DNA from: Spirochaetia bacterium
GTDB taxonomy: Bacteria; Spirochaetota; Spirochaetia; CADAEX01
Direction: 5' to 3'
Assembly (NCBI GenBank): GCA_045606105.1
Contig: JAZURI010000010.1
Location: 64,001-128,000, forward strand
Length of the DNA stretch: 64,000 nt
Below are positions 1 to 64,000 of the stretch, in pieces; positions within the stretch are counted from its first letter, which is position 1, and each line of letters opens with the position of its first letter. The notes under the pieces are model-generated. The model saw only the letters and a list, made by a program, of their open reading frames with translations. It ran no database searches and was not told the DNA's origin. A program made the position numbers and the translations under genes.

Positions 1-302
1 ATGTTGTTTTCTACATAGGTATACGGATTTTCTATGGAGTATCTGACGCCGGCCTGGGCTGCCAGGTTACATACCACATCAAAATTCTTTTCCTCCAGAA
101 AAGAGAAAAGCTCTTCCCTGCAGCACATATCCAGCTTGCGGAAATCAAGTCCTTCAAGCTTTTCAAGACGGCTGTTCTTCAGCTCCACATCGTAGTAGGA
201 GTTCATGGAATCAATGCCTGTGATTTCGGCATCGGTTTTCATAAGTCTCCGGCAGAGATGGTATCCTATGAATCCGGCTGCTCCGGTAACAAGTATTTTC
301 AT
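1..302 (-). CDS. NAD-dependent nucleotide-sugar epimerase, UDP-glucuronate 4-epimerase-like (3' end runs off the window)
   Basis: Not in the ORF track. Manual translation from ATG at 302 gives MKILVTGAAGFIGYHL...IDSMNSYYDVELK...NLAAQAGVRYSIENP, the Rossmann GxxGxxG plus the AAQAGVRYS motif. It lies downstream of ugd. Confidence 0.88.
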   Translation of the reverse strand, partial: MKILVTGAAGFIGYHLCRRLMKTDAEITGIDSMNSYYDVELKNSRLEKLEGLDFRKLDMCCREELFSFLEEKNFDVVCNLAAQAGVRYSIENPYTYVENN

Positions 303-304
303 TT

Positions 305-748
305 TCAGTGCTCCACCACGTCTCCGTTTACGATCTTGATGACCTGTGTGGTGGATATTCCCTGTGTACGAGGCACTACCACTACACGGCCCTGCTTATA
401 AAGGTGACCGAACCAGTATTTTACATATTCCATATCGTCTGCAGCAATGAATATGGCATCAAGCCTGTATTTTTCCATGAAGTCGTTTACTGCAGCCTCT
501 TCCAGGGCATGAGGTCCCCAGCTGCGGTCAACTATAACGGCATCATCCACATAACGGCAGGACTTTACAATTTCCAGCCTTTCGTTTTCGGAAAAAATCG
601 GTTTCCGTTTTTCCTGAATGGTAAGCTCATCGGAATCGATTGTTGCCACCACCTCACTGAACATTTCCTTTGCCCTTTTCAGAAGACGGACATGTCCCAC
701 ATGAAAAAGATCGAATACTCCGTTTACCGCACATCTGTTGTATTTCAT
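305..748 (-). CDS. Cytidylyltransferase, TagD/glycerol-3-phosphate cytidylyltransferase-like
   Basis: GVFDLFHVGH (HxGH) motif and C-terminal RTQGISTT. Start placed at MKYNR (748), just after the ugd stop. Confidence 0.85.
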   Translation of the reverse strand: MKYNRCAVNGVFDLFHVGHVRLLKRAKEMFSEVVATIDSDELTIQEKRKPIFSENERLEIVKSCRYVDDAVIVDRSWGPHALEEAAVNDFMEKYRLDAIFIAADDMEYVKYWFGHLYKQGRVVVVPRTQGISTTQVIKIVNGDVVEH

Positions 749-749
749 A

Positions 750-2054
750 TTACCGTCCCACCGCAAGATATGTGAAGCCACCCTTTTCCAGAGTATTTCT
801 GCAATATATGTTCCTCAGATCCGCAAAAACATTTCCTCTCATAAGCTGTCTGATCCGAGCTATATCGAGAGAACAGAACTGCTTCCATTCGGTAAGAAGA
901 ACCAGAGCATCGGCTCCGTCTGCAGTTTCATAAGGATCTGTACTGTATTTTATACTGCTACCGAGGATCTTTTCCGCCTCTTTCATTCCTTCCGGATCGC
1001 AGGCTGTAATTTCCGCCCCATCCTTCAGAAGTTCGGGAATTATCACCAATGAAGGGGATTCCCTCATGTCATCTGTTTCAGGCTTGAAGGTAAGCCCCAG
1101 TATACCGATCCGCTTTCTCCGGAGATTGCCTCCCAGGGCTTCCTTTATCTTTTCCGCCATCCTGAGCTTCTGCCGGTTGTTGACCTCGGTTACTGCTTCA
1201 AGAATCTCTGATTTAAGTCCGTTGTCCCGGAAAATCCTGATAAGGGCTGAAACATCCTTCGGAAAACAGGAGCCGCCGTAGCCCGGACCTGCCTGAAGAA
1301 ATCTTGAACCGATTCTCCTGTCAAAGCCCATTCCCCTGGCCACATCCAGGACATCGGCCCCGGTTTTTTCACAGAGGGCAGATATTTCGTTGATAAATGA
1401 TATCTTGGCTGCAAGAAATGCGTTGCTGGCATATTTTATAAGTTCCGCAGTTTCTGTATTTGTCATGAAGACAGGGGTTCCGGAATCGGCAAGAGGGCCG
1501 TAGATTGTTCTCATCACTTCCCTTGCACGGGAGCTTTCGGCACCTATAACCACACGATCCGGTTTCAGGAAATCATCTATTGCCGATCCTTCCCTGAGAA
1601 ATTCGGGATTGGATGCCACATCAAAGTCAGCTTCCGGATTTTCCTCCCTGATTACCTGAGCCACCTTGCCGGCTGTTCCCACCGGTACGGTACTTTTATC
1701 TACAATAACGGTATATTTTCTGAGATGGGAGGCAAGCTCCTTCGCCGCCGCAAATACATAGGAAAGGTCGGCATGTCCGTCGCCTCTTCTGGAAGGGGTT
1801 CCCACTGCAATGAAAACCGCATCGGACTCCTCTATATGAGGGGCGTAATCCATGGAAAAAGCCAGTCTGCCTGCTTCTGCATTTCTCCTGACCATTTCAT
1901 CAAGGCCCGGCTCATAAATAGGAATCTGCCCTTTAAGCAGGGCCCCTATCCTCTCCTCGCTTTTATCTATACAAACAACATCCCAGCCGAATTCCGCAAA
2001 GCATGTTCCTGAAACAAGCCCTACATATCCGGTTCCGATGACAGATATTTTCAT
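750..2054 (-). CDS. ugd: UDP-glucose 6-dehydrogenase
   Basis: IGTGYVG, PIYEPGL, NPEFLREG, GYGGSCFPKD catalytic Cys and FKPETDDMRESP. Start at MKISV, preceded by AGAGGA. Confidence 0.95.
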   Translation of the reverse strand: MKISVIGTGYVGLVSGTCFAEFGWDVVCIDKSEERIGALLKGQIPIYEPGLDEMVRRNAEAGRLAFSMDYAPHIEESDAVFIAVGTPSRRGDGHADLSYVFAAAKELASHLRKYTVIVDKSTVPVGTAGKVAQVIREENPEADFDVASNPEFLREGSAIDDFLKPDRVVIGAESSRAREVMRTIYGPLADSGTPVFMTNTETAELIKYASNAFLAAKISFINEISALCEKTGADVLDVARGMGFDRRIGSRFLQAGPGYGGSCFPKDVSALIRIFRDNGLKSEILEAVTEVNNRQKLRMAEKIKEALGGNLRRKRIGILGLTFKPETDDMRESPSLVIIPELLKDGAEITACDPEGMKEAEKILGSSIKYSTDPYETADGADALVLLTEWKQFCSLDIARIRQLMRGNVFADLRNIYCRNTLEKGGFTYLAVGR

Positions 2055-2061
2055 TTTTCCT

Positions 2062-3306
2062 CTACTTTGAACCAAAACCTGTAAGAATGGTCTTGACTGT
2101 TTTTATAAAGATCAGCAGATCCAGCCAGAATCCCATATATTTAACATAATAAAGGTCATAGCTGAGCTTTTCTTCCGTCTCCTCCACTCCTGCGGCATAT
2201 CCCTGGACTACCTGTGCCCAGCCTGTAATACCCGGCGATGTAAGATGACGATATGCATAAAAAGGGATCTCCCTTTCAAATTCCTTTACAAAGCAGACCT
2301 GCTCCGGTCTGGGGCCGATAAGACTCATGTCTCCCTTGAGAACATTTACCAGCTGAGGAAGCTCATCAATCCTGAACTTCCTGAGAAATTTTCCCATAGG
2401 AATGATACGGCTGTCGTTGGTACAGGTAAACTTTGCTCCCTGGGCCTCGGACTCTGTAATCATGGTCCTGAACTTGTACATCCTGAAAGGCTTGCCTCCG
2501 CGGCCCACCCTTTCCTGAATAAAAAGAGCCGGTCCCCTGGAATTGGACTTGATGATGATGACGGCAAAAAGACAGAGAGGAAGAATAAGAGGAAGCCCCA
2601 CAATAACGGCAAGACATTCAAGAACCCGCTTTACCGCGAAATAGAGCTTCGGTACCTTGAATCTGGAAACCACACCGGAGGAAAGATGGCGGAGAGAAAT
2701 TCTTCCCGTTGCTTTCTCGTAAACAGTTGCAGCATGGTAGATAGGAATATTGGTAAGGCTTACATTGGCAATAAAACGCATCCATTCCGGAGATATCTTT
2801 TCGTGATAATCGATAATGATTCCGTCACAGTCCTTATTGATTTCAGGCTTTTCGAGAAGCTCCCACCGGTGGCTTCCCTTCTTTGCCAGCTCAAAGCCCA
2901 GCCCCACAGGACAGATAAGGTAGAAAAGGCTTTTCGGATTCCGGTACATGTAGAGCCCCAGTCCGATCCAGAAAACGGTGAACAAATAGAAAATCACCAG
3001 GAATTTTCTTGAATAATAGACCCTGCCTACTGCGATTACCGAAAGCATGATGCAGAGCACAACGGTTATGACAAAAGCCGCAATACCCAGCTGCTCTCGG
3101 AAAGAAAAGCGCTTAATCCTCAGCGACACTATGCCGGCTGCAAGATATCCGAGAATACATATCGAAAGAAAGGTCCTTTTATAAATTGCATCCCAGAATC
3201 TGAAATCCCCGTAAACCAGATAATAGGTTCCGAAAATCATCACCACCATTCCGAGAACAGTCCATACAAGTGCCTTTATAAGAGAACTGTCAATCTTGTT
3301 TTTCAT
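2062..3306 (-). CDS. Priming polyprenyl-phosphate sugar-1-phosphate transferase (WbaP/WcaJ family)
   Basis: Four N-terminal TM segments plus bacterial sugar transferase motifs KFRTM, LRKFRIDELPQ, MSLIGPRPE and PGITGWAQV. Confidence 0.92.
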   Translation of the reverse strand: MKNKIDSSLIKALVWTVLGMVVMIFGTYYLVYGDFRFWDAIYKRTFLSICILGYLAAGIVSLRIKRFSFREQLGIAAFVITVVLCIMLSVIAVGRVYYSRKFLVIFYLFTVFWIGLGLYMYRNPKSLFYLICPVGLGFELAKKGSHRWELLEKPEINKDCDGIIIDYHEKISPEWMRFIANVSLTNIPIYHAATVYEKATGRISLRHLSSGVVSRFKVPKLYFAVKRVLECLAVIVGLPLILPLCLFAVIIIKSNSRGPALFIQERVGRGGKPFRMYKFRTMITESEAQGAKFTCTNDSRIIPMGKFLRKFRIDELPQLVNVLKGDMSLIGPRPEQVCFVKEFEREIPFYAYRHLTSPGITGWAQVVQGYAAGVEETEEKLSYDLYYVKYMGFWLDLLIFIKTVKTILTGFGSK

Positions 3307-4399
3307 TCTTCTCCCTTTCCCCCACACAGGTAAACGCATATGCAAAAGTCAGAAGCGGTATGTAAATATTGGTCCTGTAACGAATGGCCGCTCCCGGATT
3401 CATTACCCCCTGGATATACTGGGCAAAAAGCAGAAGCACAACTGCCGCAAACCCGAATATCAACCACTGATAGTATACACTGAATTTCCTGAAAATATAC
3501 ACCGGTGCCTTGCGGAGAAGATAAACGAAAGAAAGCAGCAGAAAGCAGTTTTCGATAAAGGTTGCCTTATGCAGCACCGATTTTCCCAGCTCGGCCAGAG
3601 AAGGACCCCACAGGGAGAGTGGCATGAGGTACGGCATCTTGCGGATAAAGTCAAAATGCTCGGTAAAGACAGGCGCTCTCGTAGAACGGGCGGTACTTCT
3701 GTATATGGTATGGAGCTTGTTTAATGTATAGGTGTCTATCTTGTAACGGCACAGGTAAAAGGCCCCGAACATGCACAGCACCATGATTATCAGCAGCACA
3801 AGCTCGGTTTTCCAGGAAAGCGTTATTCTCTGCCTTACGAAAATATAGACAATGGAAAGAGCCAGGAAAGGAATGTAGTAAAATTTTATTACGCAGATAA
3901 ACCAGATTGCAAAAACCAGCGGAACGGAAAATTTTACCGGTTCTCCCTTGAAGAACTTAATGATCTGGGCACAGACGATTCCCATGGAAAATACGACAAG
4001 AGCCTCTTTGCTGGCAGTGGATGACCAAATAGTGAAAGAGGGGCTGAAGCAGAGCAAAATCAGGAAGGTGTACATTTTGGTATTGGCTGTTTTTGCGGCC
4101 TTGAGCAAAGTCCTGATTCCGTACCAGGCAAGACAGGCAAAAACCACGTGCACGAGAACCCTTACCTGAAGCACGCTGCTTACGGTACCGACAACCAGTC
4201 TCGGAAGGAGAACCCAGTCGGTGAATACCCGGTGACCATACTCCTGAAACATCTGGGCAGGTCTTGAATTGAGATAGAGATTAACATCACCCAGCCTTGT
4301 CAGATTGGCAATGACATATTCCGCCAGAAAAGAAAAAATTACCCTGTAGAAAAGCAGATATGTGATAAGCTTGTCAGGAGTGAAATATTTGTTCTTCAA
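3290..4399 (-). CDS. Polytopic membrane protein, putative Wzy-type polymerase
   Basis: About 10 hydrophobic segments, RLGDVNLY and NPGAAIRYR loops, location in a glycan locus, TTG start with AAGGTGAG RBS. Confidence 0.6.
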   Translation of the reverse strand: MKNKYFTPDKLITYLLFYRVIFSFLAEYVIANLTRLGDVNLYLNSRPAQMFQEYGHRVFTDWVLLPRLVVGTVSSVLQVRVLVHVVFACLAWYGIRTLLKAAKTANTKMYTFLILLCFSPSFTIWSSTASKEALVVFSMGIVCAQIIKFFKGEPVKFSVPLVFAIWFICVIKFYYIPFLALSIVYIFVRQRITLSWKTELVLLIIMVLCMFGAFYLCRYKIDTYTLNKLHTIYRSTARSTRAPVFTEHFDFIRKMPYLMPLSLWGPSLAELGKSVLHKATFIENCFLLLSFVYLLRKAPVYIFRKFSVYYQWLIFGFAAVVLLLFAQYIQGVMNPGAAIRYRTNIYIPLLTFAYAFTCVGEREKNEKQD

Positions 4400-4408
4400 A
4401 CGCTCACC

Positions 4409-4436
4409 TTGCTAAAATATTATAATCTGTTATACT
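4409..4436 (+). promoter_or_regulatory. Sigma70-type promoter for the ABC ATPase, overlapping a divergent -10 for the wzy-ugd block
   Basis: TTGCTA (4409-4414), 16 nt, TGnTATACT (-10 at 4431-4436). ATTATA at 4419-4424 reads TATAAT on the minus strand. Confidence 0.5.
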
Positions 4437-4460
4437 ATATATTAATAACAGGAAAAATCG

Positions 4461-5168
4461 ATGTCCATAATAAAACTGGAAAATGTAAAAAAATATTATA
4501 CTCTGGGAAAAACAGAGGTTTCTGCCATAAAAGGGGTCTCCTTCGACATAGACAGAGGAGATTTTGTCTCAATAATCGGCCCTTCCGGTTCCGGAAAGTC
4601 CACCATCCTCAACATGATCGGATGTATTGATGTTCCGTCTGAGGGAAAGGTCATAATCAACGGCCGGGAAACTTCCCATCTTTCCGACAGGGAGATAACC
4701 GAGCTCCGCCATGAGGTTCTGGGCTTCATCTTCCAGTCCTTCAACCTTCTTCCGGTACTCAATGTCTATGAAAACATTGAATTTCCGTTCCTTATCGGCA
4801 AGAAAAAGTTCACTTCCGCCGAAAAAAAGGAGCATAAGGATTATATCGAGCACCTTATCGATGCCGTAGGGCTTACAAACTGGAGAAATCACCGTCCCAA
4901 CGAGCTTTCGGGAGGACAGCGGCAGAGAGTAGCCATTGCCCGTGCCCTGGCAACAAAACCTAAGGTTATCCTTGCAGATGAGCCTACCGCCAACCTGGAC
5001 AGCAAGACCGGAGAGGATATCATTGCCCTCATGAAGAAAATCAACAAGGATCTCGGTACAACATTTATCTTCTCAACCCATGACCAGAATATTTTCTCTA
5101 TTGCAGACCATGTGATCCGCCTGAAGGACGGACTTGTGGTTGAGGATTTCAGACAGACCGATAATTAG
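4461..5168 (+). CDS. ABC transporter ATP-binding protein, LolD/MacB-type
   Basis: GPSGSGKST Walker A, GFIFQSFNLLP, LSGGQRQRVAIARAL, ILADEPTANLD and STHD. Confidence 0.93.
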   Translation: MSIIKLENVKKYYTLGKTEVSAIKGVSFDIDRGDFVSIIGPSGSGKSTILNMIGCIDVPSEGKVIINGRETSHLSDREITELRHEVLGFIFQSFNLLPVLNVYENIEFPFLIGKKKFTSAEKKEHKDYIEHLIDAVGLTNWRNHRPNELSGGQRQRVAIARALATKPKVILADEPTANLDSKTGEDIIALMKKINKDLGTTFIFSTHDQNIFSIADHVIRLKDGLVVEDFRQTDN

Positions 5169-6364
5169 AAGCTGGAGGAAATTTCCACAAACAGGGTAAA
5201 TGCCAGCTTGGAATCGATAGGAAAGTCATCGTAGAAGTCATCATCCAGTTCCTTGTGTCCATAGTTCCAAGGTACTGCAAGATTAATTTTCACATGCTTC
5301 CACGGAGAAACACTGAGCCCGCCGATAAACTGTCCCGATTCGCTTTCAACGGAGTGGAGCCATTTGAGACCAAGACTGACAGGGGTTCCGAACATGTTGT
5401 TCCAGTTGGTGGCCATACCCAGACAGTGATCCGGGTCATCTTCTATTCTTCCGTCGTAGTAGTACTCGCCGTAGAGCTTATAGTCCTCGCCGAATTCCTT
5501 GTAAAAACCGAACAGAGCCTCGTGGGTATATTCATCAAGATCATTGTGGGTAAGTACATAATCTGAAAAAAGGTCGGTTCCCAGAATAACAGTCTTGACA
5601 CCGCCCATTATCTTTTCACCGTCTGCCTCGTTGAAGAGTCCGGACAATGTAAAGTTCACGCTTCCGAAAGTCTTGTCTGCCAGACCGGCAAAGGAAATCT
5701 CATCGCTGTGGAGCTTGTCCTCCTCTCCCGGATGAGGGCGCTTCTTATAAAGGGAAACCAGGGAAACCCCGTCAAGCATGTTGGGCAGGGACATTCTGAA
5801 AGCAGTTCCGTTTTCGCAGTCATCCATGAAGTCGGCAGGACGGAAAAGACGGCCGTGACCCCAGGTCATGTAGAATTTTCCCAGCCTGAGATAGGCCTTG
5901 TCCAGCCAGTTGTAATCGCAGTAAAGCTCATCAGCCTCCAGCATGGACCAGGTATCGCTTCCCTCCTCCGAATCAAGCTCTGTCATGAGCTTTCCGAAAA
6001 TGCGGATAGTGGAATCGGGTCTTATGTCAAATGAAACGGTAGCCTTTGAGTAGGCACCTGCAACCTTTTCAGGCTCGGAATCGGGAGGAAGCTCGTCCCA
6101 TCCCATACCGCCACCTCCGCGGACCAGGAAATGCCCCTTTACGGTTACCTTGTCGCTCTGCTCGAACTGGCTGCGGTAATCTATGTCGTTGGGAACCTCG
6201 ATGACTATATCTTCCTGAGGCTCTTCAAATATGCTGTCCAGCTCCGGTTGTATCTCCGGTATCGGTTTCGCTTCAGATTCAACCTCCATCTCCAGTTCTG
6301 TCTGGGCATGGAGAGCAAATGGAATCATAAGAGCAATTACAGCTGCAGCAAGAAGTTTTTTCAA
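5165..6364 (-). CDS. Predicted outer-membrane beta-barrel protein
   Basis: Sec signal peptide (MKKLLAAAV...ALHA-Q), alternating amphipathic strands, LRLGKFYMTWG and a terminal Phe (LFVEISSSF). Confidence 0.65.
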   Translation of the reverse strand: MKKLLAAAVIALMIPFALHAQTELEMEVESEAKPIPEIQPELDSIFEEPQEDIVIEVPNDIDYRSQFEQSDKVTVKGHFLVRGGGGMGWDELPPDSEPEKVAGAYSKATVSFDIRPDSTIRIFGKLMTELDSEEGSDTWSMLEADELYCDYNWLDKAYLRLGKFYMTWGHGRLFRPADFMDDCENGTAFRMSLPNMLDGVSLVSLYKKRPHPGEEDKLHSDEISFAGLADKTFGSVNFTLSGLFNEADGEKIMGGVKTVILGTDLFSDYVLTHNDLDEYTHEALFGFYKEFGEDYKLYGEYYYDGRIEDDPDHCLGMATNWNNMFGTPVSLGLKWLHSVESESGQFIGGLSVSPWKHVKINLAVPWNYGHKELDDDFYDDFPIDSKLAFTLFVEISSSF

Positions 6365-6370
6365 AATTTT

Positions 6371-7141
6371 TTACCTGTTTACCTTTTCAAGATATTCTTT
6401 AGTATACAGGGAATCAGGCTGTTTGTTAAGGGATGGGTTCTTGATTGTTACCATAGTTCTTTCATATTCGGTCTTTTCTCCCACCCTGCGGAATACCAGA
6501 TGATCCTGAATAACAATATTTACGGGAACCCAGCGGTCGGAAACCTTCTGATAGCTTGGAATGGCAGAGGTTCTCATAAGCTGCCCCGAAAGGCTGTAAT
6601 CCTCTATTTTCCTTACCAGCCTGTCCTCTGAGACCCAGATTTTTACCTTAGGGAATGAAACCTTGTTGTTTTTGGCTTTCAGAGTGAATACGGTACAGTC
6701 AAACTTACCCAGCTTCTGCTTGGCTATCGCTTCGATTTTGTAATCCTTGGAATAGCTGGAGCCTGTAAAGTCTGAAATACGGAAGCTTGAATTCTCGAAC
6801 CTGTCCTTGGCGCTGGTGAATGTGAAGCTTTTTCCCACAGGGTCGTAAAGCCAGAGGTTATCTCCCAGTTTCAGGTATCCCTTTCCCTTGTCTGCCACAG
6901 GCTGCAGGATAAGAACCAGGAACTTTTCATCCTTGTCTCGGCGGAACATGGCTGCCACAGTTGTGGAGGTGGATCCATCCGGGTCCTTCTTGACTATGGT
7001 ATATTCGGCCGAAAGGTCGGTTTCGTTGAAGGCAACCAGGCTGTCGACCTGCTTCAGCATCTCCTGATAATCGGTATGCTGGGCAGAAGCAAAGGCTGCG
7101 GAGCAAAGTATAAGTACTGCAATCAATAAAAATTTCTTCAT
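6371..7141 (-). CDS. Outer-membrane lipoprotein-sorting protein (LolA-like fold)
   Basis: Signal peptide, LILQPVADKGKGYLKLGDNLWLYDP motif typical of LolA-like proteins, adjacent to LolCE-type permeases. Confidence 0.8.
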   Translation of the reverse strand: MKKFLLIAVLILCSAAFASAQHTDYQEMLKQVDSLVAFNETDLSAEYTIVKKDPDGSTSTTVAAMFRRDKDEKFLVLILQPVADKGKGYLKLGDNLWLYDPVGKSFTFTSAKDRFENSSFRISDFTGSSYSKDYKIEAIAKQKLGKFDCTVFTLKAKNNKVSFPKVKIWVSEDRLVRKIEDYSLSGQLMRTSAIPSYQKVSDRWVPVNIVIQDHLVFRRVGEKTEYERTMVTIKNPSLNKQPDSLYTKEYLEKVNR

Positions 7142-7145
7142 GGCA

Positions 7146-8435
7146 TCATTCCTTTCTGAGAGCTTCCGCAGGAGGCATGAGAGAGGCCTTTCTTGCCGGG
7201 CCCCAGGCTGCAGCCACTACGGCAGCTATCATGAATACAAGATTAAGAAGCACTGTCTTCAGGCTGATAAAGAACTGAAGTCTTCCGTTTTCGGTAAACA
7301 TTCCGGCCACTGATATGCTTCGTAAATCAAACAACCCTATGAAATAAAAAGTTACAAGTCCGAGTATAAAGCCCAGTATTGAGGAGATTACCGCCAGCAT
7401 CACGGCTTCGTAGATAAATATCCTCTTTACAGCCCCGGCCTGCATTCCCATGGCCCGCATGGTTCCTATTTCCCTGGTTCTCTCGTAGACCAGAACCCGG
7501 TATGTGTTCAGGATTCCCATCATTACGATAAGGAGGAAAACAAACAGTACAAAATAGGTACATACTATAAAGGCATCCAGAAGGTTCTTTAGCTGCTCCA
7601 GCTGTGCATCCACCGACATGACTCCCGCAATCTCGTCGTTGTTGTGCCTGTTTCCGGATCTGTAGCTGCTGAAATCCTTTCTGGTTTTGATAGGGGGAAA
7701 AACATCCTTGGTTTCTGCCAGGGAGCTGCGGATCTTTTCGGTCAGCTTAGGGATATCGGCCCCCTCCTTGGCATACACGGCTATCTCAGTAGCCCAGTCA
7801 TGCTCCTTGTTCATCAGAAGGTTCAGGATTTCACGGTTCATATAAGCCGCATATCCGAAGATATTGGTCTCCCCGAAGATTCCCTTTACCACAAGATTGG
7901 CCACATTGTACTGCCCCTCGATGGTCTTTATGTAGATAAGTACATCGTCACCCATACGGGCCCCCAGAAGACGGGCCGCCTCCGTACTTATGATTATTCC
8001 GTTCTTTCCCTCTTCACCAAGCATGTTCTCCATGGCTCCTTCCACAAACGGAAGCCTGGAAAGCTCCTTTCCTTCGCTCTTGAAATCGGCACCGACAGCC
8101 CTGAGAAGCCTGATATAGTTTCCTCCGAAGAAGAGCCTGACCTCGCTGCCGTAATAGATGGTTCTCGGAGAGATGGTCCTTATAGGAAGCTTCTTCTCCT
8201 GAATGATTTTTATATATTCCTTTGAATCAGGAATGGACATTCCGGTATTTTCAAAGCCGTATACTATAACATGGCCTGAAAAATAACGGGCTGCCTTGGT
8301 CTTGATGGTTTCAAGGGCTCCGTATGAAAGACCTGTAAGAACGGTAATGAGCATGAAGCCCACCGCAATGGCCAGACCCATGAGGGCATATCTTTTTCGC
8401 TGAAGGAAAAGATTCCGGAGTGCAATACGGAACAT
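7146..8435 (-). CDS. ABC transporter permease, FtsX/LolC-E/MacB family
   Basis: IALRNLFLQRKR start, ERTREIGTMRAMG and C-terminal PARKASLMPPAEALR. Confidence 0.9.
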   Translation of the reverse strand: MFRIALRNLFLQRKRYALMGLAIAVGFMLITVLTGLSYGALETIKTKAARYFSGHVIVYGFENTGMSIPDSKEYIKIIQEKKLPIRTISPRTIYYGSEVRLFFGGNYIRLLRAVGADFKSEGKELSRLPFVEGAMENMLGEEGKNGIIISTEAARLLGARMGDDVLIYIKTIEGQYNVANLVVKGIFGETNIFGYAAYMNREILNLLMNKEHDWATEIAVYAKEGADIPKLTEKIRSSLAETKDVFPPIKTRKDFSSYRSGNRHNNDEIAGVMSVDAQLEQLKNLLDAFIVCTYFVLFVFLLIVMMGILNTYRVLVYERTREIGTMRAMGMQAGAVKRIFIYEAVMLAVISSILGFILGLVTFYFIGLFDLRSISVAGMFTENGRLQFFISLKTVLLNLVFMIAAVVAAAWGPARKASLMPPAEALRKE

Positions 8436-8436
8436 A

Positions 8437-9882
8437 TCAGCCCCTCCCCATTATTGCCACAGGCTGAATCTTTACGGCAATGGATACCGGATAGATCCAG
8501 GAAAGGGCACCCACCACCGCGGCTCCCGCAAAGTGCATGAGTATGTTTTTCAGGGTTACCGCAGGCTGAAGCCTGTCGCCGCCGAACATGGTTATGAGAA
8601 GATCGTTTTCCAGGGCAATTCCGCCGGAGAAACAGAGTGAGATTATCACACCCAGAATAATACCTATGGTGGAAGCCGCCAAAGTAAGGATCATGGATTC
8701 CGAAATGAAAAGGAGACTGATGAACGGCTTGCCTGCACCGATTCCGCGCATGGTTCCTATTTCGTAGCTTCTTTCCAGTACGGAAATGACAAGAGCGTTC
8801 ATGATAACCAGAACGGCCCCTATGATGATGAAGATAATACCGATATTGAATGCAGCCTGAAGGGCAAATACCATCTGGGCACTTATACCGGCTCCGCTTC
8901 TCCACCCTTTTATGTTTACGCTCCAGTGGTTCTCGTCCGCCATTCCGTCAAGCTCACTCCTGAGGGCTTTTGCATCGGATGTCTTGAAAAGGACAAAGCT
9001 CCAGGCTGTGGATGAGGCCTCTACTATGGCATCCCTGTCTGATGTATCTGCAAGGATGGTCTCTATGTCGCTGAGAGAAAAGGTTTCCTCTGTTTCGGAA
9101 ACCGTATCCTCTGCCTCGGCAAAAAGATCGTCGAAATCAAAGCTCTCTTCCTCTGTGTCGGATTCTGTTGTTTCTTCCTCCACCACATTTCCTGCAGTGT
9201 AGTCTATAAGTCCCCTTACCACGGTCGGATCGGCAAGCAGGATGGCATCAAAAGGGGCCCCCTTGTTTACATACCGGTGACATCCGGCAAAGGTTCCCTT
9301 CCTGATCTTGAAGCTGCCGTTGGAATAAAGGCTGAGCTTTATTTCGGTTCCCGGCTGAAGGGTGTGTCCCAGCTTTGCCTCTGCCTTCTGAAGAAGAGGC
9401 TCACATATAAAGATTCCGCCTGATGAAATATCGGCAGGATTTCCCCGTACTATCTCGATTTCCGGGCAAACGCTGAAATAGCTGTCCGGATCGATTCCGA
9501 ATACAGCGGCGGTATTCCTGAACTTCCCTGTCTCTACTGCGGCAGCGGCTGCAACCACCGGAGTATAGCTTTCGGCATTCTCCAGATATTCAAAGGCACT
9601 GCTTATCTCCGCATAGGCCGGAATAGAGGGGATAACCTCGTAGTCATCAACAACCGGTATCTCGTTTCCGAAAAGGCTGAACGAGGTTTCGCTTTCCGCA
9701 GCCAGCACCACATCTCCCGTAAGGCTGTTCACAAAGGAATCCCGTACTCCCTTGTCCGCACTTTCGAATACCGAGTTGGAAAAGAAAAGGAAGGCCACAC
9801 CTACGGCAATCAGTGTGCCGAGAAGGAGAGTCTTCCGCTTGTTGCGGTATAGGTTTCTAAGTGCCAGCTTCAGAATCAACAT
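8437..9882 (-). CDS. ABC transporter permease, FtsX/LolC-E/MacB family, with an acidic insert
   Basis: LALRNLYRNKRKT, ERSYEIGTMRGIG and YPVSIAVKIQPV. Contains an E/D/T-rich insert in the periplasmic domain. Confidence 0.9.
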   Translation of the reverse strand: MLILKLALRNLYRNKRKTLLLGTLIAVGVAFLFFSNSVFESADKGVRDSFVNSLTGDVVLAAESETSFSLFGNEIPVVDDYEVIPSIPAYAEISSAFEYLENAESYTPVVAAAAAVETGKFRNTAAVFGIDPDSYFSVCPEIEIVRGNPADISSGGIFICEPLLQKAEAKLGHTLQPGTEIKLSLYSNGSFKIRKGTFAGCHRYVNKGAPFDAILLADPTVVRGLIDYTAGNVVEEETTESDTEEESFDFDDLFAEAEDTVSETEETFSLSDIETILADTSDRDAIVEASSTAWSFVLFKTSDAKALRSELDGMADENHWSVNIKGWRSGAGISAQMVFALQAAFNIGIIFIIIGAVLVIMNALVISVLERSYEIGTMRGIGAGKPFISLLFISESMILTLAASTIGIILGVIISLCFSGGIALENDLLITMFGGDRLQPAVTLKNILMHFAGAAVVGALSWIYPVSIAVKIQPVAIMGRG

Positions 9883-10745
9883 TGTGCTTTATACTGCCTT
9901 ATAAATTCCTCGTAATCCTCATAGGGTGAGGTATAGGTAAAAATACGGTAGGTCGGTTTTTTAAGCCAGTAACCGTAAAGATTGTATTTTTCTGCCAGAC
10001 TTCCCTCTCCGAATGCTTCCTTCTTTATCGTGATGACAGGACAGCGCCGCTCCCCTATCAGATATTCTTCAGGAATATTGCTGCATATAAGGTCGGAAAC
10101 CCGGTCTATCCGTTCCCTGAACCTGTCCAGGTCCAGTTCCTTGAGAACCTTGATGAAATGCTCGAAGATAAAGGTAGGTGCTGTGCTTGGAATCTGACAC
10201 TGCTCCGCAAATTTCCTGTAGCGGGCCAGATTGAGATATGAACATACATCCTCTTCCACGAAATTTTTCCATTCATCCCGTTTTACACAAACCACGGCCA
10301 GCCCGATATAGGATGCAAGCTGCTTGTTGAGACAGGTACAGAATGCCTTTGTCCCTTTCGGAATATCGTAATAGGGAAAGGCACTTACAGCATCTGCTAC
10401 ACCGTTTTCCTTGTAGAAAGGGGTGGAGTTGCTGGATTCAAGCCTGCAGAACATCTCTGTCTCGGGAAAGGATTCATCCCGCAGGTAATTTTTCAGCATG
10501 CTTGTCCACTGTTCCCTGAAATGCCCTTCGTTTCCGATTATCTTAAGTCTGTAGTTCATGGAATACATGATGGCTTCGATTCCAACGGTGGCACTGCCGG
10601 GAATAAAGAGGACATCATAATCCTCAAGACCGAACTTAAGGGTAAAAAGTTCACGGAGCTCCTTGAACTGGTCAAAAAATTCCTTGTCCCTGTGAGAGCT
10701 GTGTATTCTTACGGAATCTGAAAAATATGCATTTGGCCCGAACAT
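9876..10745 (-). CDS. Compact PLP-dependent enzyme, class V aminotransferase (AEP transaminase/PSAT-like) fold
   Basis: FGPN, SHRDKEF, PGSATVGIEA, DAVSAF (PLP Asp), CLNKQLASYIGLAVV (Schiff-base Lys) and PSTAP. Confidence 0.72.
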   Translation of the reverse strand: MFGPNAYFSDSVRIHSSHRDKEFFDQFKELRELFTLKFGLEDYDVLFIPGSATVGIEAIMYSMNYRLKIIGNEGHFREQWTSMLKNYLRDESFPETEMFCRLESSNSTPFYKENGVADAVSAFPYYDIPKGTKAFCTCLNKQLASYIGLAVVCVKRDEWKNFVEEDVCSYLNLARYRKFAEQCQIPSTAPTFIFEHFIKVLKELDLDRFRERIDRVSDLICSNIPEEYLIGERRCPVITIKKEAFGEGSLAEKYNLYGYWLKKPTYRIFTYTSPYEDYEEFIRQYKAQC

Positions 10746-11980
10746 TATATTCCTTCTCTGACCTTAACCATGAAATCCGCAATCCTCTTTCCTGCTTCTC
10801 CCCTGTGCTGCCATGCCTGATTTCCTGCGGCTTCCCTTTTTTCCGCCACATCCGGATTTTCGGTCATCCCTTCAATAATATTTTTTATCTCTTTAAAATC
10901 CTCTTCCCTGAGCTCTCTCCCTATTTCCGGAAGAATCCTGAACTGCCAGAGCTCATGAGGAACCTTTCCCGCATCGTAAGGACGGGGATCAAAGCCGCCG
11001 ATAACCGAAAGAAAAGGCTTTTCACGAAGAAAAGCATAATCCAGGGTAATACTGGAAAAGTCAGAAATCATTATATCAGCTTTTGAAAGAGAAACAATAT
11101 TATCAGGGGCAAAATCCCACTTAATTTTACTGTTTCCCGCATATCTTTCCTGCAGACGGTCCAGCATCTCCTTTTCCACCGACCTTGACTGGGGATGGGG
11201 CCTTATTATCATGTCAAATCCGGCATCGGCCAGCGGATCCAGAAGCCTCTCGCCGTACCTTGAAAGAAGACCGCTGCTGCCCCAGCTGGGTGAAACCAGA
11301 ACCGTGAAGCCATCTTTTTCCCCGCAGACTTCCTTCATTACCGAATCAAGCTTTTCAGAAAGCACATCAAGATAAGGAGAGCCCACTGTCACCAGCTGCT
11401 TTTCAGGCAGGCCGCGGAGTTTTTCCAGATATCTGATATCCTCCTTCTGGTAATCTCCCGAAAGAAGAACGGAATCGAAATAGTCCAGTCCGTAGCGTTT
11501 GTAGAGAGTGGCATCATTTATCATATGAAGCACATGGGAATAATGCTTTACCCCCTTGGAGCGCTTGAGCTGAAAGACATCCAGTCCGGGAGTGGTCATG
11601 AGACAGACATCGGCCTCCAGAAGATTGAGCCTGGCAAAGGCCTTGTTGCCTGCACCGATATATTCACACCGCACATGCTGAAGTTTAAGGTCATTTATCG
11701 GGTCATCCTCCGCAGAGGTAAGATAAAGAAGAGGAAGCCCCCTTCTTTCAAACTCCTCCACCACCGGTTTAAAGGTATTCCAGTACTGCTTTCCCTCGCA
11801 GTAAACCACATAAGGGACAGTCTCCCCCTTCTTCTCCTTTCTGCCTCCGGCAAAAATAACCCGGAGCTTTATGAAAAAGGCCCTGGAAGCAAAGTACAGC
11901 AGGGCAAAGAGGCTGATGAATACGGAAAAGAGCATGCTTCCCGTACCCGGATCTATGTATAGAAGATTGAAGTCAGTCAT
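10745..11980 (-). CDS. CDP-glycerol glycerophosphotransferase (TagF/TagB) family protein with N-terminal membrane anchor
   Basis: HVLH, VSPSWG, IRPHP and ISDFSSITLDY correspond to the TagF family motifs (TWHG, APTWR, MHY, TDYSS). N-terminal YIDPGTGS followed by a TM helix. Confidence 0.82.
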   Translation of the reverse strand: MTDFNLLYIDPGTGSMLFSVFISLFALLYFASRAFFIKLRVIFAGGRKEKKGETVPYVVYCEGKQYWNTFKPVVEEFERRGLPLLYLTSAEDDPINDLKLQHVRCEYIGAGNKAFARLNLLEADVCLMTTPGLDVFQLKRSKGVKHYSHVLHMINDATLYKRYGLDYFDSVLLSGDYQKEDIRYLEKLRGLPEKQLVTVGSPYLDVLSEKLDSVMKEVCGEKDGFTVLVSPSWGSSGLLSRYGERLLDPLADAGFDMIIRPHPQSRSVEKEMLDRLQERYAGNSKIKWDFAPDNIVSLSKADIMISDFSSITLDYAFLREKPFLSVIGGFDPRPYDAGKVPHELWQFRILPEIGRELREEDFKEIKNIIEGMTENPDVAEKREAAGNQAWQHRGEAGKRIADFMVKVREGI

Positions 11981-14564
11981 TGAGCTTCTCCCAGTTTCCG
12001 GCCTTGTAGATATCCCTGTTTACCCGGTACACGGGAGTAAACCGGTAAGTGTTCCTGTTGTGCTCGTTGGCCTCCACGGGACCGGTACCCACCAGTATGC
12101 CGTTCTTCTTTCCGCTGCTGTCCAGCGGTTTCCCGGTAAACGGATTCAGAGGCTTCTCTTCAAAGCCGGATACTGCCAGCACCGGTACATCAGCCACGGT
12201 CATGAAGGTGCGGTCTGTCCTGCAGGGCCCCTCTGACCCGAAATCCTTGAAAAGGAGCAGTGAGCTGTAGGCATTTATAAGGTCGGGATCTCCCTCTGCC
12301 TCCAGAGCCTTGTTTTCCTGCCTGAAGAACCGGCCGTGGTCCGAGGCAATGATTATCCTGGTATTGTCCCAGACACCGTTTTCCCTCATCCAGTCCATCC
12401 ATTTTCCCAGCATCCTGAAGGTGGCTGCATTCACATGATAATGACGGAAAACATATTCGCCGCCAATGTTGTTCTCTCCCCGGTCGGTAATTTCCCGCTG
12501 CAGGGTATAGTCGGGATACTGCAGATATGCAGGCTCGTGGGTGGTATCGTTGTCTATGGCAAAATATGCAGAGCCCTCTCCTTCGGTATCGGAAAGCTCA
12601 CAAATATAATCCAGGGCAGAATACCAGTTTATGAGAACTGAATTCTCATCCCGCCCCTTGCTTTCGTCGGAGCTCCACCAGTCTCCGTGGTCGTAGATGA
12701 TTCCCCTGAGACATACCGGAGAAATACGGAAGAAGTTGAAGAACAGGAAATCCCTCTTTATAAAGTCGGAAAGGACAAAGCCCTCCAGCTCCATGCCGTG
12801 CTCCTTTCTCCACAGCTTCTCGTAGCGGCCGCTGAGATTGAGGGCATTTATATCATCGTCAAATATGGAGTTGTCGGGAATCCAGCTGAAGTTGGCCAGA
12901 GGAGCATCGGTAACGGTGATATCGAAGTCCTTGCTGCCGAAATAGGCAGGCAGCATCTTCAGGGATTCGTTATGCTTCTCCCGGAGTGTCTGATCTGTCC
13001 TTTTGTTGGAGTTTTCAGGAAGATATTCGTAGCCTCCGAAAAGGGCCGGGGCACAGAGAATGGTACAAGAGGAAGGTGAAACTGTGTTGGGGTAATGGAC
13101 AAAGCCAGAAAACTGCGCCGCCACCTCGGGCATCTCTTCAAAGATGGCAGGAACAAAGGAGCTGATTCCCCGGTCCAGCATCATGACAATAACATTTTTT
13201 CCCGTTCTGCTGAAATGGAATACCGGTTTTAACGAATCTTCGTTCCGGCTGTTTTCTCCGGAGGCAACTATTGCTTCCAGCCTGTGGAACTCACTGTTTA
13301 TCTTAAATATGTTGTACCCTGAAAAAGCGGTCAGGGAAAGAACCAGGACTACAGTCAGGGATTTTATGTACTTTTCCTTTTTCAGGCAGAAAACCGGAAC
13401 CAGAACTGCCGCCACAGCCGCAAATACAGCCATATCCACAGGGAATTTGGCAAGCTCGTTCTTTATCTTCAGTCCGCTTTCAAATTCAATTCCGTTCCCC
13501 ACCAGTACAGTACCGTAGTTGCCCGGAAAGGCATAGGTGTTCACCAGAGACCATACCACTGCGAAAACCATGAGAAAGGCCATGGCAGACTGTACCTTTT
13601 TCGAGAAAAGGAAGTAGATGGCAACAAGCCAGGCTGTTATGCCCAGAGTCTGGAAAAACGGAAATTTCACCAGGCTGAGGGGATTATCATAAGGTTCTAT
13701 AAATGAAAATTCGGCTACAGAGGAGCTTACAAGGGAGGTTGGTATAACTATACCTACCAGCAGGAGAAATGCACTGCAGACCAACATGAAGAGTCCAAGA
13801 CGGTTCCGGTCATTTTCAAGGAGAGGATTCAGAGGTTTTGAGAGAATATTTCCCGCTTTCTCCCTCAGCGCCGCAGCTGCAGCCGGCATTTCCGGAAGCC
13901 TGATCTTATAGCAGATATTCTTGAAAAGTGAAAAAACATTGTTAAGGGTCCAGTAAAGGACAAGTCCTGCCGGGGAATTGTAGAGCAGCACCAGAAACAG
14001 GGCCGCCATACCGTAGAGCTGCATCTTTTCCTTCAGCATGAAACCCTTTACGTATACTGCGCTGGCGACAATATTAATCAGGGTCATGGCTATAGGGAGA
14101 ATATTTATCGGAAAGCTTCCTATGGTAAAAAGACGGTCGGGACTTCCCAGATCTCGGAAAATCCAGAATTCAGCCCCTTTAAGCATCTCCAGATTTGAAA
14201 GGAAGGAATAGGCCGCAATGAAGAACGGAACCTGAATCATCAGGCTTATGGAGCTTCTGAGAGCCATTACGGGATGATAATGATTCTGCCTGTAGAAGGT
14301 GGTGAGAATCATATAGCGCTCATCCCCCTTGAACACAGCCTTGATTTCATCTATCTCCGGCTTGAAACGGGTCTGGATATCCCGCTCCTTCTGCTGCCAT
14401 CGCTCTGCAATGATGTAGAGAGGCAGGGAAAGGAAGCTTACTGCCAGGCTTACCGCAGCTATGGAAAGCCCGTAATTGTCAAAAAGCCGGTCGGTAAAAA
14501 GGAAGACCGTTTCTATGAGAAGCTCAATAGGATAGATAAAAACAAGATAGAGAAAATCTGCCAT
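11973..14564 (-). CDS. Fusion protein: YidC/Oxa1-like membrane domain, further TM segments, and an alkaline-phosphatase-superfamily (LtaS/sulfatase-like) domain
   Basis: The N-terminal ~220 aa align by eye with the core of yidC at 48276 (NYGLSI, IQVPFFIAAY, DLGSPD, GLVLYWT). C-terminal NVIVMMLD, NDTTHEP and IIIASDHG motifs. Confidence 0.8.
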   Translation of the reverse strand: MADFLYLVFIYPIELLIETVFLFTDRLFDNYGLSIAAVSLAVSFLSLPLYIIAERWQQKERDIQTRFKPEIDEIKAVFKGDERYMILTTFYRQNHYHPVMALRSSISLMIQVPFFIAAYSFLSNLEMLKGAEFWIFRDLGSPDRLFTIGSFPINILPIAMTLINIVASAVYVKGFMLKEKMQLYGMAALFLVLLYNSPAGLVLYWTLNNVFSLFKNICYKIRLPEMPAAAAALREKAGNILSKPLNPLLENDRNRLGLFMLVCSAFLLLVGIVIPTSLVSSSVAEFSFIEPYDNPLSLVKFPFFQTLGITAWLVAIYFLFSKKVQSAMAFLMVFAVVWSLVNTYAFPGNYGTVLVGNGIEFESGLKIKNELAKFPVDMAVFAAVAAVLVPVFCLKKEKYIKSLTVVLVLSLTAFSGYNIFKINSEFHRLEAIVASGENSRNEDSLKPVFHFSRTGKNVIVMMLDRGISSFVPAIFEEMPEVAAQFSGFVHYPNTVSPSSCTILCAPALFGGYEYLPENSNKRTDQTLREKHNESLKMLPAYFGSKDFDITVTDAPLANFSWIPDNSIFDDDINALNLSGRYEKLWRKEHGMELEGFVLSDFIKRDFLFFNFFRISPVCLRGIIYDHGDWWSSDESKGRDENSVLINWYSALDYICELSDTEGEGSAYFAIDNDTTHEPAYLQYPDYTLQREITDRGENNIGGEYVFRHYHVNAATFRMLGKWMDWMRENGVWDNTRIIIASDHGRFFRQENKALEAEGDPDLINAYSSLLLFKDFGSEGPCRTDRTFMTVADVPVLAVSGFEEKPLNPFTGKPLDSSGKKNGILVGTGPVEANEHNRNTYRFTPVYRVNRDIYKAGNWEKLND

Positions 14565-15310
14565 TATTTAAGAAGCTTTAATACTCCGTTTACTGCATAA
14601 CAGAAAAAATTGAAGGCTGCCTCTGGCAAAGGAAGCTTCAGTTCCTTTCTGTAGATATCCCAGGTCCAGCCGAAAACCTTCAGCTTGCTGCCGGATACGG
14701 ATGTACTGCTTACCCGGTAAAAACCTTCCACAGTTCCCGTATTTCTGGCAATGAACCCCTTTCTGAGAATTTCAAGCCACATGAGATAATCTTCATGATG
14801 TATTTCTTTCTGGTATACCTTGCCCACCTTGGCTGTATCGTAGATTCCGGTAAGGTTTCCGATACAGTTTCCCTTCAGGAGGGTCCTGAAGTCTGCCGAA
14901 GCGGGAGAAATCACAGTATTTGTCACATTGCCGGCTTCATCCATTTTCTTGTACAGGGAAAATACGGCCCCGCAATTCTTTTCCTCAAACAGCGGAAGCT
15001 GATGTGCCAGCTTTTCCGGCAGCCACATGTCATCGCAGTCCAGAAATGCAATATACCTTCCTGCAGCCTCTTTTATTCCCACATTGCGGGGAGTTGCCGG
15101 CATCCGGGTGGTACGGTCATTGATAAGCAGCCTGATACGGCTGTCCCTTTCCGCATAGGCCTGTACTGCAGAGCGGGTATTGTCTGTGGAAAAATCGTCT
15201 ATTACCAGCAGCTCCCAGTAGGGATATGTCTGGGCAATAACCGATTCTATTGCCTTTCCTATGTACTTTTCGCCGTTATGACACGGCATGATTACAGAAA
15301 CAGTTACCAT
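14564..15310 (-). CDS. Glycosyltransferase family 2 (TuaG-like)
   Basis: VSVIMPCHN, DDFSTD, FLDCDDMW and HEDY. Confidence 0.92.
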   Translation of the reverse strand: MVTVSVIMPCHNGEKYIGKAIESVIAQTYPYWELLVIDDFSTDNTRSAVQAYAERDSRIRLLINDRTTRMPATPRNVGIKEAAGRYIAFLDCDDMWLPEKLAHQLPLFEEKNCGAVFSLYKKMDEAGNVTNTVISPASADFRTLLKGNCIGNLTGIYDTAKVGKVYQKEIHHEDYLMWLEILRKGFIARNTGTVEGFYRVSSTSVSGSKLKVFGWTWDIYRKELKLPLPEAAFNFFCYAVNGVLKLLK

Positions 15311-15312
15311 AA

Positions 15313-16779
15313 TTACCTGAACAGATATTTTTTCAGCTTGGAGAAGGCCTTGAGAGAACGCTTCAGATCGTCAAAATCGGTAAGCCCCACCTTGAGACGG
15401 TGCAGGATATAGCTTACCCTGAGATAATATTTCTTCCTGGCTATATTGCAGAATTCCACCATCTCCTCTGCACTGAGTCCCGGAAGATTCAGCAGTGTGT
15501 TGTGAGTGCCGTCCTCCTTGCAGTACTGGTCATATTCCAGGGTTAAATATCCTTTGGAACGGGCCAGATTGTAGGCGTCGGTTCCCGGATAAGGAATCAG
15601 CGGGAAAAACTGGGCTGTATCGGTATTGAGCTTAAGAGCCAGCTTCAGGGTATCCTCCATGGTCTGCTTTGTCTCTCCGTCGTTTCCCACCATATAGCAG
15701 GCATGGATCAGAAGTCCCGCCTTCTTGGCATTGGCCACATAGGAGTGAATCTGCTGAAGAGTGATTCCCTTCTTGATGTTATCCAGGATTTCCTGACTTC
15801 CGCTCTCGATTCCCGGAATGATGAGACGGCATCCCGCTTTCTTCATAAGCTTCATGGTTTCCAGATCGAGGGTGTTGACCCTGGCGTTGCAGAGCCATTT
15901 AAGCCTTTTGTTCAGCTTTTTTTCTATAAGGAGACGGGATATTTTCTTTACTCTCTCCTTGTTGATGGTAAAGGTGTCGTCTTCGATAACCACCTCTTTT
16001 ACATCGGGGAAGTTTGCGGCAATGTACTCAAATTCCTCCACCACGTTCTCAGGAGTTCTGGCCCTGAACTTACGGCCGTGCATTATCTGCGGATAGACAC
16101 AGAAGCTGCAGTAGCAGGGACATCCTCTTCCTGTGAAGATCTGCACGGAAGGATAGGTGGCTGCGGCAAAGAAATAGTCCCTTTCATCCAGATTTTCCTT
16201 TATGAATTCGGAAGCAAAAGGAATGTCATCCATATCGTGGATTACCGGCATGGCAGGAGTTCTGACAAACCCTCCCTCTTTTCTGACAAAAAGACCTCTC
16301 GATTCAGCTGGATCTCCCCCCTTATCAAGAGTATCTGCCAGTTCCTTTACGGAATAATCGAATTCTCCCATGGCAATGGCATCTGTTGCAGTGCTGTAGC
16401 CCATGGTTTCCTCAGGACAGGCTGTAGGATGAGTTCCTACCAAGGTAATATAGGAATACGGATAAAGCTCCTTAAGTGCTGTACCGAACATTACATCGCT
16501 CTTGATGGAAGGAGTACTTGTATTAAGGACAAAAAGAAGGTGTTCGTCGGAGGAGGCAAGAGCCTTTACCTTTTCGAGGGTCTGCTCCTCGTTGAGAGGC
16601 TTGGCCGGAGCATCGATAAAATCCACCCGGTGCCCGTGCTTCTGACAGTAGGCTGCCGCATAGATAAGCCACAGCGGATAATAAAGTGCGCCGCTTTTGG
16701 TTATGGCCGGGCTGCGGGACTCCCTGGAAAATTTTCCGTATTCTGCCTTGAAAGGCGGGTTTATGAAAACTATATGCAT
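15313..16779 (-). CDS. Cobalamin-binding radical SAM protein (HpnJ-like/class B)
   Basis: N-terminal B12-binding domain (YYPLWL, VGTHPT, GEFD), GRGCPCYCSFC CxxxCxxC motif, GIESGSQ and PYPGT. Confidence 0.88.
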   Translation of the reverse strand: MHIVFINPPFKAEYGKFSRESRSPAITKSGALYYPLWLIYAAAYCQKHGHRVDFIDAPAKPLNEEQTLEKVKALASSDEHLLFVLNTSTPSIKSDVMFGTALKELYPYSYITLVGTHPTACPEETMGYSTATDAIAMGEFDYSVKELADTLDKGGDPAESRGLFVRKEGGFVRTPAMPVIHDMDDIPFASEFIKENLDERDYFFAAATYPSVQIFTGRGCPCYCSFCVYPQIMHGRKFRARTPENVVEEFEYIAANFPDVKEVVIEDDTFTINKERVKKISRLLIEKKLNKRLKWLCNARVNTLDLETMKLMKKAGCRLIIPGIESGSQEILDNIKKGITLQQIHSYVANAKKAGLLIHACYMVGNDGETKQTMEDTLKLALKLNTDTAQFFPLIPYPGTDAYNLARSKGYLTLEYDQYCKEDGTHNTLLNLPGLSAEEMVEFCNIARKKYYLRVSYILHRLKVGLTDFDDLKRSLKAFSKLKKYLFR

Positions 16780-17405
16780 AACAAACTCCTGAGCTGTTCA
16801 ACGCTTTCGGCTGTAGTAAACGGATAATCTTTGCCGGGTTCAAAACCGAAGCCGTAGGTTACCCCGATAAAGTCCACTCCGGCAGCCTTTGCCCCTTCGG
16901 AATCCACGGTGCTGTCTCCAACCATTACAGCCTCTTCCTTGCTGATACCGGCAAGGGTACAGCACATTCCGATAATGTCGGCCTTGGTCATGCTGTCTCC
17001 GGCATCCATACCGCAGATGGCATCAAAAAGGGAATCTATACCCAGAATTTCAGTAAGCTTACGGGCAAGAACCTGATTCTTCATGGTGGCAACAGCAAGC
17101 CTGAGCCCTTTTTTACGACAATCGGCAAGCAGCTTCTCCATACCGTCATAAACACGGGACATTGCCAGCCCTGTTTCGCCGTAGTGCTTCCGGTATATGG
17201 TTATGACCCTGCGGGTCTCCTCCTCGGAAAGCCCCATAATAACATTGTATGTCCTGAACAGTCCCGCGCTCAGCAGAGGCTTCATGTCTGCTTCATCCGG
17301 TTCCTGCAATCCCATTTCCCGGATGGTATGCCGATGGGTATCCAGAAGTCCTTCCGAAGTATCGGCAACTGTTCCGTCCAAATCAAATATAATAAGTTTT
17401 TTCAT
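16770..17405 (-). CDS. HAD-family phosphatase
   Basis: FDLDGTVADT motif I, ATMK and VGDSTVD motif IV. Confidence 0.9.
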   Translation of the reverse strand: MKKLIIFDLDGTVADTSEGLLDTHRHTIREMGLQEPDEADMKPLLSAGLFRTYNVIMGLSEEETRRVITIYRKHYGETGLAMSRVYDGMEKLLADCRKKGLRLAVATMKNQVLARKLTEILGIDSLFDAICGMDAGDSMTKADIIGMCCTLAGISKEEAVMVGDSTVDSEGAKAAGVDFIGVTYGFGFEPGKDYPFTTAESVEQLRSLLCI

Positions 17406-17411
17406 TTTTCT

Positions 17412-18239
17412 TCAATATTTTCCGAAATCAAGCTCTGCAACCTGATGGGTTTTTCTTTCACTTTCAGGAGGCAGCTTCATATAATCACCGAAAAGCTCGG
17501 TAAGAAATCCGTGGTACTCCTTAAGGACCATGAACTTTTCATCCTCAAACTGAAGCTCGGTATAGCCGTCAAAAAGGTATGCGCTGCGGAATTCCTTAGG
17601 TGCCCCGTAACGCCCTGCCAGATAGACTCTGGTATTTGTATTTTTTTTGTTCAGTTTATAGGGATAATTCAGAATTCTGTTTCTGAGCCAGGCTTTAGGA
17701 ACGAAGAAAAAGCAGATTTTCATCATTTCCGCCACAATTCTCTTGAGCTTGGTGGTTCCGTTCTTATAGCCGTTTTTCATGGAATAAAGAACAGACAGGA
17801 AATTAAGCTGACGGAAGTAAAGGGTAGCCAGAAAACGGTTGTCATGAATCGTGTCGTAAGGAAGGACATCTACCAGAAATCCGCACTGACTCAGGGTCTT
17901 TGGCTGCTGTACAGTCCTGTAGACTGTATCCTTCAGAACCACCTTGGAAAAAAATGTTCCTACTTTCGGATCGTGCTTTAAGCTCATGAGTGAAAATTCA
18001 GGCCCCAGCTCCTGCGGCGCCACCTCGATAAAACGGTCGTAGTCGGAACGCATCATGGCAATGTCGATGTCATCGTCCCACGGGATAAAGCCCTTGTGTC
18101 TTACGGCTCCGATAAGGGTTCCCCCGGTAAGGAAGTATTTTATGTCATGCTTGGTACAGATTCTCTTGATTTCCTTAAGAACCTTAAGCTCCAGAAGCTG
18201 TACCTTCCTGAGCTCTTCAGGTGTCAGTGTCTTAGTCAT
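17412..18239 (-). CDS. licD: LicD-family phosphotransferase
   Basis: GGTLIGAVRHKGFIPWDDDIDIAMMR and FGDYMKLPP. Confidence 0.92.
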   Translation of the reverse strand: MTKTLTPEELRKVQLLELKVLKEIKRICTKHDIKYFLTGGTLIGAVRHKGFIPWDDDIDIAMMRSDYDRFIEVAPQELGPEFSLMSLKHDPKVGTFFSKVVLKDTVYRTVQQPKTLSQCGFLVDVLPYDTIHDNRFLATLYFRQLNFLSVLYSMKNGYKNGTTKLKRIVAEMMKICFFFVPKAWLRNRILNYPYKLNKKNTNTRVYLAGRYGAPKEFRSAYLFDGYTELQFEDEKFMVLKEYHGFLTELFGDYMKLPPESERKTHQVAELDFGKY

Positions 18240-19266
18240 GTTTCATACTCTCTATAAGTCGGCTGATCATTCCATTCATATCTGTTTTTGCCCGCCAGCC
18301 CAGTTCTTCAAGCTTTGATGTATCAAGAACCACCTTGAGTACAGGATTATATCCAAGCTTTGTAACATCCTCTGCCAGATCAAAAATCACTTTGACGGAA
18401 GATGTCGGATCCTGTCTGCAGAACAATTCTGCCAGCTCTGCAATGGAAACAGCTGTTGTACTGTTTGCTATGTTATATGCTTCTCCGGCATTTCCACGGA
18501 AGAGAACTGTAAGGATTCCCTCTGCGGCATCTGCAGTATAACAATAATTGCGTACAGTTTCACCCTTAGTACGGAGAACTATATCCTTTTTTTCAATTAC
18601 ACTTCTGGCAAACTGAGCAAAAACCCTGTTGTCATTATAAGAAACACCGGCTCCGAAAGTCTGGCACAATCTCGCAACCTTTACAGGAATTCCGAACTGG
18701 ACGGCATAGGCCTTGCACAAGGTTTCGGCCATTCTCTTGCTTTCAGGATAACTGGATCTTACAGACATGGGATCTGTAAAACCGGAATCTGATTCTCTGA
18801 CAACTCTGATTCCGACTGAGGAATCAAACTGTCCGTAAACTTCAAGGGAACTCAGAAAAACAAAGCCCTTGATTGCTTTTTCCCTGCATTGCCTGAGAAG
18901 ATTTTCCGTTCCGAAGAGAATTGTTTCTATCGTATCAACCGGCTTATCAACAAAAGTTTTTGAGTCGGTGGTACCTGCCCCGTGGATTATGTAATCAACC
19001 TCTATCCCCGAAATATCCAGTTCCTTTATATCAGAGAACAAAGGGATAATATTAGCCGGAGGATTCTTCCCGAAAACTGCTTCAAATCTGCTTCTGCTTC
19101 TGCATGCTGCATATATTGTACAGGATTTACCGGCTATGGCTTTTACAAGCAGGGAACCGATCAACCCCGTTGCGCCGGTTATAAGCACTGATTTTCCGAT
19201 GCAGTTTTCAATAATACTGCTTTCAGAAAGGTTTTTTATGTCTTCTGCAAGAATGGTATTCATCAT
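18232..19266 (-). CDS. SDR NAD-dependent reductase/epimerase, likely the CDP-polyol reductase partner of the adjacent cytidylyltransferase
   Basis: ITGATGLIG, SSLEVYG and YPESKRMAE (YxxxK). Coupled to an IspD/TarI-like gene and licD. Confidence 0.8.
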   Translation of the reverse strand: MMNTILAEDIKNLSESSIIENCIGKSVLITGATGLIGSLLVKAIAGKSCTIYAACRSRSRFEAVFGKNPPANIIPLFSDIKELDISGIEVDYIIHGAGTTDSKTFVDKPVDTIETILFGTENLLRQCREKAIKGFVFLSSLEVYGQFDSSVGIRVVRESDSGFTDPMSVRSSYPESKRMAETLCKAYAVQFGIPVKVARLCQTFGAGVSYNDNRVFAQFARSVIEKKDIVLRTKGETVRNYCYTADAAEGILTVLFRGNAGEAYNIANSTTAVSIAELAELFCRQDPTSSVKVIFDLAEDVTKLGYNPVLKVVLDTSKLEELGWRAKTDMNGMISRLIESMKHD

Positions 19267-19979
19267 AATCCGAATATCTGCTGATTTTCCCGTACATCAT
19301 AGAGGGCACGGAAGGTATAGAAATCGGCAGGTGTTGTAATCTTTATATTGTCGGCTGTACCGTAAACCACAAAAAGCTCGTGGCCGTAGTGCTGCATAAG
19401 GGAAGCTGAATCTATCATATTTGTGCTTCCGTCGGCTATGGCCTTTTCATGGGCCTCTGTAAGCTGTCCCAGAACAAAGCACTGCGGAGCCTTGGCATGG
19501 AAGCATCTGCTTCTGTCCTTGATACTGCATATCTTGCTTCCGTCCAACTCGACTATGGTTTCCTGGGCCGGTACAACGGTAATTGCGGAACCCTTCTCCT
19601 TTACAGACCTGATACAGTCGGAAATAAGGGTTTCTGTTACAAAAGGGCGGACTCCGTCGTGAACCAGAACCACGGAATCGGCCGGAGCAAATCCCGCAAT
19701 GGCTCTGAGACCGTTATAAATCGACTGCTGCCCTGTTTCCCCGCCCGGAACCACGGCTCTGACCTTGATCATTCCGTACTGAGAAAGAAGCTTTTCCAGA
19801 TAAGGAATCCAGTCCTTGATACAGGCAATGACTATGTTGTCTATTTCAGGATGCTTCTGGAAGTTTTCCAGGGTATGGATAATAATTTCCTTGCCGTAAA
19901 GGCTGAGAAACTGCTTTGGCTTTGATCTGCTGTTCATCCTGCTGCCGGATCCTCCGGCAAATATAAGTACATTATTCAT
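19263..19979 (-). CDS. IspD/TarI-family polyol-phosphate cytidylyltransferase
   Basis: FAGGSGSRM, PKQFL, HDGVRP and NIKITTP. The glycan-locus context favours CDP-ribitol/arabinitol synthesis over the MEP pathway. Confidence 0.88.
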   Translation of the reverse strand: MNNVLIFAGGSGSRMNSRSKPKQFLSLYGKEIIIHTLENFQKHPEIDNIVIACIKDWIPYLEKLLSQYGMIKVRAVVPGGETGQQSIYNGLRAIAGFAPADSVVLVHDGVRPFVTETLISDCIRSVKEKGSAITVVPAQETIVELDGSKICSIKDRSRCFHAKAPQCFVLGQLTEAHEKAIADGSTNMIDSASLMQHYGHELFVVYGTADNIKITTPADFYTFRALYDVRENQQIFGL

Positions 19980-19991
19980 AGATTGATCCCT

Positions 19992-21440
19992 TTATCCTCT
20001 GCTTAATCTTCTTTGAATCGCTTTCAAAAAATCCATTATAAACCTGTTCTTTTCTAAAATAAGCATTATTCCGTAAACAAGCAATCCCGTAAAAATCGCA
20101 ATTCCGGTACTGAGCCACATACCCGGAATAAATCTGATACAGATATAAACAAATATACCCATTACAGAAGCATTGAACAAATACAAAAGAAAATATCTGC
20201 CTACTTGTTTCAGGTCAACGATTTTACGACCGTGATAAAACAAAAAAGCTGTATAAAATGTCTGCGAAAACAAAGTAGTGATTGCTGCCCCGTATATATT
20301 AAATTCCGGAATAAGTATCAGATTCAGAATAAAATTCATACATACAGCGAGAAACAAACCGCAGAAAACTATTTTCTCCTTTCCTATTGGAATAAAAGTC
20401 TGTCCTCCCATCACGGAACTGAGACCGGATGAAACAATCAGCAGTGTCATTATCCTCATGGCCGGCACAGCAGAGATGTATTTTTCTCCGCAGAAAGCAG
20501 ATATGGCCGCATGACCTACAAGAATCAGCCCCAGAAAACAAGGTATAGCCATCATAAGAAAAACATCGAAATTCTTATGTACAAGAGACCGGAATTTGTC
20601 TTCCTCTCCGGTCTGGACATAGTATGAAAGCCGAGGAACTATAACAGCTCCTACTGCAACTACCATAGTTAAAGTCAGACTGATTATCTTATGGGAAGCA
20701 GTATAAATTCCCACATACCAGTCTCCGCATAGAAAACCAAGCATTACATTGTCTATTGTCACATGAACAGTTACAACAACGGCAGTAGCAAATAAAATGA
20801 AAATAGGCTTCAGATGTTTTTTAAGCTCAAGCTTCTTTACCAGAGAAAAATCAATAAACTTCCGGCTGTAGAACCAGTTACATATATTCGAGCCGACATT
20901 TGAAATAACGGCAATAGAGGCGTAAATGAGATAATCCTCAGGTTTTTTCACAAAAACATAAAGCAGGACAACACTCAGCACCTGAAAAAAGAATGCCCTG
21001 ACTGTAATATATTTAAAATCCTCCAGTCCGCCGTATAACCACTCAAACCCCAATACAATAAAAAGGATCTTGGAACTGATCAGAATAATCAGGCTTCTGT
21101 ATTCAGAGAGTTTAGGAACAAAAAAAACAGCGGCAAAAAGAAGAAAATAAGCTACCGCTGTCGAGCAGATATTGATTGTAAATATTTCCTTGGTAACCTT
21201 TGAAAGCTCTGCTTTATTGTCCCGCACCTTGGCTGTTTCCCTGACTCCATAGGCGCCGACTCCTAAAGATGCAATCATAATAAAAAAATCTACAAAAGAC
21301 CGGGCAAACGAGACCATTCCTATTCCTTCCGGCAAAAGAACTCTGGAAGCATAAGGAAATGTTATGATTGGGAAAAATGTGCTCATGAAAACTCTCATGG
21401 CGTTCAGAACTGCATTTTTCTTCAGTGACGGTGTTTTCAT
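19992..21440 (-). CDS. wzx: Wzx-type polysaccharide flippase
   Basis: LKKNAVLN...FPIITFPYASRVLLPEGIG N-terminus, about 14 TM segments, LNLILIP and GAAITT. Confidence 0.9.
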   Translation of the reverse strand: MKTPSLKKNAVLNAMRVFMSTFFPIITFPYASRVLLPEGIGMVSFARSFVDFFIMIASLGVGAYGVRETAKVRDNKAELSKVTKEIFTINICSTAVAYFLLFAAVFFVPKLSEYRSLIILISSKILFIVLGFEWLYGGLEDFKYITVRAFFFQVLSVVLLYVFVKKPEDYLIYASIAVISNVGSNICNWFYSRKFIDFSLVKKLELKKHLKPIFILFATAVVVTVHVTIDNVMLGFLCGDWYVGIYTASHKIISLTLTMVVAVGAVIVPRLSYYVQTGEEDKFRSLVHKNFDVFLMMAIPCFLGLILVGHAAISAFCGEKYISAVPAMRIMTLLIVSSGLSSVMGGQTFIPIGKEKIVFCGLFLAVCMNFILNLILIPEFNIYGAAITTLFSQTFYTAFLFYHGRKIVDLKQVGRYFLLYLFNASVMGIFVYICIRFIPGMWLSTGIAIFTGLLVYGIMLILEKNRFIMDFLKAIQRRLSRG

Positions 21441-21445
21441 GAAAT

Positions 21446-22405
21446 CTAAAAAATAAAAAATACTGCCATCAGAAAAAACCTGTATTTCTGACGGGATGTA
21501 GTAAAAATATGATCATAATTATTCCAGATCATCTTCAAAGCCTTGATTCTTCCCGCAAGAGGAAGTTTCCTGGCTCTCATGTTAAAATAGAATATACAAT
21601 CCTGTATTATTTTTTCCTGTCCGGCTGTTACTGAATAGCGTTTTTTCAGTTCATTGATATAATCAAACCGGTCTGTTTCATACTTTTTTCTTTCAAATAT
21701 TCTGGAAATACAGGTCCTGATTAAAGTCAGTGTACTTCTTTTATTATGCTGTGTAACCTGAGTTGTATGCTGCCTGTACCTTGTTATTATATCAAAAGTA
21801 TATCTTATTCTGTCTGAAAAACAGGAACAGAAAGCAAACCATGTATCATGAAAAGGAATATTTTCCGGTATAGGCAATGCTTTTTCAAAAAAACTACGGT
21901 GCATCAGCATGGATGCTCCCTGAAACGGATTTCTGGTACAGAACAGTTTATAAAGAAGATTGTCCGAATCCTCAAACTTGTGCAGTCCCTCGGTTTCATT
22001 GAGATTTATCCCTTTGCTGTTATTGTTTTCATCAATCAGCTCTGCATTTCCGCATGCAATTAGATGACCTTGGATCAGATTCAATAATTTTTCCAGGTGT
22101 TCCGGCAGCCATATATCATCCTGATCGCTCAGGGCTATATATTCTCCTTTGCAGAGTGAAATTGCTTTTTCAAAGTTCTTTTTAAAACCAAGATTTTTCT
22201 CATTTACATATAATTTGATTCTGGAATCTTTACCGCAGTAATCCTTGATGATTTTTACAGTGGAATCCTTTGAACAATCATCACATATGATTAATTCAAA
22301 ATTGTCATAGGTCTGGGTTAATATTGAGTCCAATTGTTCTGCAATATATTTTTCCCCGTTATAAGAGGTCATTGCAATGGATATCAGCTCATTTTTTTCA
22401 AGCAT
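21446..22405 (-). CDS. Glycosyltransferase family 2, probable rhamnosyltransferase
   Basis: SYNGEKYI, DDCSKD, LSDQDDIW, FHDTW and YRQH. Directly downstream of rfbD. Confidence 0.88.
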   Translation of the reverse strand: MLEKNELISIAMTSYNGEKYIAEQLDSILTQTYDNFELIICDDCSKDSTVKIIKDYCGKDSRIKLYVNEKNLGFKKNFEKAISLCKGEYIALSDQDDIWLPEHLEKLLNLIQGHLIACGNAELIDENNNSKGINLNETEGLHKFEDSDNLLYKLFCTRNPFQGASMLMHRSFFEKALPIPENIPFHDTWFAFCSCFSDRIRYTFDIITRYRQHTTQVTQHNKRSTLTLIRTCISRIFERKKYETDRFDYINELKKRYSVTAGQEKIIQDCIFYFNMRARKLPLAGRIKALKMIWNNYDHIFTTSRQKYRFFLMAVFFIF

Positions 22406-23241
22406 TTTTTAAGTGAATCCTTCCAATAAGGTATTGTTATGTTAAATGTGTTTCTGAATTTAGCCTTGTCAAGAACCGAGTAGGCCGGTCTTTTTACCTT
22501 TGACGGAAACTCCTCAGACCTGCAGGAAAATATCCTGCATTTTGTGTGACCGGAAATCTCCGCAATTTCCTTTGCAAAATCAAACCAGGAGCATACTCCT
22601 TCATTGGTATAATGATAAATTCCATCATTTCCGATAAAACCGTTGCTTTCAACCAGATTAAAGATTGCTGCGGCCAGATCTCCGGCATATGTCGGTGTTC
22701 CTATCTGATCATAAACCACTTTAATACTTTCCTTTTCAGCGGTAAGACGGAGCATTGTCTTTACAAAGTTGTTTCCGAAAGAAGAATAAAGCCATGCGGT
22801 ACGTATTATAACAAAACGGCATCCCGATTCCTTTACAGCTTTCTCGCCGGCAAGCTTTGTCCGTCCATAGACGCCTAAAGGATTTACATCATCATCTTCC
22901 GAAAAAGGGAGATTCTTTGTTCCTCCGAATACATAATCGGTAGAAACATGCACCAGCAGTGCATTGCTTGAAAGAGCTGCCTCTGCAAGGTTCTTAACAG
23001 CGATATGGTTTATTCTGTCGGCCGATACTTCATCATCCTCTGCCTTGTCAACTGCGGTATAGGCGGCACAGTTTATGATTACATCAATCTCTCTTTCTCT
23101 GACTGCTTCAAAAACCGCATTACGGTCTGTAATATCAAGCTCTGAAACGTCAGTAAAAAAATATTCGTTTGCGGAACTTACGACCAGCTGACGGATTTCG
23201 CTGCCAAGCTGTCCGTTTGAGCCGGTTACAAGTATTTTCAT
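22384..23241 (-). CDS. rfbD: dTDP-4-dehydrorhamnose reductase
   Basis: GSNGQLG, AAYTAVDKAE, STDYVF, YGRTKLAGE and DQIGTPT. Confidence 0.96.
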   Translation of the reverse strand: MKILVTGSNGQLGSEIRQLVVSSANEYFFTDVSELDITDRNAVFEAVREREIDVIINCAAYTAVDKAEDDEVSADRINHIAVKNLAEAALSSNALLVHVSTDYVFGGTKNLPFSEDDDVNPLGVYGRTKLAGEKAVKESGCRFVIIRTAWLYSSFGNNFVKTMLRLTAEKESIKVVYDQIGTPTYAGDLAAAIFNLVESNGFIGNDGIYHYTNEGVCSWFDFAKEIAEISGHTKCRIFSCRSEEFPSKVKRPAYSVLDKAKFRNTFNITIPYWKDSLKKCLKKMS

Positions 23242-23247
23242 GTTACC

Positions 23248-23796
23248 TCAATCAAAAAGCCATGCATCCTTGAAAAGCGGATGCTTCTTATCCTTTTCTG
23301 AAAGAATTATATCCGCTGCCGGAATTTTCCAGTCTATTCCCAACTCCGGATCATTCCAGATAATTGCACCTTCACTCTGCGGAGCATAATAATTATCGCA
23401 TTTATACTGAAAAACCGCCTCCTCGCTGAGAACAACAAAGCCGTGGGCAAAGCCTTTAGGAATAAAAAGCTGGCGATGATTATCCTCGGAAAGCTCAATT
23501 CCGATATGTTTCCCGAAAGTCGGAGAACTTTTACGGATATCTACTGCTATATCCCACACACGCCCCTTTACTACCCGGATTAGCTTTGACTGGGTATAAG
23601 GAGGTTTCTGGAAATGGAGTCCCCTGAGTACACCGTAAGAGGATTTGGATTCATTATCCTGTACAAAGGTTGTTTTACAAACTTTTTCCTCAAATTCAGA
23701 TAGGACAAAGCTTTCAAAGAAATATCCTCTGTTATCTCCGAAAATCCTTGGCTCAATTATAAAAACACCCTCAATATCTGTCTTTATATAGTTCAT
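23248..23796 (-). CDS. rfbC: dTDP-4-dehydrorhamnose 3,5-epimerase
   Basis: DNRGYFFE, QDNES, LRGLHFQ, GFAHGF and LSEKD. Confidence 0.96.
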   Translation of the reverse strand: MNYIKTDIEGVFIIEPRIFGDNRGYFFESFVLSEFEEKVCKTTFVQDNESKSSYGVLRGLHFQKPPYTQSKLIRVVKGRVWDIAVDIRKSSPTFGKHIGIELSEDNHRQLFIPKGFAHGFVVLSEEAVFQYKCDNYYAPQSEGAIIWNDPELGIDWKIPAADIILSEKDKKHPLFKDAWLFD

Positions 23797-23812
23797 TTAT
23801 TATCCTTTCCGG

Positions 23813-25312
23813 TTATTTTACATAAACCCCTTTATACATTTTCACTGCCTCTTTAGGATCTCCGTCAAACAAAATCCTGCCGTGATCAAACCAGATTGCT
23901 CTGGTACAGACTTTCTCTACAAAGCTTAATCCGTGGGTTACCACAATTACTGCCTCTGCATTTTTTATCATTTTCTGTATTGTTTCACTGGCTTTTTTCT
24001 TAAAAGAAGCATCTCCTGCACTTAATGCCTCATCTATGATAAAAAGCTCAGGCTGAATGGCAGCTGCTATACTGAATCCTAACTTGGATCTCATCCCGCT
24101 GGAATAATTTTTTATCGGTTTTTCGGCATGTTCACCCAACTCTGCAAACTCCAATATTTTAGGCTGGAGTTCCTTCAGTTTTTTCCTGGGAATACCTATC
24201 ATCATGCCGTTAAGCATTATATTGTCTTCAGCGGGAAGCTGATTATTAAACCCGGAACCAAGGCTCAGAAGGGCTGAAGTTTTTCCCTTAACCTCAAGTG
24301 TCCCTTCATTCGGCTTATAAATTCCTGTCAATGTACGACATAACGTCGATTTACCGGCTCCGTTATGACCGATAATTCCAACAATCTCCCCACGGTTTAT
24401 ACTGAAAGAGACATTTCTCAATGCCCAGAATTCTTTCTTTTTTATTTTAAATAAGATTCCGAGATTTTCAGCCTTAATGACACATTCATCCTTAATATCA
24501 GCGACAGTCTGTCTATACTCAGCATCCTTTTCGATAGGCTTATTCAAAAGAGTTGTTTTTTTTATGGGAACAATATTTTTAAGATAGGCATCTGCAACTT
24601 CATTTGGTTTTCCTTCTGCTTTTACAAATCCCTTGTCAATCCAGATTGCCCTTGTACAACGATTCCTTACAAACTCCATATCGTGGGTAACAATAACAAT
24701 CATCCGTGCTTTGGAAATAAGCTCTTCCATTTTTCCGGCAGATCTCTTTCTGAATTCCAGATCCCCCGTACTCAGAGTTTCATCCAGAACCAAAGTCTCC
24801 GGAGCCAGCATAGCAGCAATACTGAAGCCCAATCTTATTCTCATGCCGGTTGAATATTTTTTCATGGGAACATCTATGAATTCCTTTAATCCTGAAAATT
24901 CAAGAATCGTTTCATAATACTCTTTCATCTGCTTTCGGGATAAGCCCATCATGGTTCCATTCAGATAAATATTCTCTTTTCCTGTCAGTTCAGGATTAAA
25001 GCCGGCTCCCAAGGCAAGAAGGGCTGATACACTCCCATTTATATCAATGGTCCCCTTATCCGGCTTAAGCAAACCGCCTAGAATACGACATAAAGTAGTT
25101 TTTCCGGTTCCGTTTGAACCGATTACTCCCAGAATTTCACCGGAATATCCCTCAAAGCTTATGTCGTTAAGCACCCATTTTTTCTTTTTTTTAAAATTTT
25201 TGAGCCTTATTTTATTTAGAATATAAGACCTGAAATCTTCCCGATTCTTATCAGTATTGTAACAAAGCCCCAGATTTTTAGCTTTTATAATCAGTTCTTT
25301 TTTTTCTGTCAT
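23813..25312 (-). CDS. wzt: Wzt/TagH-type ABC ATPase with two tandem nucleotide-binding domains
   Basis: Two full motif sets: GSNGTGKTT/YSTGM/LDE/VTHD and GHNGAGKST/YSSGM/IDE/VTHG. Confidence 0.9.
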   Translation of the reverse strand: MTEKKELIIKAKNLGLCYNTDKNREDFRSYILNKIRLKNFKKKKKWVLNDISFEGYSGEILGVIGSNGTGKTTLCRILGGLLKPDKGTIDINGSVSALLALGAGFNPELTGKENIYLNGTMMGLSRKQMKEYYETILEFSGLKEFIDVPMKKYSTGMRIRLGFSIAAMLAPETLVLDETLSTGDLEFRKRSAGKMEELISKARMIVIVTHDMEFVRNRCTRAIWIDKGFVKAEGKPNEVADAYLKNIVPIKKTTLLNKPIEKDAEYRQTVADIKDECVIKAENLGILFKIKKKEFWALRNVSFSINRGEIVGIIGHNGAGKSTLCRTLTGIYKPNEGTLEVKGKTSALLSLGSGFNNQLPAEDNIMLNGMMIGIPRKKLKELQPKILEFAELGEHAEKPIKNYSSGMRSKLGFSIAAAIQPELFIIDEALSAGDASFKKKASETIQKMIKNAEAVIVVTHGLSFVEKVCTRAIWFDHGRILFDGDPKEAVKMYKGVYVK

Positions 25313-26088
25313 CAGAGAGCCTTAATTATCCTGTGTTCATTATCGCTGTAAAATTTAAACAAACCTAAAATAGCTGTTACAGAAATTGCAGCCAATAACA
25401 AAAGCAGTTTGAAATCCGGAAGCTGATGATACATGAGAATATCCCTGTATGCCTGCAATATCCAGGCAAGAGGATTGAATTTAAGAACCCAGTGATATTT
25501 TTCAGGAAGAAATGAAACATCCCAGATAACAGGGGCAACAAAATGCATTATTGTAACCAGATGTCCTACCACATTCTTGAAATCTCTGATAAATACGCAG
25601 ATATATGAAAGAAACAGTGCGATTGCAAGCTGGAACAAAAGCTGCACTATCAGAACTATCGGAAGATAAAAAATATGTATAGTTGGAAAAACATGGTTAC
25701 ACAGTAAAAATATTTCTACTATCACCAACCCGAAAAGAAAATTAATAGTCTGGGATATTGTGGTCCCGAAGGAAAAAATAGCCTTGGGCAGATATATCTG
25801 AGTAATTATTCCTGCCTTTGTTACGATTGCATTTGTCGAAAGGAGAACCGAAGTGCTGAAATATCTGAAAACCACCATTCCTATAACAAGAAAACATGGA
25901 TAATCAGCCCCACCCCTCCTCATAATGATAACCACAAGAAAGTAATAAACAATAATACTCAGGAACGGATCAAGGAGCCACCATAAATAACCCAGAAATG
26001 TATTCCTGTTTTCTGCCTTAAGATCTGATGTTACCAGATAGAAAATAAGGTCTTTTCTCCGCCACAAATCTTCGATGTATTTTCTCAC
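25312..26088 (-). CDS. wzm: Wzm/TagG-type ABC-2 permease
   Basis: LGYLWWLLDP, IYLPK, RDF and FNPL motifs with six TM segments. Coupled to wzt. Confidence 0.92.
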   Translation of the reverse strand: MRKYIEDLWRRKDLIFYLVTSDLKAENRNTFLGYLWWLLDPFLSIIVYYFLVVIIMRRGGADYPCFLVIGMVVFRYFSTSVLLSTNAIVTKAGIITQIYLPKAIFSFGTTISQTINFLFGLVIVEIFLLCNHVFPTIHIFYLPIVLIVQLLFQLAIALFLSYICVFIRDFKNVVGHLVTIMHFVAPVIWDVSFLPEKYHWVLKFNPLAWILQAYRDILMYHQLPDFKLLLLLAAISVTAILGLFKFYSDNEHRIIKAL

Positions 26089-26091
26089 TTT

Positions 26092-27162
26092 CTATTCCCT
26101 GTCTCCGTAGTTTTTCTCAATCCATTTAAGGTATTCCCCGGAGCGGATTGAGCTGCTCCATTCTGTATTATCAAGATACCATCTTACTGTTTTTCTCAGC
26201 CCCTGGGCAAAATCCACGGACTGCTTCCAGCCCAGCTCACGCTTCAGCTTGCTGCAGTCGATGGCATAACGCCTGTCGTGTCCCGGCCTGTCCTTTACAA
26301 AGGTAATCAGCCCTTTTATCTCATCGGCATCGGCTCCTGTCTCCTCGGCAAAAATCTCGCAGAGGGCATGAACCAGACGGATGTTTTCCCATTCATTTTC
26401 TCCGCCGATATTGTAACTTTCCCCCACAACACCCTTTTCCAGCACAGCCCAGACCGCACTGTTGTGATCCTCCACATAGAGCCAGTCCCTGATATTCTTT
26501 CCGTCTCCGTAAACCGGCAGAGGCTTCCTTTCCTGCATGTTGCTTATCATTACCGGAATCAGCTTTTCCGGAAACTGATAGGAGCCGTAATTATTTGAGC
26601 AGTTGGTCAGAGTAATCGGAAGTCCGTAGGTATGGAAATAGGCCCTTACCAGGTGGTCGCTTGATGCCTTGGAGGAGCTGTAAGGGCTTCTCGGATCGTA
26701 AGGGGTCTCCTCTGTAAAATACCCCTCTTTCCCCAGGGAACCGAAAACCTCATCGGTGCTTACATGGTGAAACCTCACATCCTTTCTCTCTCCCCATACG
26801 GAGCGGCATGCCTCAAGAAGGGCAAAGGTACCGTTTATGTTTGTCCTGATGAACTCTCCGGGTCCCATAATACTTCTGTCCACATGGCTTTCTGCCGCAA
26901 GATGAATGACAGCATCGATTTCATGCTCTTTCATTATGCGGATATTGTTTTCTGTATCACAGATATCGGCATGCTCGAAGAAATAGCGTTTTCCCCCTTC
27001 CCTTGCCTCAATGTCGGCTATGTTAAGGGGATTTCCCGCATAGGTAAGCTTATCCAGATTCACCACCTTTCCGTCGAAATCTGTCTTTTCAAAGATATAT
27101 CGGATAAGGTTACTGCCTATAAATCCGGCACCGCCGGTGATAAGTATATTTCTGAATTTCAT
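26092..27162 (-). CDS. rfbB: dTDP-glucose 4,6-dehydratase
   Basis: [33 protein letters not shown] and DRPGHDRRY. Confidence 0.97.
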
Positions 27163-28037
27163 AACAGATCCTCAGCAATGAATTTAAGATATGTTCCGTA
27201 ATCTGTCTTATATCCGGATGCAATCTCCAGAAGCTGTTCTTTTGTAATCCAGCCTTTTCTGTATGCAATTTCTTCGATACAGGAAACATAAAACCCCTGT
27301 CTTTTCTGTATTGCCGCCACAAAGTTGGTGGCCTCCATCAAACCATCATAGGTTCCGGTATCCAGCCATGCAGTTCCACGGCCTAGAAGCTGAACCTGAA
27401 GCTTACCCTCGTTCATGTAATCGTTGTTGATGGAGGTGATTTCTATTTCGCCCCTGGCTGACGGCTTGGTGTTCAATGCCTTCTGAATAACATCGTTAGG
27501 ATAGAAATAGAGCCCCGGAACTGCATAGTGGGATTTAGGCTTTGCCGGCTTTTCTTCAATGGAAACTGCCTTTCCATCTGCATCGAATTCCACTACACCG
27601 TAAGCTGTGGGATCCTTTACATAGTATCCGAAAATAACTGCGTTATCTGTGTTTTCAATACATTCCCGGCTTTTTTTCAGAATACCTGTCATTCCCTGTC
27701 CGTAGAAAATATTGTCTCCCAGAACAAGAACCACGGAATCATCTCCGATAAACTCCTGCCCTACAATAAATGCATCGGCCAGTCCCCTCGGCTTTTCCTG
27801 AACCTTGTATTCAAACTTCATGCCGATTTTTTCACCGGAACCCAGAAGTTTTTCAAAAAGAGGCAGATCTGCCGGAGTGGAAATAATCAGGACCTCCCGT
27901 ATTCCTGCCAGCATGAGCATGGAAAGCGGATAATATATCATCGGTTTATCATATACCGGAAGAAGCTGCTTTGATACGGCGTGAGTTATAGGGTAGAGCC
28001 TGGTTCCGGCCCCGCCTGCAAGAATAATCCCTTTCAT
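27159..28037 (-). CDS. rfbA: Glucose-1-phosphate thymidylyltransferase
   Basis: [34 protein letters not shown] and WLDTGT. Confidence 0.97.
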
Positions 28038-28561
28038 TTGATATTTCCCTTTATAATAATATCATTCAGCCGGCATACACCGGTTATACTGTTTTTTTCT
28101 GACTGTTCGCTGACAATAACATATGTATCGTTATCCTCTGTTCCGGTGTAAATATCCGAGACAGAAAATTTAATGTTTCTTTTCACACAGGCATATTCCA
28201 CCAGAAATTCCAGATCGCTTTTTCCCGCAAGAAGAACCTTGCCGAATCCCTGTTCCGCCGCCTGTTCCACCGCTTTTTCGATTTCGCTCCGATAAAAGGA
28301 AATGTCTGCCACTGTCTGCCTGAAGCAACGGTAGCTTCTTTTAAGGATTTCCTCCACTCCGGCCGGAGAAACCCGGTATCTGATATTTCTGCTGTTAACC
28401 TTTTCAATGGTCAGAAAACCCCGTTCCTCGAGATTCCTGAGCACAGCATTGGTCATTCCCAGGGAAATACCTGCCTTTTCAGCTATATCCCGCTGTTTTA
28501 TTGAGTTATCGTTATAGATGTATTCAAGAATTGATGTTTCTTTTTCGGATGTAATGATCAT
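28034..28561 (-). CDS. Winged-helix (MarR-like, EPS-associated type) transcriptional regulator
   Basis: QRDIAEKAGISLGMTNAVLRNL...YRVSPAG HTH. Start placed at MIITSE (28561) after GAGGT; the ORF-track TTG start at 28666 is less likely. Confidence 0.8.
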   Translation of the reverse strand: MIITSEKETSILEYIYNDNSIKQRDIAEKAGISLGMTNAVLRNLEERGFLTIEKVNSRNIRYRVSPAGVEEILKRSYRCFRQTVADISFYRSEIEKAVEQAAEQGFGKVLLAGKSDLEFLVEYACVKRNIKFSVSDIYTGTEDNDTYVIVSEQSEKNSITGVCRLNDIIIKGNIK

Positions 28562-28659
28562 AAAAGGGCATACCTCGCCCGTTGTCATTCCTGAGATCAT
28601 GGACCGAAGGCTCGGAAACGCCGCCGGAACAGGCTGTTTCTCCGCACAACAGATTGAGT

Positions 28660-28676
28660 TGTTCAATTATAGAACA
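28660..28676. promoter_or_regulatory. Imperfect palindrome, candidate operator of the MarR-like regulator
   Basis: TGTTCAA-TTA-TAGAACA (6 of 7 bp arms) at the head of the glycan operon. Confidence 0.45.
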
Positions 28677-28727
28677 TTTTACTTTATTTGTTTTTATAAA
28701 TCAATAATTATTTGATATATATAATAT

Positions 28728-28754
28728 AAAAAAAGGAGCTCTCAGAGCTCCTTT
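28728..28754 (-). terminator. Intrinsic terminator of ahcY-metK
   Basis: Minus strand AAAGGAGCTC-TGA-GAGCTCCTTT followed by a T run. The metK stop codon forms the loop. Confidence 0.7.
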
Positions 28755-29896
28755 CTTATTGCTTCTGCCATATCTGTCTTTTCCCAGGAAAAAATATCCC
28801 GGCCGAAATGACCGTAGGCTGATGTCTTCTGGTAAATCGGCTTCTTGAGATCCAGAGTCCGGACAATTCCTGCCGGTGAAAGATCAAAGAGCTTCCTTAC
28901 AGCCTTTTCGATGCCCTTTTCCTCAACCTGTGCGGTTCCGAAGGTATTTACCATTACAGAAACGGGAAACGGTACTCCGATGGCATATGCCAGCTGTACC
29001 TCGCATCTTGTACAGACTCCCGATGCCACTATGTTCTTGGCTATGTATCTGGCCATGTAGGCTGCAGATCTGTCCACCTTGCTTGGGTCCTTCCCAGAGA
29101 AGGCACCTCCTCCGTGACGCCCCATTCCGCCGTAGGTATCAACTATGATCTTGCGGCCTGTAAGACCGGTATCTCCGTGAGGTCCGCCGATAACAAAACG
29201 CCCTGTAGGATTGATGAAATACTTGATGTCTTCGGTTCCGAAATCGGCCTCTGTCAGCACCGGATTGATTATGTCGGAAATGATGGTATCCCTGATTTCG
29301 TCATAGCTTATATCCTCATCATGCTGATGGGAAACAACCACGGTATCAATTCTTTTCGGAACAAAGCCCTCGTATTCTATGGTTACCTGGCTCTTGGCAT
29401 CCGGTCTGAGCCATTTTATTGCCTTGCTCTTTCTCAGTGCTGCTGCCCTGATAAGAATCTTGTGAGCCAGCATGATAGGAGCCGGCATAAGCTCCTTGGT
29501 CTCATTGCAGGCAAATCCGAACATGAGCCCCTGGTCCCCGGCTCCCTGCTCCCCTTTGTAGAGACCTGTTCCGGAAACTCCCTGGGAAATGTCCGGCGAC
29601 TGGTTGTGGATAACATTGAGAACTGCCATGGAATCGCAGTCCAGGCCGTAATCTGCCTTTGTATATCCGATATCCCTTGCCACTTCGCGGGCAATCTGCT
29701 GGATATCCACATATGTTTCGGTGGTTATTTCCCCTCCGATGAGCACCATTCCTGTGGTTGCAAAACATTCGCAGGCCACCCTTGATTCGGGATCCTCCCT
29801 GAGACACGCATCCAGAACTCCGTCTGAGATCTGGTCACAAAGCTTGTCGGGATGCCCTTCGCCCACCGATTCCGATGTAAAAAGATAATTCTTCAT
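28742..29896 (-). CDS. metK: S-adenosylmethionine synthetase
   Basis: [30 protein letters not shown] and GGGAFSGKD. Confidence 0.98.
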
Positions 29897-29905
29897 TCCT
29901 TTTCC

Positions 29906-31330
29906 TTAATATCTGTAATGCTCCGGCTTGAACGGACCATCCACAGAAACGCCTATATAATCTGCCTGTGCCTGTGTAAGCTTTGTCAGCTTAACTCCGA
30001 TCTTTGAAAGATGGAGTCTTGCCACCTCTTCGTCCAGCTTCTTAGGGAGACAGTAAACCTTTTTCTCAAGCTCATCCTGCTTTTCCCAGAGCTCAATCTG
30101 TGCCAGAGCCTGGTTTGTAAAGGAATTTGACATTACGAAAGAAGGATGTCCTGTTGCACAGCCCAGGTTAACAAGTCTTCCCTCTGCCAGGATGTAGATT
30201 GATTTTCCGTCAGGGAATACATACATGTCGTACTGAGGCTTGATGTTTACTTTTTTGATTCCTTCGATTTCATTGAGACGACCCACCTGGATTTCCATAT
30301 CGAAGTGACCGATATTGCATACAATGGCCTGATCCTTCATTCCCTTCATGTGCTCGGCGGTAATGACATCACGGTTTCCGGTGGCTGTAACATAGATGTC
30401 GGCCCATCCCTGTGTATCCTCCACAGTCTTTACCTCGTACCCTTCCATTGCAGCCTGAAGCGCACAGATCGGATCTGCCTCTGTAACTATAACTCTTGAC
30501 CCCATGCCTCTCAGCGACTGGGCAACTCCTTTTCCCACATCCCCGTAACCACAGACAACCGCCACCTTTCCTGCCACCATTACATCGGTTGCTCTCTTGA
30601 GACCGTCCAGCATGGATTCCCGGCATCCGTAGAGGTTGTCAAACTTGCTCTTGGTAACAGAGTCGTTTACATTGATTGCAGGAATAAGAAGCTTGTTCTC
30701 TGCAGCCATCTTGTACAGACGGTGAACGCCTGTGGTTGTCTCCTCGGAAACACCTTTCAGCTCCTCCATGATTCTGTGCCATCTGTCCTTGTCTTCATTG
30801 TAGATACGACCCAGGGTCTTCAGCAGCTGGAGCTCATCCTCGCTTTCCGCCTCCTTGTTGAGAAGCTCGGGATTTTCCTCGATTTCATATCCCAGATGAA
30901 CCATAAGGGAAGCATCCCCTCCGTCATCCACGATAAGCTGAGGTCCTTTTCCTTCCGGAAATGATATTGCCTTGTAAAGAAGCTCCCAATATTCGGAGAT
31001 GGCCTCTCCCTTGTATGCAAATACCGGAACTCCTGCCGGATTTTCTGCTGTTCCTGGACCCACCACGATACCTGCAGCAGCATGATCCTGTGTGGAGAAG
31101 ATATTACAGCTTGCCCACCTTACATCTGCACCCAGATGAACCAGTGTTTCTATAAGAACTGCTGTCTGAATGGTCATGTGAAGGGAGCCTGTGATCCTGA
31201 CCCCTCTGAGAGGCTGAGCGTTGCCGTACTTCTCCCTGACAGCCATAAGGCCGGGCATTTCGAACTCGGAAATGGTGATCTCTTTTCTGCCCCATTCATG
31301 CAGATTAATGTCTTTTATCAAATATTCCAT
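29906..31330 (-). CDS. ahcY: Adenosylhomocysteinase
   Basis: [47 protein letters not shown] and C-terminal HYRY. Start at MEYLIKD after GGAG. Confidence 0.97.
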
Positions 31331-31391
31331 ATAAATCTCCAATTATAAAATATCACTTTTATTTTTTTTGATAAAGTGTTATCCTTTAAAT

Positions 31392-32480
31392 ATGCTCAGG
31401 GTACTGGTTTTTACCATAGCTTTTTTCCTCGCATTTCTCATAAATCTCGGTGTTACACCGCTTCTCATCAGGATTTCCCACAAATTCAAGTGGTATGATA
31501 CCATTGATGAAAGAAAAATTCATCCCGACAGGATGCCCCGTATAGGCGGAGTAGGTATTTTTGTCGGCTTTGCGGCAGCAGCCTTTGTATATGTCGTAGG
31601 TTGTCATATCTTTGATGTGAAGGAGCTGAACGATCTTTCAAAATATTCCCACCTGTTATTGGTTATCGGATTTTTTATCATAACCTCAATGGGTCTTATG
31701 GATGATTTCCTGAATCTGAGAGCCAGGCTCAAATTTGTTATACAGATAATTGCAGCCCTGTGTATATCTCTCGGCGGCTTCCACTTCCATGTCATCCACA
31801 TTCCGGGAACCGAAATCGGCTTTGAACTGAATCCTGTCATTGCCCATGCCCTTACTGTACTCTGGATAATTGCCTTCTGCAATGCCATAAACCTTATGGA
31901 CGGAATGGACGGCCTGGCCGGCGGTATCTCCTTTATCGGAGCTGTTTTCTACATTATCCTTTTCGGTCTTTCATCCAACTTCACCGCAATGGCGGTTTCA
32001 GCCTGTATACTGGGAGCTATATTTGCCTTCCTTTTCTACAACTTTCCTCCTGCAAAAATATATATGGGGGATTCAGGGAGCCTTCTGCTGGGCTTTTCAA
32101 TGGCGGTAATACCCCTTATCAACAACCAGCCTCCCGTTTCCAGCAATGTCCTTCTCCCTGCTCTGCTGATCTTTATCATTCCTGTAATGGATATGCTGGC
32201 AGCAATTCTCAGGCGACACAGAAGAAAACGCTCCATATTTTCGCCGGACAGGGAGCATCTTCATCACAAGCTTCAGGATTTCGGTCTTCCGGTAAAGGGA
32301 GTACTGGCGCTTATCTATTCCTTTTCCGCACTGGCCGGTATATGTGCACTGATTTTCAGCTCCATAGACAACGGTGCCTTTGCCATGCTTTTTTTCTTTG
32401 CGGTGTGGTTCTTCTATGTAAGTCTCTTCCTGATTGTCCATTTCAAGAACAGGGCCAGAAAGAAGCAGCGTTATAACTGA
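31392..32480 (+). CDS. wecA: WecA/TagO-like undecaprenyl-phosphate GlcNAc-1-phosphate transferase (GT4/MraY family)
   Basis: RKIH, PRIGG, GLMDD, NAINLMDGMDGLA, YMGDSG and DREHLHH. Confidence 0.9.
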   Translation: MLRVLVFTIAFFLAFLINLGVTPLLIRISHKFKWYDTIDERKIHPDRMPRIGGVGIFVGFAAAAFVYVVGCHIFDVKELNDLSKYSHLLLVIGFFIITSMGLMDDFLNLRARLKFVIQIIAALCISLGGFHFHVIHIPGTEIGFELNPVIAHALTVLWIIAFCNAINLMDGMDGLAGGISFIGAVFYIILFGLSSNFTAMAVSACILGAIFAFLFYNFPPAKIYMGDSGSLLLGFSMAVIPLINNQPPVSSNVLLPALLIFIIPVMDMLAAILRRHRRKRSIFSPDREHLHHKLQDFGLPVKGVLALIYSFSALAGICALIFSSIDNGAFAMLFFFAVWFFYVSLFLIVHFKNRARKKQRYN

Positions 32481-33313
32481 GGTTTTTCAAGACAGAACCG
32501 GCATATCCTTCCGTCTCTTATTTCGGTCAGGAATATTCTGGAGGCCTTTTCCGTATCCACCTTTCCCCCTGAAACCAGACAGCCCCTTTTCCTGCCGATA
32601 AGCTCCAGAAGCTCATAGTCCCCCAGCTCAAGATCCTTTTCCTCAAGCCCGAATCTTTCGGCCAGCTTTTTCGGATAGAGATTCCTGAACAGCTCTATTC
32701 CCTTGGCTGCAATATCTTCGCGGAAGAGAATTTCGTCGTTTATGCTTCCGAGAACCGCCAGCTTTTCCCCCACGGCAGGGTCCTCGAACTTATGCCAGAG
32801 AATACCCGGTGTATCCATTACCTTCATGGAGGCAGATATTTTTATGGACTGTGAAACATCCCTGGTTACTCCCGGCCTGTTCTCCACTTTTCTGGAGCCC
32901 TTTCCCGACAGATAGTTGATTATGGCCGATTTTCCCACATTCGGAACACCCATTACCATGGCTCTGACAGCCCTTCTGCCTGCCCAGTTCATGTTCCTGC
33001 AGAGATATTTTCCCTTTTCGATAAGCTGTGAAAGGTTTTTGCCTGTCTTTGCCGATATCTGGACCACGGCAATGGAATCGTCGGTCCTGAGATACCTTTC
33101 CCACTGGCCCAGCAGGTTGGGATCTGCCAGATCGGCCTTGTTGAGAACCACGATACGGGGCTTTTTCCCTACAATTTCGCTGATCATGGGATTACGGCTT
33201 GAGAGAGGAATCCTGGCATCCAGCACCTCGATTACAATGTCGGCCTTGCAGAGATTTTCCTTTATGAGCCGGACAGCCTTGGTCATGTGTCCGGGAAACC
33301 ATTGTAGCGGCAT
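32471..33313 (-). CDS. rbgA: Ribosome biogenesis GTPase RbgA/YlqF
   Basis: QWFPGHM, DARIPLSSRNP, NKAD, GVPNVGKS and DTPG. Confidence 0.95.
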   Translation of the reverse strand: MPLQWFPGHMTKAVRLIKENLCKADIVIEVLDARIPLSSRNPMISEIVGKKPRIVVLNKADLADPNLLGQWERYLRTDDSIAVVQISAKTGKNLSQLIEKGKYLCRNMNWAGRRAVRAMVMGVPNVGKSAIINYLSGKGSRKVENRPGVTRDVSQSIKISASMKVMDTPGILWHKFEDPAVGEKLAVLGSINDEILFREDIAAKGIELFRNLYPKKLAERFGLEEKDLELGDYELLELIGRKRGCLVSGGKVDTEKASRIFLTEIRDGRICRFCLEKPQL

Positions 33314-33316
33314 AGC

Positions 33317-34192
33317 TTATCCTACTTTAATTAAAATCACTCCCAAAACCATAAAGAGGATTCCGAGAATCTTGTTGACTGTAATCCTTTCCCGGAGAAA
33401 AATAAAGCCCAGGACAGAACCCAGAACCACGGATATTTCCCTTATCGGTGTAACATAGCTGGCCTTGGCTTCGGCAAACATGGCATAGATAAAAAGGATG
33501 ATTCCGTAGGAACCCATGATTCCATATCCTATTATGGCCGAATATTTCCATTCCTTCAAGAACAAATTTTTCACCCCTTCCCTGCTTCTGAGAGCCCCGG
33601 TGAATACGAAAGGGGTAAGGATGGCCATGGCAAACAGCTCCTGCAGATTGAAATAGACCAATGGATTGCAGTAGGTGACCCCCACCCTGTCCACCAAGGT
33701 ATACATTACAGTGCTGAACCCCAGAAAAAAGGCAAAACGCTGGCTTTTTACATTGTTGAGGAAATCCCGTATCTTATATCCCTTGCTCATGCCGAAAGCC
33801 ATGATACCGCAGATAATGAGTCCGATTCCCCATCTGGCAGCCCCTGAAACCGTTTCTCCCAGGATAAGCATGCTGAATATTGTTATGAAAAGGACACTTG
33901 TTCCCCTGGAGAGAGGATAAGCAAGTGAGATATCCCCGATCTTGTATGACTTTATTATCAGTATGTAATAAAGGTCGTCAGCCAGGGCAGCTACAAGAAG
34001 AAAGGGGAGACACCTGAAGTCAAAGCCGGTGTTATTGATTATCAGAAGCGAAACAGGCAGCAGAGTTACATTAGCTAACCAAAGTCCCATGACCATTACA
34101 GGCAGGTCCGATGCTTTTTTCTTGCTGAAAAAATTCCAGATTGCGTGCAGTGTACCGGAGCACAGAGCCAGAGCAAAAATGGCAGCATTCAT
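33317..34192 (-). CDS. EamA/DMT-family transporter (paralog 1)
   Basis: Ten TM segments, LHAIWN, GDISLAYPLSRG and PIREISVV. Confidence 0.88.
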   Translation of the reverse strand: MNAAIFALALCSGTLHAIWNFFSKKKASDLPVMVMGLWLANVTLLPVSLLIINNTGFDFRCLPFLLVAALADDLYYILIIKSYKIGDISLAYPLSRGTSVLFITIFSMLILGETVSGAARWGIGLIICGIMAFGMSKGYKIRDFLNNVKSQRFAFFLGFSTVMYTLVDRVGVTYCNPLVYFNLQELFAMAILTPFVFTGALRSREGVKNLFLKEWKYSAIIGYGIMGSYGIILFIYAMFAEAKASYVTPIREISVVLGSVLGFIFLRERITVNKILGILFMVLGVILIKVG

Positions 34193-34196
34193 TTTT

Positions 34197-35072
34197 CTAT
34201 CCTAATTTTATAAAGATTACTCCCATAACCATAAACAGGATTCCTATAACCTTATTGACAGTCACCCTTTCTCTCAGAAAGATAAAGCCCATGATAGAGC
34301 CCATTACCACCGACATTTCCCTTATTGGTGTCACATAACTGGCCTTTGCATCGGGAAACAGAGCATAGATGGAAAGAATCAGTCCGTAGGAGACCATGAT
34401 TCCGTATCCGATTATAGCTGCATATTTCCACTCATCCTTTATAAGCTTGCTTACACCATTCACTGTCCTGAGGTTTCCGGTAAACACAAACGGGGTAAGA
34501 ACCACTATTGCAAGAAGCTCCTTCAGATTGTAATAGACCAGAGGGTTGCTGTATGTCACCCCATATTTGTCTATAAGGGTGTAGGCAACAGTGGTAAATC
34601 CGAGAAAAAAAGCGAAACGCTGATTCCTGACATTTCTCAGGAAATCCCGGACCGTATACCCCTTGCTCATACCGAAGGCCAGGATACCGCAGATTATAAG
34701 GGCAATTCCCCTTTTTGCCGGTCCTGAAACCGATTCTCCCATAAACAGCATGCTGACAATGGTGATGAACAGCACACTGGTTCCCCTTGATAAAGGATAT
34801 GCCAGTGAGATGTCTCCCAGCTTGTACGACTTTATTATAAGGATATAATAAAAATCATCTGCCAGCGCTGATAAAATCATATACGGAAGGCATCTCGGAT
34901 CAAATCCAAAATACTCTATGATTATCAGTGATAAGGGTAGCAGGGTAATATTTGCCAACCACAGTCCCATTACCATTACCGGTAAATTTGATGCCTTCTT
35001 CTTGCTGTAAAAATTCCATACCGCGTGTAGTGTTCCGGAGCACAGTGCTATGGCAAATATTGCCGCACTCAT
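34197..35072 (-). CDS. EamA/DMT-family transporter (paralog 2)
   Basis: Same length (291 aa) and motifs as the adjacent paralog. Confidence 0.88.
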   Translation of the reverse strand: MSAAIFAIALCSGTLHAVWNFYSKKKASNLPVMVMGLWLANITLLPLSLIIIEYFGFDPRCLPYMILSALADDFYYILIIKSYKLGDISLAYPLSRGTSVLFITIVSMLFMGESVSGPAKRGIALIICGILAFGMSKGYTVRDFLRNVRNQRFAFFLGFTTVAYTLIDKYGVTYSNPLVYYNLKELLAIVVLTPFVFTGNLRTVNGVSKLIKDEWKYAAIIGYGIMVSYGLILSIYALFPDAKASYVTPIREMSVVMGSIMGFIFLRERVTVNKVIGILFMVMGVIFIKLG

Positions 35073-36728
35073 TTATTTCGACCAACCATCCTTCAGAGAT
35101 ACACTCCTGTTAAAAATCAATTTATTCTCTGTGGAATCCTTGTCAGGAGAGAAATATCCCTGTCTCAGGAACTGGAAATATTCTCCCTTTCCGGCCTCTT
35201 TCAGAGAAACCTCTGCAAAGCAGCTTCCGAGCACCTTACAGGAATCCGGATTGAGATGATTTATGAAATCTCCCTCCTCGTCCGGGTTTTCCTTGGAGAA
35301 GAGCCTGTCATAAAGACGGACCTCCACCTTGGTATTCTCTGCCGCACTTACCCAATGGGATGTTCCCTTGACCTTCCTTCCGTCCTCTGTCCAGCCTCCG
35401 CGGCTTTCAGGGTCGTAGGTACAGTGGATAAGGGTTACATTTCCCGCTTCATCTGTCTCGTAGCTTGTACAGGTTACATAATAAGCATGCTTGAGTCTGA
35501 TTTCCTTTCCCGGTGAAAGTCTGAAATACTTCTTAGGAGGATCAATCATGAAGTCCTCTCTTTCGATGTAAATCTCTTTGCTGAAAGGAATTAACCTGCT
35601 TCCGCCATTCTCGTCCTCCGGGTTGTTTTCCCCTTCGAACCATTCAATTTTATCTTCAGGATAGTTGTCGATGACCACCTTTACGGGATCCAGCACCACC
35701 ATCCTTCTGAGTGCTCTTTTGTTCAGGTCCTCCCTGAGACAGTATTCCAGCAGTGCGATATCCACGATACTGTCCATTTTGGCCACACCGATCTTTGCCG
35801 CAAAGTCCCTGATGGATTCCGGGGAATAGCCCCTTCTCCTGAGGCCTGAAATAGTAGGCATTCTCGGATCGTCCCATCCGCTTACATACCCTTCCTTCAC
35901 CAGCCTGAGAAGCTTTCTCTTGCTCATTACGGTATAGTTAAGGTTCAGGCGGGCAAACTCGATCTGCTGCGGATGATGCATTCCCGGCAGCTGCTCAAGG
36001 AACCAGTCATACAGCGGTCTGTGGCTTTCGAATTCCAGGGTACAGATGGAATGGGTGATTCCCTCCACGGAATCCTCAAGTCCGTGAGCCCAGTCGTACA
36101 TAGGATAGATGCACCACTTGTTTCCCTGTCTCGGATGCTCGGCCCTTACTATTCTGTACATTACAGGATCTCTGAAGTTAAGGTTTCCGGAAGCCATGTC
36201 AATCTTGGCACGCAATGTCTTAGAACCGTCGGGAAATTCTCCGTTCTTCATTTTTTCGAAAAGCTCCAGGTTCTCCTCTACGGTGCGGTTTCTGTAAGGA
36301 CTCTCCTTTCCAGGCTCTGTGAGTGTTCCCCTGTATTCCCTTATCTCTTCTGCGGAAAGATCATCCACATAGGCCTTTCCTGCCTTGATGAGATCCACAG
36401 CCAGCTCATACATTTTTCCGAAATAGTCGGATGCATAATAAAGGTGCTGTCCCCAGTCAAAGCCCAGCCACCTTACATCCTCCTGGATTGATTCTATATA
36501 TTCTGTCTCTTCCTTGGCCGGGTTGGTGTCGTCGAAACGGAGATGTGTTTCACCGTTGTACTGCTTTCCCAGTCCGAAATTCAGGCAGATAGATTTTGCG
36601 TGTCCGATGTGCAGATAACCATTCGGTTCGGGAGGAAATCTGGTAATGACCTTACCGCCGTTCTTTCCTTTGCCGATATCCTCTTCAATGATTTTCTGGA
36701 TAAAATTTTTTAATACTACCTCTTCCAT
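35073..36728 (-). CDS. glnS: Glutamine--tRNA ligase
   Basis: [28 protein letters not shown] and GWDDPRMPT. Confidence 0.97.
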
Positions 36729-36740
36729 TTTTACTCCAAT

Positions 36741-37595
36741 TTATTCCAATATCTCAAAGATTCTCTGAAGATCTCTCTGAGAAAAATAAGAAATTTCAAG
36801 TTTTCCTTTGCTCAGGGTCCCTTTTATGGAAACCTTGGTTCCAAGCCTGTCCATGAAGCGCTGCTCCGCCTCCTCTATTTCCCGGCTCTTGGTGCTGCCC
36901 CTTACGGTGATGTCGGGGCCCTTCTCTCCGTTCAGTTCCGCAGCCATCTTTTCTGCCTGTCTCACTGTAAGACCTGCACTTATTATCTTATCGAAAAGGA
37001 CCTTTCTCTTCTCCTCGGCATCTACCGAAAGAATTGCCCTGGCATGTCCTGCGGAGATATCGTTCTTTCCCAATGCCTCCTGCATTTCGGGTGCCAGCCT
37101 GAGAAGCCTTATGCTGTTGGCCACTGTGGAGCGTTTCTTTCCTACTATCTTTGCCAGCTCCTCCTGACTGTGACCTCCGGAAACCATAAGGGCGTTATAT
37201 GCCATAGCCTCCTCTATAGGGGTAAGGTCCTTTCTCTGAATATTCTCTATAAGGGCAATTTCCAGCTTCTCATGCTGTGAAAATGTACCGATTATAATAG
37301 GAATCTTGTCCATTCCGGCCATTCTTGCCGCTCTGTAGCGCCTTTCACCGGCAATAATCATGTACCGGTCACCCTTTTCCTCAACAAGAATAGGCTGGAT
37401 TATTCCCTTTTCCTTGATCGATTCAGCCAGCTCTTCAAGGGATTCCCTGTCAAACTCCTTTCTCGGCTGATCCGGATTCGGAACTATGCTGTTTATGTCG
37501 GCAAACTGCTTATCCGTTTTTTCCCTGCCGTTGTCCTCATAGGAGCCCCGCATGAGAGCATCCAGCCCCTTTCCCAGTCTTTTATCCCTAGACAC
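36741..37595 (-). CDS. parB: Chromosome partitioning protein ParB
   Basis: LGKGLDAL, PNPDQPRK, AGERRYRA and ENIQRKDL. Confidence 0.96.
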   Translation of the reverse strand: MSRDKRLGKGLDALMRGSYEDNGREKTDKQFADINSIVPNPDQPRKEFDRESLEELAESIKEKGIIQPILVEEKGDRYMIIAGERRYRAARMAGMDKIPIIIGTFSQHEKLEIALIENIQRKDLTPIEEAMAYNALMVSGGHSQEELAKIVGKKRSTVANSIRLLRLAPEMQEALGKNDISAGHARAILSVDAEEKRKVLFDKIISAGLTVRQAEKMAAELNGEKGPDITVRGSTKSREIEEAEQRFMDRLGTKVSIKGTLSKGKLEISYFSQRDLQRIFEILE

Positions 37596-38343
37596 GACTC
37601 AACACCTCTTCTGCTAATTTTTTATATCCTGCAGCTGCCAGACAGTCAGATCTGTAGAGATTGATAGGCATGCAATGGGACGGAGCCTCTGCCACCGCCA
37701 CATTACGAGGGATTACAGTCCTGAAAACCTTATCCTTGAAATAATGAGTTACATTTCTGACCACTTCATTGGCAAGCTTTATTCTGGAATCATACATTGT
37801 AAATACGATTCCCCCTATCTTAAGCTCCGGATTCATCCCTTTTCTGATGGTATTTACTGTCTGGACCAGGAGACTGAGCCCCTCCAGCGCAAAATACTCA
37901 CACTGCATGGGAATAATGATGTAATCTGCGGCCACCAGCCCGTTCAATGTAAGAAGACCAAGGGAAGGGGGACTGTCGATGAAGATATAATCCCATTCAT
38001 CCCGCACCTCTGACAATACATTCCTGAGAAACCGTTCATTGTCTGCCTCGTTCACAAGCTCCACTGCTGCCCCCGAAAGGTTTATATTGGAGCTGATTCC
38101 GCTGAGATTCGGCACCTTGGTTTCCTGAATTACCTCTTTTATATCCTTTAATCCGGAAATTGCTTCATAAATACCGGCGCACTCCTTATCCAGACCGGCA
38201 AAGGTTGAGAGATTTCCCTGGGGATCGAAATCCACCAGCAACACCCTTTTCCCTTTTTCGGCAATGTATGCGCCTAAATTAACGGCTGTGGTTGTCTTAC
38301 CTACGCCGCCCTTCTGATTTGCAAAAACAATTATTTTAGCCAT
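37588..38343 (-). CDS. parA: Chromosome partitioning ATPase ParA/Soj
   Basis: NQKGGVGKTTT, DPQGN, QCEYFALEG and EAPSH. Confidence 0.96.
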   Translation of the reverse strand: MAKIIVFANQKGGVGKTTTAVNLGAYIAEKGKRVLLVDFDPQGNLSTFAGLDKECAGIYEAISGLKDIKEVIQETKVPNLSGISSNINLSGAAVELVNEADNERFLRNVLSEVRDEWDYIFIDSPPSLGLLTLNGLVAADYIIIPMQCEYFALEGLSLLVQTVNTIRKGMNPELKIGGIVFTMYDSRIKLANEVVRNVTHYFKDKVFRTVIPRNVAVAEAPSHCMPINLYRSDCLAAAGYKKLAEEVLSRV

Positions 38344-38443
38344 CCGGGTTTATTATAACCAAGTTTATTTGTTTTGTCTTTAATTTTTTTGATATTGCTA
38401 TTTTTTTGCATATGGTTTAATAGTTAACTAAAAGGAGTCAATC

Positions 38444-38671
38444 ATGAAAGATAAAGTAAGCGCAGCTATCCAGAATATCAGACCAAGCCTCCAGGCTGAC
38501 GGCGGAGATATCGAACTTGTAAGTGTTAATGAAGAAACAGGAGAAGTTCTTGTAAAGCTCCAGGGTGCATGTCATGGCTGCCCTATGGCTAAGATTACAC
38601 TCAAGAATGGCGTTGAAGCATATCTCAGAAAAGAGGTTGCAGACAATATCGTTGTTGAAGAAGCAGAATAA
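38444..38671 (+). CDS. NifU/Nfu-like Fe-S cluster protein
   Basis: IRPSLQADGGD and GACHGCP (CxxC), with an AGGAG RBS. Confidence 0.93.
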   Translation: MKDKVSAAIQNIRPSLQADGGDIELVSVNEETGEVLVKLQGACHGCPMAKITLKNGVEAYLRKEVADNIVVEEAE

Positions 38672-38687
38672 TCTGTTTTATTTCATT

Positions 38688-38720
38688 AAAAAAGGCGGCT
38701 TTTCACAGCCGCCTTTTTTT
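38688..38720. terminator. Bidirectional intrinsic terminator between the nifU-like gene and gyrA
   Basis: AAAAAAGGCGGCT-TTTCAC-AGCCGCCTTTTTTT. Confidence 0.88.
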
Positions 38721-38735
38721 GTTTCACGTGAAACA
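38720..38735. promoter_or_regulatory. parS: parS centromere site
   Basis: Perfect palindrome TGTTTCACGTGAAACA, the widespread parS consensus, about 380 bp upstream of parA. Confidence 0.93.
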
Positions 38736-41201
38736 TTATTCTTCGCTTTCCAGTTCCTCGCCCTGCTTTGAAACCTTGGCAATACTTATAATGTAATCTC
38801 CCTCATTGACATTGACGATTCTTACACCCATGGCATTCCTTCCCTGCTCGGAAATCTCCTTGACCTTAACCTTCAGGGTATTACCGTGGAATGTAATGCA
38901 CATAAGCTCATCATCCTCTGTTACGGAAACCACGCCGGCCACGGAACCGGTCTTCTCGCTTACGGAATAGACACGCTGTCCCTTTGTGGATCTGCCGTGG
39001 GCCTTAAAAAGGTCGCAGTCCACTCTCTTGCCGTATCCCTGCTCGGACATGACAAGCATGAGAGAGTTTTCACCTACTGTGATGATTCCGGCAACCTGGT
39101 CTCCATCAGGAAGATTCATTCCCTTAACACCAACTGCGGTTCTTCCCATAGGACGAACTGCGCTTTCACTGTATCTGAGGGCGTTTCCTGATGTGGAAAC
39201 AACCATGATATCATCTTTTCCGGAAGTAAGGACTGCACTTACGAGACGGTCTCCTTCCTTGAAATCGAGAGCTCTGATACCCTTTCTTCTGGCATTTCTG
39301 AAAGCGCTTGTAGCCACCTTCTTTACAACACCCTGGGCTGTTCCCATGAAGATGAAGGAATCTTCGCTGAAGTCCTTCAGGGAAATTACTGCCTCAATCT
39401 CCTCTCCGGTCTCCATGCTGAACATGGCTCTGGCCAATGCACCTCTGGAATTCTTGCCGGCCTCCGGAATCTCATGAACCTTGAGCCAGTATGCACGGCC
39501 CATGGAGGTGATGAAAAGGATATAGTCGTGGGTGGATGCAATGAAAAGATGCTCCACAAAGTCCTCGTTTCTCAGCTTTGAAGCCATGGAGCCCTTTCCT
39601 CCGCGCCCCTGGTTCTTGTAGGATGTCATGGCCACTCTCTTGATAAAGCCTTTCTTTGAAAGGAGAACTGCCATGTCTTCCTTGTTTATCATATCCTCGG
39701 CATTGAACTGCTCCAGCTCATCAAAAACAACCTCTGTCCTTCTTTCGTCTCCGAAGCGGTCTGCAATGTCGTTGGTTTCTTCCTTCACTATAGCCAGAAT
39801 CTTCTCGTGGTGGGCAAGGAGATCGTTCAGATGGGCAATCAGAGCCCTCAGCTCCTCCATCTCCTTCCTGAGCTCATCAATCTGCAGATGGGTAAGGCTT
39901 CTGAGTCTCATGTCAACGATAGCCTGAGCCTGGACATCATCGAAGCCGAACCTTTCCATAAGGCCGTTCTTTGCATCCTGTACATCAAGGCTTCCGCGGA
40001 TGATTCTTACTACCTCGTCAATGTTGTCAACAGCTACAATAAGAGCCTCCAGAATGTGGGCCCTTTCCATGGCCTTTCTGAGCTCATATCTTGTCCTGCG
40101 GGTTACAACCTGGTCCCTGTGCTTTACGAAATAACATATAAGTTCTTTTAGTGTAAGGATTTGCGGCCTTCCGTCCACCAGTGCAAGATTAATGACACCA
40201 AAGTTGGACTGAAGGTCTGTCTTTACAAAAAGCTGGTTGAGAACTGTTCTCGGATTCATTCCTCTCTTGAGGCCGATAACAATACGCATACCTGCCCTGT
40301 CGGAGGTTTCGTCGTTGGCATCTGTAATTCCGTCCAGCTGCTTTGCCTTTACCAGATCCTTGATCTTCTTGATGATATTGGTGGTGTTGACACCGTAAGG
40401 AACCTCTGTGAAAACAATGGATTCCTTGCCGTTCTTGGCTTCCTCTATAGTATATTTGGAGCGGATGACTATCTTACCGCGCCCGGTCCTGTAGGCCTGC
40501 TTATAGCCTGATGTTCCGTAGATGACACCCCCGGTAGGGAAATCAGGTCCCTTCACATAGTTCAGGAGCTCATCGGTAGTGATATCGGGATTATCGATAT
40601 ATGCGGCTGTGGCAGCTGCAATTTCACGGAGGTTATGAGGCGGCATGTTGGTTGCCATACCTACTGCAATACCTGTGGTACCGTTACAGAGAAGGAACGG
40701 GAACTTTGCAGGAAGGATTGTAGGCTCCTTCACGGTCTCATCGAAGTTAGGAGACATATCCACAGTCTCCTTATCGATATCCTTTACCATCTCCTCAGCA
40801 ATTTTGGCCATCTTGGCCTCTGTATACCTGTATGCGGCTGCAGGGTCACCTGCAATGGTACCGAAGTTACCCTGCGGTGTGATTACCGTATATCTCTGGG
40901 CAAAATCCTGTCCAAGACGAACAAGGGCATCATATACGGAGGCATCTCCGTGCGGATGATACTTACCGAGCACGTCACCGACAATCTTTGCACATTTTCT
41001 GGTAGGTCCGCTGTTTACAAGATGAAGCTCATCCATGGCATAGAGAATACGGCGGTGAACCGGCTTCAGGCCGTCACGGACATCAGGCAGGGCCCTCTGC
41101 ACGATAACAGACATGGAATAATCTATGTATGCCTGCTTTACCTCGGCTTCAATAGGAATCTGTATAAGTGTTCCACCTTCCGGTGTCAGAATTTCTTCCA
41201 T
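38736..41201 (-). CDS. gyrA: DNA gyrase subunit A
   Basis: RALPDVRDGLKPVHRR, KYHPHGD, AAYRYTE catalytic Tyr and GyrA box QGRGGKG. Confidence 0.97.
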   Translation of the reverse strand: MEEILTPEGGTLIQIPIEAEVKQAYIDYSMSVIVQRALPDVRDGLKPVHRRILYAMDELHLVNSGPTRKCAKIVGDVLGKYHPHGDASVYDALVRLGQDFAQRYTVITPQGNFGTIAGDPAAAYRYTEAKMAKIAEEMVKDIDKETVDMSPNFDETVKEPTILPAKFPFLLCNGTTGIAVGMATNMPPHNLREIAAATAAYIDNPDITTDELLNYVKGPDFPTGGVIYGTSGYKQAYRTGRGKIVIRSKYTIEEAKNGKESIVFTEVPYGVNTTNIIKKIKDLVKAKQLDGITDANDETSDRAGMRIVIGLKRGMNPRTVLNQLFVKTDLQSNFGVINLALVDGRPQILTLKELICYFVKHRDQVVTRRTRYELRKAMERAHILEALIVAVDNIDEVVRIIRGSLDVQDAKNGLMERFGFDDVQAQAIVDMRLRSLTHLQIDELRKEMEELRALIAHLNDLLAHHEKILAIVKEETNDIADRFGDERRTEVVFDELEQFNAEDMINKEDMAVLLSKKGFIKRVAMTSYKNQGRGGKGSMASKLRNEDFVEHLFIASTHDYILFITSMGRAYWLKVHEIPEAGKNSRGALARAMFSMETGEEIEAVISLKDFSEDSFIFMGTAQGVVKKVATSAFRNARRKGIRALDFKEGDRLVSAVLTSGKDDIMVVSTSGNALRYSESAVRPMGRTAVGVKGMNLPDGDQVAGIITVGENSLMLVMSEQGYGKRVDCDLFKAHGRSTKGQRVYSVSEKTGSVAGVVSVTEDDELMCITFHGNTLKVKVKEISEQGRNAMGVRIVNVNEGDYIISIAKVSKQGEELESEE

Positions 41202-41217
41202 TTTATTTCCTCATCCA

Positions 41218-43146
41218 TCAAACATCCAGTTTGGCGTAAACTGCGTTTTCTTCGATAAATCTTCTTCTAGGCTCAACTTCCTCGCCCATGCAGACTGTAA
41301 AGATCCTGTCTGCAGCCTCTGCATCCGGAATTGTAACCACCTTCATCTTTCTTCTGGTAGGGTCCATTGTTGTTTCCCAGAGCTGTGTACCGTCCATCTC
41401 ACCGAGACCCTTGTATCTCTGTACATTGGCACGGCTTCTGTTTTCTCCCAGCTTGGCCAGCTCTGCTTCCCTCTCCTCTTCGGTGTAGACATATACAGGC
41501 TTGCTTTTTCCCAGCTGAACCTTGTAGAGAGGCGGCATTGCCAGATAGACATAACCGTTTTCGATAAGCTCAGGCATGTACCTGAAGAAGAAGGTCAGGA
41601 GAAGTGTCCTGATATGGCTTCCGTCAACGTCGGCATCGGCCATGATGATGATCTTGTGGTAACGGAGCTTTTCTATGTTGAAGGTCTCGCCGAAGCCTGC
41701 ACCCAGGGTTGCGATAACCGGTTCAAGTTTGTCATTGTTCATTACCTTGTCGGCCTTGACCTTTTCTACATTGAGCATTTTTCCCCAGAGCGGAAGAATA
41801 GCCTGTGTACGGCTGTCCCTTCCCTTCTTTGCAGATCCTCCCGCACTGTCTCCCTCAACGATATATACCTCGCAGATTTCAGGATCCTTGAGTGAGCAGT
41901 CGGAAAGCTTCTCCGGAAGTCCGAAGCCGTCTGCAAACGATTTTTTCCTGAGGGCATCCTTGGCCTTTCTGGCTGCAATACGGGCAGAGGCCTCGCTTAC
42001 GGCCTTATCCAGGATCTTGTCCAGAACATCGGGATTAAGTTCAAAGAAATTATTCAGCTGATCCTTCACCAGGGAATCAACTATTCCCCTTACCTCGGTA
42101 TTACCCAGCTTTTCCTTTGTCTGTCCCTCAAATTCAGGATTTGGAACCTTCATGGAAAGAATAACAACTACTCCGGCCCTTACATCCTCGCCGGTAAGCT
42201 TTTCTTCCTTTTCCAGCTTCTTCTTGAGCTTTTCCTTGGAATCCAGCGCCTTGTTGAGAACATAGGTAAGAGCTGACTTGAAGCCGTCCAGATGGGTTCC
42301 TCCCTCTCTGGTATTGATATCGTTTACATAAGTATTGATGTTTTCGCTGTATAAATCGTTGTACTGAAGGGCAAGCTCGGTAACCACGCCGGCCTTCTCC
42401 CCTGTGATATATATAGGGTTTTCGGGAAGGAAGAACTTGCTGTTGGTTCTGCTGTTTATCTGCTTTACATATTCTACGATACCGCCTTCATAGCGGATGG
42501 TCTCCTCTTTGGCAGATTCGTCCCTTTCATCCTTGAAAAGAATGGTGATGCCGCTGTTGAGGAATGCAAGCTCGCAGAGACGCTTCCTGAGTGTATCGTA
42601 TTCATGGTAGGTGGTTTCCTTGAAAATGGTGCTGTCCGGCTTCCAGCGGATGGTGGTTCCGTGGCTGTCGGTTTCTCCCACAATTTCTACCTGTGTTACT
42701 GAGGAGCCTCTGGAATAGCGCTGCCTGTAGACATGTCCGTCTCTCCGTACTTCTGCCTCAAGCCATTCGGAAAGGGCGTTTACACAGCTTACACCTACAC
42801 CGTGAAGACCTCCGGACACTTTATAGGAGCCCTTGTCGAATTTTCCGCCGGCATGAAGCTGGGTAAGAACTACCTCGAGAGCGCTTTTATGTTCGTCCTG
42901 CTGTTCATCCACAGGAATACCGCGGCCGTTATCCTCCACACGGACAATATCGTCGTTTTCCAGTGCTACGGTAATCGTATCACAGTAACCGGCCATGGCT
43001 TCGTCAATGCTGTTATCTATAACTTCGTATACAAGGTGATGAAGCCCTGCAGATCCGGTAGAACCGATGTACATACCGGGACGTTTTCTGACAGGATCCA
43101 ACCCCTTGAGTACCTGAATATTCTGCGCAGAATATTTGTTTTCCAT
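41218..43146 (-). CDS. gyrB: DNA gyrase subunit B
   Basis: RKRPGMYIG, LHAGGKF, VEGDSAGG, DADVDG and QRYKGLGEM. True start is MENKYSA at 43146; the ORF-track extension runs over oriC. Confidence 0.97.
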   Translation of the reverse strand: MENKYSAQNIQVLKGLDPVRKRPGMYIGSTGSAGLHHLVYEVIDNSIDEAMAGYCDTITVALENDDIVRVEDNGRGIPVDEQQDEHKSALEVVLTQLHAGGKFDKGSYKVSGGLHGVGVSCVNALSEWLEAEVRRDGHVYRQRYSRGSSVTQVEIVGETDSHGTTIRWKPDSTIFKETTYHEYDTLRKRLCELAFLNSGITILFKDERDESAKEETIRYEGGIVEYVKQINSRTNSKFFLPENPIYITGEKAGVVTELALQYNDLYSENINTYVNDINTREGGTHLDGFKSALTYVLNKALDSKEKLKKKLEKEEKLTGEDVRAGVVVILSMKVPNPEFEGQTKEKLGNTEVRGIVDSLVKDQLNNFFELNPDVLDKILDKAVSEASARIAARKAKDALRKKSFADGFGLPEKLSDCSLKDPEICEVYIVEGDSAGGSAKKGRDSRTQAILPLWGKMLNVEKVKADKVMNNDKLEPVIATLGAGFGETFNIEKLRYHKIIIMADADVDGSHIRTLLLTFFFRYMPELIENGYVYLAMPPLYKVQLGKSKPVYVYTEEEREAELAKLGENRSRANVQRYKGLGEMDGTQLWETTMDPTRRKMKVVTIPDAEAADRIFTVCMGEEVEPRRRFIEENAVYAKLDV

Positions 43147-43474
43147 CACTCTTCCTTCAATATTACTATTGTATAAAAAGTATATATTTTTATCTTGCAA
43201 ATAGCAACTCTTTGATTTAAAATTTAATTGTGTTTTTGAAGAAAATCCCTGAAAAAGGGCTTTTGTACCAAATGTGAATAAACTGTGGAAAACTTTTTTA
43301 AAACATGCTATAAAAAGGTAATTCCGCATAATTGACAGAGGATTATTTTTAAAGCCTTATAAAGGCTTATATAGAAAGAAATTAAACTGCTTCAAAACAC
43401 GAGAAGAAAATAGTGAAAAAAAACAGGATTTCACCCGATTGTGAATAACCTGTGGAAAAAGGAAATAAAGTATT
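43147..43474. promoter_or_regulatory. DnaA-box cluster upstream of dnaA (oriC1/autoregulatory region)
   Basis: AT-rich intergenic region with TGTGAATAA at 43273-43281 and 43440-43448, and TGTGGAAAA at 43284-43292 and 43451-43459. Confidence 0.8.
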
Positions 43475-44845
43475 ATGTATAAGCCATTTTGGGACCAAAC
43501 TCTCATAACGATTAAACAGACAATTTCTCCCGAAGAATATAACATGTGGTTCGTCCCTGTTTCCTATGCTTCCACCGAGAACAACAAGATTACCCTTAAT
43601 GTTCCCAGCGAGTTTTTCCGCGACCAGATTACGGATAAATATCTTAAGCTGATTGAGAATACATTTGAGGATCTTGCCGGCAAGAAGATATCATTTTCCT
43701 TTGTTATCAACAAGAAAAACAACGAGGAAAAAGATTACAGAAAGGCATCGGAAATCCTGGATAAGGCAAAGCTTTCCGACGGATCGGAGCTGGTTGCAAA
43801 AAAAAGCCATCCTGATTTAAAGGAAGAATTCAATTTCGACAGTTTCGTGGTAGGACCGAGCAATGATTACGCATATAATGCGGCGGTAGCCATCTCATCC
43901 GCACCGGGAAAACAGTATAACCCGTTCTTCATCTACGGCGGCGTAGGACTGGGAAAAACCCACCTTCTCCATGCCATCGGAAATTCTGTTTATGAAAAAT
44001 TCCCTAACAAGAAGATAATTCTGATTACAGCGGAAAATTTCACCAACGAATTTATCTCTTCAATTAACTCAAAGAAGACATCAAGCTTCAAGAACAAGTA
44101 CAGAAATGCTGATGTACTGCTTATCGACGATATTCACTTCTTTCAGGACAAGCAGGGAGTCCAGGAGGAGCTTTTCAATACCTTCAATGCTCTCTACGAT
44201 GCCAAGAAGCAGATGGTATTTACCAGTGACAGACCCCCTTCCGAGCTGAAGAACCTGACACCGAGAATGCAGAGCCGTTTCCAGATGGGGCTTACAATAG
44301 ACCTCAAGATGCCGAATTATGAAACCAAGATGGCCATCATGAGAAGCAAGGCTGCAGCAATAAAGATAAATGTGGAGGATGGTGTTCTCGAACTTATCTG
44401 CAAGAATATCAACACAAGCATACGCGACCTGGAATCGGCACTTCTTAATGTAGCTGCCTATTCAAAGATGCTGAAGAAGGATGTTACAACCGCCATTGCC
44501 AGTGATATTCTTTCATATCTTTTCATGGATAAGAAACAGGGAAATCTTTCGGTAGATACCATAATCAGGGCAGTTGCAGAATATTTCAACATTTCCGCTT
44601 CAGATATAAGAGGAAAGAAAAGAACCAAGAAAATAGTGATGCCGCGTCATATTTCCATGTATATAACAAGAGATATGACAGAGCTTTCCACTTCAGAAAT
44701 AGGAAACGAATTCGGAGGAAGAGACCACACTTCCGTAATCCATGCTCTCCAGAAGGTGGAGGCTGAGATGAAAATGGATATGACTCTGGAGACAGTAATC
44801 CAGAAAATTGAAGACAAACTCAGCAAAAATGTGGGAAACAGTTGA
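43475..44845 (+). CDS. dnaA: Chromosomal replication initiator DnaA
   Basis: YNPFFIYGGVGLGKTHL, LLIDDI and FGGRDHTSV. Confidence 0.98.
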   Translation: MYKPFWDQTLITIKQTISPEEYNMWFVPVSYASTENNKITLNVPSEFFRDQITDKYLKLIENTFEDLAGKKISFSFVINKKNNEEKDYRKASEILDKAKLSDGSELVAKKSHPDLKEEFNFDSFVVGPSNDYAYNAAVAISSAPGKQYNPFFIYGGVGLGKTHLLHAIGNSVYEKFPNKKIILITAENFTNEFISSINSKKTSSFKNKYRNADVLLIDDIHFFQDKQGVQEELFNTFNALYDAKKQMVFTSDRPPSELKNLTPRMQSRFQMGLTIDLKMPNYETKMAIMRSKAAAIKINVEDGVLELICKNINTSIRDLESALLNVAAYSKMLKKDVTTAIASDILSYLFMDKKQGNLSVDTIIRAVAEYFNISASDIRGKKRTKKIVMPRHISMYITRDMTELSTSEIGNEFGGRDHTSVIHALQKVEAEMKMDMTLETVIQKIEDKLSKNVGNS

Positions 44846-44999
44846 TAAAGTTGACAGAAAATAAGACTTATCAACATGAAAAAAACCTTATATATTAAGG
44901 ACAAATTTTGATTTTTAACATTTACCGGGTGATTACTATTACTTTTACTGATTTATACTAATAAATTAGTAGTTATTAATAACGGGAAAAGGGGAAAAC
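44840..44999. other. oriC: oriC unwinding region between dnaA and dnaN
   Basis: DnaA-box-like AGTTGATAA (44840) and TTATCAACA (44868), GC patch CCGGG, DnaA-trio-like TACTATTACTTTTACT (44934-44949), then an AT-rich tract. Confidence 0.78.
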
Positions 45000-46100
45000 A
45001 TGAAATTCAGATGCAATAAGAATTCAATACTTAACGAAATCTCAACAGCACAGGGAATTATTTCTTCAAGGAATAATTTATCCATTCTTTCCAATGTACT
45101 GCTGGAAGCCGGTAACGGAAGTCTCTGTATCAAGGCTACAGATCTCAAGATAGGTTTTGAAACCGTTATTCCCGTAGATGTAGAAGAACCGGGAAGTACA
45201 ACCGTATTCTGTGACAAGCTTCTCGGAGTTCTCAGAACATTTCCCGAAGGTGATGTGATTTTTACTCTTGAAGGTGATAACTTTATAATTGATTCTGAAT
45301 GTGAGGATTCAAATGTAAAGCTTAAGGTTATCGATTCCTCAAAGTTTCCTGAGCTTATCGAAACAGAGCAGGATAAATATTTTGAAATAGCTCAGGCCGA
45401 TTTCCTGGATATGATAAACAATACATCATTTGCAGTTTCCAATGATGAAAAGAAATTCTTCATGAACGGAGTTCTTCTGGAAAAAGGGGAAGATACACTT
45501 AATATGGTAGCTACCGACGGAAGAAGGCTTTCCGTAATCAGGAAAAAAACAGATATTCAGAACGATTTCAGAAACGTTATCATTCCGGTTAAGATTTTCG
45601 GAATCATAAAGAAGCTTGCATCCGGCGAAGGAAACATGAAGATAGCTGTTACCGAAAAATGCTTCTTTGCAGAATTTGACAACAACAAGATCTATACAAC
45701 ACTTATCGACGGAGTATTTCCTAATTATTCAAAGGCTATTCCGACAGATCAGAAATTCACTGCCGTTATCAGCAGGAATACCTTCAGCAACGCCCTGAGC
45801 AGGGTATCGGTTTTTGCAGAACAGAAATCCAAGAAGATCTTCTTCAATTTCTCTCAGGATTCACTTCTTATTACCTCCGAAGAGAGCGATATCGGAGAAG
45901 CAAAGGTGAAGATGGAATGCGGCTACAGAGGAGACGATATCAGGATTGCGGTGAATTATGTTCATTTCGCAGAACCTATAAAAGCCATGAAGGAAGAGGA
46001 TGTCTCAATCCGGTTCTCCTCCACAAATACAGCCCTCACACTCAACAGCGTACCGGAAGGAGATTTTCTGCACGTTATAATGCCGATGCAGCAGCTTTGA
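45000..46100 (+). CDS. dnaN: DNA polymerase III beta clamp
   Basis: ILSNVLL, ATDL, VATDGRRL, FPNY and IMPMQ. Confidence 0.97.
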   Translation: MKFRCNKNSILNEISTAQGIISSRNNLSILSNVLLEAGNGSLCIKATDLKIGFETVIPVDVEEPGSTTVFCDKLLGVLRTFPEGDVIFTLEGDNFIIDSECEDSNVKLKVIDSSKFPELIETEQDKYFEIAQADFLDMINNTSFAVSNDEKKFFMNGVLLEKGEDTLNMVATDGRRLSVIRKKTDIQNDFRNVIIPVKIFGIIKKLASGEGNMKIAVTEKCFFAEFDNNKIYTTLIDGVFPNYSKAIPTDQKFTAVISRNTFSNALSRVSVFAEQKSKKIFFNFSQDSLLITSEESDIGEAKVKMECGYRGDDIRIAVNYVHFAEPIKAMKEEDVSIRFSSTNTALTLNSVPEGDFLHVIMPMQQL

Positions 46101-46101
46101 T

Positions 46102-47172
46102 ATGTTTTTATCCGTAAGGGCATACAATTTCAGGAACCTGGCCGACAGAACCGTGGATACGGATGCGGAGAACATCTATCTTATCGGGGAGAACGGTCAG
46201 GGAAAAAGCAATTTTCTCGAAATGGTCTACATCCTGTGCTTCGGGTCATCCTTCCGTACCAAGCAGGATAAGCTTCTCATACGGCAGGGCTCCGGCGACA
46301 TGATGATCGAAGGGGATTTTCTGGACAGGAATTCCATGAAAAACAACATTTCCTTCAGGATTGAAGAGGGAAAGAAAGAAATAAAGCAGAACGGAAAACC
46401 GGTCCGTGACAGAAAGGATCTTATAGAAAATATTCCCTGCATAGTCTACAAGCACGAGGATATCTATTTTGTAAACGGCACCCCGGACAAAAGAAGGCTT
46501 TTCTTCAATCAGGTAATGGGAATCTACGATATTCCTTTCCTTATGTCTCTCCGCGAATACAACAGGATACTGAAAATGAGAAATGTGGTGCTGAAGGAAA
46601 ACAGGCAGGAATATCTGCCGGTTCTTGACAGGCAGCTGACAGAGAAGGGTCTTGAGATACAGCAGAAAAGGAAACAGGCCACAGAGGAGTTCGCACCCCT
46701 GTTTTCAGAGGTTTTCCGGCAGGTTTCGGGAAGCGGCATGGATATCAGGCTCAGATATATTCCCTCCTGGGGAGACGACCCTGAAAGTCAGATAAGGAAG
46801 GAGAGAATCAGGGACCTGGAAACAGGTCTTACCAACAGCGGCCCTCACAGGGACCGTTTCTGCTTCTATATGTCTGACAGCGATTTTTCCAAGGTAGCCT
46901 CCACCGGCCAGTCCAGGCTGATAACCCTGGCCATGCGCAATGCCCAGGCCTGCTTTTACAGCCGGAAAACAGGACGGAAGCCGGTTTTTCTCATAGATGA
47001 TGTCCTTCTGGAGCTGGACAGGAAAAAGAGGATAAGGTTTACGGAGCAGCTGCCCGAATACGAACAGGCCTTCTTCACATATCTGCCGGGAGAGGAGATT
47101 CCCACAGGCCGGGGAAGGGAAAAATTCTACGATGTAAAGGACGGATTCATAGATGAGCGCCAGGGCATTTGA
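46102..47172 (+). CDS. recF: DNA replication/repair protein RecF
   Basis: NFRN, GENGQGKSN, GPHRD, STGQ and IDDVLLELD. Confidence 0.95.
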   Translation: MFLSVRAYNFRNLADRTVDTDAENIYLIGENGQGKSNFLEMVYILCFGSSFRTKQDKLLIRQGSGDMMIEGDFLDRNSMKNNISFRIEEGKKEIKQNGKPVRDRKDLIENIPCIVYKHEDIYFVNGTPDKRRLFFNQVMGIYDIPFLMSLREYNRILKMRNVVLKENRQEYLPVLDRQLTEKGLEIQQKRKQATEEFAPLFSEVFRQVSGSGMDIRLRYIPSWGDDPESQIRKERIRDLETGLTNSGPHRDRFCFYMSDSDFSKVASTGQSRLITLAMRNAQACFYSRKTGRKPVFLIDDVLLELDRKKRIRFTEQLPEYEQAFFTYLPGEEIPTGRGREKFYDVKDGFIDERQGI

Positions 47173-47449
47173 CGAGCTTCTGAAAAATTTCATGGATTCC
47201 CTGGGTATTCCCGAAAAGACCGTAATAACGGAATGGGAGCGGCTGGCCGGAAAGGAGATGGCGGCACATGTCAGGGTTACCGACCTTTCGGGAGGCATTC
47301 TCAGGCTGGAGGCAGACCATCCGGGCTGGAGCCAGATAGTGAACCTGCAGAAGAAAGAGCTGCTTGAAAGGATAAACCGGGAGTTTCCCGATGAAAAAAC
47401 AGTAAAAATTATGGTTGCTTTAGGAAAACATAGGCAGTGTGATAGTTGA
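47153..47449 (+). CDS. dciA: DUF721/DciA-family protein
   Basis: WERLAGKEMAAH...L.LEADHPGW pattern in the usual position after recF. Confidence 0.8.
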   Translation: MSARAFDELLKNFMDSLGIPEKTVITEWERLAGKEMAAHVRVTDLSGGILRLEADHPGWSQIVNLQKKELLERINREFPDEKTVKIMVALGKHRQCDS

Positions 47450-47475
47450 CATTCAAACTGAATCTGAATTATATT
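47446..47475 (+). promoter_or_regulatory. Sigma70-type promoter of the rpmH operon
   Basis: TTGACA (47446-47451), 18 nt, TATATT (47470-47475). Confidence 0.6.
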
Positions 47476-47534
47476 GTTAACTCAAAGCAAAAAAATCTAA
47501 CTAAGTTAGAAACTTATATAAGGAGTTTCTTGAT

Positions 47535-47702
47535 ATGAGAGGAACAGACAAAAGAACTTATCAGCCAAGTAAGGTAAAAAGAAACAGAAAATTCGGTTTC
47601 AGAGCAAGAATGAAAACTGTAGGCGGACGCCTTGTACTCATGAGAAGAAGACAGAAAGGCAGAAAAAAATTATCTGTTTGTGATGAGAAAAAGCCTTACT
47701 GA
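47535..47702 (+). CDS. rpmH: 50S ribosomal protein L34
   Basis: Not in the ORF track (55 aa). Manual translation: [55 protein letters not shown], with an AAGGAG RBS. Confidence 0.96.
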
Positions 47703-48030
47703 TAAAGAGCGTTTAAAAAAAACAGAAATAAAGCGGGTTTTTCGTGAAGCTGCAACAGCGAAATGTTTTGGGTATAAGATCCTGTATTGCAGAAACAATG
47801 CAGGATTGAACCGGATGGCGGTTACCACCCCCAGAAACTATGGTAATGCGGTAGAAAGAAACAGGACCAAACGGATAGTAAAAGAAGTATACCGGAATAT
47901 TAAGGAAAAAATAGTATTGGAGGGATACGACTTTCTTTTTATTGTCTATAAAAAAAATCTGGAATATAAAGATACTTTTTTAGAGCTCTTCACTATCTGC
48001 AGACAAGCAGGTATTTTGAATGATTTTTAA
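47683..48030 (+). CDS. rnpA: Ribonuclease P protein component
   Basis: [11 protein letters not shown] (RNR motif). Overlaps the end of rpmH. Confidence 0.93.
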
Positions 48031-48247
48031 TAAAATTGTAAAAAAAATTTTTTTATTTTTAATCTGGATATACCAGAAAACCATTTCACCTCTATTTCCG
48101 CCGTGTTGCAGATATATCCCTACATGTTCGGCATATGCGGTTCAGGCAATCGAAAAATACGGACCATGGAAAGGTAGTTACCTTGCGGCCAGAAGGATAC
48201 TGAGATGTCATCCCTTCCACGCCGGCGGTTACGATCCTGTCCCGTAA
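48020..48247 (+). CDS. yidD: Membrane protein insertion efficiency factor
   Basis: [17 protein letters not shown] and [15 protein letters not shown]. Confidence 0.96.
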
Positions 48248-48275
48248 CGTAAAAATAATTTAGGAGCTTTTATTT

Positions 48276-50027
48276 ATGGAAAAAAATACCCTTGTGGCTA
48301 TCATACTTTGCGTAGTGGTAATAACTGCGGGATATTTTGTTCAGGTAGTTTTTTTCCCTGTGGAGGAACCACCGAAAATCCAGCTGGAGGAGAGTGCTGC
48401 TGCCGAAGAACCAACAGTTCCGGGAGAGTCCCTGTCCCCTGTCCAGACTACGGCCTCTGTTTATGAAACTGACAGTACGGCCTATCAGGATATAGAAATA
48501 GAAACGGATGTATTCAGTGCTGTCTTCACCACCAAAGGGGGAAGTGCCAAGTCAATCAAGCTGAAGCATCATAAGGAATCTGACGGTCAGCCCCTTGATA
48601 TGATTCACAGGGAGGAGAGCAAGCTCAATGCCTTCGACCTCTATTTCGGCGATATCAACAGCCGTCCTCTCGATGCAGCCTTCAACTACAAGAAATACAA
48701 CAAAGGAAATGATACAGTCCTTGAGTTCTGGAAAGAGCTGGATATGACCATGGGAAGCGGAGTCCGCATTCCTGTAGAAATAAGAAAGAAGTATCTTTTC
48801 AAGCCGGACGAATATGTGGTGGAGCTTGAGGTTCAGCTTACCAACAAGGCCGGAAAGGCAGTTCAGTTCAACTACAACGGATTTGCATATTCCCTGGGAT
48901 TCGGTCCTCAGATCGGTCCTAACTATGAAAAGCTTGACGGAAAGTACGACTTCAGGAAGTACATAACCTTCAACGGCGAAAAGAAGAAAGAGGTGAAGCT
49001 CCCTAAGCCTGATACAAAGGAAGTGGACGCAAGAACCAGCTGGTCCGCAATTTCGGGAAAATACTTTGCAGTAATCGGTATTACGGATGCAACACAGTAC
49101 AAGACTGTTTTCTCAAGCATTGATCTTCCGGGTCTGGGGGATTCCTCCAGGATGTTCTTCTCAAGACCTGCTTTCAAGAGCGCCAATGTAATCGATACAT
49201 TCAGATTCTACATCGGACCTAAGAGCAGCAACGAGCTCAGAAGATACGACGAGGCTGAAACCAACGGCTTCGGCATGACAAAGATGGAGCTGGACAGGGT
49301 TCTGGATTCCGGAGCTATCCTGGGCTGGCTGCAGCAGCTGCTGAAATGGCTCCTGCTGGCATTCTACAACCTTATCCCTAACTACGGTGTGGCTATCATT
49401 CTTCTTACCGTTGTGGTTAAGATTGTTCTTTATCCTCTTACAAAGAAAAGCTTTGAATCATCAGCCAAGATGGCTGCCCTTTCACCTAAGATGAAGGAGA
49501 TTCAGGCAAAATATAAAGGAAACCAGCAGAAGATGAATTCGGAGCTTTCTGCCCTTTACAAGAAGGAAGGGGTTAACCCTATGAGCGGATGTCTGCCTAT
49601 TCTTCTCCAGATGCCGATTTTCTTCGCATTGTACGGACTCCTCAACAGCTTCTTCGAGCTGCGCGGATCGGGATTCATGGAGCCGTGGATTACAGACCTT
49701 TCACAGCCTGATTCCATTTTCAACTTCGCTCCTACATCCTACTTCTTCATCGGAAGCGATATCAGACTTCTCCCTATCCTCATGGCGGGAACCCAGATTA
49801 TCTCTTCCATGCTCATGCAGCCTGCGGCAGGTGCAACCGGCGGCAGCGGCGGTCAGCTCAACCAGATGAAGATGATGACTTATGCAATGCCTGTAGTATT
49901 CCTTTTCGTTCTTTATGATGTTTCATCCGGACTTCTCCTTTACTGGACAATGACAAACATCATATCCATAGGACAGCAGCTCTGGATCAACTACAGAAGC
50001 AAGAAGAAGGCAGAGGCAAAAGGCTGA
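48276..50027 (+). CDS. yidC: Membrane protein insertase YidC (housekeeping copy)
   Basis: Large periplasmic domain, NYGVAIILLT, GCLPILLQMP, WITDLS and GLLLYW, in the canonical operon. Confidence 0.97.
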   Translation: MEKNTLVAIILCVVVITAGYFVQVVFFPVEEPPKIQLEESAAAEEPTVPGESLSPVQTTASVYETDSTAYQDIEIETDVFSAVFTTKGGSAKSIKLKHHKESDGQPLDMIHREESKLNAFDLYFGDINSRPLDAAFNYKKYNKGNDTVLEFWKELDMTMGSGVRIPVEIRKKYLFKPDEYVVELEVQLTNKAGKAVQFNYNGFAYSLGFGPQIGPNYEKLDGKYDFRKYITFNGEKKKEVKLPKPDTKEVDARTSWSAISGKYFAVIGITDATQYKTVFSSIDLPGLGDSSRMFFSRPAFKSANVIDTFRFYIGPKSSNELRRYDEAETNGFGMTKMELDRVLDSGAILGWLQQLLKWLLLAFYNLIPNYGVAIILLTVVVKIVLYPLTKKSFESSAKMAALSPKMKEIQAKYKGNQQKMNSELSALYKKEGVNPMSGCLPILLQMPIFFALYGLLNSFFELRGSGFMEPWITDLSQPDSIFNFAPTSYFFIGSDIRLLPILMAGTQIISSMLMQPAAGATGGSGGQLNQMKMMTYAMPVVFLFVLYDVSSGLLLYWTMTNIISIGQQLWINYRSKKKAEAKG

Positions 50028-50046
50028 TTAAAAACAGGAGACTAAT

Positions 50047-50748
50047 ATGGAATTTGAAGGAAAGACAGAAAAAGAAGCGATAGACAAAGCTATAGAAGCC
50101 CTGGGGCTGGAAAGAGATGAATTTGATGTGGAAATCATCGAAACCTGCAAACCGGGTCTTTTCAAGAAGGGAAGCGTGAAGATCAGGGTTCATGTTAACA
50201 CACCTGAGCCGGAACCTGAAGAGGAAGTCGAAGAGGAGGAGGGATACGACGAATCTGTTCCCGAAGCCGAAAGACTTGATGCAGACAGCGATTTCGAAAA
50301 CGACCTTCTTGATTTTGTCGAGGAGCTTATCGACAGGATGGATTATCCCGGAGAAGCATATATCTGTTTCAGGAAGGAAAACAAGATCGGCGTGATGATC
50401 GAATCAGAGCATTCCGGAATCCTTATCGGAAAGAAGGGAAAGAACCTGGATGCAATCCAGCTGCTTGCAAACGTTTTTGCCGGCAAGCTTCTTGAAAATC
50501 CTCCTAGGATTATCGTGGATGTGGAAAAGTACAGGGAAAGAAGGGAAAGCAACCTGGTAAAGCTTGCAATGAAGACAGCAGATCAGGTACGCAGGACAAA
50601 GAAATCCAAGCTTCTTGAACCGATGAATCCGTTTGAAAGAAGAATTATCCACACTGCCCTCAACGACATGGACGACATTGCCACAAAGAGCGACGGAGAG
50701 GGACTCATGAAGCAGGTCCGCATTATCTACAGGGAAAATTACAGATAA
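50047..50748 (+). CDS. jag: RNA-binding protein Jag/KhpB/EloR
   Basis: Jag_N domain, KH motif LIGKKG and R3H motif ERRIIH. Confidence 0.95.
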   Translation: MEFEGKTEKEAIDKAIEALGLERDEFDVEIIETCKPGLFKKGSVKIRVHVNTPEPEPEEEVEEEEGYDESVPEAERLDADSDFENDLLDFVEELIDRMDYPGEAYICFRKENKIGVMIESEHSGILIGKKGKNLDAIQLLANVFAGKLLENPPRIIVDVEKYRERRESNLVKLAMKTADQVRRTKKSKLLEPMNPFERRIIHTALNDMDDIATKSDGEGLMKQVRIIYRENYR

Positions 50749-50795
50749 TATAATTCCGTGGTAATTTTCGCAAATTTATAAATAAAATGAGTAAA

Positions 50796-50840
50796 AACCC
50801 CTACTTGCCTTATTCCGCAGGTGGGGGTTATACTTTTTTT
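50796..50840 (+). terminator. Hairpin with T run after jag, overlapping the next promoter
   Basis: AACCCCTACTTGC-CTTATTCC-GCAGGTGGGGGTT (two G.U pairs), then ATACTTTTTTT. Confidence 0.6.
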
Positions 50841-51704
50841 ATGAATAGATTACGCTTTGTTATTGCATATAACACTTCCGGTTTTATCGGAACAAAAAAA
50901 TCAGTTGAGGAAATAATCGACATTTGTAAGGCCTCCGGATTCTACGGTCTTGAAGGAGACCCGGAGGGAATTTTCAACAAATCTCTTTCCGAACTCACAA
51001 AACTGGGGGAAACCTTTAAAAGCGCAGGCCTCTCCCTGGAAACCTTCCATCTTCCCTACAAGGACCCGGTTCTTGACGACATTGCCACACTGTACGAAAC
51101 CGACAGAAGAAAGGTTGAGGACAGGATGAAGGAGTGGATTGAGAAATCGGCGGCTGCAGGAAGCAGGATCGGTGTTATCCACCCTACCACCAGAAAGGGC
51201 TACAACGTGGATATCGAAGGCCTTGAAAGGATCTGTCTCCAGGCCGACAAGACAATTCAGACCATGCTGAAGTTCGGCGAACAGTTCGGCTATAAGATTG
51301 CCCTTGAGAACATGCTCCCTTATTCAGGCGGCAGACTGGGCTGTAAGAATGAGCACATGCTCCGTCTCTACGAGAACAACAAACACCCTAACCTCGGTTT
51401 CTATCTTGATACAGGCCATTCTTTGGTAGCCCACGGAAAGGATGCCATGGGTGCATACCATGCCATGAAGGAGCATCTTTTCGGATTCCATCTGGCAGAC
51501 AACGGAGGAGACAGGGACTCCCATCTCCAGCCGGGAAAGGGAAACTACTGCTGGGGCGATTTCTTCAGAGAAGTGGAAAAACTGGATTTCAGGGGCAATG
51601 TATGTGTGGAAGCTCCCCCTTTCGCATTGGGTCCCGATTACTCAAAGGAAGCATGGGCAAAGATGTTTGCCGAGCTCAATGAACTTGCGGAAAAAAAAGC
51701 TTGA
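50841..51704 (+). CDS. Sugar-phosphate isomerase/epimerase (xylose-isomerase-like TIM barrel)
   Basis: FHLPY, VIHP, ALENM, LDTGH, HLADN and SHLQPG metal-binding motifs. Start placed at MNRLRF. Confidence 0.85.
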   Translation: MNRLRFVIAYNTSGFIGTKKSVEEIIDICKASGFYGLEGDPEGIFNKSLSELTKLGETFKSAGLSLETFHLPYKDPVLDDIATLYETDRRKVEDRMKEWIEKSAAAGSRIGVIHPTTRKGYNVDIEGLERICLQADKTIQTMLKFGEQFGYKIALENMLPYSGGRLGCKNEHMLRLYENNKHPNLGFYLDTGHSLVAHGKDAMGAYHAMKEHLFGFHLADNGGDRDSHLQPGKGNYCWGDFFREVEKLDFRGNVCVEAPPFALGPDYSKEAWAKMFAELNELAEKKA

Positions 51705-51745
51705 AATAAGTTTTTGAATAAAAAAATAAAATTGGAGGAAAACAA

Positions 51746-53299
51746 ATGAAAAAAGTCTTAATGACATGCCTTATGCTTATGCTTGCATTCAATGTTTTTG
51801 CAGCAGCCAACGCAGAACAGGCCCCTAAGAATGTAGACGAGCTCGTAGTTGCTGTTCCTGCTCTCCCCGCAACACTGGAGCCGGCTGATATTTCAAACGC
51901 AACCGTAGCTATGTACCGTGTTTTCATGAACATGTATGACACACTCATTTCATTCGACTACAAGAACAACACAGGTATCAAACCGGGTCTTGCAGAATCC
52001 TGGAAGCAGATTGACGATACCACTCTCGAACTTTATCTCAGAAAGGGTGTAAAGTTCCATGACGGTTCAGATTTCACAGCTGACGATGTTGTAGCAACAT
52101 TCGGACCTAGAAGACCTTTCTCTGCAGATTCCATCATGGGAAAGGACAAGAACTTCCCTTCATTCAAGGAAGTACAGAAAATTGATGATTACACAGTAAG
52201 AATCGTGACAAAGAAACCGGATCCTACAGCAAAGCAGATCCTTTCCCTTTCACCTTACTCCATCATCAGCGGCAAGGCTTTCAATTCAACAGATTTCAAG
52301 CAGTGGCAGTACAAGCCGGTTGCTACAGGACCTTACAAGGTAGTTGAATTTGTAGATTCCGAACACCTTATCCTCGAAGCAAACGAGAATTACTGGGGCG
52401 GAAAACCTGCATACAAGAAAATCTCCTTCAAGGTTGTTCCTGAAATCGCAGCAAGAATCGCAGGTCTCCAGGGCGGCGACTACCATATCATCGTAGACGT
52501 ATCTCCTGACCTTCATGCAACAGTTGCTGCAGACAACAGAGTTGAAATCATCGGCGGACCTATCACAACCGCAAGAACAATCTATTTCAACATGCACAAG
52601 CCTTACATGGACCTTTACCTCAGATATGCACTCAGCTATGCTATCGACAGACAGCTTCTCTGCGACACACTGTGGAACGGCATGGTAGAAGTTCCTAACG
52701 GAATCCAGTGGCAGTCTTACGGCGATATGTTCATCGGCGAACACAAAAAGCCAAAATACGATCCTGCTCTCGCAAAGGAAATGCTCAAGAAGTCAAAGTA
52801 CAAAGGCGAGGTTCTTCAGTACAGAGTACTCAAGGACTACTACACAGGCGAGCTTGACACAGCACAGGCTTGTATCGAGATGTGGAAGGCAGTAGGAATC
52901 AACGTGGAAATCCAGGTATGTGAAAACTGGAGCCAGGTAAATGCACCTGATGCAAACGGAATCAGAACATACGACATGAGAAACACTTCTCACAACGGTC
53001 TGTTCCCTGACCCTGCAGCAGCTCTCTGGAGAACATACAAGCCTACATACGATGCTACAAGATTCAACAACTGGAATGCACCTGATTTCCATGCACAGGG
53101 TGAAATTCTTGCATCATCCCTTGATCAGGCCAAAAGACGCGCAGCATTCAAGAAAATGCTCGAGATCTGGGATGAAAACCCACCTGCAGTTCTTCTTTAC
53201 AGCAATGCGGTATTCTTCGCAAAGCTCAAAGGTGTAGACTGGCAGCCATATGAAGCAAACTTCATGGATTTCGGTCCTAAGAATGTGACTGCAAAATAA
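51746..53299 (+). CDS. ABC transporter substrate-binding protein, family 5 (OppA/DppA-like)
   Basis: Signal peptide, PGLAESW, LRKGVKFHDGSDFTADDV and TGPYK. Confidence 0.93.
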   Translation: MKKVLMTCLMLMLAFNVFAAANAEQAPKNVDELVVAVPALPATLEPADISNATVAMYRVFMNMYDTLISFDYKNNTGIKPGLAESWKQIDDTTLELYLRKGVKFHDGSDFTADDVVATFGPRRPFSADSIMGKDKNFPSFKEVQKIDDYTVRIVTKKPDPTAKQILSLSPYSIISGKAFNSTDFKQWQYKPVATGPYKVVEFVDSEHLILEANENYWGGKPAYKKISFKVVPEIAARIAGLQGGDYHIIVDVSPDLHATVAADNRVEIIGGPITTARTIYFNMHKPYMDLYLRYALSYAIDRQLLCDTLWNGMVEVPNGIQWQSYGDMFIGEHKKPKYDPALAKEMLKKSKYKGEVLQYRVLKDYYTGELDTAQACIEMWKAVGINVEIQVCENWSQVNAPDANGIRTYDMRNTSHNGLFPDPAAALWRTYKPTYDATRFNNWNAPDFHAQGEILASSLDQAKRRAAFKKMLEIWDENPPAVLLYSNAVFFAKLKGVDWQPYEANFMDFGPKNVTAK

Positions 53300-53323
53300 T
53301 TTCTGTATAAAATACAGCAATAC

Positions 53324-53349
53324 AGCCCCGCAATTTGCGGGGTTTTTTT
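53324..53349 (+). terminator. Intrinsic terminator
   Basis: AGCCCCGCAA-T-TTGCGGGGTT followed by a T run. Confidence 0.85.
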
Positions 53350-53388
53350 ATTTACTTTTAAAAAAATAAGGTGTATAATGTCTACAAT

Positions 53389-53910
53389 ATGGCAAAAGCA
53401 AAATCTAACACTTTTTTTTCTGTCGGAGAATATGTCGTGTACCCTGTCCAGGGGGTAGGCGAGATCAGAACCATTGAAAAAAGACCGTTCAAGGATCAGG
53501 AAGTACTCTATTACGAAATCTATTTCGAAACCACCGACATGACAGTCATGGTTCCGGTAGAAAAGGCTGAGGCAATCAGGATAAGGAAGATCATTTCCGA
53601 GAAGGAAGCCCTGAAGGCCTTGGACCGGATAGGAGAGGACTATATCCCATCCACAGCTGACTGGAAGACAAGATATCAGCAGAACCTGGACAAGCTCAAG
53701 ACCGGCGATATCAACGATGTGGCCGTGGTGGTAAGGGCACTTTATGACAGAAGCAAGCTGAAGGAACTTCCTATACTGGAGAGAAAGCTCTATGACAATG
53801 CCATAAAGCTTCTTATTGACGAAATTTCCATCGCCATGAAAAAGTCCAAGAAAGAGAGCGAGACCCTTATTTTCGAAAAGCTTGAAGCTGAAAAAACCAA
53901 GGAAGAATAA
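53389..53910 (+). CDS. carD: CarD-family transcription factor
   Basis: FSVGEYVVYPVQGVG, VPV and WKTRY. Confidence 0.92.
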   Translation: MAKAKSNTFFSVGEYVVYPVQGVGEIRTIEKRPFKDQEVLYYEIYFETTDMTVMVPVEKAEAIRIRKIISEKEALKALDRIGEDYIPSTADWKTRYQQNLDKLKTGDINDVAVVVRALYDRSKLKELPILERKLYDNAIKLLIDEISIAMKKSKKESETLIFEKLEAEKTKEE

Positions 53911-53965
53911 CAAATAATTTTTTTAGTTACTTGACCATATTTAAATCAAAATGTTATCTATATAT

Positions 53966-55345
53966 GTGGAAAACATTTTAGATAAAATCAAACATTATTG
54001 CGGAATCGTGGGAATCTATTCAAAGAACCCATGCAATATCCCGCAGCATCTCTTTTACACTTTATTTACCTTACAGCATCGTGGTCAGGAAAGTGCCGGT
54101 ATTTCCTATCTCAAGAACGGTGAAATCGTTACCTACAGAGATTTGGGTTCAGTGCCGACAGTTCTCTCAAGATACCTGTCCATGGACAGACCTACCTGCA
54201 CAGGAATAGGACATGTGTGTTACTCAACAAAGGGGGGAAACAGAATAGAGAGCGCACAGCCGATTCACGTTGTATGCAACAAGGGGCAGATTGCTCTGGC
54301 ACACAACGGAGCTATTACCAATGCAGACAAGATCCGTAAAAGCCTGGTGGATATCGGTGCGATTATCAGAAGTACAACAGATACAGAACTTATCATTCAT
54401 CTGCTTTCTCGAACTATTACTTCGGATTTTGACGAAGCGCTGAAAGAGGTTCTCGGAAAACAGGTCGAAGGTGCATACGGCCTCGTCATGATGCATGAGC
54501 AGGATCTTTACGGAATGAGGGATCCGAACGGTATCAGACCTCTCTGGGTAGGTAAGAAGGATGACATGGTGGTTTTCGCTTCGGAAACCTGTGCCCTGGA
54601 TATTCTTCAGATTACAGATTACAGGGAAGTGGAGCCGGGAGAAATCGTCAAGGTACATGAGGGCGAGATTTCCTCCTTCTTCATTGAGCCTAAAAAGAAG
54701 AATGCCTGTATTTTCGAACTTATTTATTTTGCCCGCCCTGATTCAAGAGTTTTCGGCAAATCGGTATACATGATGAGAAAAGCCATGGGAAGAGCTCTGG
54801 CCGAAGAGGAAACCGTGGAAGGAGATGTTGTTATCTCTGTTCCTGATTCCGGTAACTATGCAGCCCTCGGTTATGCTGAGAGATCGGGACTTCCGTTTGA
54901 GTACGGACTTTCCAGAAACCACTATGCCGGAAGATCATTCATCATGCCATCCCAGAGCCAGAGAGAGTTTATGGTAAGAATGAAGCTCAATCCTATCAAG
55001 GAGGTTGTGGCAGGCAAGAGAATCATCATGGTGGACGATTCCCTCGTAAGAGGTACCACAAGCAAGCTTATCATCAAAATGCTCAGGGAAGCAGGAGCCA
55101 AGGAAATCCATCTCAGGCTCTCTTCACCGGAGGTAAAATGGCCATGTTATTTCGGTATAGACATCACCACCCGTGACGAGCTTATTTCCAACAGGCTTAC
55201 ACCGGAAGGTCTTGCAGAATACACAGGAGCCGATTCGGTAAAATTTCTCTCACTGGAGAGTCTGAAAAAATGTGTTACAGAGGGCGATGACTTCTGTTGT
55301 GCATGTTTTTCTGGAGAATATCCGGTAAAAGTTGAAGGAGTTTAA
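53966..55345 (+). CDS. purF: Amidophosphoribosyltransferase (Fe-S, propeptide type)
   Basis: CGIVG, QHRGQE, HNG, VDDSLVRGTT and Fe-S Cys motifs CIFE/PCYFGID/CCAC. GTG at 53966 gives an 11-aa propeptide; ATG at 53951 is an alternative start. Confidence 0.95.
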   Translation: MENILDKIKHYCGIVGIYSKNPCNIPQHLFYTLFTLQHRGQESAGISYLKNGEIVTYRDLGSVPTVLSRYLSMDRPTCTGIGHVCYSTKGGNRIESAQPIHVVCNKGQIALAHNGAITNADKIRKSLVDIGAIIRSTTDTELIIHLLSRTITSDFDEALKEVLGKQVEGAYGLVMMHEQDLYGMRDPNGIRPLWVGKKDDMVVFASETCALDILQITDYREVEPGEIVKVHEGEISSFFIEPKKKNACIFELIYFARPDSRVFGKSVYMMRKAMGRALAEEETVEGDVVISVPDSGNYAALGYAERSGLPFEYGLSRNHYAGRSFIMPSQSQREFMVRMKLNPIKEVVAGKRIIMVDDSLVRGTTSKLIIKMLREAGAKEIHLRLSSPEVKWPCYFGIDITTRDELISNRLTPEGLAEYTGADSVKFLSLESLKKCVTEGDDFCCACFSGEYPVKVEGV

Positions 55346-55346
55346 A

Positions 55347-56315
55347 ATGGCAGTAGTAAAATCTTATGAAGAAGCCGGCGTTAGCATTGAAAAAGGGGAT
55401 AAATTTGCAAGCTTCATCGGAGCAATGAAATCAAAGGCAGTATCAAAAAGCATCGGTGGTTTTGCAGGCGGACTTCCTATCGATCTCAAGAAGTACAAGA
55501 ATCCTGTAATGCTTTCCACCACTGACGGAGTAGGAACAAAGCTGCTTATTGCCCAGGAGCTGGGAATATATGACACAGTGGGAATCGACCTGGTAGCCAT
55601 GTCCGTAAACGACCTTATCGTATGCGGTGCGGCACCTATGACATTCCTGGATTATATTGCATGCGGAAAAATCAACGAGGAAATGCTCCATGAGATCATC
55701 AAGGGGGTAATCACAGGCTGTGAACAGGCTGAATGTACCCTTTCCGGCGGAGAAACAGCAGAGATGCCTGATGTATATTCAGAGGGCGACTTTGATCTGG
55801 CCGGCTTTGCGGTAGGTATCGTGGACAAGGACAAGATGCTTCCGAGAAAGAAGAATATAAAGAAAGGGGATATCATCCTCGGTCTTCCTTCCGCAGGTAT
55901 CCACTCCAACGGTCTTTCCCTGGCAAGAAAGGTTATCGACAAATCTGACAAGGAAGGAAGAAAAGAGCTTCTCAGACCTACAAAGATCTATGTAAAGGAG
56001 CTCAAGAAGCTTCTCGCCAAGGATATGATCGAAGCTGCGGCCCACATCACAGGCGGCGGTCTTACAGGAAACCTGGTTCGTACACTTCCTAAGACAGTAA
56101 AACCTGTTTTCGATACAACAGCATGGGAGGTTCCTGAAATCTTCAAGAAAATCCAGAAGGACGGAGAAATCGATCCTGTGGAAATGGAGAGGGTATTCAA
56201 CATGGGAATCGGTATTGCAATGGTTGTAAAGAAAGAGAATGCGGCTGAGGTTATCAGCAGCGCCAAGAGAAGCAGAATTGCAATCAAGGTTATCGGAGAG
56301 ATTGTAAATGGCTGA
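55347..56315 (+). CDS. purM: Phosphoribosylaminoimidazole (AIR) synthetase
   Basis: YEEAGV, TDGVGTK, GGETAEMP, HSNG and HITGGG. Confidence 0.97.
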   Translation: MAVVKSYEEAGVSIEKGDKFASFIGAMKSKAVSKSIGGFAGGLPIDLKKYKNPVMLSTTDGVGTKLLIAQELGIYDTVGIDLVAMSVNDLIVCGAAPMTFLDYIACGKINEEMLHEIIKGVITGCEQAECTLSGGETAEMPDVYSEGDFDLAGFAVGIVDKDKMLPRKKNIKKGDIILGLPSAGIHSNGLSLARKVIDKSDKEGRKELLRPTKIYVKELKKLLAKDMIEAAAHITGGGLTGNLVRTLPKTVKPVFDTTAWEVPEIFKKIQKDGEIDPVEMERVFNMGIGIAMVVKKENAAEVISSAKRSRIAIKVIGEIVNG

Positions 56316-56895
56316 TTTTGCTGTCCTGGTATCGGGAAACGGATCCAATTTTCAGGCAATAGCCGAAAAGCTGGCAGACTCAGGTCACTGCCTCAGATGC
56401 ATGATCTGCGACAGGAAGGATGCTTATGCCTTTGAAAGGGCAAGGAATCTCGGTATAAAGGCCTATCACGTTTCCTATTACAAGAGGGACAGGGAAGAGG
56501 CAGAAAAGGAAATATGCTCCATACTTGAGGCTGAAAACATTCAGCTGGTGGTACTGGCCGGATTCATGAGACTTCTTACTCCGTTCCTGGTAGACAGATT
56601 CAGGAACAGGATAATGAACATCCATCCGGCCCTTCTGCCGAAGCATCCGGGTACCCACGGAATTCCGGACAGCTACAATTCCGGTGACAAGGAACTCGGC
56701 ATTACTATCCATTACGTGGATTACGGCATGGATACAGGCCCGGTGATTGTCCAGAAATCCTTTGAAAGGGACTTTACCGAGTCTATCGAAGAAATCGAAG
56801 AAAAAATACATAAATTAGAACATATACATTATCCGGAAACCATCAGAAAGGTTCTGGATTCGCTGAATACCCAGCAACAGAGGGGGAAATTTTGA
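56308..56895 (+). CDS. purN: Phosphoribosylglycinamide formyltransferase
   Basis: SGNGSN, LAGFM, NIHPALLP and DTGP. Confidence 0.96.
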   Translation: MADFAVLVSGNGSNFQAIAEKLADSGHCLRCMICDRKDAYAFERARNLGIKAYHVSYYKRDREEAEKEICSILEAENIQLVVLAGFMRLLTPFLVDRFRNRIMNIHPALLPKHPGTHGIPDSYNSGDKELGITIHYVDYGMDTGPVIVQKSFERDFTESIEEIEEKIHKLEHIHYPETIRKVLDSLNTQQQRGKF

Positions 56896-58145
56896 AAGTT
56901 TTGGTTCTTGGTTCAGGTGCAAGAGAGCATGCAATAGCATGGAAGTTTTCTAAAAGCAAGATTCTTTCAGGCCTTTATGTGGCCCCGGGAAATGCCGGAA
57001 CAGAAGAGATTGCCGAAAATCTTTATGATGTTGATCCCTGCAACAGTGCCAGTGTAATCAATGCCTGCAGAAAATACGGTATCGACTTTGTTTTCGTAGG
57101 GCCGGAAGCACCTTTGGCTGCCGGTGTGGTGGATGATCTTGAAGCGGAAGGAATCTATGCCTTCGGGCCGTCAAAATATGCGGCACAGCTTGAATCAAGC
57201 AAGCTTTTCTCCAAGTCATTCATGCAGAGACATAACATTCCTACAGCCTATTCCGAGGAATTCGACAATGTAAAGGCCTTTGAAAAGGCTATCTACAAGA
57301 CAAGCGGCAAGGTGGTAATCAAGAAGAACGGTCTTGCGGCAGGAAAGGGTGTACTGGAATCTGACAATATTGACGAGCTTCTGGAGTTCGGAAGAAATAT
57401 CCTCAAGGATGATACTCTTCTGGTGGAGGAATTCCTTACAGGATGGGAAACCTCGGTTTTTGTCCTGTCCGACGGAAAGAACTATGCTATCCTCCCTCCA
57501 TGTGCAGACTTCAAGAAGGCTTATGACGGAGACAAGGGTCTCAATACAGGAGGAATGGGCTCCATCTGTCCTGTACCTACAGTTTCCAGAAAGCTTCTGG
57601 AGCAGATAAAGAAAGAGGTGATTGATCCTACCTTCGAGGGAATAAAGAAGGACGGATTCACATATAAGGGACTTCTCTATTTCGGTATCATGGTAACCGA
57701 AAAGGGCCCTATGCTCCTGGAATACAATGCCAGGTTCGGGGATCCTGAAACACAGGCTCTTCTCCCCCTTATCGAATCTGATTTCGGAAGCCTTTTCGAT
57801 GCAGTGAGAAAGCAGGAGCTCAACACCTTCCCGCTGGAGGTTTCCAACAAGTGCTCCCTGTGCGTTGTAATTGCCGCAGGCGGTTATCCGGGTGCATACA
57901 AGAAGGGGAATGTGGTACATTACATGCCGAGATTCAGGGATGAGTTCGTGGTTATCTTCCACGCCTCCACAAAGCTGGATATCGAGAAGAATATCGTGAC
58001 AAACGGCGGAAGATGCTTCTCCGTGGTAGGTCTGGGAGACGATTTCACAGAAGCAAGCAGAAATGCCTATATCGGTACCAACGAGGTTTACTTCAAGGAC
58101 TGCTTCTACAGAAGCGATATCGGCAAGAAATTTTTCGAGGAATAA
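56892..58145 (+). CDS. purD: Phosphoribosylamine--glycine ligase
   Basis: GSGAREHA, GPEAPL, LAAGKGV, NTGGMG and EYNARFGDPE. Confidence 0.97.
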   Translation: MKVLVLGSGAREHAIAWKFSKSKILSGLYVAPGNAGTEEIAENLYDVDPCNSASVINACRKYGIDFVFVGPEAPLAAGVVDDLEAEGIYAFGPSKYAAQLESSKLFSKSFMQRHNIPTAYSEEFDNVKAFEKAIYKTSGKVVIKKNGLAAGKGVLESDNIDELLEFGRNILKDDTLLVEEFLTGWETSVFVLSDGKNYAILPPCADFKKAYDGDKGLNTGGMGSICPVPTVSRKLLEQIKKEVIDPTFEGIKKDGFTYKGLLYFGIMVTEKGPMLLEYNARFGDPETQALLPLIESDFGSLFDAVRKQELNTFPLEVSNKCSLCVVIAAGGYPGAYKKGNVVHYMPRFRDEFVVIFHASTKLDIEKNIVTNGGRCFSVVGLGDDFTEASRNAYIGTNEVYFKDCFYRSDIGKKFFEE

Positions 58146-58148
58146 AAA

Positions 58149-58553
58149 ATGAAGGATATACTTTTTATCATCGGTTCCGAGTCTGACAAGGCTGCAGTTG
58201 AACCGGGAATGAACCTTATTGCTGAAAAGAACATGACAGGAGACCTGGTGGTATATTCTGCCCACAGACATCTTCCTGAGCTTACAGAGTTTCTTAAGGA
58301 ACATGAGGATGAATACAAGATCATCATTACAGCCGCAGGACTTTCAGCCGCCCTTCCGGGTGTGGTTGCAGCCCTTTCAAAGAAGCCTGTAATCGGAATC
58401 CCGCTGGTGGCAGGTGCCCTCAACGGAATCGATGCTCTCCTTTCAATTCTCCAGCTGCCAAAGGGAATTCCTGTGGCAACCATGGGAATCGGCAAGCAGG
58501 GTGTCCTTAACGCAGTTCACCTGGCAGAGCGTATTATCAGGAATTTTGCCTGA
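58149..58553 (+). CDS. purE: AIR carboxylase/N5-CAIR mutase family protein (short)
   Basis: GSESD, SAHR, ALPG, PVIGIP, DALLS and PKGIPVAT. Confidence 0.93.
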   Translation: MKDILFIIGSESDKAAVEPGMNLIAEKNMTGDLVVYSAHRHLPELTEFLKEHEDEYKIIITAAGLSAALPGVVAALSKKPVIGIPLVAGALNGIDALLSILQLPKGIPVATMGIGKQGVLNAVHLAERIIRNFA

Positions 58554-59259
58554 CAGCCTCATACATCAATATTCCGGCCGCCACGGAGACATTGAACGAA
58601 TCCACATGTCCCTGTGCCGGAATTGAGATGATACCGTCACTTTTTTCAATCAGTATATTTGAAACTCCGGCCCCTTCGCTGCCCATGATGATGGCAGTTT
58701 TTCCCTTCAGGTTAAGCTTGTAGCAGGGGGTATCATCCATATCGGCCGCATAAACCCAGTAGCCGGCTTCCTTAAGCATATCCACCGATCTTGAAAGGTT
58801 TTCCACAGCCACGGATACGAACTCCCTGGCACCGGCAGAGGTCTTGCCTATGATCTCACTGTCCTTGGCGGACCGTCTTGAAGGAATGATGACAAGATCG
58901 ACACCGAACTGGTCTGCAGACCTGAGTATGGCACCATAATTGTGGGGATCTGTGATTCCGTCCAGAAGAAGAACCAGGGAACTTTCCTTATTAAGCGATT
59001 TCAGAAATGTCTTGAGTGTGATGTTGCGGAGATCGGAATCGCGGCTTTCCACAGCCAGCATTATTCCCCGATGATCTTCTGTTCCCGAAAGCTTTCTTAT
59101 TTCCTCGTCCGAGGTCTTTACACACCTGATTCCGGCCCGGGCGGCCTCTTTTTCGATCTTCTGGTGTCTGCTTCCGGATTTTGATACATAAAGCCTGCCC
59201 CTGCTGTTTCCGGCCCGGACAGCCTCCTCTATTGCGTGGAAACCGGTAATGTATTCCAT
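58537..59259 (-). CDS. rlmB: 23S rRNA 2'-O-methyltransferase, TrmH/RlmB family
   Basis: LDGITDPHNYGAILRS, KTSAGA, GSEGAG and SFNVSVA. Confidence 0.92.
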   Translation of the reverse strand: MEYITGFHAIEEAVRAGNSRGRLYVSKSGSRHQKIEKEAARAGIRCVKTSDEEIRKLSGTEDHRGIMLAVESRDSDLRNITLKTFLKSLNKESSLVLLLDGITDPHNYGAILRSADQFGVDLVIIPSRRSAKDSEIIGKTSAGAREFVSVAVENLSRSVDMLKEAGYWVYAADMDDTPCYKLNLKGKTAIIMGSEGAGVSNILIEKSDGIISIPAQGHVDSFNVSVAAGILMYEAVRQNS

Positions 59260-59264
59260 TTTTT

Positions 59265-59462
59265 TCAGTCGGCTTTCTTCAGGTCGGCAATGATATCGGC
59301 CATTTTACCGACAAATTCATCCCATTCTTCTTCCTTGAAGTTGATACCCTGCTTTCCCGGCTTTTCAACGCCGTCCTCTTCATACCATCTTCTGACAGAG
59401 ATGTAATTCTTGCCTCTGAATTCCTGCATCTGTACCTTGATGTCTTTTCCGATACTAATCAT
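59265..59462 (-). CDS. PC4/YdbC-family ssDNA-binding protein
   Basis: EFRGKNYISVRRWY...KPGKQGI...EEW PC4 signature, with an AGGAG RBS. Confidence 0.85.
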   Translation of the reverse strand: MISIGKDIKVQMQEFRGKNYISVRRWYEEDGVEKPGKQGINFKEEEWDEFVGKMADIIADLKKAD

Positions 59463-59604
59463 CTTAACTCCTGGGCTATTATAACATATATATATAAAAA
59501 ATAAAACTAAAAATTTTATTATTTAAATAAATATTGACTGAATAATTGTTTAGGTCTATTATTTTCTAAATATTAAATAAATATTCTTTTAAGAGGAGAA
59601 AAGA

Positions 59605-60942
59605 ATGTATAATTTAGACGAATTTATGGCAGAATTGGAAAGAAAGAATCCTGCTCAGCCTGAGTTTATCCAGGCTGCAAGAGAAGTTGTGGCTTCAGTT
59701 ATCGATATTGTTAACGGAACACCTAAATACCTTAACAACAAGATTCTCGACAGAATCATCGAACCTGAAAGAATTATCCAGTTCAAGGTTGAATGGGAAG
59801 ATGACAACCACCAGATTCAGGTTAACCGCGGTTACAGAGTTCAGTTCAACAGCGCTATCGGACCTTACAAGGGCGGTATCAGATTCAATAAGAACGTAAC
59901 AATCGGAACACTTAAATTCCTCGGTTTCGAGCAGATTTTCAAGAACAGCCTTACAACACTCCCAATGGGTGGCGGTAAAGGTGGTGCAGACTTCGATCCT
60001 GTCGGAAAATCAGACAATGAAATTCTCCGTTTCTGCAGAAGCTTCATGACAGAGCTTCAGAAGCATATCGGACCAGATACAGACGTTCCGGCCGGAGACC
60101 TCGGTGTAGGCGGAAGAGAAATCGGTTTCATGTACGGACAGTACAAGAGAATCCGCCAGGAAAACACAGGTGTTCTCACAGGAAAGGGACAGACATGGGG
60201 TGGATCACTCATCAGACCTGAAGCTACAGGTTTCGGTGCTCTCTACTTCACAGACGAAGTTCTCAAGCTTAACAATGACTCACTTGCAGGAAAAAGATGC
60301 TCAGTTTCAGGTTTCGGAAACGTAGCATGGGGTGCAGTAATGAAGGCTACAGAGCTTGGTGCAAAGGTTGTTGCAATTTCCGGTCCGGACGGATATGTAG
60401 TGGACGAAGAAGGAATCAACACACCAGAAAAATTCAACTACATGCTTGAGCTCAGAGCTTCCAACAAGAACGTTGTAGAGCCTTATGCAGAAAAGTTCGG
60501 TGCAAAATTCTTCAAAGGAAAGAAAATCTGGGAGCTCCCTGTTGATATCGCATTCACAGCAGCACTTCAGAACGAGCTTAACGGCGATGATGCAGCTATG
60601 CTTATCAAGAACGGCGTAAAATATGTTATTGAAATCTCCAACATGGGTTGTACACCTGAAGCTATCGAAGCATTCCAGGAAGCAAAGATTCCTTTCTGCC
60701 CAGGAAAAGCAGCTAATGCCGGCGGTGTAGCAGTTTCCGGTCTCGAAATGAGCCAGAACGCAGGACACATCAAGTGGGAAGCAGAAGCAGTAGACAGCCA
60801 GCTCAAGACTATCATGAAGAACATCTTCGAAGCATGTGTACGCGAAGGAAAGCTTGCAGACGGTACAGTTGACTATGTTAAGGGTGCCAACATTGCAGGA
60901 TTCAAGAAAGTTGCAGATGCAATGGTAGAGCTCGGATACTGA
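59605..60942 (+). CDS. gdhA: NADP-specific glutamate dehydrogenase
   Basis: GPYKGG, MGGGKGG, DVPAGD, RPEATG and GKAANAGGV. Confidence 0.97.
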   Translation: MYNLDEFMAELERKNPAQPEFIQAAREVVASVIDIVNGTPKYLNNKILDRIIEPERIIQFKVEWEDDNHQIQVNRGYRVQFNSAIGPYKGGIRFNKNVTIGTLKFLGFEQIFKNSLTTLPMGGGKGGADFDPVGKSDNEILRFCRSFMTELQKHIGPDTDVPAGDLGVGGREIGFMYGQYKRIRQENTGVLTGKGQTWGGSLIRPEATGFGALYFTDEVLKLNNDSLAGKRCSVSGFGNVAWGAVMKATELGAKVVAISGPDGYVVDEEGINTPEKFNYMLELRASNKNVVEPYAEKFGAKFFKGKKIWELPVDIAFTAALQNELNGDDAAMLIKNGVKYVIEISNMGCTPEAIEAFQEAKIPFCPGKAANAGGVAVSGLEMSQNAGHIKWEAEAVDSQLKTIMKNIFEACVREGKLADGTVDYVKGANIAGFKKVADAMVELGY

Positions 60943-60968
60943 TCCGTTTCTAAAACTCCGAATAAGAT

Positions 60969-60998
60969 AAAAAAACCCCGCAGCCCGCGGGGTTTTTT
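60969..60998. terminator. Bidirectional intrinsic terminator
   Basis: AAAAAACCCCGC-AGCCC-GCGGGGTTTTTT between convergent genes. Confidence 0.88.
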
Positions 60999-61911
60999 AT
61001 TGCCTGTAAAGCCGGCCCTGGAACCGGTTTCCGGCTGTCATCTTCTTTTTTACAAGGTCGTAGATATTGCCCTTGGACATGTACTTTCTGGGAGCAGCCC
61101 GGTCTGCCTCGTAGGTATCGCAGGTCAGCCTCATGATAATCATATCCTCCGGCAGCATTTCGATGCAGCTGATAAGATATTCTATGTATTTTTCCCTGGA
61201 AGGAACAGTCAGCTCCCCTTTAAGGTACTCCCGGAAAAGAACCGTGTTGTAGGTGATGTTCAGGTCGTGGAACTTGACTCCGTCGGGCTTTATACTGCTG
61301 ACATATCTGACAGACTGCTCCATGTCTCCGAAATCCTCTCCTGGAAGGCCCAGAATGAGGTGTGTGGCGATTTTTACCCCTTTCTGACGTAAGATATCAA
61401 ACGCCCTCTCATAGTCGTCCCTGGTGTGTCCTCTGTTGATTCTGGCCAGGGTCCTGTCGTTGGCCGACTGCAGCCCCAGCTCCACCCATACATCGAAGCC
61501 CTCCTTTTTATAGGAGGCCAGCAGATCGGCCTTTTCCTCATCAATGCAGTCGGGTCTGGTGGCTACTATGAGCTCGCTGAAATCGCCCAGGGAAAGGGCA
61601 TGGTCATATATTTTCCTGAGGTTTTCAGGGGTGTCGTATGTGTTTGAGAAGGCCTGGAAATAGAGAAGGAATACTTCGGCTCCGTAGCGCCGCCTGGTAA
61701 AGGCCAGCCCTCTGGTTATCTGCTCCTCTGTCATGGAGGCCTTGTCCAGGTATGATGCCCTGGCCCCCTGGGAGCTGCAGTAGATACAGCCCGGGCTGCT
61801 TCTGTCGGAGCCCCGGTTAGGGCATGAGAAGCCGCCGTCCACCGCTATCCTGTAAGCTTTTTTTCCGTATTTTTCCCGCAGATAGGCGGAATATGAACGA
61901 AAGGGCTCCAT
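60997..61911 (-). CDS. Radical SAM protein, YhcC/TIGR01212-like
   Basis: DGGFSCPNR...GCIYC, YFQAFSNTY, TRPDC, ELGLQS and INRGH. Start at MEPFRS. Confidence 0.9.
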   Translation of the reverse strand: MEPFRSYSAYLREKYGKKAYRIAVDGGFSCPNRGSDRSSPGCIYCSSQGARASYLDKASMTEEQITRGLAFTRRRYGAEVFLLYFQAFSNTYDTPENLRKIYDHALSLGDFSELIVATRPDCIDEEKADLLASYKKEGFDVWVELGLQSANDRTLARINRGHTRDDYERAFDILRQKGVKIATHLILGLPGEDFGDMEQSVRYVSSIKPDGVKFHDLNITYNTVLFREYLKGELTVPSREKYIEYLISCIEMLPEDMIIMRLTCDTYEADRAAPRKYMSKGNIYDLVKKKMTAGNRFQGRLYRQ

Positions 61912-61915
61912 AGGC

Positions 61916-62842
61916 TTATTTTTCGTGCTGGATCCTGGTGATGTCGTACGGAGTTCCCTGATATACATAGTAGTTTATCCAGTTTCCGTAAAGGAGATGG
62001 GCGCTTGATCTCCAGGATGTAACAGGCTCTTTCTCCGGGTCATTGTCCGGAAAATAGTTTTCCGGGATATGGGGATTGATTCCTGCCTTCACATCCCTTA
62101 AATATTCCTTTTTCAGTGTATCGGCATCATATTCGGCATGTCCCAGAAGAAAGATCTGTCTTCCCTTTTCATCTGCAACGGCATATATTCCTGCCGATTT
62201 GGAGGAAGCCATGATCCTGAGTCCCGGTATCTTTTCCACAGCTTCCCTTTCAATGGTGGTATAGCGGGAATGCGGTACGGAGAAGGTATCGTCAAATCCG
62301 CGGAACAGCATGGTGTTTCTGCTTTCAAGGGTATGTCTGTAGATTCCGGAAAGCTTTTTCTCCATGGCCACCTTAGGTATTCCGTAGTGGTAATAGAGTC
62401 CGGCCTGCGCACCCCAGCAGATATGGAGGGTGGAGTAGACATGGGTCCTGCTCCATTTCATTATCTCGCAGAGCTCCGGCCAGTAATCCACATCCTCGAA
62501 AGCAAGATGTTCCACCGGTGCTCCCGTGATGATAAGCCCGTCATAAAAATTTTCCTTCACATCCTCAAAGGTCTTGTAGAAGGCCAGCATATGCTCTGCC
62601 GGCGTATTCTTTGAGTTATGGGCGGAAGGGGCAATAAGCTCCAGGTCTATCTGAAGCGGTGTATTTCCCAGCACTCTGGCAAACTGAGTTTCGGTATCGA
62701 TCTTTATAGGCATGAGATTGAGAAACAGCACCTTAAGCGGTCTGATATCCTGGGACTGAGCCCTGGTTTCAGTCATGAAGAAGATGTTTTCTCTTTCAAG
62801 TATACTTGCAGCCGGCAGCTTGTTGGGAATTTTTATTGGCAT
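61916..62842 (-). CDS. metA: Homoserine O-acyltransferase (MetA family, likely acetyl-specific)
   Basis: MPIKIP, LNLMP, ITGAPVE, ICWGAQA and GHAEYD. Confidence 0.96.
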   Translation of the reverse strand: MPIKIPNKLPAASILERENIFFMTETRAQSQDIRPLKVLFLNLMPIKIDTETQFARVLGNTPLQIDLELIAPSAHNSKNTPAEHMLAFYKTFEDVKENFYDGLIITGAPVEHLAFEDVDYWPELCEIMKWSRTHVYSTLHICWGAQAGLYYHYGIPKVAMEKKLSGIYRHTLESRNTMLFRGFDDTFSVPHSRYTTIEREAVEKIPGLRIMASSKSAGIYAVADEKGRQIFLLGHAEYDADTLKKEYLRDVKAGINPHIPENYFPDNDPEKEPVTSWRSSAHLLYGNWINYYVYQGTPYDITRIQHEK

Positions 62843-62854
62843 TTCAGTTCCTTA

Positions 62855-64000
62855 TCAGATAATTTCCAGACCTTTTTCCAGGTCCTCAATCAGATCGTCG
62901 ACATTTTCAAGTCCTACGGAAAGGCGTACGAGACCTGCAGGAATACCGGCTTCCTTAAGCTGTTCTTCTGTAAGCTGGCGATGTGTTGCGGATGCCGGAT
63001 TAAGACAGCATGTCCTTGCATCTGCCACGTGGGTCTCGATAGCTGTCATTTTCAGTGTCTTCATAAGAAGCTCTGCAGCCGGTTTCCCCCCTTTTACCTC
63101 GAAGGAGATGACACCGCAGGAACCGTTAGGAAGATATTTCTGAGCAAGCTTGTAGTACGGATCTGAAGGGAGTCCGCAGTAGTTTACTTTTTCAATCTTA
63201 GGATGCTTAACCAGGAATTCGGCTACAGCCTGTGCATTTGAACAGTGGCGAGGCATTCTTACATGGAGGCTTTCCAGGCCAAGATTAAGGTAGAATGCAT
63301 GCTGAGGAGACTGGATTGAACCGAAATCCCTCATGAGCTGAGCTGTACATTTTGTAATGAATGCACCTGCCTGACCGAATTTCTCTGCGTATGTGATTCC
63401 GTGATAGCTGTCGTCCGGTTTGCAGAGACCCGGGAACTTGTCTGCATGGGCAAGCCAGTCAAATTTTCCGGAGTCTACGATTGCTCCGCCTACTGCTACT
63501 CCGTGTCCGTCCATATACTTGGTTGTGGCATGGGTAACGATATCTGCTCCCCATTCGAAAGGACGGCAGTTGATAGGGGTAGGGAAGGTGTTGTCCACGA
63601 TAAGAGGAACACCGTTCTTGTGAGCAATGTTTGCCCAGCGTTCGATATCGAATACTGTCAGAGCCGGATTGGCAATGGTTTCTCCGAATACAGCCTTTGT
63701 GTTAGGCTTGAATGCAGCCTGGATCTCTTCGTCCGAAGCATCCGGTGAAATGAAAGTGAAATCGATTCCCATCTTGCGCATTGTAACATTGAAGAGGTTG
63801 AAGGTTCCTCCGTAGATGGATGCTGAGGAGATGATGTGGTCTCCGTTGTTGGCGATATTGAAAATGGCAAAGAAGTTGGCAGCCTGTCCGGAAGAGGTGA
63901 GCATTGCGGCTGTTCCCCCCTCGAGTTCGGCAATCTTTGCAGCTACATAGTCGTTTGTAGGATTCTGGAGGCGGGTATAGAAATAGCCTGAAGCTTCGAG
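62855..64000 (-). CDS. metY: O-acetylhomoserine sulfhydrylase (5' end outside the window)
   Basis: YFYTRLQNPT at the window edge, SSGQAA, DNTF, HATTKY PLP Lys and RLSVGLE. Adjacent to metA. Confidence 0.93.
   Translation of the reverse strand, partial: LEASGYFYTRLQNPTNDYVAAKIAELEGGTAAMLTSSGQAANFFAIFNIANNGDHIISSASIYGGTFNLFNVTMRKMGIDFTFISPDASDEEIQAAFKPNTKAVFGETIANPALTVFDIERWANIAHKNGVPLIVDNTFPTPINCRPFEWGADIVTHATTKYMDGHGVAVGGAIVDSGKFDWLAHADKFPGLCKPDDSYHGITYAEKFGQAGAFITKCTAQLMRDFGSIQSPQHAFYLNLGLESLHVRMPRHCSNAQAVAEFLVKHPKIEKVNYCGLPSDPYYKLAQKYLPNGSCGVISFEVKGGKPAAELLMKTLKMTAIETHVADARTCCLNPASATHRQLTEEQLKEAGIPAGLVRLSVGLENVDDLIEDLEKGLEII

What the first reader, a model, noticed from the sequence alone, without database searches (positions are those of the whole stretch)
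10745..11980. TagF-like transferase carrying an N-terminal YIDPGTGS single-pass segment, coupled to the YidC fusion
Seen: the gene overlaps the YidC-fusion stop by 8 nt. The protein begins MTDFNLLYIDPGTGSMLFSVFISLFALLYF followed by basic residues, i.e. a short acidic tail, one TM helix and a positive-inside flank that predict N-out topology. Known: N-out single-pass proteins are classic YidC substrates, and TagB/TagF enzymes are normally peripheral cytoplasmic proteins that use CDP-polyols. From recall only (unverified), Y(I/L)DPG(T/S)GS also occurs in tiny stand-alone membrane peptides near alkaline-phosphatase-family genes. Inference: this segment docks in the neighbour's YidC groove, or its Tyr/Thr/Ser hydroxyls act as a covalent carrier that relays glycerol- or ribitol-phosphate across the membrane, loosely analogous to the DltX tyrosine.
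Basis: partly seen in the sequence, partly recalled or inferred. Interest (0 to 1): 0.78.

Follow-up and report, generated by a model that had tools for sequence, protein, structure and literature searches.

The report
Conserved membrane cap on TagF-like enzyme
A spirochaete teichoic-acid-type transferase starts with a short, strictly conserved outside-facing motif and one membrane helix; this unnamed module is widespread, also occurs as a tiny separate protein, and is nearly always encoded beside a membrane enzyme of the alkaline-phosphatase type.

Summary
The gene (10745-11980, minus strand, 411 aa) starts MTDFNLL-YIDPGTGS, followed by one hydrophobic helix and a basic flank. It overlaps the stop of an 863-aa YidC + 5-TM + alkaline-phosphatase-fold (AP) fusion by 8 nt.

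The motif is far beyond chance:
- It is exact in 120/120 listed homologues.
- A profile of motif plus helix finds 8300 protein clusters, most of the best ones being 40-110-aa proteins.
- No Pfam or NCBIfam model covers it, and I found no paper that names it.

In most relatives a signal peptide ending AxA sits directly before the Tyr. This supports an N-out topology.

They lie upstream of a NoeA-like kinase/methyltransferase gene and a NoeB-like membrane AP gene.

The module is also fused to other cytoplasmic enzymes, including a PEP mutase-cytidylyltransferase.

The YidC-AP fusion is a conserved neighbour of the TagF-like form (75/80 loci; 67 of 74 genomes with either feature have both). The stand-alone cassettes lack a YidC paralogue.

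Best reading (about 0.5): an N-out transmembrane coupling module that ties a cytoplasmic phospho-headgroup enzyme to a periplasmic AP-type transferase. Docking in the YidC groove and a covalent shuttle role are not excluded and were not tested.

The parts
10745..11980 (-). TagF-like gene, 411 aa (P0001)
   Evidence: ORF and translation. Pfam PF04464 at 26 bits against a cut-off of 22.1. AF2 model with pLDDT 85. Foldseek best hits are TagF 3l7l and related chains, E 7.5e-13, TM 0.54-0.58.
11960..11980 (-). short N-tail MTDFNLL (residues 1-7), too short for a signal peptide
   Evidence: only 20 open codons lie before the Tyr, and the ATG is the first start codon.
11936..11959 (-). invariant motif YIDPGTGS (residues 8-15)
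   Evidence: Exact in 120/120 listed homologues. Y, D, P, G, G and S are invariant in the broad alignments A3 and A5. Among the 150 best representatives the motif reads Y[ILV]DPG[TSA]GS in 150/150.
11885..11935 (-). single hydrophobic helix (residues 16-32) with a conserved polar residue at motif position +11 (Ser19 here; Gln or Tyr in other branches)
   Evidence: Hydropathy peak at residues 13-31. AF2 helix over residues 11-44. F18 and S19 are invariant in A1. Gln is nearly invariant at this position in the stand-alone peptides.
11825..11884 (-). basic flank RAFFIKLRVIFAGGRKEKKG (residues 33-52), predicted to be cytoplasmic
   Evidence: A Lys/Arg 18 residues after the motif's Ser is conserved.
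10748..11818 (-). cytoplasmic GT-B (TagF-like) catalytic domain, residues 55-411
   Evidence: Invariant SPSWG, RPHPQS and SDFSS..LDY segments. A family member aligns weakly with the corresponding TagF motifs (E 0.06).
11973..11980 (-). 8-nt overlap between the stop of the upstream fusion gene and the start of this gene
   Evidence: In related loci the upstream fusion ORF ends 5-141 nt (median 17) before the Tyr codon in 47 of 85 genes.
11973..14564 (-). partner gene: YidC-like domain (aa 1-228), 5 TM helices (aa 245-440) and an AP-fold periplasmic domain (aa 441-863)
   Evidence: Pfam 60KD_IMP at 79 bits. AF2 pLDDT 88. Foldseek matches PbgA, MCR-1, LtaP/LtaS and EptA, plus YidC 3wo7 at TMt 0.70. 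Invariant D464, T501, H676, D742 and H743. The YidC groove Arg is replaced by Ser43.

Best explanation
The first ~50 residues form a self-contained, ancient membrane module made of three parts:
- a cap, Y-[ILV]-D-P-G-[TSA]-G-S, exposed on the periplasmic face;
- a short helix of about 17 residues with one conserved polar residue;
- a basic amphipathic stretch on the cytoplasmic face.

The module places the TagF-like catalytic domain in the cytoplasm. I infer that it packs against the membrane domain of the co-encoded LtaS/EptA-type (5-TM + AP-fold) enzyme, which in this branch also carries a YidC-like domain. In this reading, the cytoplasmic step uses a CDP-activated polyol-phosphate or a related headgroup. 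The periplasmic step transfers a phospho-group onto an envelope glycan. The module holds the two steps together in one trans-membrane unit.

Shown here:
- motif conservation;
- modularity (stand-alone forms and forms fused to several enzymes);
- signal-peptide evidence for an N-out topology;
- tight genomic linkage to AP-fold membrane proteins.

Inferred, not shown:
- physical contact;
- what the cap touches;
- the chemistry.
For: 1. Motif conservation. The motif is exact in 120/120 listed homologues. A 38-column profile finds 8300 clusters at E<=1e-3 among 1.84 billion representatives, and the motif is present in 150/150 of the best.

2. The module exists on its own. It occurs as 50-110-aa proteins and as an N-terminal fusion to:
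- TagF-like domains, the majority;
- the NoeA-like kinase/methyltransferase family (P0277, P0278; f460 HMM E 1.7e-213);
- a cytidylyltransferase + PEP mutase (P0290, 169 bits);
.

3. Topology. 108/120 longer carriers have a presequence of at least 14 aa ending in an AxA-type site directly before the Tyr. The stand-alone peptides show the same feature.

4. Linkage to AP-fold membrane proteins.
- A YidC-AP fusion is present in 75/80 TagF-type loci.
- In 401 genomes the counts are 67 both, 5 module only, 2 fusion only and 327 neither.
- The 5 module-only genomes have a split form. Of these, G313, G400, G394 and G322 were looked at (loci L122-L125); G233 was not fetched. In these four loci a Sulfatase-family or related ~600-aa membrane protein lies next to the gene. 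A stand-alone YidC-like gene is also adjacent in 3 of the 4; none was found in L122.
- For the stand-alone peptides, the next gene is NoeA-like in 49 of 66 metagenome loci that have a downstream ORF. The gene after that hits Sulfatase in 19 of 27 tested, and 2 more loci have the sulfatase gene directly next to the peptide.
- In another phylum, 6/6 small peptides are followed by the NoeA-like gene.

5. One protein, P0339, has the module fused in frame to a full-length NoeB-like AP protein (E 2.6e-170).

6. Module subtypes travel with partner subtypes. The LLLY-type module lies beside the 907-975-aa fusion subtype in 3 of 3 cases (L119, L120, L126).

7. A published survey reports the same triad as a conserved neighbourhood: a small hypothetical protein, a kinase-methyltransferase and an AP-fold protein (PMC9758233; passages and supplement text).
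Against: - No physical interaction is shown.
- The loci L001-L080 were collected with a pattern that contains the motif, so motif presence in them is not independent evidence.
- Related genomes are not independent, so the co-occurrence counts overstate the support.
- 5 of 80 loci show no fusion within reach (L008, L027, L048, L064, L074). Two of these, L027 and L074, have the full 10-kb flanks.
- 8 of 27 third genes gave no Sulfatase hit.
- P0339 is a single 1.9-kb metagenome contig and could be two merged genes.
- A plain anchor would not need an invariant 8-residue cap, so something more specific than tethering is probably going on.
Confidence: 0.5

Rival explanations
1. The segment is a client, or a permanent occupant, of the neighbour's YidC-like groove. 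The extra YidC paralogue would exist to insert or hold this N-out helix.
For: - The architecture matches classic YidC-only substrates as I recall them from textbook knowledge: a short acidic N-tail, one helix and a positive flank inside.
- The signal-peptide forms resemble M13 procoat.
- The YidC-like domain is fused to, or adjacent to, the partner in the whole TagF-like branch.
- The genome also has a housekeeping YidC (217 bits, window 48276-50027), so the fused copy (84 bits) is an extra one.
- The start and stop codons overlap.
Against: - The stand-alone-peptide cassettes have the same module but no YidC paralogue: 1 of 80 loci had a hit, to a 573-aa housekeeping-like YidC.
- TagF-like forms that carry a signal peptide still have the YidC-like partner (L119, L120, L122-L126). 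The paralogue therefore tracks the TagF-like cargo, not the lack of a signal peptide.
- The groove Arg of YidC aligns with Ser43 in the fusion.
Confidence: 0.2
2. The cap is a covalent shuttle. The invariant Tyr, or the invariant Ser, would transiently carry the polyol-phosphate (or another phospho-headgroup) at the periplasmic face and hand it to or from the Thr nucleophile of the AP domain. This would be analogous to the acyl-Tyr of DltX.
For: - Tyr and Ser are invariant in 150/150 of the best representatives, while the middle Thr/Ser can be Ala.
- The motif sits at the extracytoplasmic end of a helix and occurs both as a microprotein and as a fusion. DltX's FXYXXF motif behaves the same way (PMC12148441, passages).
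- The partner keeps an intact AP-type site: D464, T501, D742, H743.
Against: - The TagF active site is in the cytoplasm and cannot reach a periplasmic Tyr.
- No MBOAT-like conduit is encoded nearby.
- The module is also fused to a PEP mutase, which is an isomerase, and to a kinase-methyltransferase. Self-loading by the fused enzyme therefore cannot be general.
- No precedent for a phospho-Tyr or phospho-Ser shuttle of this kind was found. I did no literature search aimed at this point.
Confidence: 0.1
3. The segment is only a topogenic membrane anchor. The motif would be conserved because it directs insertion or signal-peptidase processing, and there would be no partner-specific contact.
For: - The motif lies exactly at the predicted cleavage site.
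- TagF-type enzymes act at the membrane (general knowledge).
Against: - Signal peptidase needs no fixed sequence after the cleavage site (textbook knowledge, recalled).
- Forms without a signal peptide keep the motif.
- The module is kept as a separate gene with nothing to anchor.
- It has a tight and specific gene neighbourhood.
Confidence: 0.15

Closest known systems
TagF / TarL / Cps3D family of CDP-polyol phosphotransferases (PF04464)
   Same: - Pfam match above the cut-off.
- GT-B fold, with TagF chains as the best structural matches, and 8qoy and 8va1 also listed.
- C-terminal-half motifs are recognisable.
   Different: - Very divergent. A profile of 30 members finds no PDB sequence at E<=1, and no NCBIfam model matches.
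- It carries an N-out transmembrane module instead of being a peripheral membrane protein.
- Its conserved partner is a YidC + AP-fold membrane protein. I recall TagGH-type export as the usual arrangement for this family.
Lani_1193 / Lani_1194 (NoeA) / Lani_1195 (NoeB) neighbourhood (PMC9758233)
   Same: The stand-alone relatives of the module sit in exactly this gene order: a small hypothetical protein, a kinase-methyltransferase and an AP-fold membrane protein.
   Different: - In the window the kinase-methyltransferase is replaced by a TagF-like domain fused to the module. The AP protein belongs to another subfamily and carries a YidC-like domain; P0002 did not match the NoeB-like HMM.
- The passages and supplement text I read do not mention the motif. 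That Lani_1193 is the motif peptide is my inference.
DltX microprotein of the D-alanylation pathway
   Same: - A short invariant Tyr-containing motif at the extracytoplasmic end of one helix.
- It occurs stand-alone or fused.
- It works between a cytoplasmic activating step and an extracytoplasmic transferase.
   Different: - The motif here is N-terminal, not C-terminal, and has a different sequence.
- The partners are AP-fold and YidC-like proteins, not MBOAT and SGNH.
- The chemistry would be phosphoryl transfer, not acyl transfer.
- No covalent intermediate is shown.
BcsF of the E. coli cellulose system
   Same: A single-pass peptide whose cytosolic tail recruits a cytosolic protein (BcsE), encoded in an operon with an AP-fold pEtN transferase (BcsG) (PMC11470070, passages).
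   Different: - No YxDPGxGS motif is reported there.
- In that structure BcsF does not touch BcsG.
- There is no sequence relation.
Pf3 coat / M13 procoat type of YidC substrate (recalled, not from a call)
   Same: A short translocated acidic N-terminal region, one helix and a basic inside flank, with or without a cleavable signal peptide.
   Different: The module here is part of, or encoded next to, an enzyme system. Its dependence on YidC is untested.

Membership tests
TagF/TagB glycerophosphotransferase family (PF04464) | Match to the family HMM above the curated cut-off | tested here: met
   26 bits against a cut-off of 22.1, aa 182-325. Other module-bearing members score 16-42 bits.
TagF/TagB glycerophosphotransferase family (PF04464) | GT-B fold closest to TagF | tested here: met
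   Foldseek ranks 1-10 are all TagF chains, E 7.5e-13 to 7e-12, TM 0.54-0.59. TarL and Cps3D are also listed. Generic GT-B epimerases follow closely.
TagF/TagB glycerophosphotransferase family (PF04464) | Catalytic His pair and CDP-polyol binding motifs | tested here: inconclusive
   H146, H149, H152 and H262 are invariant, as are SPSWG and SDFSS..LDY. Only a weak alignment of a family member to TagF 503-646 was obtained (E 0.06). There is no residue-level structural superposition.
TagF/TagB glycerophosphotransferase family (PF04464) | Use of CDP-glycerol or CDP-ribitol as donor | not testable with these tools
   Context only: an IspD/ribitol-5-P cytidylyltransferase-like gene lies at 19263-19979 in the same operon direction.
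YidC-only N-out single-span substrates | Short N-tail outside, one helix, positive charges inside | tested here: met
   Sequence. The N-out orientation is backed by signal peptides ending directly before the Tyr in relatives.
YidC-only N-out single-span substrates | Insertion depends on YidC | not testable with these tools
   Only linkage to a YidC paralogue was found. Stand-alone relatives lack such a paralogue.
DltX-like shuttle microproteins | Invariant Tyr in a short motif at the extracytoplasmic end of one helix, occurring stand-alone or fused | tested here: met
DltX-like shuttle microproteins | FXYXXF motif with MBOAT and SGNH partners | tested here: not met
   The motif is different, and no MBOAT or SGNH family appeared among the scanned neighbours.
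DltX-like shuttle microproteins | Covalent intermediate on the Tyr | not testable with these tools
   Needs mass spectrometry.
Lani_1193-NoeA-NoeB triad | Small ORF, then kinase-methyltransferase, then AP-fold membrane protein | tested here: not met
   The window gene has a TagF-like domain instead. Its stand-alone relatives do meet the feature: 49 of 66 loci, then 19 of 27.

The most novel reading that the evidence does not exclude
YxDPGxGS could be a phospho-headgroup shuttle motif, the phosphoryl counterpart of DltX's acyl-shuttle motif. The invariant Tyr or Ser at the periplasmic face would transiently carry polyol-phosphate, phosphonate or methyl-phosphate groups between a membrane-embedded donor and the AP-fold enzyme. 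In the TagF-like branch, the Arg-less YidC-like domain would act as the conduit or scramblase for that donor. This would define a new and widespread way of moving phospho-decorations across the cytoplasmic membrane. It would also give NoeA/NoeB a mechanism.
Probability: 0.1. Interest if true: 0.92.

Novelty: new variant of a known kind. Interest (0 to 1): 0.7.

Why it matters
- The module is very common: 8300 clusters at 50% identity. It is strictly conserved, has no curated family model and is not named in any paper I found.
- It links three things that each lack a mechanism. The first is the divergent TagF-like enzymes of spirochaetes, with similar module-bearing proteins labelled Photobacterium and Desulfovibrio. 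The second is the extra YidC paralogues fused to LtaS/EptA-type enzymes. The third is the NoeA/NoeB-type cassette, known since 1995 as a host-range determinant of nodulation.
- If the module couples a cytoplasmic and a periplasmic step, it bears on an open question. That question is how unusual phospho-decorations (ribitol-phosphate, glycerol-phosphate, aminoethylphosphonate, methyl-phosphate) reach envelope glycans outside the cytoplasmic membrane.
- It offers a small, mutable handle of eight residues to test this.

Tried and rejected
- Complex prediction. I sent the full fusion protein with residues 1-60 of the TagF-like protein. The score was 0.01 against a mark of 0.32, and the verdict was 'no answer'. 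I do not use it either way.
- Earlier findings.
- Long fusions. A search for proteins over 720 aa that carry the N-terminal words gave 4 candidates, none scoring. This is weak evidence that no long fusion of the TagF-type module exists.
- PDB sequence search with the family profile. There was no relative at E<=1; the only hit was Epsin-3 at E 0.7, which is chance.
- Pfam and NCBIfam on 35 stand-alone peptides. Nothing scored above a curated cut-off.
- ESM Atlas on one peptide. Only 'hypothetical protein' clusters came back.
- Literature. Six motif strings gave 8 papers holding at least one string. 4 distinct works were listed, and all are unrelated (PKA, a chromoprotein, ovalbumin, KDEL receptor). 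No paper combined YidC, sulfatase, glycerophosphotransferase and Treponema, or TagF-like with LtaS-like.
- Sorting-signal idea, rejected. I considered that the motif is a sorting signal of the exosortase or sortase type. The stand-alone peptides have no cargo on the outside, so I dropped it.
- Signal-peptide compensation idea, rejected. I considered that the YidC paralogue merely compensates for the missing signal peptide. Signal-peptide-bearing TagF-like forms keep the paralogue.
- Two slips. One wrong coordinate pair was dropped (the scan was re-sent without it). One wrong 'of' argument was corrected as the tool advised (then).
Full report
**The observation**

The window holds two ORFs on the minus strand: 10745..11980 (411 aa) and 11973..14564 (863 aa). 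They share eight bases. The shorter protein begins MTDFNLLYIDPGTGSMLFSVFISLFALLYFASRAFFIKLRVIFAGGRKEKKGE.

The frame before the Tyr is open for only 20 codons, and the ATG is the first start codon. This copy therefore cannot carry a signal peptide. A GGGAG lies seven bases upstream of the ATG, inside the end of the upstream gene (read).

The evidence for the two family assignments is as follows.
- The protein matches PF04464 weakly but above the cut-off: 26 bits against 22.1, aa 182-325.
- No NCBIfam model matches it.
- A profile of 30 members finds no PDB sequence at E<=1.
- The AlphaFold2 model is confident (pLDDT 85, pTM 0.81). It shows one long helix over residues 11-44 followed by a GT-B fold.
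- Its ten best Foldseek matches in the PDB are TagF chains (E 7.5e-13 to 7e-12, TM 0.54-0.59). Cps3D and TarL appear further down, and generic GT-B enzymes follow close behind.
- The upstream protein has a YidC domain (PF02096, 79 bits, aa 31-218) and a sub-threshold Sulfatase match.

**Is the motif more than chance?**

- A loose pattern finds the motif once in the 1.46-Mb, 99%-complete genome.
- The protein search scored 8000 candidates, of which 7476 reached E<=1e-3.
- All 120 listed hits (55-100% identity) carry YIDPGTGS exactly, within their first 20 or so residues.
- In a 30-member alignment, Y8 to S15, F18 and S19 are invariant.

**The module outside this family**

I searched 401 Spirochaetota genomes with a 42-column profile of the N-terminus, and 83 had a match. 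Most matches lie in frames of 400-450 aa. Seven lie in frames of 74-107 aa.

I fetched these regions. The small frames are separate genes with this layout:
- a signal peptide ending in AxA directly before Y[IL]DPG[ST]GS;
- one helix;
- a basic tail.

More distant TagF-like homologues have the same signal peptide in front of the motif.

A broader 38-column profile was run against 1.84 billion representative proteins. It found 8300 clusters at E<=1e-3 and 247 at E<=1e-10.
- The best 150 are almost all 39-181 aa long.
- All 150 read Y[ILV]DPG[TSA]GS: YIDPGTGS 76, YLDPGTGS 51, YLDPGSGS 9, YIDPGSGS 7, YIDPGAGS 4, YVDPG[ST]GS 3.
- Some of the short entries are fragments of TagF-like genes.
- Those with Gln at position +11 are genuine small proteins.
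- None of 35 such peptides reaches a curated cut-off in Pfam or NCBIfam.
- The ESM Atlas knows them only as hypothetical proteins.
- Six motif strings gave no relevant paper.

**Topology**

Of 120 longer proteins that carry the module, 108 have a presequence of at least 14 residues ending in an AxA-type site directly before the Tyr. Six have a short N-tail like the window's copy. Five have a long presequence without such a site, and one lacks the exact motif.

A cleavable signal peptide places the residue after the cleavage site outside the membrane. The cap is therefore periplasmic. The helix of about 17 residues between the Ser and a conserved Lys/Arg spans the membrane. Whatever follows it is cytoplasmic.

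**What the module is attached to**

- Most longer carriers are PF04464 proteins. Some are labelled Photobacterium, Desulfovibrio or a deltaproteobacterium.
- P0277 and P0278 are fusions to the ~460-aa family that follows the stand-alone peptides (local HMM E 1.7e-213 for P0278).
- P0290 is a fusion to a cytidylyltransferase-like domain and a PEP mutase (54 and 169 bits).
- P0339 is an in-frame fusion to a full-length AP-fold membrane protein of the kind that ends the stand-alone cassette (E 2.6e-170 over HMM positions 5-506 of 515). It comes from one 1.9-kb contig and may be two merged genes.
- No protein over 720 aa shared the N-terminal words of the window's copy.

**Neighbourhood of the TagF-like form**

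The 80 genome loci were collected with patterns that include the motif. They cannot be used to count motif conservation, but they can be used for synteny.
- A YidC + TM + AP fusion homologue, complete or cut by the contig end, lies on the same strand in 75 of 80 loci.
- The five loci without one are L008, L027, L048, L064 and L074.
- Of the 85 TagF-like genes in these loci, 47 have a complete fusion ORF ending 5-141 nt (median 17) before the Tyr codon.
- Ten have a complete fusion ORF directly downstream, 14 have one elsewhere in the locus, and 14 have none.
- Many loci hold two or three tandem fusion paralogues per TagF-like gene.
- The other genes of the window's operon recur only in the closest relatives, L001-L003 and L070. 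These genes are the GT2, the B12-radical SAM, the HAD, LicD, the SDR, the IspD-like gene, the FtsX/MacB pair and the LolA-like gene.

A profile of the TM + AP part was searched in the same 401-genome sample. Combining this gives the following:

| Genomes | Count |
|---|---|
| TagF-type module and fusion-type AP protein | 67 |
| Module only | 5 |
| Fusion only (86% and 96% complete assemblies) | 2 |
| Neither | 327 |

The five module-only genomes carry a split form. Four of them were looked at (L122-L125). A stand-alone YidC-like gene of 231-238 aa is present in three of the four. All four have a signal-peptide-bearing TagF-like gene and an adjacent membrane protein of about 600 aa. That protein hits Sulfatase in L122 and L123. 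It matches the NoeB-like HMM at E 1e-19 to 1e-23 in L122-L124. The L125 protein was not scanned.

Related genomes are not independent, so these numbers overstate the statistical weight. The pattern itself is clear.

**Neighbourhood of the stand-alone form**

In 80 metagenome loci, 66 have an ORF after the peptide.
- In 49 of these 66, that ORF belongs to the ~460-aa family.
- Of 27 genes that come next, 19 hit Sulfatase (PF00884) at E<=1e-3.
- In two further loci the sulfatase gene directly follows the peptide.
- These AP proteins have four to six N-terminal hydrophobic segments.
- A YidC HMM hit only one locus of 80, and that was a 573-aa housekeeping-like protein.
- In a second, unnamed phylum, 8 of 301 genomes had the module. 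The six small peptides among them were all followed by the ~460-aa family.

The Atlas places the ~460-aa family with NoeA-like class I methyltransferases.

A 2022 survey describes this family, Lani_1194/NoeA, as a predicted atypical kinase plus methyltransferase (PMC9758233; I read passages and supplement text).
- It reports that homologues of its neighbours occur in 65% (Lani_1193) and 38% (Lani_1195/NoeB) of 816 neighbourhoods.
- Lani_1193 is a hypothetical protein of about 65 aa without a domain. Lani_1195/NoeB has an alkaline-phosphatase fold similar to YejM and EptA.

The triad is therefore in print. The motif is not mentioned in what I read. Equating Lani_1193 with the motif peptide is my inference.

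**The partner protein**

- The fusion models well (pLDDT 88).
- It matches PbgA/YejM, full-length MCR-1, LtaP/LtaS and EptA. Separately, it matches YidC of Bacillus halodurans (TMt 0.70).
- D464, T501, H676, D742 and H743 are invariant in 29 homologues. This fits an active AP-type site with a Thr nucleophile.
- In the sequence alignment to solved YidC proteins, the Arg of the hydrophilic groove lies opposite Ser43.
- The genome has a separate housekeeping YidC (217 bits; window 48276-50027).

**Interpretation**

Across all branches, three things stay together:
- the cap + helix module;
- a cytoplasmic enzyme that makes or transfers a phospho-headgroup;
- a 5-TM AP-fold enzyme whose catalytic domain is periplasmic.

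The cytoplasmic enzyme can be TagF-like, a kinase-methyltransferase, or a cytidylyltransferase-PEP mutase. The module is either fused to it or encoded just before it.

The most economical reading is that the module is a trans-membrane coupling subunit. Its cytoplasmic end carries or recruits the enzyme. Its helix and periplasmic cap would pack against the AP-fold partner. I put this at about 0.5.

The YidC-like domain is specific to the TagF-like branch. A published claim holds that insertases scramble lipids (10.1101/2023.09.01.555937; search listing and start of the abstract only). Given that, the domain may move a lipid-linked product of the TagF-like enzyme across the membrane. This is speculation.

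The covalent-shuttle idea (about 0.1) draws real support from the parallel with DltX and from the invariance of Tyr and Ser. However, it lacks a route from a cytoplasmic donor to a periplasmic Tyr, and the fusions to non-transferase enzymes fit it poorly. A plain anchor (about 0.15) does not explain an invariant eight-residue cap or a separate gene with nothing to anchor.

The single complex-prediction job gave no verdict. It counts neither for nor against any of these readings.

**Limits**

- No interaction, topology or chemistry was measured.
- The catalytic residues of the TagF-like domain were not mapped residue by residue. The only alignment to TagF is weak (E 0.06, through family member P0322).
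- I did not see the figures of PMC9758233 or the sequences behind its supplementary tables.

Noticed in passing
window 11973-14564 (-): The YidC-like domain of the fusion has Ser43 where solved YidC proteins have the groove Arg. The genome keeps a separate housekeeping YidC at window 48276-50027 (+).
   Followed up: partly
window 15313-16779 (-): A B12-binding radical SAM gene sits inside the polysaccharide locus, between a HAD phosphatase gene and a GT2 gene. It scores 369 bits against the HpnJ model, below that model's cut-off, and also matches PhpK-type P-methyltransferases. This hints at an unusual methylated or phosphonate-like substituent.
   Followed up: no
window 9876-10745 (-): A 289-aa ORF with no family match. 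Its start overlaps the stop of the TagF-like gene by one base. It is conserved only in the closest relatives, L001-L003.
   Followed up: no
window 6371-9882 (-): Two FtsX/MacB-type permease genes and a LolA-like gene directly follow the locus. They recur with it in the closest relatives (L001-L003, L120/L121).
   Followed up: no
L120 (genome G240, same genus): A second, divergent copy of the pair: a 975-aa YidC-AP fusion and a 407-aa TagF-like gene with YLDPGTGS. It is followed by a YfhO gene and a Wzx-GT2 fusion gene.
   Followed up: partly
L123 4243-6075 and L129 4031-5842: A nucleotidyltransferase + aminotransferase fusion lies next to the motif-bearing TagF-like gene. As I recall, such fusions activate aminoethylphosphonate, so some family members may handle phosphonates.
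   Followed up: no
protein P0290 (494 aa): The module is fused to a cytidylyltransferase-like domain and a PEP mutase domain.
   Followed up: partly
protein P0339 (579 aa): The module is fused in frame to a full-length NoeB-like AP membrane protein. It comes from a single short contig and may be a merged gene call.
   Followed up: partly
genome contig C10 61317-63247 (just upstream of the window): Two further ORFs of 423 and 430 aa with weak Sulfatase matches.
   Followed up: no
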